IMG/VR virus record: IMGVR_UViG_2602041568_000003
Strand: one strand, 5' to 3'
Origin: a virus
Taxonomy: Duplodnaviria; Heunggongvirae; Uroviricota; Caudoviricetes
Length of the DNA: 9,911 bases
In this document: piece by piece, positions 1 through 9,911 of the stretch
How the letters are laid out: the number at the start of each line of letters is the position of its first letter
How positions within the stretch are numbered: position 1 is the stretch's first letter
Made by a program: the position numbers and the translations under genes
The notes under the pieces: model-generated
Told to the model about the DNA's origin: nothing
The model's database searches: none
Seen by the model: only the letters and a program-made list of their open reading frames with translations

Positions 1-171
1 GAGCTTGATCAGTGGATGGAAAGCCGGATTTACCCGGCGATGACTGCGATCCCGGCACTGGCAGGACTGATTACCACGATGGTTACGCAGGGCTATGAGT
101 ATCGTCGTGATGACGATATGGCGTTATGGAGTTCTGCAGATCTGACTTATTCCATTACATACGAGATGTGA
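1..171 (+). CDS. U: Tail terminator protein U, C-terminal 56 codons (5'-truncated by window edge)
   Basis: Frame open from base 1 to TGA at 169-171; translation [56 protein letters not shown] matches my recollection of the lambda gpU C-terminus (ends ...ITYEM); sits immediately upstream of V as in lambda. Confidence 0.8.
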
Positions 172-178
172 GGACGAT

Positions 179-931
179 ATGGCAACACCAAATCCCCTTG
201 AGCCGGTAAAAGGTGCCGGTACCACTCTGTGGGTTTACAACGGCAAGGGTGATGCTTATGCAAACCCGTTGTCAGACGATGACTGGCAGCGACTGGCTAA
301 GGTGAAGGATCTGACGCCGGGCGAGATGACGGCAGAATCCTACGATGATAACTACCTGGATGATGAAGACGCGGACTGGACCGCGACCGGTCAGGGGCAG
401 AAATCTGCAGGTGATACCAGTTTTACGCTGGCCTGGAAACCGGGAGAGGAAGGCCAGAAAGGGCTTATAGGCTGGTTTGAAAGCGGCGATGTCCGGGCCT
501 ATAAAATCCGTTTTCCGAATGGCACGGTGGATGTGTTTCGTGGCTGGGTCAGCAGTATCGGTAAGGCCGTGACGGCGAAAGAAGTGATCACCCGCACGGT
601 GAAAGTCACTAACGTGGGTAAACCTTCTGTAGCGGAAGAACGCAGCAAAATTACGCCGGTCAGTGCGATTAAGGTGACGCCGACATCCGGTACGGTGGCA
701 AAAGGGAAAACAACCACCCTGACGGTTTCTTTTGAGCCGGAAAGTGCAACCGACAAGACGTTCAGAGCGGTTTCCGCCGATCCGTCGAAAGCCACCATTA
801 GTGTGAAAGATATGACAATTACGGTAAACGGCGTGGCGACAGGTAAGGTGCAGATCCCTGTGGTGAGCGGAAATGGTCAGTTCGCCGCAGTGGCTGAAGT
901 CACCGTTACTGAAGCGGGCGCTGCAGGGTAA
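179..931 (+). CDS. V: Major tail tube protein V (250 aa) with C-terminal Ig-like domain
   Basis: ORF 179-931; Shine-Dalgarno GAGGA 4-5 nt upstream of ATG; N-terminus ([66 protein letters not shown]) matches lambda gpV as I recall it; C-terminal ~90 aa are Thr/Val-rich beta-type sequence consistent with the Ig-like (Big_2) domain of gpV. Confidence 0.95.
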
Positions 932-944
932 ACGGAGGTAATAC

Positions 945-1376
945 ATGTTTCTGAAAACAGAACAATTTGAATATAACGGTGTGTCTGTCACGCTTTCCGA
1001 ATTGTCTGCGCTGCAGCGTATCGAGCATCTTGCCCTCCTGAAACGGCGTGCAGAACAGGCAGAATCCTGCGGCAACCTGCAGGTAAGCGTGGAAGATCTC
1101 GTCAGAACAGGCGCATTTCTGGTGGCGATGTCCCTGTGGCATAACCATCCACAGAAAACGCAGTCACCGTCAATGAATGAGGCCGTGATGAAGATAGAGC
1201 AGGAAGTGCTCACCACCTGGCCTGCCGATGCCATTGCCCGGGCGGAAGACGTGGTGTTGTGCCTGTCCGGGATGATCGAAGCTGTTCGTCCGGATACTGA
1301 TATTACTGAAGTGGCGAAAAATAACACGCTGACTGATGATTATTTTTCTGCGGGAAAGTCTTCGACGGCGAGCTGA
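945..1376 (+). CDS. G: Tail assembly chaperone G (143 aa)
   Basis: ORF 945-1376 with strong SD GGAGG 6 nt upstream of ATG; position between V and H; ends 18 nt after a GGGAAAG slippery heptamer, as in lambda G. Confidence 0.93.
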   Translation: MFLKTEQFEYNGVSVTLSELSALQRIEHLALLKRRAEQAESCGNLQVSVEDLVRTGAFLVAMSLWHNHPQKTQSPSMNEAVMKIEQEVLTTWPADAIARAEDVVLCLSGMIEAVRPDTDITEVAKNNTLTDDYFSAGKSSTAS

Positions 1377-1816
1377 ACTTTGCCCTCAGACTGGCGCGTG
1401 AGATGGGGAGACCCGACTGGCGCGCCATGCTTGCCGGGATGACATCCACCGAATATGCCGACTGGCACCGTTTTTACCGCACGCATTATTTTCAGGATAC
1501 CCAGCTGGATATGCATTTTTCCGGGCTGACGTACGCTGTACTCAGCCTGTTTTTTTGCGATCCGGATATGCATCCCTCTGATTTCAGTCTGCTTGTCCCC
1601 CGGCATGAGGAAGAGCAGGTGGAGAGGCCGGATGAGGACAAAATGCTGATGCAGAAAGCGGCAGGACTTGCCGGAGGCGTCCGGTTCGGTGGGGACGGAG
1701 GGCGCGATATTTTATCGTCTGCGGATGTGGCGGATGTCATGGTGGATGATGCCGCATTAATGATGGCTTCAGCGGGGATTCCGGGAGGTGTGAGATATGT
1801 CCCAGCCGGTTGGTGA
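945..1816 (+). CDS. G-T: Tail assembly chaperone G-T fusion made by -1 programmed ribosomal frameshift (join 945..1357, 1357..1816)
   Basis: Slippery heptamer G_GGA_AAG at 1352-1358 in the G frame; the -1 frame opens immediately upstream (stop TGA at 1337-1339) and stays open to TGA at 1814-1816 (T segment, ORF-track 1403-1816). The T frame has no independent SD or start near its 5' end. The exact join coordinate is the standard model, not measured. Confidence 0.85.
1352..1358 (+). promoter_or_regulatory. -1 programmed frameshift slippery site GGGAAAG (G to G-T)
   Basis: Heptamer X_XXY_YYZ = G_GGA_AAG in the zero frame of G, 18 nt before the G stop; same heptamer and placement as the lambda G/GT site. 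Confidence 0.85.
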
Positions 1817-4370
1817 TCTTGTTATTGACCTGAGTCTGGATGCTGTCCGTTTCGATGAGCAGATGAGCCGGGTAAGGCGTCATTTTTCAGGTCTGGATAC
1901 CGACGCCAGAAAAACCGCCAGTGCTGTTGAACAGGGCCTGAGCCGCCAGGCGCTGGCTGCACAAAAAGCCGGGATTTCCGTCGGGCAGTATAAAGCGGCC
2001 ATGCGAACCCTGCCCGCACAGTTTACGGATATCGCCACGCAGCTTGCAGGTGGTCAGAATCCCTGGCTGATCCTGCTGCAACAGGGCGGTCAGGTGAAGG
2101 ACTCCTTCGGCGGGATGATCCCCATGTTCAGGGGGCTTGCCGGTGCGATCACCCTGCCGATGGTTGGGGTCACCTCGCTGGCGGTGGCGACAGGTGCGCT
2201 GGTGTACGCCTGGTACCAGGGAGATTCCACGCTTTCAGCGTTTAATAAAACCCTGGTTCTTTCCGGTAATCAGTCCGGACTGACTGCCGATCGTATGCTG
2301 ACTCTCTCAAGAGCCGGGCAGGCAGCAGGGCTGACGTTTAACCAGGCGAGAGAGTCACTGGCAGCCCTGGTGAATGCCGGTGTGCGTGGTGGTGAACAGT
2401 TTGATGCCATCAACCAGAGTGTCGCGCGTTTTGCGTCTGCATCCGGTGTGGAGGTGGATAAAGTCGCTGAAGCCTTCGGGAAGCTGACCACTGACCCGAC
2501 GTCGGGACTGATGGCGATGGCGCGCCAGTTCCGTAACGTGACGGCAGAGCAGATTGCGTATGTTGCACAGCTGCAGCGTTCCGGAGACGAGGCCGGGGCA
2601 TTGCAGGCGGCGAACGATATCGCCACGAAAGGCTTTGATGAGCAGACCCGTCGCCTGAAAGAAAACATGGGAACACTGGAGACCTGGGCGGATAAAACAG
2701 GGAAGGCATTCAAATCGATGTGGGATGCCATTCTGGATATCGGTCGTCCTGAATCCTCAGCGGATATGCTCGCCAGTGCGCAGAAGGCATTTGATGAGGC
2801 GGATAAAAAATGGCAGTGGTACCAGAGCCGGAGCCAGCGCCGGGGAAAGACCTCCTCTTTTCGTGCGAACCTTCAGGGGGCATGGGATGACCGGGAAAAT
2901 GCCCGTCTGGGTCTGGCAGCGGCCACGCTGCAGTCGGATATGGAAAAAGCCGGTGAACTGGCGGCAAGGGACCGGGCTGAGCGTGAGGCGTCACAGCTGA
3001 AGTATACCGGAGAGGCGCAGAAGGCGTATGAGCGCCTGCAGACGCCGCTGGATAAATATACCGCCCGTCAGAAAGAGCTGAATAAGGCCCTGAAAGACGG
3101 AAAAATCCTGCAGGCGGATTACAACACGCTGATGGCGTCGGCAAAAAAGGATTATGAATCGACGCTGAAAAAGCCGTCAGGTGTGAAGGTGTCTGCCGGT
3201 GAGCGCCAGGAAGACCGGGCGCATGCAGCCATGCTGGCGCTTGAAACCGAGCTCAGGACGCTGGAAAAACACAGCGGTGTGAATGAGAAAATCAGCCAGC
3301 AGCGCCGGGATTTATGGGAAGCGGAAAATCAGTATGTGGTCCTGAAAGAGGCCGCCACGAAACGGCAGTTATCTGAGCAGGAAAAATCCCTGCTGGCCCA
3401 TGAGAAAGAAACGCTGGAGTACAAACGCCAGCTTGCTGAGCTGGGCGACAAGATTGAACACCAGAAACGGCTGAATGAGCTGGCACAGCAGGCGGCGCGG
3501 TTTGAACAGCAGCAGAGCGCGAAGCAGGCGGCAATCAGCGCAAAAGCCCGCGGCCTCACTGACCGTCAGGCGCAGCGGGAGTCGGAAGAGCAGCGCCTTC
3601 GTGAGGTGTACGGTGATAATCCGGCTGCGCTGGCGAAGGCCACATCTGCACTGAAGAACACCTGGTCTGCGGAGGAGCAGCTTCGTGGAAGCTGGATGGC
3701 CGGGATGAAGTCCGGCTGGGGCGAGTGGGCGGAAAGTGCGACGGACAGTTTTTCGCAGGTTAAAAACGCGGCCACGCAGACCTTTGACGGTATTGCACAG
3801 AATATGGCAGCGATGCTGACCGGCAGCGAACAGAACTGGCGTGGTTTCACCCGTTCTGTGCTGTCCATGCTGACAGAGATTTTTCTGAAGCAGGCGATGG
3901 TGGGGATAGTCGGGAGTATCGGCAGCGCCATTGGCGGGGCTGTTGGTGGCGGCGCATCCGCGTCAGGCGGTACAGCCATTCAGGCTGCGGCGGCGAACTT
4001 CCATTTCGCGACCGGGGGATTTACGGGGACGGGGGGTAAATATGAACCTGCGGGGATTGTTCATCGCGGGGAGTTTGTCTTCACGAAGGAGGCGACCAGC
4101 CGGATTGGTGTCGGCAATCTGTACCGCCTGATGCGGGGCTATGCGGAAGGTGGTTATGTCGGCGGTGCCGGAAGTCCGGCGCAGATGCGGCGGGCGGAAG
4201 GCATTAATTTTAATCAGAACAATCACGTGGTGATTCAGAACGACGGCCCCAACGGGCGGGCAGGGCCGCAGCTGATGAAAGCGGTGTATGAGATGGCCCG
4301 CAAGGGGGCACAGGATGAACTCCGGCTGCAGTTGCGTGATGGCGGTATGTTATCAGGGAGCGGTGGATGA
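1797..4370 (+). CDS. H: Tail tape measure protein H (857 aa)
   Basis: ORF 1797-4370; SD GGGAGGTG 6 nt upstream; overlaps the end of T by 20 nt; long coiled-coil-rich central region (Q/A/E/K/R-rich) and Gly-rich C-terminus typical of tape measure proteins; size close to lambda gpH; stop overlaps the M start (ATGA). Confidence 0.95.
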   Translation: MSQPVGDLVIDLSLDAVRFDEQMSRVRRHFSGLDTDARKTASAVEQGLSRQALAAQKAGISVGQYKAAMRTLPAQFTDIATQLAGGQNPWLILLQQGGQVKDSFGGMIPMFRGLAGAITLPMVGVTSLAVATGALVYAWYQGDSTLSAFNKTLVLSGNQSGLTADRMLTLSRAGQAAGLTFNQARESLAALVNAGVRGGEQFDAINQSVARFASASGVEVDKVAEAFGKLTTDPTSGLMAMARQFRNVTAEQIAYVAQLQRSGDEAGALQAANDIATKGFDEQTRRLKENMGTLETWADKTGKAFKSMWDAILDIGRPESSADMLASAQKAFDEADKKWQWYQSRSQRRGKTSSFRANLQGAWDDRENARLGLAAATLQSDMEKAGELAARDRAEREASQLKYTGEAQKAYERLQTPLDKYTARQKELNKALKDGKILQADYNTLMASAKKDYESTLKKPSGVKVSAGERQEDRAHAAMLALETELRTLEKHSGVNEKISQQRRDLWEAENQYVVLKEAATKRQLSEQEKSLLAHEKETLEYKRQLAELGDKIEHQKRLNELAQQAARFEQQQSAKQAAISAKARGLTDRQAQRESEEQRLREVYGDNPAALAKATSALKNTWSAEEQLRGSWMAGMKSGWGEWAESATDSFSQVKNAATQTFDGIAQNMAAMLTGSEQNWRGFTRSVLSMLTEIFLKQAMVGIVGSIGSAIGGAVGGGASASGGTAIQAAAANFHFATGGFTGTGGKYEPAGIVHRGEFVFTKEATSRIGVGNLYRLMRGYAEGGYVGGAGSPAQMRRAEGINFNQNNHVVIQNDGPNGRAGPQLMKAVYEMARKGAQDELRLQLRDGGMLSGSGG

Positions 4371-4696
4371 AAACCTTTCGCTGGAAAGTGAAGCCGGATA
4401 TGGAGGTGAACTCGCAGCCATCGGTGCGTGAAGTGCGTTTTGGTGACGGGTACTCACAGCGTATGGCGGCAGGGCTGAATGCTGACCTGAAAACATACAG
4501 GGTGACGCTTTCCGTGACCCGGGAGGAGGCCCGGCATCTGGAAGCGTTCCTGGCAGAGCACGGTGGCTGGAAGGCATTTTTGTGGAAGCCACCCTATGCA
4601 TACCGGCAGATAAAGGTGACCTGTGCCGGGTGGTCTGCGCGGGTCGGGATGTTGCGTGTTGAGTTCAGCGCAGAGTTTGAACAGGTGGTGAACTGA
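4367..4696 (+). CDS. M: Tail tip protein M (109 aa)
   Basis: ORF 4367-4696; ATG overlaps the H stop (ATGA at 4367-4370); SD GGGAG upstream; position and size as lambda gpM. Confidence 0.93.
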   Translation: MKTFRWKVKPDMEVNSQPSVREVRFGDGYSQRMAAGLNADLKTYRVTLSVTREEARHLEAFLAEHGGWKAFLWKPPYAYRQIKVTCAGWSARVGMLRVEFSAEFEQVVN

Positions 4697-5394
4697 TGCA
4701 GGATATTCGAGAAGAAAGTCTGAACGAGTCGGTTAAGTCAGAGCAGTCACCGCGGGTGGTACTCTGGGAAATCGACCTGACGGTACAGGGTGGTGAGCGG
4801 TATTTTTTCTGTAATGAGCTGAATGAAAAAGGGGAGCCGGTCACCTGGCAGGGGCGTAAGTATGAGGCATACCCGATTGACGGCAGCGGCTTTGAGATGA
4901 ACGGCCGGGGCAGCAGTGCCAGACCGTCGCTGACGGTGTCCAATCTGTTCGGTCTGGTCACCGGGATGGCGGAAGACCTGCAGAGTCTGGTGGGGGCCAC
5001 GGTGGTCCGCCGCCGGGTGTATGCCCGTTTTCTGGATGCGGTGAATTTCGTTGCGGGCAATCCGGAGGCGGACCCGGAGCAGGAGCTGAGTGACCGCTGG
5101 GTGGTGGAGCAGATGTCGCAGCTGACAGCCATGACGGCCTCGTTTGTGCTGGCTACACCGACCGAGACGGACGGGGCGCTGTTTCCCGGTCGCATCATGC
5201 TGGCGAACACCTGTATGTGGGATTACCGGGGAGATGAATGCGGGTATAACGGTCCTGCGGTGGCGGATGAGTTCGACAACCCCACCACGGATATCCGTAA
5301 GGACAGATGCAGCAAGTGCATGCGCGGGTGTGAACTGCGCAGGAATGTCGGCAATTTTGGCGGTTTCCTTTCCATTAATAAACTTTCGCAGTAA
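4696..5394 (+). CDS. L: Tail tip protein L (232 aa)
   Basis: ORF 4696-5394; start overlaps the M stop (TGATG); SD AGGTGG upstream; C-terminal Cys cluster (CMWDYRGDECGY...CSKCMRGC) consistent with the metal-binding gpL family; size as lambda gpL. Confidence 0.93.
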   Translation: MQDIREESLNESVKSEQSPRVVLWEIDLTVQGGERYFFCNELNEKGEPVTWQGRKYEAYPIDGSGFEMNGRGSSARPSLTVSNLFGLVTGMAEDLQSLVGATVVRRRVYARFLDAVNFVAGNPEADPEQELSDRWVVEQMSQLTAMTASFVLATPTETDGALFPGRIMLANTCMWDYRGDECGYNGPAVADEFDNPTTDIRKDRCSKCMRGCELRRNVGNFGGFLSINKLSQ

Positions 5395-5445
5395 ATCCCG
5401 GTTTATGACACAGACTGAATCAGCGATTCTGGCGCATGCCCGGCG

Positions 5446-6138
5446 GTGTGCGCCTGCGGAGTCGTGATAAGCACGCCGGAGGGGGAGTGGTATATCCCTT
5501 GTGTGAATATTTCTGCAGAGCCGGAGGCGTATTTTCGTATCGCACCGGAAGACTGGCTGCGGGCAGAGATGCAGGGGGAGATTGTGGCACTGGTCCACAG
5601 TCATCCCGGTGGGCTGCCCTGGCTGAGCGAGGCTGACCGGCGGCTGCAGATAAAAAGCGCACTGCCCTGGTGGCTGGTCTGCCGGGGTGACATTCACAAA
5701 TTCCGCTGCGTGCCGCACCTGACGGGACGGCGCTTTGAGCACGGGGTGACGGACTGTTACACCCTGTTCCGGGATGCATACCATCTGGCGGGGACTGAAA
5801 TGCCGGATTTTCATCGCGAGGATGACTGGTGGCGCCACGGTCAGAACCTTTACCTGGACAATATGGCGGTCACCGGCTTTTACCGGGTGCCCCTGTCCTC
5901 TGCACAGGCGGGCGATATTCTGCTGTGCTGCTTTGGTGCTTCGGTACCGAACCATGCCGCCATTTACTGCGGCAACGGTGAGCTGCTTCACCATCTGCCT
6001 GAACAACTGAGTAAACGGGAGAGGTATTCCGAAAAATGGCAACGACGAACGCATTCTGTCTGGCGTCACCGCCACTGGCACGCATCTGCCTTCACGGGGA
6101 TTTGCAACGATTTGGCCGCCGCCTCAGCCTGTATGTGA
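5446..6138 (+). CDS. K: Tail tip assembly protein K (JAMM/MPN-like plus NlpC/P60-like); 5' boundary uncertain (GTG 5446 as drawn; alternative ATG 5405 is in another frame)
   Basis: ORF 5446-6138 contains the JAMM-type motif HSHPGGLPWLSEAD (HxHx7SxxD) near the N-terminus and a C-terminal region with conserved Cys/His typical of gpK; the 3' end overlaps I by 103 nt. The start is ambiguous: an ATG at 5405, 11 nt after the L stop, opens a 20-codon frame that stops at 5465-5467. Confidence 0.8.
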   Translation: MCACGVVISTPEGEWYIPCVNISAEPEAYFRIAPEDWLRAEMQGEIVALVHSHPGGLPWLSEADRRLQIKSALPWWLVCRGDIHKFRCVPHLTGRRFEHGVTDCYTLFRDAYHLAGTEMPDFHREDDWWRHGQNLYLDNMAVTGFYRVPLSSAQAGDILLCCFGASVPNHAAIYCGNGELLHHLPEQLSKRERYSEKWQRRTHSVWRHRHWHASAFTGICNDLAAASACM

Positions 6139-6716
6139 ACACGGCAGCGGAAGCCATTCGCGCCCTGTCGATGCAGATGCCGGGCTTTCGCCGTCAGATG
6201 AACGAAGGCTGGTACCAGATACGTATTGCCGGTGATGACACGGCACCGGAGGCGGTGTATGCCCGTCTTCACGAACAGCTGGGTGAGGGAACGGTCATCC
6301 ACATTGTGCCGCGACTGGCCGGGGCCGGAAAGGGTGGACTGCAGATTGTGCTGGGGGCGGCAGCCATCGTGGGCTCTTTCTTCACGGCCGGAGGCTCGAT
6401 GGCGTTATGGGGTACAGCCCTGAGTGCCGGTGGTTTTTCTGCCACCACGATGCTGTTTTCACTGGGTGCCAGCATGATACTGGGCGGAGTGGCCCAGATG
6501 CTGGCCCCGAAGGCAAAAACACCGGATTACCGCGCAACGGATAACGGCAGACAGAACACGTACTTTTCCTCGCTGGATAACATGATTGCCCAGGGGAACC
6601 CGATGCCGGTGCCTTACGGGGAAATGCTGGTTGGCTCCCGCCGTATATCCCAGGACATCAGCACCCGTGATGAAGGCGGGGGCGGAAAGGTCGTGGTTAT
6701 CGGGCGGCAGGGGTAA
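6036..6716 (+). CDS. I: Tail tip assembly protein I (226 aa)
   Basis: ORF 6036-6716; SD GGGAGAGG upstream; motifs ARICLYGDLQRFGRR-like (here ARICLHGDLQRFGRR), IHIVPR, QIVLGAAAI, MLAPKA, QNTYFSSLDNM and C-terminal VVVIGR match lambda gpI as I recall it. Confidence 0.92.
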   Translation: MATTNAFCLASPPLARICLHGDLQRFGRRLSLYVNTAAEAIRALSMQMPGFRRQMNEGWYQIRIAGDDTAPEAVYARLHEQLGEGTVIHIVPRLAGAGKGGLQIVLGAAAIVGSFFTAGGSMALWGTALSAGGFSATTMLFSLGASMILGGVAQMLAPKAKTPDYRATDNGRQNTYFSSLDNMIAQGNPMPVPYGEMLVGSRRISQDISTRDEGGGGKVVVIGRQG

Positions 6717-6721
6717 AAAGA

Positions 6722-6820
6722 ATAAAAAAATCCCGCAGTGATCGCGGACAGGAACTGCGGGAGAGTTACGAAGATTAAGTGTAAGGAATTATTCTTATAT
6801 CACGACAAAAAAATTAACGC
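6722..6820 (-). ncRNA. Candidate ~100-nt small RNA (promoter-to-terminator unit, no ORF)
   Basis: Bounded by the minus-strand promoter (-10 at 6832-6827) and the minus-strand terminator at 6762-6731 plus U-tail; the predicted transcript has no ATG and only GTG/TTG followed within 2-3 codons by stops; it contains an AAGAAUAAU tract and ends in a U-tail. Ends are predicted, not mapped. Confidence 0.35.
6731..6762 (-). terminator. Intrinsic (rho-independent) terminator, minus-strand orientation
   Basis: Perfect 9-bp stem (6731-6739 TCCCGCAGT with 6754-6762 ACTGCGGGA) and 14-nt loop; on the minus strand it is followed directly by a U-run (rc of 6717-6730 = TTTTTTTATTCTTT). On the + strand the stem is followed by GAGTTACG, so it is not a + strand terminator. 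Confidence 0.55.
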
Positions 6821-6826
6821 AGAGAA

Positions 6827-6854
6827 ATTATACGCGCCACAGTCAGTGTGTGAA
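6827..6854 (-). promoter_or_regulatory. Sigma70-like promoter, minus strand (-35 TTCACA / 16-bp spacer / -10 TATAAT)
   Basis: On the minus strand: TTCACA (rc of 6849-6854), 16-nt spacer, perfect TATAAT (rc of 6827-6832); predicted start near 6820; it sits in the only AT-rich stretch of the window. Confidence 0.5.
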
Positions 6855-6926
6855 AATGTGAAGATATTCAGAATTTTTATGCCATTACCGGTTTTAACCA
6901 ACAGGATTATCGGTGGGCATGAAAGA

Positions 6927-6956
6927 AAACCCCGGTATCTGCTGATACCGGGGTTT
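6927..6956. terminator. Strong bidirectional intrinsic terminator
   Basis: 13-bp stem (6927-6939 AAACCCCGGTATC with 6944-6956 GATACCGGGGTTT), 4-nt loop TGCT; + strand downstream TTTCTCTTT-type U-rich tail (CTCTTT after the stem), minus strand downstream UUUUCUUUC (rc of 6918-6926). Confidence 0.6.
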
Positions 6957-7059
6957 CTCTTTAGCATGGCAGAAATGTGTTTCATGCTTTTCGGGCGAAG
7001 GATATCCGACTTCTGTACGGAATGGCAAGTGGCGGTTAATTTATTCAGGGGAAGGCTGT

Positions 7060-9911
7060 ATGGGAAAAGGTGGCGGTAAGGCACACACGCCTCGTGAGGC
7101 GAAGGATAATCTCAAATCCACGCAGATGATGAGTGTGATTGATGCGATTGGTGAGGGACCGATAGAAGGTCCGGTGAAGGGACTGCAGAGTATTCTGGTG
7201 AACAAAACCCCGCTGACGGACACGGACGGTAATCCCGTGATACACGGTGTGACCGCGGTCTGGCGTGCCGGGGAGCAGGAGCAGACACCACCGGAAGGCT
7301 TTGAGTCCTCCGGAGCTGAAACCGGACTGGGCGTGGAAGTGACGAAGGCAAAACCGGTGACGCGCACCATTACGTCCGCGAACATTGACCGCCTGCTGAT
7401 TCAGTTACAGCGTAACGGTAACTGGGTGACAGAAAAGGACGTCACCATTAACGGCAAGACCACCTCACAGTTCCTGGCCTCGGTGATTCTGGATAATCTG
7501 CCTCCCCGGCCCTTTAACATCCGGATGGTCAGGGAGACGGCGGACAGCACCACGGACCAGCTGCAGAATAAGACGCTGTGGTCGTCATACACCGAAATCA
7601 TCGATGTGAAACAGTGCTACCCGAACACGGCCATTGTGGGGCTGCAGGTGGATGCGGAGCAGTTCGGCGGCCAGCAGATGACGGTGAACTACCATATCCG
7701 CGGTCGTATCATCCAGGTGCCGTCAAACTATGACCCGGAAAAACGCACGTACAGTGGTATCTGGGACGGCAGTCTGAAACCGGCATACAGCAACAACCCG
7801 GCCTGGTGCCTGTGGGACATGCTGACTCACCCGCGCTACGGCATGGGAAAACGTCTGGGGGCGGCGGATGTGGACAAGTGGGCGCTGTATGCCATCGGGC
7901 AGTACTGCGATCAGACGGTCCCGGATGGTTTCGGGGGGACCGAGCCGCGGATGACCTTTAATGCGTACCTGGCACAACAGCGTAAGGCGTGGGACGTTCT
8001 CAGTGATTTCTGCTCTGCGATGCGCTGTATGCCGGTATGGAACGGGCAGACGCTGACGTTCGTGCAGGACCGCCCATCGGATAAGGTGTGGCCGTACACC
8101 AACAGCGATGTGGTGGTGGATGATAACGGCGTGGGATTCCGCTACAGCTTCAGTGCCCTGAAGGACCGGCACACGGCGGTGGAGGTGAATTACACCGACC
8201 CGCAGAACGGCTGGCAGACCTCCACGGAACTGGTGGAAGACCCGGAAGCCATACTGCGCTACGGACGCAACCTGCTGAAGATGGACGCGTTCGGCTGTAC
8301 CAGCCGCGGTCAGGCCCACCGTGCCGGACTGTGGGTGATAAAGACCGAACTGCTGGAAACGCAGACGGTGGATTTCACGCTCGGGTCTCAGGGGCTGCGG
8401 CACACACCCGGTGACATCATTGAAATCTGTGATAACGACTATGCCGGGATCCTGACCGGCGGACGTGTCCTGTCCATTGATGCTGCCACCCGCACCCTGA
8501 CGCTGGACCGTGAAGTGACACTTCCGGAGACCGGTGCCGCCACGGTGAACCTGATTAACGGCAGCGGTAAGCCAGTGAGTGTGGACATCACCGAACACCC
8601 CGCGCCGGACCGGATACAGGTCAGTACCCTGCCTGATGGTGTGGAGACATACGGGGTGTGGGGACTCTCCCTGCCGTCACTGCGCCGTCGCCTGTTCCGC
8701 TGTGTCTCCGTCCGGGAAAACACGGACGGCACCTTTGCCATCACGGCGGTGCAGCACGTACCGGAAAAAGAAGCCATCGTGGATAACGGTGCCCGCTTTG
8801 AGCCGCAGTCAGGTTCCCTGAACAACGTCATCCCACCGGCAGTGCAGCACCTGACGGTGGAGGTGAGCGCAGCTGACGGCCAGTATCTGGCGCAGGCGAA
8901 ATGGGACACGCCGCGGGTGGTGAAGGGTGTGCGCTTCAGTCTGCGCCTGACCAGTGGTAAGGGAACGGATGCCAGACTGGTGACCACCGCCATCACCGCA
9001 GACACGGAGCACCGTTTCAGCGGCCTGCCGCTCGGGGAATACACCCTGACGGTGCGGGCGATAAACAGCTATGGCCAGCAGGGTGAACCTGCCACCACCA
9101 CCTTCCGGATTGCCGCACCGGCAGCACCGTCGCGGATTGAGCTGACGCCGGGCTATTTTCAGATAACCGCCACGCCGCATCTTGCCGTTTATGACCCGAC
9201 GGTACAGTTTGAGTTCTGGTTCTCGGAAAAGCGGATTGCGGATATCAGGCAGGTTGAAACCGCAGCCCGCTATCTTGGCTCGGCGCTGTACTGGATAGCT
9301 GCCAGTATCAATATCAAACCGGGCCATGATTATTATTTTTATATCCGCAGTGTGAATACTGTTGGCAAATCGGCATTCGTGGAGGCTGTCGGTCGGGCGA
9401 GCGATGATGCGGAAGGTTACCTGGATTTTTTCAAAGGAGAAATCGGGAAAACACATCTGGCCCAGGAGCTGTGGACGCAGATTGATAACGGTCAGCTTGC
9501 GCCGGACCTGGCTGAAATCAGGACGTCCATTACGAATGTCAGCAATGAAATCACGCAGACCGTCAATAAAAAACTGGAAAATCAGAGTGCGGCAATCCAG
9601 CAGATACAGAAAGTTCAGGTTGATACAAATAATAACCTGAACAGCATGTGGGCCGTGAAACTGCAGCAGATGCAGGACGGACGCCTTTATATTGCGGGTA
9701 TCGGTGCCGGTATTGAGAATACGCCAGCAGGAATGCAGAGTCAGGTGCTGCTGGCGGCAGACAGGATTGCGATGATTAATCCTGCGAATGGCAACACAAA
9801 GCCGATGTTTGTTGGTCAGGGCGATCAGATATTTATGAATGAAGTGTTCCTGAAATATCTGACGGCTCCCACCATTACCAGCGGCGGTAATCCTCCGGCA
9901 TTTTCCCTGAC
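7060..9911 (+). CDS. J: Tail tip / central tail fibre protein J, N-terminal ~950 codons (3'-truncated by window edge)
   Basis: ATG at 7060 with SD GGGGAAGG 6-8 nt upstream; the frame (codon phase of 7060) reads without a stop to the window end, which is why it is missing from the ORF track; translation begins [39 protein letters not shown] and continues through recognisable gpJ blocks ([162 protein letters not shown]). Confidence 0.95.

Follow-up and report, generated by a model that had tools for sequence, protein, structure and literature searches.

A predicted small RNA gene of the PasB/EcOnc22-24 prophage family in the spacer between tail genes I and J of a lambdoid phage

Introduction

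Prophage-encoded small RNAs (sRNAs) rewire host regulation in pathogenic Escherichia coli, and few of them have known targets. PasB and EcOnc22-24 are Hfq-dependent sRNAs of lambdoid prophages, described as pairing in trans with host and accessory mRNAs (PMC8550237, PMC4104026). PasB of EPEC O127:H6 E2348/69, 83 nt long, is encoded on the minus strand within prophage PP6 (NC_011601, 1466343->1466261) and is convergent with its upstream gene (PMC8550237, Table S6). It was confirmed by northern blotting, its level was strongly lowered by hfq deletion (log2 fold changes of -6.8 and -2.4), and it took part in 37 RIL-seq interactions, with core and accessory mRNAs in trans (PMC8550237). The seed of PasB was proposed to be located immediately 5' to the terminator (Zhu, Shabalina and Storz 2026, bioRxiv 10.64898/2026.05.13.724894). 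EcOnc22, EcOnc23 and EcOnc24 of EHEC O157:H7 Sakai are orphan Hfq-binding sRNAs, detected by northern blotting as bands of about 85 nt (Tree et al. 2014, PMC4104026, Table S2) and were destabilised in an hfq deletion (PMC4104026). A link between EcOnc22-24 and PasB is made in neither of the two PasB papers (PMC8550237; bioRxiv 10.64898/2026.05.13.724894).

Other sRNAs of lambdoid prophages, HnrS, AgvB and AsxR, resemble the RNA described here in being short, prophage-borne, Hfq-binding and often multicopy, with an intrinsic terminator and a position in the late region. HnrS, of 66 nt and 'encoded within the late genes', pairs with the ribosome-binding site of hha (AGAAG). These three sRNAs, however, occupy other loci, AgvB and AsxR being located between Q and the lysis genes, and they show neither sequence nor model similarity to the spacer sRNA.

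The moron concept of Juhala and Hendrix is exemplified by bor and lom in lambda and by sodC in lambdoid prophages. The unit described here is similar to lambdoid morons in that it is an extra unit of low GC content, with a promoter and a terminator of its own, placed between conserved genes and missing in related phages; the I-J junction that it occupies carries the protein moron sodC in other phages. It differs from lambdoid morons in yielding an RNA instead of a protein, in being antisense to the late operon, and in having exchangeable alleles, linked to J-proximal cassettes that can themselves be exchanged.

Results

The spacer between genes I and J

The DNA analysed, referred to below as the window, is a stretch of 9,911 nucleotides from a virus of the Caudoviricetes (IMG/VR record IMGVR_UViG_2602041568_000003). 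The spacer and its flanks are as follows.

6135..6716, plus strand: tail assembly protein I, left flank (Pfam Lambda_tail_I, E = 1.8e-16; start according to PGAP in UPEC 26-1)
6717..7059, no strand assigned: I-J spacer, 343 bp, GC 0.42, composed of module 1 (6717-6880) and module 2 (6881-7059)
7047..7055, plus strand: ribosome-binding site of J (AGGGGAAGG), 4 nt 5' of the ATG (sequence inspection)
7060..9911, plus strand: tail tip protein J, right flank (Pfam Ig_J, Ig_J_second, Phage-tail_3, Phage_Tail_Tip and FNIII-A_GpJ)

In agreement with the initial annotation, gene I ends at 6716 (TAA at 6714-6716) and J starts with ATG at 7060, leaving a gap of 343 bp. The first in-frame ATG of the I ORF is found at 6036, upstream of the PGAP start at 6135, and the J ORF exceeds the window end (9911). 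A prophage of UPEC 26-1 carries a spacer 100% identical to that of the window; the identical spacer also occurs in strains 7/2 and AR_0067. The spacer was described as AT-rich with long A/T runs, in agreement with its GC content of 0.42 against 0.575 across the rest of the window and with runs of A7 at 6724-6730 and 6807-6813; in a sliding-window analysis the 343-bp minimum (0.417) started from 6711, and 0.16% of such stretches were equally low. The lambda I-J gap, given there as about 60 bp, measured 60 bp (I end at 15444, J start at 15505), and that of E. ruysiae is also 60 bp, both without the sRNA. The proposed moron-like insertion was borne out by the absence of the spacer from lambda, its foreign composition, its own promoter and terminator, and its mosaic, variable structure among close relatives; neither the same spacer in lambda nor a conserved small protein was found.

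Two descriptions were correct in part. The spacer had been regarded as flanked by transcription terminators. One hairpin, near I (6732-6762 plus A7), is a predicted terminator for the minus strand alone, its plus-strand side having no T-run after the stem; the second hairpin is located about 105 bp upstream of J and not at the edge. The spacer had also been considered probably non-coding, which holds for protein but not for RNA, as a minus-strand promoter-RNA-terminator unit had been overlooked. The boundary between modules 1 and 2, at 6880/6881, is the point where the long and short J-proximal cassettes diverge, and matches to Stx phages also end there (query positions 9-164 of 167).

Anatomy of the minus-strand sRNA gene

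Module 1 (6717-6880) makes up an entire transcription unit on the minus strand, including a near-consensus promoter, an RNA of about 97 nt and an intrinsic terminator. For the allele of this window, designated the window-type (W) allele, expression and targets are read from its sister alleles: by analogy with PasB and EcOnc22 it is expected to give a transcript of its own, to bind Hfq and to pair in trans. The elements of the gene are the following.

6724..6820, minus strand: sRNA gene, W allele of the PasB/EcOnc22-24 family (covariance model and PasB alignment; predicted primary transcript of about 97 nt)
6827..6854, minus strand: sigma-70 promoter, TTCACA-16 nt-TATAAT, 11/12 matches (promoter scan; predicted start near 6820)
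6788..6796, minus strand: A-R-N triplet run (RNA: AAGAAUAAU), runs of 2-5 triplets being present in 8/8 representative alleles
6763..6788, minus strand: single-stranded C/U-rich core and linker (RNA: UUCCUUACACUUAAUCUUCGUAACUCU), a candidate seed, unpaired in the consensus fold
6724..6762, minus strand: intrinsic terminator of the sRNA (terminator scan and fold; 7 invariant pairs in 11 alleles)

Both promoter hexamers, -35 and -10, match those of E2348/69 exactly, and 4 of the 34 columns of the promoter segment are variable in the set of loci selected by I. As reported for the 83-nt PasB, the 5' end of the mature RNA may be about 15 nt inside the predicted start. The predicted fold shows an open 5' region and a terminator hairpin that closes the molecule, with a stem CCCGCAG/CUGCGGG (6756-6762 with 6732-6738), a variable loop, and then A and U7 (6731-6724), placing the 3' end 7 nt from the I stop codon. 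Of the 23-nt northern probe for PasB, 20 nt match positions 6729-6748. The single consensus helix is invariant among the 11 alleles, so that covariation is neutral with respect to the helix.

The C/U-rich core region is the most variable segment of the diversity profile (22/61 columns) and the one that differs most between allele classes. Equivalent A-R-N runs are present in every allele class even though their sequence differs. From established knowledge of Hfq-RNA binding, this run is a putative contact with the distal face of Hfq.

The gene is left blank by current annotation pipelines. PGAP annotated nothing in the spacer, a scan of the whole window against Rfam 15 at gathering thresholds gave no match, and the best hit of an evalue-mode scan of 6400-7400 was sub-threshold (19.4 bits against a cut-off of 40 bits). 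Text searches with the core sequences retrieved no paper in the searchable literature. Several described sRNAs were ruled out as identities: svsR, the NC-SV prophage sRNA, from its locus at the 3' end of cI; HnrS/EcOnc10-12 from a locus between Rz and terminase at which the covariance model found no match; and AgvB, AsxR, Esr41 and STnc100, for which Rfam models exist, none of them matching the window.

Relationship to PasB and EcOnc22-24

A covariance model was constructed from 7 alleles, none of them W-type. It matched the W sRNA over its full length (model positions 1-98) with 64.9 bits and E = 1.2e-14, and gave no match in lambda, E. ruysiae or the HnrS/AgvB loci, taken as negative controls. 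By homology, the spacer sRNA is a member of the known PasB/EcOnc22-24 family of prophage sRNAs, its W sequence variant being unnamed but common. The traits persisting at about 74% identity are the 5' leader, the U-run, the A-R-N runs, the core (C/U)UCC(U/A)U...AUCUU and the terminator.

The coordinates of PasB fall in the I-J gap of E2348/69, and PasB is alignable with the window unit. The two alleles share the I-J junction, the antisense orientation, the -35 and -10 hexamers, the 3' arm of the terminator, the U7 tail, a nearly identical block upstream of the promoter, the core UCCUU..AUCUUC, an A-R-N run and a 5' region unstructured in the consensus. In contrast, the RNAs are only about 74% identical, the segment just 5' of the terminator reads CGUAACUCU in the W allele and CAUUUGUCUGU in PasB, the terminator loop of the W allele is 5 nt longer, and the window has a long J-proximal cassette of 179 bp while E2348/69 has the short form. 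Under the published criteria for PasB variants (blastn, word size 28, query coverage above 75%) the W allele was undetected, and thus is presumably uncounted among the published variants; at word size 11, only 25 nt were aligned between PasB and W (30% coverage). Surveys by BLAST with the PasB sequence would therefore undercount the family by about half or more.

In the proposed seed region of PasB, an 8-nt complement adjoins the ligated fragment of a RIL-seq chimera partner, with about 0.1 expected by chance. Whole-length RNAduplex prediction for PasB and a RIL-seq partner was no better than for shuffled targets (36.7% at least as good; 0.37), leaving the local complement as the informative feature.

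EcOnc22-24 are encoded antisense to the tail genes, in I-J gaps of 240 bp belonging to the prophages Sp15, Sp14 and Sp11. They share with W this gap, the antisense strand, the terminator architecture and the core ...CUCCAUAACGUUAAUCUUC..., but represent a third deep allele, at about 74% identity to W as well as to PasB, with a different, weaker-looking promoter (-10 AATAAT; no promoter-scan match in the Sakai allele), a short cassette and a median of 2 copies per genome. Synteny, alignment and calibration of the coordinate offset argue for EcOnc22-24 and PasB being one family. After calibration of the assembly offset (+137..146 and +132..149), which was carried out at 1.94 and 2.23 Mb and assumed valid at 2.68 and 2.90 Mb, the EcOnc Hfq peaks are located on the RNA body; without the offset they fall on the short-cassette hairpin, still inside the I-J spacer and on the sRNA strand. 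PasB of EPEC, the orphan EcOnc22-24 of EHEC and the unnamed W allele, previously unconnected, would then constitute one family at one fixed address, its three allele classes differing mainly in the likely target-recognition segment. Strain differences in Hfq-dependent regulation may partly reflect which prophage allele is carried.

A CRP-like dyad upstream of the sRNA promoter

One further element was identified by pattern search.

6857..6872, minus strand: CRP-like dyad TCTGA-N6-TCACA, located upstream of the -35 element at a distance of 2 bp

The sequence TCTGA-ATATCT-TCACA (6872->6857) agrees with TGTGA-N6-TCACA at 9 of 10 core positions. Three matches with one mismatch were detected in the window against 0.28 expected, the other two being in coding DNA. 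The half-sites of this dyad are retained across deep alleles while the 6-nt spacer between them is variable, and the block upstream of the promoter (6855-6885) shows no variable column among 31. The centre of the dyad is at about -44.5 relative to the predicted start, the canonical positions being -41.5 or -61.5. Under a non-activating growth condition PasB was higher and the CRP-repressed Spf was lower, a circumstantial contrast that could be explained otherwise. The dyad at the sRNA promoter suggests carbon-source control, and its conservation offers a directly testable idea on the timing of sRNA synthesis.

The J-proximal cassette and its hairpins

The remainder of the spacer contains the following features.

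6881..7059, no strand assigned: module 2, termed the long cassette; at least two J-proximal cassettes alternate at this site
6921..6962, no strand assigned: hairpin 1, stem CCCCGGTATC/GATACCGGGG (6930-6939 with 6944-6953; folds)
6964..6992, no strand assigned: hairpin 2, weak, GCATG...CATGC followed by TTTTC (sequence inspection and folds)
6921..7028, minus strand: speculative second unit with an RNA of about 70 nt (promoter scan, 9/12 matches; fold of -31.9 kcal/mol, z = -6.8)

Identity of the long cassette reaches 99% or more in 1442 of 1451 E. coli records, and in IMG/VR the cassette was found in the I-J context only. Three of its 174 columns are variable, all within the hairpin-1 block, the other two segments showing 0/141; the flanking genes vary more (12/200 columns in I and 19/200 in J). 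This near-invariance could result from a recent sweep instead of constraint. Hairpin 1 is symmetric (z = -5.9 on the plus strand and -6.8 on the minus strand), with a GC-rich stem of 10 bp, a 4-nt loop and then TTTCTCTTT on the plus strand or TTTTCTTTC on the minus strand, so that it is terminator-like on both strands. It was unlisted in the simple terminator scan, probably because its stem is prolonged into the flanking A and T tracts.

A terminator-like sense-strand hairpin before J is also present in the 60-bp gap of lambda, in E. ruysiae and in the short cassette, and this recurrence, even in lambda, is a feature of late-operon organisation worth attention. The short-cassette hairpin pairs in 69 of 70 cells on the plus strand against 66 of 70 on the minus strand; one C-G <-> U-A pair is compensated via a U.G intermediate, support that was matched by 47 of 500 shuffles. 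In Sakai this hairpin was called as a terminator by the scanner, on the tail-gene strand.

The long cassette might instead include a second minus-strand sRNA gene (~6992->6921), in tandem with the first. The parts aligned on this strand, a promoter-like site TTGCCA-18 nt-TATCCT (7028->6999), hairpin 2, an A-rich linker (AAAGAGAAA), the stable hairpin 1 and a U-rich tail (UUUUCUUUC), follow the typical layout of an Hfq-dependent sRNA, and near-invariance of the cassette would fit such a gene. The promoter is weak, however, no EHEC Hfq-CRAC peak maps to such a place, and in the fold the A and U tracts pair together as in a plain bidirectional terminator; we thus consider a second sRNA gene possible but unlikely. 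E2348/69 of EPEC has the short cassette and thus is uninformative on this unit.

Discussion

Proposed mode of action

From its anatomy, homology, mosaic structure and distribution, all observed, we regard the spacer as probably an sRNA moron joined to a terminator cassette. Module 1 would be an autonomous gene opposite to the tail operon, its sigma-70 promoter (6854->6827) directing the RNA of about 97 nt (6820->6724). Two Hfq contacts are predicted, one at the U7 tail and one at the A-R-N run; the stretch from this run to the terminator, C/U-rich and unstructured, may pair with purine-rich sites of targets. It is precisely in this putative pairing segment that the W allele departs from PasB, and a different set of targets should therefore be controlled by it. 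As the gene faces the late operon, late transcription in the lytic cycle should also disturb its expression and supply the sRNA with a perfect antisense partner. Hairpin 1 likely has an insulating role, shielding J from stray transcripts of the lysogen and the sRNA promoter from read-in on the antisense strand; in lytic growth, polymerase modified by Q would read through it.

The effect of the unit might instead be mainly in cis, through transcriptional interference and antisense pairing on the I-J late mRNA (RNase III, uncoupling of J), with trans targets being secondary. A convergent gene ending 7 nt from the I stop implies that the late transcript holds a perfect complement of about 97 nt, and the unit was found between I and J, always next to a sense-strand terminator hairpin, in every allele and phage examined. 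Action mainly in cis is nevertheless doubtful: PasB forms 37 Hfq-mediated chimeras with mRNAs in trans, a purely cis-acting antisense RNA would need no conserved A-R-N runs, divergence of the body would be without consequence because any sequence complements its own template, and lambda and E. ruysiae form working tails without the sRNA.

Mosaic structure and distribution

Junctions were collected from IMG/VR by a search with the I protein. The best 80 loci were all at least 96% identical in I, and therefore the junction survey represents close relatives and not a broad sample of lambdoid phages. Within this range of I identity, I-J gaps of 234-250, 341-343 and about 850 bp were found. All four combinations of RNA-body allele and cassette were detected, while the position of the sRNA between I and J was constant. 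The same search among species-representative genomes yielded 5 loci only, 3 of which are probably contaminant contigs, and was uninformative on taxonomic breadth.

One tentative extension of the sRNA-moron reading is that the I-J junction serves as a modular sRNA cassette with an exchangeable seed, providing each prophage lineage with a carbon-source-dependent regulon. The fixed scaffold would include the promoter with the CRP-type dyad, the 5' leader, the A-R-N Hfq site and the terminator, into which a C/U-rich seed of at least three deep alleles (window, PasB and EcOnc22 types) and recombinants would be set, the alleles being shuffled independently of the adjacent tail genes and of the J-proximal cassette. 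The W allele would then be a distinct regulator, carried by about 15% of the complete E. coli genomes and frequent among extraintestinal isolates, and the nearly invariant long cassette would contribute either a bidirectional insulator or a further sRNA.

At five loci (L166, L204, L213, L135 and L174), those with gaps of about 850 bp, a minus-strand sodC, for a Cu,Zn superoxide dismutase, is located directly upstream of a W-like RNA body, homology to the window breaking at the -10 element, and the RNA copy beside sodC scored 49 bits with the covariance model. On this arrangement, the RNA body and terminator could be the former 3' UTR and terminator of sodC, decaying beside a chance promoter. 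The promoter-bearing form is far commoner, however, and its promoter is near-consensus and conserved; sister alleles with the W-type promoter give discrete RNAs of about 83-85 nt; and insertion of sodC into an existing sRNA gene explains the data equally well. Descent from a sodC moron may still account for the origin of the unit, but a decaying remnant devoid of function is improbable.

It is very improbable that the spacer is merely an inert moron scar with neither gene nor function, its hairpins and promoter-like site being incidental. Although PGAP and Rfam are silent on it and promoter-like hexamers arise readily in AT-rich DNA, the unit is homologous end to end to northern-detected, Hfq-bound RNAs of two pathotypes; the block upstream of the promoter and the hexamers show 0/31 and 4/34 variable columns while the flanking coding DNA varies; and the promoter, A-R-N run, core and terminator are retained between alleles of about 74% identity.

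ORFs of 20-113 aa are present on both strands of the spacer. Those listed in the initial annotation, 6738-7079 (plus) and 6800-7084 (minus), do exist, with GTG/TTG starts and without ribosome-binding sites, and the long ones traverse the hairpins and enter J in another frame. That one of these two, 6894-7028 (minus) or a short ORF of the very strongly conserved long cassette encodes a small protein is scarcely credible and was ruled out, as the long ORFs span freely recombining module boundaries, frames are broken by indels of 1-6 nt between alleles, ribosome-binding sites are missing, the sRNA is without AUG, and no credible protein ORF was found in the spacer.

Among 5,426 complete E. coli genomes, 800 carried the W allele, 918 the PasB type and 542 the Sakai type. 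No annotation of the W allele was found among the matches listed. Its carriers among these matches include many human clinical and urinary isolates, and the Sakai-type carriers listed are STEC strains from cattle and human (O157:H7 and O145).

An sRNA gene of the PasB/EcOnc22-24 family between tail genes I and J

The spacer between I and J (6717-7059) combines two parts, a widespread, unannotated new member of the PasB/EcOnc22-24 sRNA family and, attached to it, a terminator cassette that hardly varies. Both the family and this kind of element were known before; the additions made here are modest and comprise the window allele, the modular architecture and the connection between both published names. 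Pfam searches identified the content of the window as a lambda-type tail gene string, of which the following features are relevant.

4696-5394, L (Pfam)
K, with NlpC/P60 and JAB domains (Pfam)
ending at 6716, I (Pfam Lambda_tail_I)
6854->6827, minus strand, sigma-70 promoter (TTCACA, 16 nt, TATAAT; 11/12 consensus positions)
6762->6724, minus strand, hairpin and run of seven U, about 95 nt downstream of the promoter
6930-6953, hairpin 1 of the long cassette, symmetric and very stable (fold)
7028->6999, minus strand, weak promoter-like site upstream of both long-cassette hairpins
from 7060, J (Pfam Ig_J, Phage-tail_3, Phage_Tail_Tip)

The distance from I to J was 343 bp, in agreement with the initial annotation, and its description of the spacer as AT-rich was also correct, the GC content being 0.42 vs 0.575 in the remainder of the window and essentially the window minimum for that length. 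The lambda junction, given there as about 60 bp, is 60 bp. The lambdoid prophage adjoining dusA in E. coli UPEC 26-1 has the window spacer, at 100% identity, in its I-J gap, and many further strains carry it too.

The predicted RNA (6820->6724) folded with its 5' two-thirds open and a terminator hairpin at the end (z about -2.2 to -2.8). The block conserved in phage genomes corresponded exactly to this minus-strand unit, with about 94% identity in Stx1a and Stx2c phages over query positions 9-164, while the whole spacer was matched by only 13 phage records. The spacer bears out the moron-like reading, yet it is a gene locus and not inert DNA. Its description as flanked by terminators calls for amendment: the I-proximal hairpin terminates on the minus strand only, and the second hairpin (6930-6953) lies about 105 bp before J.

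Identity with PasB and EcOnc22-24

PasB of EPEC E2348/69 is an 83-nt RNA of prophage PP6 (NC_011601.1, minus strand, 1466343->1466261), convergent with its upstream gene and detected with the northern probe AATCCCGCAGTGATCGCGGAGCT (Pearl Mizrahi et al. 2021, PMC8550237, Table S6). The first 20 nt of this probe are identical to window 6729-6748, and the PasB coordinates fall inside the 240 bp that separate the tail assembly protein from gpJ. On alignment with the window spacer the terminator and promoter blocks were nearly identical, whereas the RNA body had diverged. PasB was seen on northern blot, depends strongly on Hfq (log2 fold change of -6.8 and -2.4 in the hfq deletion) and took part in 37 RIL-seq interactions, ranking 15 by number (PMC8550237).

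Three homologous orphan sites of Hfq binding, EcOnc22, 23 and 24, were described in the Sakai prophages Sp15, Sp14 and Sp11; northern blots gave a size of about 85 nt, and deletion of hfq destabilises the RNAs (Tree et al. 2014, PMC4104026). Because the published positions refer to an older assembly, the coordinate offset was calibrated with the Rfam match of AgvB (+137 to +146 at 1.94 Mb) and with a predicted 66-nt promoter-terminator unit matching the published size of HnrS (+132 to +149 at 2.23 Mb). Over 1.94-2.23 Mb the 2014 coordinates are thereby offset from those of the current RefSeq NC_002695.2 by about +132 to +149 bp, and direct mapping leads to the wrong feature. With the offset applied, the EcOnc24 peak covered the PasB-like RNA body, and the spacing from EcOnc22 and from EcOnc23 to the respective J start was the same. 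All three are located in 240-bp I-J gaps of the current Sakai assembly, on the strand opposite to the tail genes, and these gaps carry a third allele of the sRNA unit present in the window and in PasB. EcOnc is not mentioned anywhere in the 2026 preprint (Zhu et al., bioRxiv 10.64898/2026.05.13.724894), no EHEC homologue of PasB is given in Table S6 of the 2021 paper (PMC8550237), and EcOnc22 appears without a known target in a 2021 review.

Family anatomy and allele classes

None of the seven alleles behind the covariance model was of window type; they comprised PasB with two close variants, a deletion variant, the Sakai allele and two intermediates. The model matched window 6820->6724 from end to end (64.9 bits, E about 1e-14) and also found the other junction variants, with no match in lambda, the E. 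ruysiae junction, the HnrS locus or the AgvB locus. The 32 distinct sequences of the family alignment have in common a leader GCGUUA(A/G)U followed by a U-run, an A-rich stretch of A-R-N triplets differing in sequence by class, a C/U-rich core (C/U)UCC(U/A)U...(A/G)AUCUU, and a short linker leading to the terminator. In RNAalifold the terminator helix was the sole consensus helix, the RNA 5' of it being wholly unpaired; since all seven pairs are invariant, covariation is uninformative for the sRNA.

The three main classes (window, PasB and Sakai) shared about 74% identity with one another, their largest differences lying in the core and linker immediately before the terminator, the segment in which the PasB seed has been placed (Zhu et al. 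2026, 10.64898/2026.05.13.724894). In one PasB RIL-seq chimera, the partner RNA contained GACAGACA adjoining the ligated fragment, a perfect 8-nt complement of UGUCUGUC in the PasB core/linker that is expected about 0.1 times by chance. The window allele, unlike PasB, is unable to form this pairing, and it was undetected by the published PasB search settings. In a set of 5,426 complete E. coli genomes, 800 carried the window allele, 918 the PasB type and 542 the Sakai type (the last at a median of two copies per genome), with no annotated feature beneath the sRNA among the matches listed. The allele series is richer than these three classes: one junction locus (L168) carries an RNA body with the core UUCUCUAUAGUUAAUCUUC, and the RNA body of another (L131) resembles a recombinant of window and PasB types.

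Mosaic structure of the I-J junction

Two sets of IMG/VR junctions were compared, 113 found via the terminator sequence and the best 80 loci by I protein, the latter unbiased with respect to the spacer. Two modules assorted independently, the sRNA unit (6717-6880 in the window) and a cassette that is either long (179 bp, the window form, 6881-7059) or short (about 75-95 bp); all 4 of the 4 combinations of main body allele and cassette were found. In the I-protein-selected sample, variable columns numbered 22/61 in the RNA body, 9/31 in the sRNA terminator, 4/34 in the promoter hexamer region, 0/31 in the block upstream of the promoter and 3/174 in the long cassette, all three within the hairpin-1 block; the flanking 200 nt had 12 in I and 19 in J. 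The invariant promoter-upstream block is the crossover region.

Three genome contigs (L131, L133 and L135), labelled Streptomyces flavalbus, Parendozoicomonas haliclonae and a Clostridiales MAG, encode I proteins 91-98% identical to that of the window's E. coli prophage; L131 has a long-cassette spacer and L135 the sodC variant of about 850 bp. These contigs are probably E. coli contamination of those assemblies.

This gap of about 850 bp was found in five close relatives, L166 (2083-2933), L204, L213, L135 and L174, and contains a minus-strand Cu,Zn superoxide dismutase gene (sodC; Pfam Sod_Cu, E = 2e-32) with its own hairpin. The sodC gene directly adjoins a window-like sRNA body on its upstream side, and homology to the window stops at the sRNA -10 element. 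Production of the RNA at this locus may depend on read-through or processing alone, or the RNA may be a relic, and the arrangement prompts the question whether the sodC moron and the sRNA unit have a common origin. In two other loci (L181 and L183) a mobile element is inserted within the long cassette, about 185 bp past the I stop codon and after ...CAACAGGATT; its opening ORF reads like an IS3-family OrfA. The sodC gaps and the mobile-element insertions show that the I-J junction is a hot spot for accessory DNA.

The hairpin before J

Of 1451 E. coli records with the long cassette, 1442 matched it at 99% identity or more; no diverged relatives were found, and its only location was I-J. Hairpin 1 looks like a bidirectional terminator because a flanking A tract and T tract lengthen its stem. 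It is followed by a weaker hairpin, and the remainder up to J showed nothing unusual in structure (z = +1.2). In short cassettes the GC-rich hairpin is a different one, with TTGTTTT behind it on the tail-gene strand; the terminator scan called it a terminator in Sakai. The helix survives in their variants, one pair showing a compensated change from C-G to U-A via a U.G intermediate; pairing was retained in 69/70 cells on the sense strand vs 66/70 on the other, a modest control in which 47/500 shuffles were equally good.

The 60-bp gaps of lambda and E. ruysiae likewise contain a GC hairpin and T-run just before the J ribosome-binding site. The lambda hairpin (L003 1446-1505; lambda 15445-15504) reads AAACCGCC tgcg GGCGGTTT, then TGTCATTT, and that of E. 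ruysiae (L134 2044-2103) differs by a single loop change; we know of no described function for it. From its presence in lambda, E. ruysiae and the cassettes, a sense-strand hairpin before J is therefore a recurring feature, probably an ancestral one, each cassette bringing its own. Most likely it would act as a terminator halting stray transcription into J in the lysogen, to be overridden by Q-modified polymerase, and in the long cassette it could also protect the sRNA promoter against antisense read-in. The minus-strand site at 7028->6999 would direct a predicted RNA of about 70 nt, organised like an sRNA, of whose expression the published EHEC Hfq-binding list gave no sign.

Possible regulation and predicted mode of action

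A one-mismatch CRP dyad (6872->6857, minus strand, AAAT-TCTGA-ATATCT-TCACA-TTT) is located 2 bp upstream of the -35 element. The half-sites are kept in the window, PasB, Sakai and rarer alleles with a varying 6-nt spacer (ATATCT, AACTCT, ATTTCT), and the distance from dyad to -10 is 24 nt in both window and Sakai alleles. One-mismatch matches to TGTGA-N6-TCACA in the window number 3 vs 0.28 expected by chance. Several points speak against CRP control. The dyad centre lies at about -44.5 from the predicted start, which is not among the canonical activating positions, and the other two of the three matches, at 802-817 and 1789-1804, are inside tail genes. PasB was more abundant in the non-activating growth condition (PMC8550237), but its two growth conditions differ in many further ways, which weakens CRP as a lead.

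The present comparison establishes the anatomy of the unit, its homology, fixed address, allelic and mosaic structure and distribution; for the sister alleles, published work describes a discrete RNA (about 83-85 nt) that depends on Hfq and enters many pairings with other RNAs through it (PMC8550237, PMC4104026). In the lysogen, the window sRNA's own promoter would drive its transcription, and Hfq would bind the RNA via the U7 tail and A-R-N run, its C/U-rich single-stranded segment pairing with purine-rich mRNA sites of a target set presumably unlike that of PasB. During lytic growth, convergent late transcription may both silence and titrate it.

Other observations in the tail genes

The heptamer GGGAAAG at 1352-1358 lies in frame (G GGA AAG) near the 3' end of the G-like ORF (945-1376), which is followed in the -1 frame by the T-like ORF (1403-1816); it is the lambda-type G/GT programmed frameshift site, expected and ordinary. 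Several short-cassette variants (L203, L212, L207, L144 and the Sakai loci L127-L129) start J with GTG rather than ATG (…GAGTGGGTAAAGG…), with the purine-rich ribosome-binding site GGAGAGGGGGA in front. Inside J, the GC content drops to 0.47-0.52 at 9201-9900 vs 0.58-0.64 across 7701-9300, which may mark a mosaic boundary in the distal portion of the gene.

What the first reader, a model, noticed from the sequence alone, without database searches (positions are those of the whole stretch)
6722..6854. Self-contained promoter-to-terminator unit on the minus strand between I and J: candidate ~100-nt prophage small RNA
Seen directly: a near-consensus sigma70 promoter on the minus strand (TTCACA, 16-bp spacer, TATAAT; -10 at 6832-6827) faces a minus-strand intrinsic terminator (9-bp GC-rich stem 6762-6731 followed by UUUUUUUAUUCUUU) about 100 nt away. 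The intervening transcript has no plausible ORF and carries an (ARN)3-like AAGAAUAAU tract plus a 3' U-tail, features typical of Hfq-binding small RNAs. It is convergent with the tail operon, ending just past the I stop codon. Lambdoid prophages of pathogenic E. coli are known to encode regulatory small RNAs in intergenic moron positions (anti-sRNAs such as AgvB/AsxR are named examples of the class); I cannot tell from sequence whether this locus is one of the described ones or a new one.
Basis: partly seen in the sequence, partly recalled or inferred. Interest (0 to 1): 0.65.

Follow-up and report, generated by a model that had tools for sequence, protein, structure and literature searches.

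The report
Prophage small RNA gene, PasB family
The promoter-to-terminator unit between tail genes I and J is real and is a divergent version of a known Hfq-dependent prophage small RNA (PasB in EPEC, EcOnc22-24 in EHEC), so the kind is known but this common version from extraintestinal E. coli has not been studied.

Summary
A near-consensus sigma-70 promoter (TTCACA-16-TATAAT, 6854-6827, minus strand) faces a strong intrinsic terminator (stem 6762-6731, then U7). The predicted RNA is 99 nt and has no ORF.

It is not an unknown. The same cassette sits at the same place (after the I stop, antisense to the tail operon) in EPEC E2348/69. There it is PasB, an 83-nt RNA seen on Northern blots, reported as Hfq-dependent, with 37 RIL-seq partners. 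It also sits in EHEC Sakai prophages Sp15, Sp14 and Sp11, where it is EcOnc22/23/24. I tied those names to this locus through the published probe and through CLASH hybrid reads. No paper in the searched library links the two names.

The window carries a distinct allele. The promoter block is about 95% identical to PasB and the terminator 3' half is identical. The RNA as a whole matches in only 65 of 91 aligned columns. The published PasB BLAST settings do not detect it. About 650 of 5,426 complete E. coli genomes, CFT073 among them, carry this allele.

The most likely mechanism is an Hfq-dependent, trans-acting base-pairing RNA made in lysogens. That is inferred from the homologs, not shown here. 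AgvB/AsxR membership is rejected.

Two by-products: an invariant CRP-like palindrome upstream of the promoter, and arrays of up to four cassettes in some STEC prophages.

The parts
6873..6880 (-). A-rich tract (AUAAAAAU on the minus strand) just upstream of the palindrome; a possible UP-element-like subsite
   Evidence: Read. 5 of its 8 columns are invariant across 40 distinct promoter blocks. The UP-element reading is my inference from the published consensus.
6857..6872 (-). Imperfect palindrome TCTGA-N6-TCACA (TGTGA-AGATAT-TCAGA on the + strand). It matches the CRP consensus at 9 of 10 positions and is centred at -44.5 from G6820.
   Evidence: Pattern match. Both half-sites are invariant (0 of 10 variable columns), while N6 varies in 4 of 6 columns and the -35 in 5 of 6, in a set anchored only on the seed and terminator. 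No binding protein was tested.
6849..6854 (-). -35 hexamer TTCACA
   Evidence: This hexamer varies between alleles: TTCACA, TTCTGT, TCCGGC, TTTGCA and others.
6827..6832 (-). -10 hexamer TATAAT
   Evidence: The 16-bp spacing is kept in 53 of 56 family members; variants are AATAAT, TATCAT, CATAAT and GATAAT.
6820..6820 (-). Predicted transcription start (G, seventh base after the -10)
   Evidence: Inferred from promoter geometry. The PasB 5' end annotated from RNA-seq coverage corresponds to window position 6807, so the mature 5' end is uncertain by about 14 nt.
6722..6820 (-). Predicted primary transcript, 97-99 nt; a PasB/EcOnc22-24 family small RNA of the window allele
   Evidence: Homology to E2348/69 PasB. 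16 diverse alleles aligned.
6807..6813 (-). 5' U-run (U7), present in almost all alleles
   Evidence: Alignments. Either a 5' leader removed by processing or part of the mature RNA.
6788..6796 (-). AAGAAUAAU, three A-R-N triplets; a candidate Hfq distal-face motif
   Evidence: Read. Every allele has an A-rich block here although the sequence differs, e.g. AACAAAAACAAC in PasB. The A-R-N motif is defined in PMC4104026.
6768..6787 (-). Candidate seed UCCUUACACUUAAUCUUCGU, including UUAAUCUUC (6778-6770), the best conserved motif of the body
   Evidence: Conservation. No conserved structure covers it. The EHEC allele pairs through the equivalent CCAUAACGUU in CLASH hybrids. Zhu et al. place the predicted PasB seed just upstream of the terminator.
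6731..6762 (-). Terminator hairpin: 9-bp stem UCCCGCAGU/ACUGCGGGA plus 2 inner pairs
   Evidence: The 8-bp core stem is kept in 16 of 16 diverse alleles with no covariation, which neither supports nor refutes it. The PasB Northern probe matches 20 of 23 bases here.
6724..6730 (-). U7 tail; 3' end and Hfq proximal-face site
   Evidence: PasB ends at the equivalent last U.
6135..6716 (+). Tail assembly gene I (context); stop codon at 6714-6716
   Evidence: Annotation of the identical stretch in strain 7/2; ORF list.
7060..9911 (+). Tail tip gene J (context); runs off the end of the window

Best explanation
This is a small-RNA gene inserted as a self-contained cassette between the stop codon of tail gene I and tail tip gene J of a lambda-like prophage, and it is read against the tail operon. 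It belongs to the family called PasB in EPEC and EcOnc22/23/24 in EHEC, and the window carries a divergent allele.

In a lysogen, host sigma-70 RNA polymerase starts at the TTCACA-16-TATAAT promoter and stops at the hairpin plus U7. The product is an RNA of about 85-99 nt.

By analogy with its homologs, the RNA is bound and stabilised by Hfq through the 3' U-tail, and probably through the A-R-N tract. It then pairs with host or prophage mRNAs through the unstructured stretch UCCUUACACUUAAUCUUCGU. RNase E is likely recruited.

Because the pairing stretch differs from PasB and from EcOnc22, the target set is probably allele-specific.

Shown here: the anatomy, the position and the homology. Shown by others for homologs only: expression, dependence on Hfq, and RNA-RNA contacts. 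Inferred: all of these for this allele.
For: Same locus and orientation as PasB:
- In E2348/69, PasB (NC_011601.1 1466343-1466261, 83 nt) lies between the I and J genes exactly as in the window.
- The promoter block is near-identical, and the terminator 3' half plus U7 is identical.
- The PasB Northern probe matches window 6727-6746.

Published data on PasB:
- It was validated by Northern blot and reported as Hfq-dependent.
- Table S2 lists log2 fold changes of -6.8 and -2.4. I take these to be delta-hfq versus wild type; I did not read that legend.
- It has 37 RIL-seq interactions and is RNA2 in about 99-100% of its chimeras.

Link to EcOnc22-24:
- The Sakai Sp15 I-J spacer holds the cassette.
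- The reverse complement of the published EcOnc22/23/24 probe matches GTTAATCTTCATCGTTCTCTCCC there.
- The CLASH hybrid reads start with GCCTGAAAAATAACTCCATAACGTTAATCTTCA, which is that element exactly.
- Tree et al. report Hfq cross-linking, a band of about 85 nt, and destabilisation without Hfq.

Family architecture is conserved in 73 distinct elements. The body has no conserved structure and the terminator is invariant. 609 complete genomes hold the window allele at 99% identity or more.
Against: There are no expression, Hfq-binding or target data for this allele. Nothing was found for CFT073 or ST131.

Rfam has no model for the family and gave no hit.

The RNA matches PasB in only 65 of 91 aligned columns, so targets cannot be transferred.

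The terminator stem never varies, so covariation gives no support.

The 5' end is unresolved: the promoter predicts G6820, while homolog data point to about 6807.

Conservation across prophages that recombine often could partly reflect recent common descent.
Confidence: 0.8

Rival explanations
1. The RNA acts mainly in cis, in the manner of lambda OOP RNA. It is perfectly complementary to the I-J spacer of the late tail transcript. After induction it would form a duplex with that mRNA, be cut by RNase III, or interfere with transcription by head-on collision, and so lower or uncouple expression of J. This could coexist with a trans role.
For: The RNA is convergent with the tail operon and lies wholly inside the I-J transcribed spacer. 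The cassette sits at this one position in every prophage examined. Lambda itself has only a 60-bp I-J spacer, so the cassette is an insertion at that point.
Against: The RNA does not overlap the I or J coding sequence or their ribosome-binding sites; it ends 6-8 nt after the I stop and starts 240 nt before J. The body is the most variable part, which fits changing trans targets better than a fixed cis role; any sequence would serve as antisense to itself. Homologs are abundant in uninduced cultures and have many trans partners. No excess pairing to tail-gene start regions was found.
Confidence: 0.12
2. It works chiefly as a sponge (anti-sRNA) or Hfq competitor that titrates other small RNAs, as AgvB and AsxR do, rather than regulating mRNAs.
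For: An A-R-N tract together with a U-tail suggests binding to both Hfq faces. One PasB chimera in EPEC is with the pasA intergenic region (19 chimeras).
Against: Most PasB partners fit the authors' criterion of CDS or 5'UTR targets (Table S6 criteria). There is no sequence or positional relation to AgvB/AsxR.
Confidence: 0.05
3. It is a chance pairing of a promoter-like site with a terminator that serves the tail operon, or a decayed remnant with no function of its own.
For: Promoter-like and terminator-like matches do occur by chance. In a few phages the promoter has been replaced by a sodC insertion and the body remains. One O157 copy lacks the 5' arm of the terminator.
Against: On the + strand the hairpin has no U-tail, so it cannot terminate the tail operon. 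The whole unit is kept in 56 of 61 distinct elements with fixed spacing. Homologs are expressed.
Confidence: 0.02
4. The spacer encodes a small protein.
For: ORFs of 113 aa (+ strand) and 94 aa (- strand) cross the spacer. One phage record annotates a 32-aa hypothetical protein there.
Against: No Pfam family matches and only one PHROG family, at E = 0.097. Spacer length varies between 83 and 186 nt and alleles differ by indels that are not multiples of three. The transcript itself has no ORF longer than two codons.
Confidence: 0.01

Closest known systems
PasB small RNA of EPEC E2348/69 (Pearl Mizrahi et al. 2021, PMC8550237; Zhu, Shabalina and Storz 2026, bioRxiv 10.64898/2026.05.13.724894)
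   Same: Same position (after the I stop, before J) and same antisense orientation. The promoter block is near-identical, including the upstream palindrome. The terminator 3' half and U7 are identical. The layout is the same: U-run, A-rich block, UCCUU, AAUCUUC.
   Different: The RNA matches in only 65 of 91 aligned columns and has indels. The published search settings (word size 28, coverage above 75%) do not find it. The terminator loop is longer. The window has the 186-nt spacer type, EPEC the 84-nt type.
EcOnc22/EcOnc23/EcOnc24 of EHEC Sakai prophages Sp15, Sp14 and Sp11 (Tree et al. 2014, PMC4104026; Waters et al. 2017, PMC5286369)
   Same: Same cassette at the I-J spacer. Bound by Hfq, about 85 nt, destabilised without Hfq. 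UUAAUCUUC and the terminator are shared.
   Different: The -35 is different (TCCGGC), the -10 is AATAAT, and the pairing stretch is CUCCAUAACGUU against UUCCUUACACUU in the window. The CLASH partner yjbJ would therefore not be matched by the window allele.
AgvB and AsxR anti-sRNAs (Rfam RF02702, RF02703)
   Same: Prophage-encoded RNAs associated with Hfq in pathogenic E. coli.
   Different: They lie downstream of PR' at the moron site, are 51-60 nt long, and have a conserved 3' region unrelated to this one. Rfam gives no hit in the window.
Lambda OOP RNA (from my own knowledge: a 77-nt antisense RNA to the 3' end of cII, acting through RNase III)
   Same: A short phage RNA with its own promoter and terminator, convergent with a phage operon.
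   Different: OOP overlaps a coding region; this RNA overlaps only a spacer. No RNase III data exist for it.
CyaR (from my own knowledge: a core-genome, Hfq-dependent small RNA activated by CRP)
   Same: Possible analogy only: a CRP-like palindrome sits upstream of the promoter. PasB is more abundant in LB at 27 C than in DMEM at 37 C.
   Different: The site is centred at -44.5, not at -41.5 or -61.5. No binding or regulation data exist, and there is no sequence relation.
HnrS (EcOnc10/11/12; PMC13502914)
   Same: A multicopy, Hfq-associated small RNA in the late regions of EHEC and EPEC prophages.
   Different: It is 66 nt, lies at other loci in Sp9, Sp10 and Sp12, and represses hha.

Membership tests
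I-J spacer small-RNA cassette family (PasB / EcOnc22-24, broad sense) | Lies between tail assembly gene I and tail tip gene J, on the strand opposite to the tail operon, ending a few bases after the I stop | tested here: met
   Window. E2348/69. Sakai Sp15. Twelve further loci.
I-J spacer small-RNA cassette family (PasB / EcOnc22-24, broad sense) | Alignable homology of the promoter block, the UCCUU...AAUCUUC core and the terminator CCCGCAG...CUGCGGGA-U7 | tested here: met
I-J spacer small-RNA cassette family (PasB / EcOnc22-24, broad sense) | Expressed as an RNA of about 83-85 nt | not testable with these tools
   Shown for PasB and EcOnc22 only.
I-J spacer small-RNA cassette family (PasB / EcOnc22-24, broad sense) | Binds Hfq and depends on it for stability | not testable with these tools
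   Homolog data. The window has the sequence prerequisites: a U7 tail, the hairpin, and an A-R-N tract.
PasB in the strict sense (variants as defined operationally by Zhu et al. 2026) | Found by blastn with the 83-nt E2348/69 PasB at word size 28 with query coverage above 75%; the variants they discuss differ by a few SNPs | tested here: not met
   Megablast at word size 28 gives no hit. At word size 11 only the 25-nt terminator aligns, 30% coverage. Settings taken.
AgvB/AsxR anti-sRNAs | Match to Rfam RF02702 or RF02703; position downstream of PR'; length 51-60 nt | tested here: not met
   No Rfam hit at gathering score, nor at E up to 10 in 6650-7100. Position and length.
Hfq-dependent small RNAs that use both Hfq faces | Rho-independent terminator with a U-tail of 6 or more, plus an (A-R-N)n motif in a single-stranded region | tested here: met
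   U7 and AAGAAUAAU are present. This is a sequence prerequisite only; binding was not tested.
CRP-dependent promoters | TGTGA-N6-TCACA site centred near -41.5 (class II) or near -61.5, -71.5 and so on (class I) | tested here: inconclusive
   The site matches 9 of 10 positions and its half-sites are invariant across the family. Its centre is at -44.5 from the predicted start, which fits neither class.
OOP-like cis-antisense phage RNAs | Overlaps the coding region of the convergent gene | tested here: not met
   The RNA 3' end at 6722-6724 lies downstream of the I stop at 6714-6716. It is complementary only to the transcribed spacer.

The most novel reading that the evidence does not exclude
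The I-J spacer of lambdoid prophages may be a dedicated slot for small-RNA cassettes. A fixed promoter, whose most conserved part is a CRP-like palindrome, and a fixed terminator would frame a pairing region that is exchanged by recombination. The cassette can be stacked, up to four in tandem in some STEC prophages. On this reading the window allele gives extraintestinal E. coli such as CFT073 its own set of targets, possibly under cAMP-CRP control. Neither the arrays, nor the operator, nor the equivalence of PasB and EcOnc22-24 appears in the papers I could search.
Probability: 0.3. Interest if true: 0.6.

Novelty: new member of a known kind. Interest (0 to 1): 0.35.

Why it matters
The family occurs in about a third of complete E. 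coli genomes (1,842 of 5,426). The window allele alone is in about 650 of them, including reference uropathogens, yet it falls outside the published PasB survey and has no target or phenotype data.

If it is active, a widespread prophage supplies many clinical strains with a post-transcriptional regulator that nobody has looked at.

Recognising that EcOnc22-24 and PasB are the same cassette lets data from EHEC (CRAC, CLASH) and from EPEC (RIL-seq) be read together.

The invariant palindrome gives a concrete, testable lead to what controls the gene.

Tried and rejected
- Rfam at gathering score over the whole window, and at E up to 10 over 6650-7100: only weak terminator-driven chance matches.
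- AgvB/AsxR: wrong locus, wrong size, no model hit.
- HnrS (EcOnc10-12) and sRNA-17 of E. coli K1: read and found to be other loci.
- Protein coding: no family support.
- Pairing of the RNA with the start regions of the nine tail genes in the window: no energy beyond shuffled controls, |z| below 1.5.
- Covariation: the consensus fold gives only an invariant terminator stem, so there is no test.
- One viral-collection scan was wasted on a pattern with the wrong spacer length.
- The scan of one genome per species found the element only in E. albertii, plus two tiny contigs in Streptomyces and Parendozoicomonas assemblies that are probably contamination.
- Searching paper texts for the RNA sequence, and for UPEC, CFT073 or TSS studies covering this locus, found nothing usable.
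- The long spacer upstream of the promoter has no similarity to the spacers of the tandem arrays and is not a dispersed repeat.
- I did not extract the full PasB target list from RIL-seq Table S3. The file is large and only the first rows could be reached.

Full report
**1. The observation**

- The minus strand carries TTCACA (6854-6849), a 16-bp spacer and TATAAT (6832-6827). This scores 11 of 12 in the consensus scan.
- Downstream there is a hairpin of 9+2 base pairs (U6762 to A6731) followed by U7 (6730-6724). The scan itself reports only the inner 6-bp version.
- With transcription starting at G6820, the RNA is 97-99 nt.
- It has no AUG and no ORF longer than two codons.
- It carries AAGAAUAAU at 6796-6788.
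- It ends 6-8 nt after the stop codon of gene I (6714-6716).
- On the + strand the hairpin is followed by GAGAGUUACG, not by a U-run. It is therefore a terminator for the minus strand only.
- The surrounding genes are a lambda-type tail operon: V, G, T, H, M, L, K, I, then the spacer, then J, lom and stf.

**2. What it is**

Rfam has no hit and RefSeq annotates nothing in the spacer. The literature does.

Pearl Mizrahi et al. (PMC8550237) list PasB in EPEC E2348/69: minus strand, 1466343-1466261, 83 nt, prophage PP6, between E2348C_1436 and E2348C_1437. Their Northern probe is AATCCCGCAGTGATCGCGGAGCT. That probe matches window 6727-6746 at 20 of 23 bases.

I fetched the E2348/69 locus. PasB lies between the tail assembly gene and gpJ, just as here.

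The two loci align as follows:
- The promoter block is near-identical.
- The last 25 nt (terminator 3' arm plus U-tail) are identical.
- The RNA as a whole matches in only 65 of 91 aligned columns and has several indels.

**3. A second name for the same thing**

Tree et al. (PMC4104026) list EcOnc22, EcOnc23 and EcOnc24 in Sakai prophages Sp15, Sp14 and Sp11. They report Hfq cross-linking, a band of about 85 nt, and destabilisation without Hfq.

Three results tie these to the cassette:
- The Sakai Sp15 spacer between the host specificity (J) and tail assembly (I) genes contains the cassette.
- The reverse complement of their probe matches GTTAATCTTCATCGTTCTCTCCC in it.
- The RNase E CLASH hybrid reads of Waters et al. 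(PMC5286369) assigned to EcOnc22/23/24 begin with GCCTGAAAAATAACTCCATAACGTTAATCTTCA, which is that element exactly.

The published coordinates differ from the current record by about 133-136 bases. The same offset holds for the partner gene.

The PasB table leaves its note column, which records EHEC homologues for other Pas RNAs, empty for PasB. The only paper in the searched library that names EcOnc22 is a review that lists its targets as unknown. The equivalence appears not to have been stated.

**4. Anatomy of the family**

I collected 73 distinct elements with a promoter-to-terminator pattern. A second set of 61 was anchored only on the seed and terminator. Fourteen more loci were sampled by BLAST across the identity range.

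In RNA sense, the cassette reads in this order:
- an A-tract;
- TCTGA-N6-TCACA;
- a variable -35;
- a -10 at a 16-bp spacing in 53 of 56 elements (TATAAT, AATAAT, TATCAT, CATAAT or GATAAT);
- CUGCGUUA at the start site;
- a U-run;
- an A-rich block that differs by allele but keeps the A-R-N pattern;
- (C/U)UCCUU;
- UUAAUCUUC;
- CCCGCAG-loop-CUGCGGGA followed by U6-9.

A consensus fold of 16 diverse alleles finds only the terminator stem. It never varies, so covariation says nothing either way. An unstructured body in front of a terminator is the usual build of Hfq-dependent RNAs.

Alleles look mosaic. The same body occurs with different flanks and different -35 regions.

**5. The window allele**

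This allele is common. 650 complete E. coli genomes have it at 95% identity or more (609 at 99% or more), CFT073 among them. The E2348/69 type is found at 95% or more in 927 genomes. The family as a whole is in 1,842 of 5,426 genomes, with up to 8-10 places per genome.

Phage records also carry the family, mostly Stx-converting phages. Phage PhiR5_1 holds a near copy of the window allele, 96.3% identical.

Zhu et al. searched with the 83-nt PasB at word size 28 and kept hits above 75% coverage. Repeating that against the window gives no hit. At word size 11 only the 25-nt terminator aligns. The window allele therefore lies outside their set of PasB variants, which they describe as differing by a few nucleotides.

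Outside Escherichia, the pattern was found only on two very short contigs that look like contamination.

**6. The promoter**

In the set anchored on the seed and terminator, 56 of 61 distinct elements keep the palindrome. Of the other five, four have the whole promoter replaced by an inserted sodC gene. The fifth lies in unrelated sequence.

Variable columns across 40 distinct promoter blocks:

| Segment | Variable columns |
|---|---|
| Two half-sites | 0 of 10 |
| N6 between them | 4 of 6 |
| -35 | 5 of 6 |
| 16-bp spacer | 14 of 16 |
| -10 | 5 of 6 |

Invariant half-sites around a free spacer are the footprint expected of a dimeric DNA-binding protein.

On the + strand the site reads AAATGTGA-AGATAT-TCAGA, which is 9 of 10 against the CRP core. 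PasB is reported to be higher in LB at 27 C than in DMEM at 37 C. That would fit catabolite control, but many other things differ between those two conditions.

Against CRP: the centre is at -44.5 from G6820, which is neither the class II nor a class I position. I leave the regulator open.

**7. How it most likely works**

By homology, the RNA is made in the lysogen and held by Hfq through its U-tail and probably through the A-R-N tract. It then pairs with mRNAs through the open stretch 6787-6768.

Supporting data, all from homologs:
- PasB has 37 RIL-seq partners and is almost always the second RNA in its chimeras.
- The EHEC allele was caught paired to the yjbJ coding region through CCAUAACGUU, the stretch equivalent to window CCUUACACUU.

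Those bases differ in the window, so targets are likely allele-specific.

The 5' end is unsettled. The promoter predicts G6820. The annotated PasB 5' end and the CRAC and CLASH fragments begin just after the U-run, which corresponds to about 6807 in the window. Processing in the U-run, loss of U-rich ends during library preparation, or RNase A trimming could each explain the difference.

**8. Rivals**

- **A cis role.** The RNA is fully complementary to the spacer of the late tail transcript, so a cis effect after induction is possible. It touches neither coding sequence nor ribosome-binding site, however, and its body is the variable part. That argues for trans targets as the selected function.
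- **A sponge role** cannot be excluded.
- **Chance, or a remnant,** is unlikely given the conservation and the expression of homologs.
- **A protein** has no support.

**9. Verdict**

The finding is real, and the kind of element was guessed correctly. It is a new, unstudied member of a known family rather than a new kind. The named comparators AgvB and AsxR do not apply.

What is new here:
- the equivalence of PasB and EcOnc22-24;
- the recognition that a major allele in extraintestinal E. coli was missed by the published survey;
- the invariant palindrome;
- tandem arrays of the cassette in other prophages.

Noticed in passing
L135 (RNA sense 690-1515; + coordinates 296-1196); also L215, L221, L222 (3-4 cassettes) and L092, L127, L131, L214 (2 cassettes): Some prophages carry two to four complete cassettes head to tail in the I-J spacer. 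Each has its own A-tract, TCTGA-N6-TCACA and -10, and each has a different body. One has a different terminator stem (CUCCCGU/ACGGGAG). The four-cassette array is present at 80% coverage or more in 67 of 5,426 complete genomes, and the strains listed include several STEC. Nothing is annotated there. The published survey gives 28 kb as the smallest distance between pasB copies, so it did not see these arrays.
   Followed up: partly
window 6926-6957 (hairpin) and 6873-7062 (long spacer): The rest of the I-J spacer folds far better than shuffles (z = -5.7 on the minus strand). It holds a 10-bp GC-rich hairpin, extendable by A-U pairs, with U-rich tails on both strands. Together with a weak promoter-like site at 7028-6999 (TTGCCA-18-TATCCT) it could be a second minus-strand RNA of about 78 nt. 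The block is in 1,445 genomes, about once each, and is almost invariant. A variant in two loci lacks exactly a 47-bp piece containing the hairpin.
   Followed up: partly
L001 1413-1496 and other short-spacer loci; lambda L233 846-905: Prophages with the short (83-84 nt) spacer have a + strand terminator-like hairpin just before J (CAGGCAyCC...GGrTGCCTG, then TTGTTTTTG). There is one compensatory C-G to T-A change between variants. Phage lambda has a comparable hairpin (CCGCC-TGCG-GGCGG, then TTTTG) in its 60-bp I-J spacer. Its role ahead of J is unexplained.
   Followed up: partly
L196 1040-1760 (also L197, L200, L201, L203, L205): In these phages a Cu/Zn superoxide dismutase gene (sodC) with its own terminator is inserted in the RNA's orientation. 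It replaces the cassette promoter up to about position -7. A body of the window type and the terminator remain without a promoter.
   Followed up: partly
L191 (Parendozoicomonas haliclonae, 460-bp contig) and L193 (Streptomyces flavalbus, 3.4-kb contig): Two assemblies of unrelated organisms contain this E. coli prophage element on very short contigs. This is probably contamination of those assemblies.
   Followed up: no
window 802-817 and 1789-1804: Two further one-mismatch matches to TGTGA-N6-TCACA lie inside the tail genes. The window holds three such matches against 0.28 expected by chance. I did not examine whether these two are conserved.
   Followed up: no
L089 (E. coli O157:H7 SS17): This copy sits in a decayed prophage (L truncated, I missing, J frameshifted). 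It has lost the 5' arm of the terminator, so it is probably defective.
   Followed up: no
L092 and L131, first cassette: One allele departs even in the best conserved motif: GUUAGUCAAC instead of UUAAUCUUC, with a -10 of GTGCAT. The core motif is therefore not universal in the family.
   Followed up: no
L195 (strain 7/2, identical to the window): The RefSeq locus tags jump from RS06230 (gene I) to RS06240 (gene J). A feature once called in the spacer seems to have been withdrawn.
   Followed up: no
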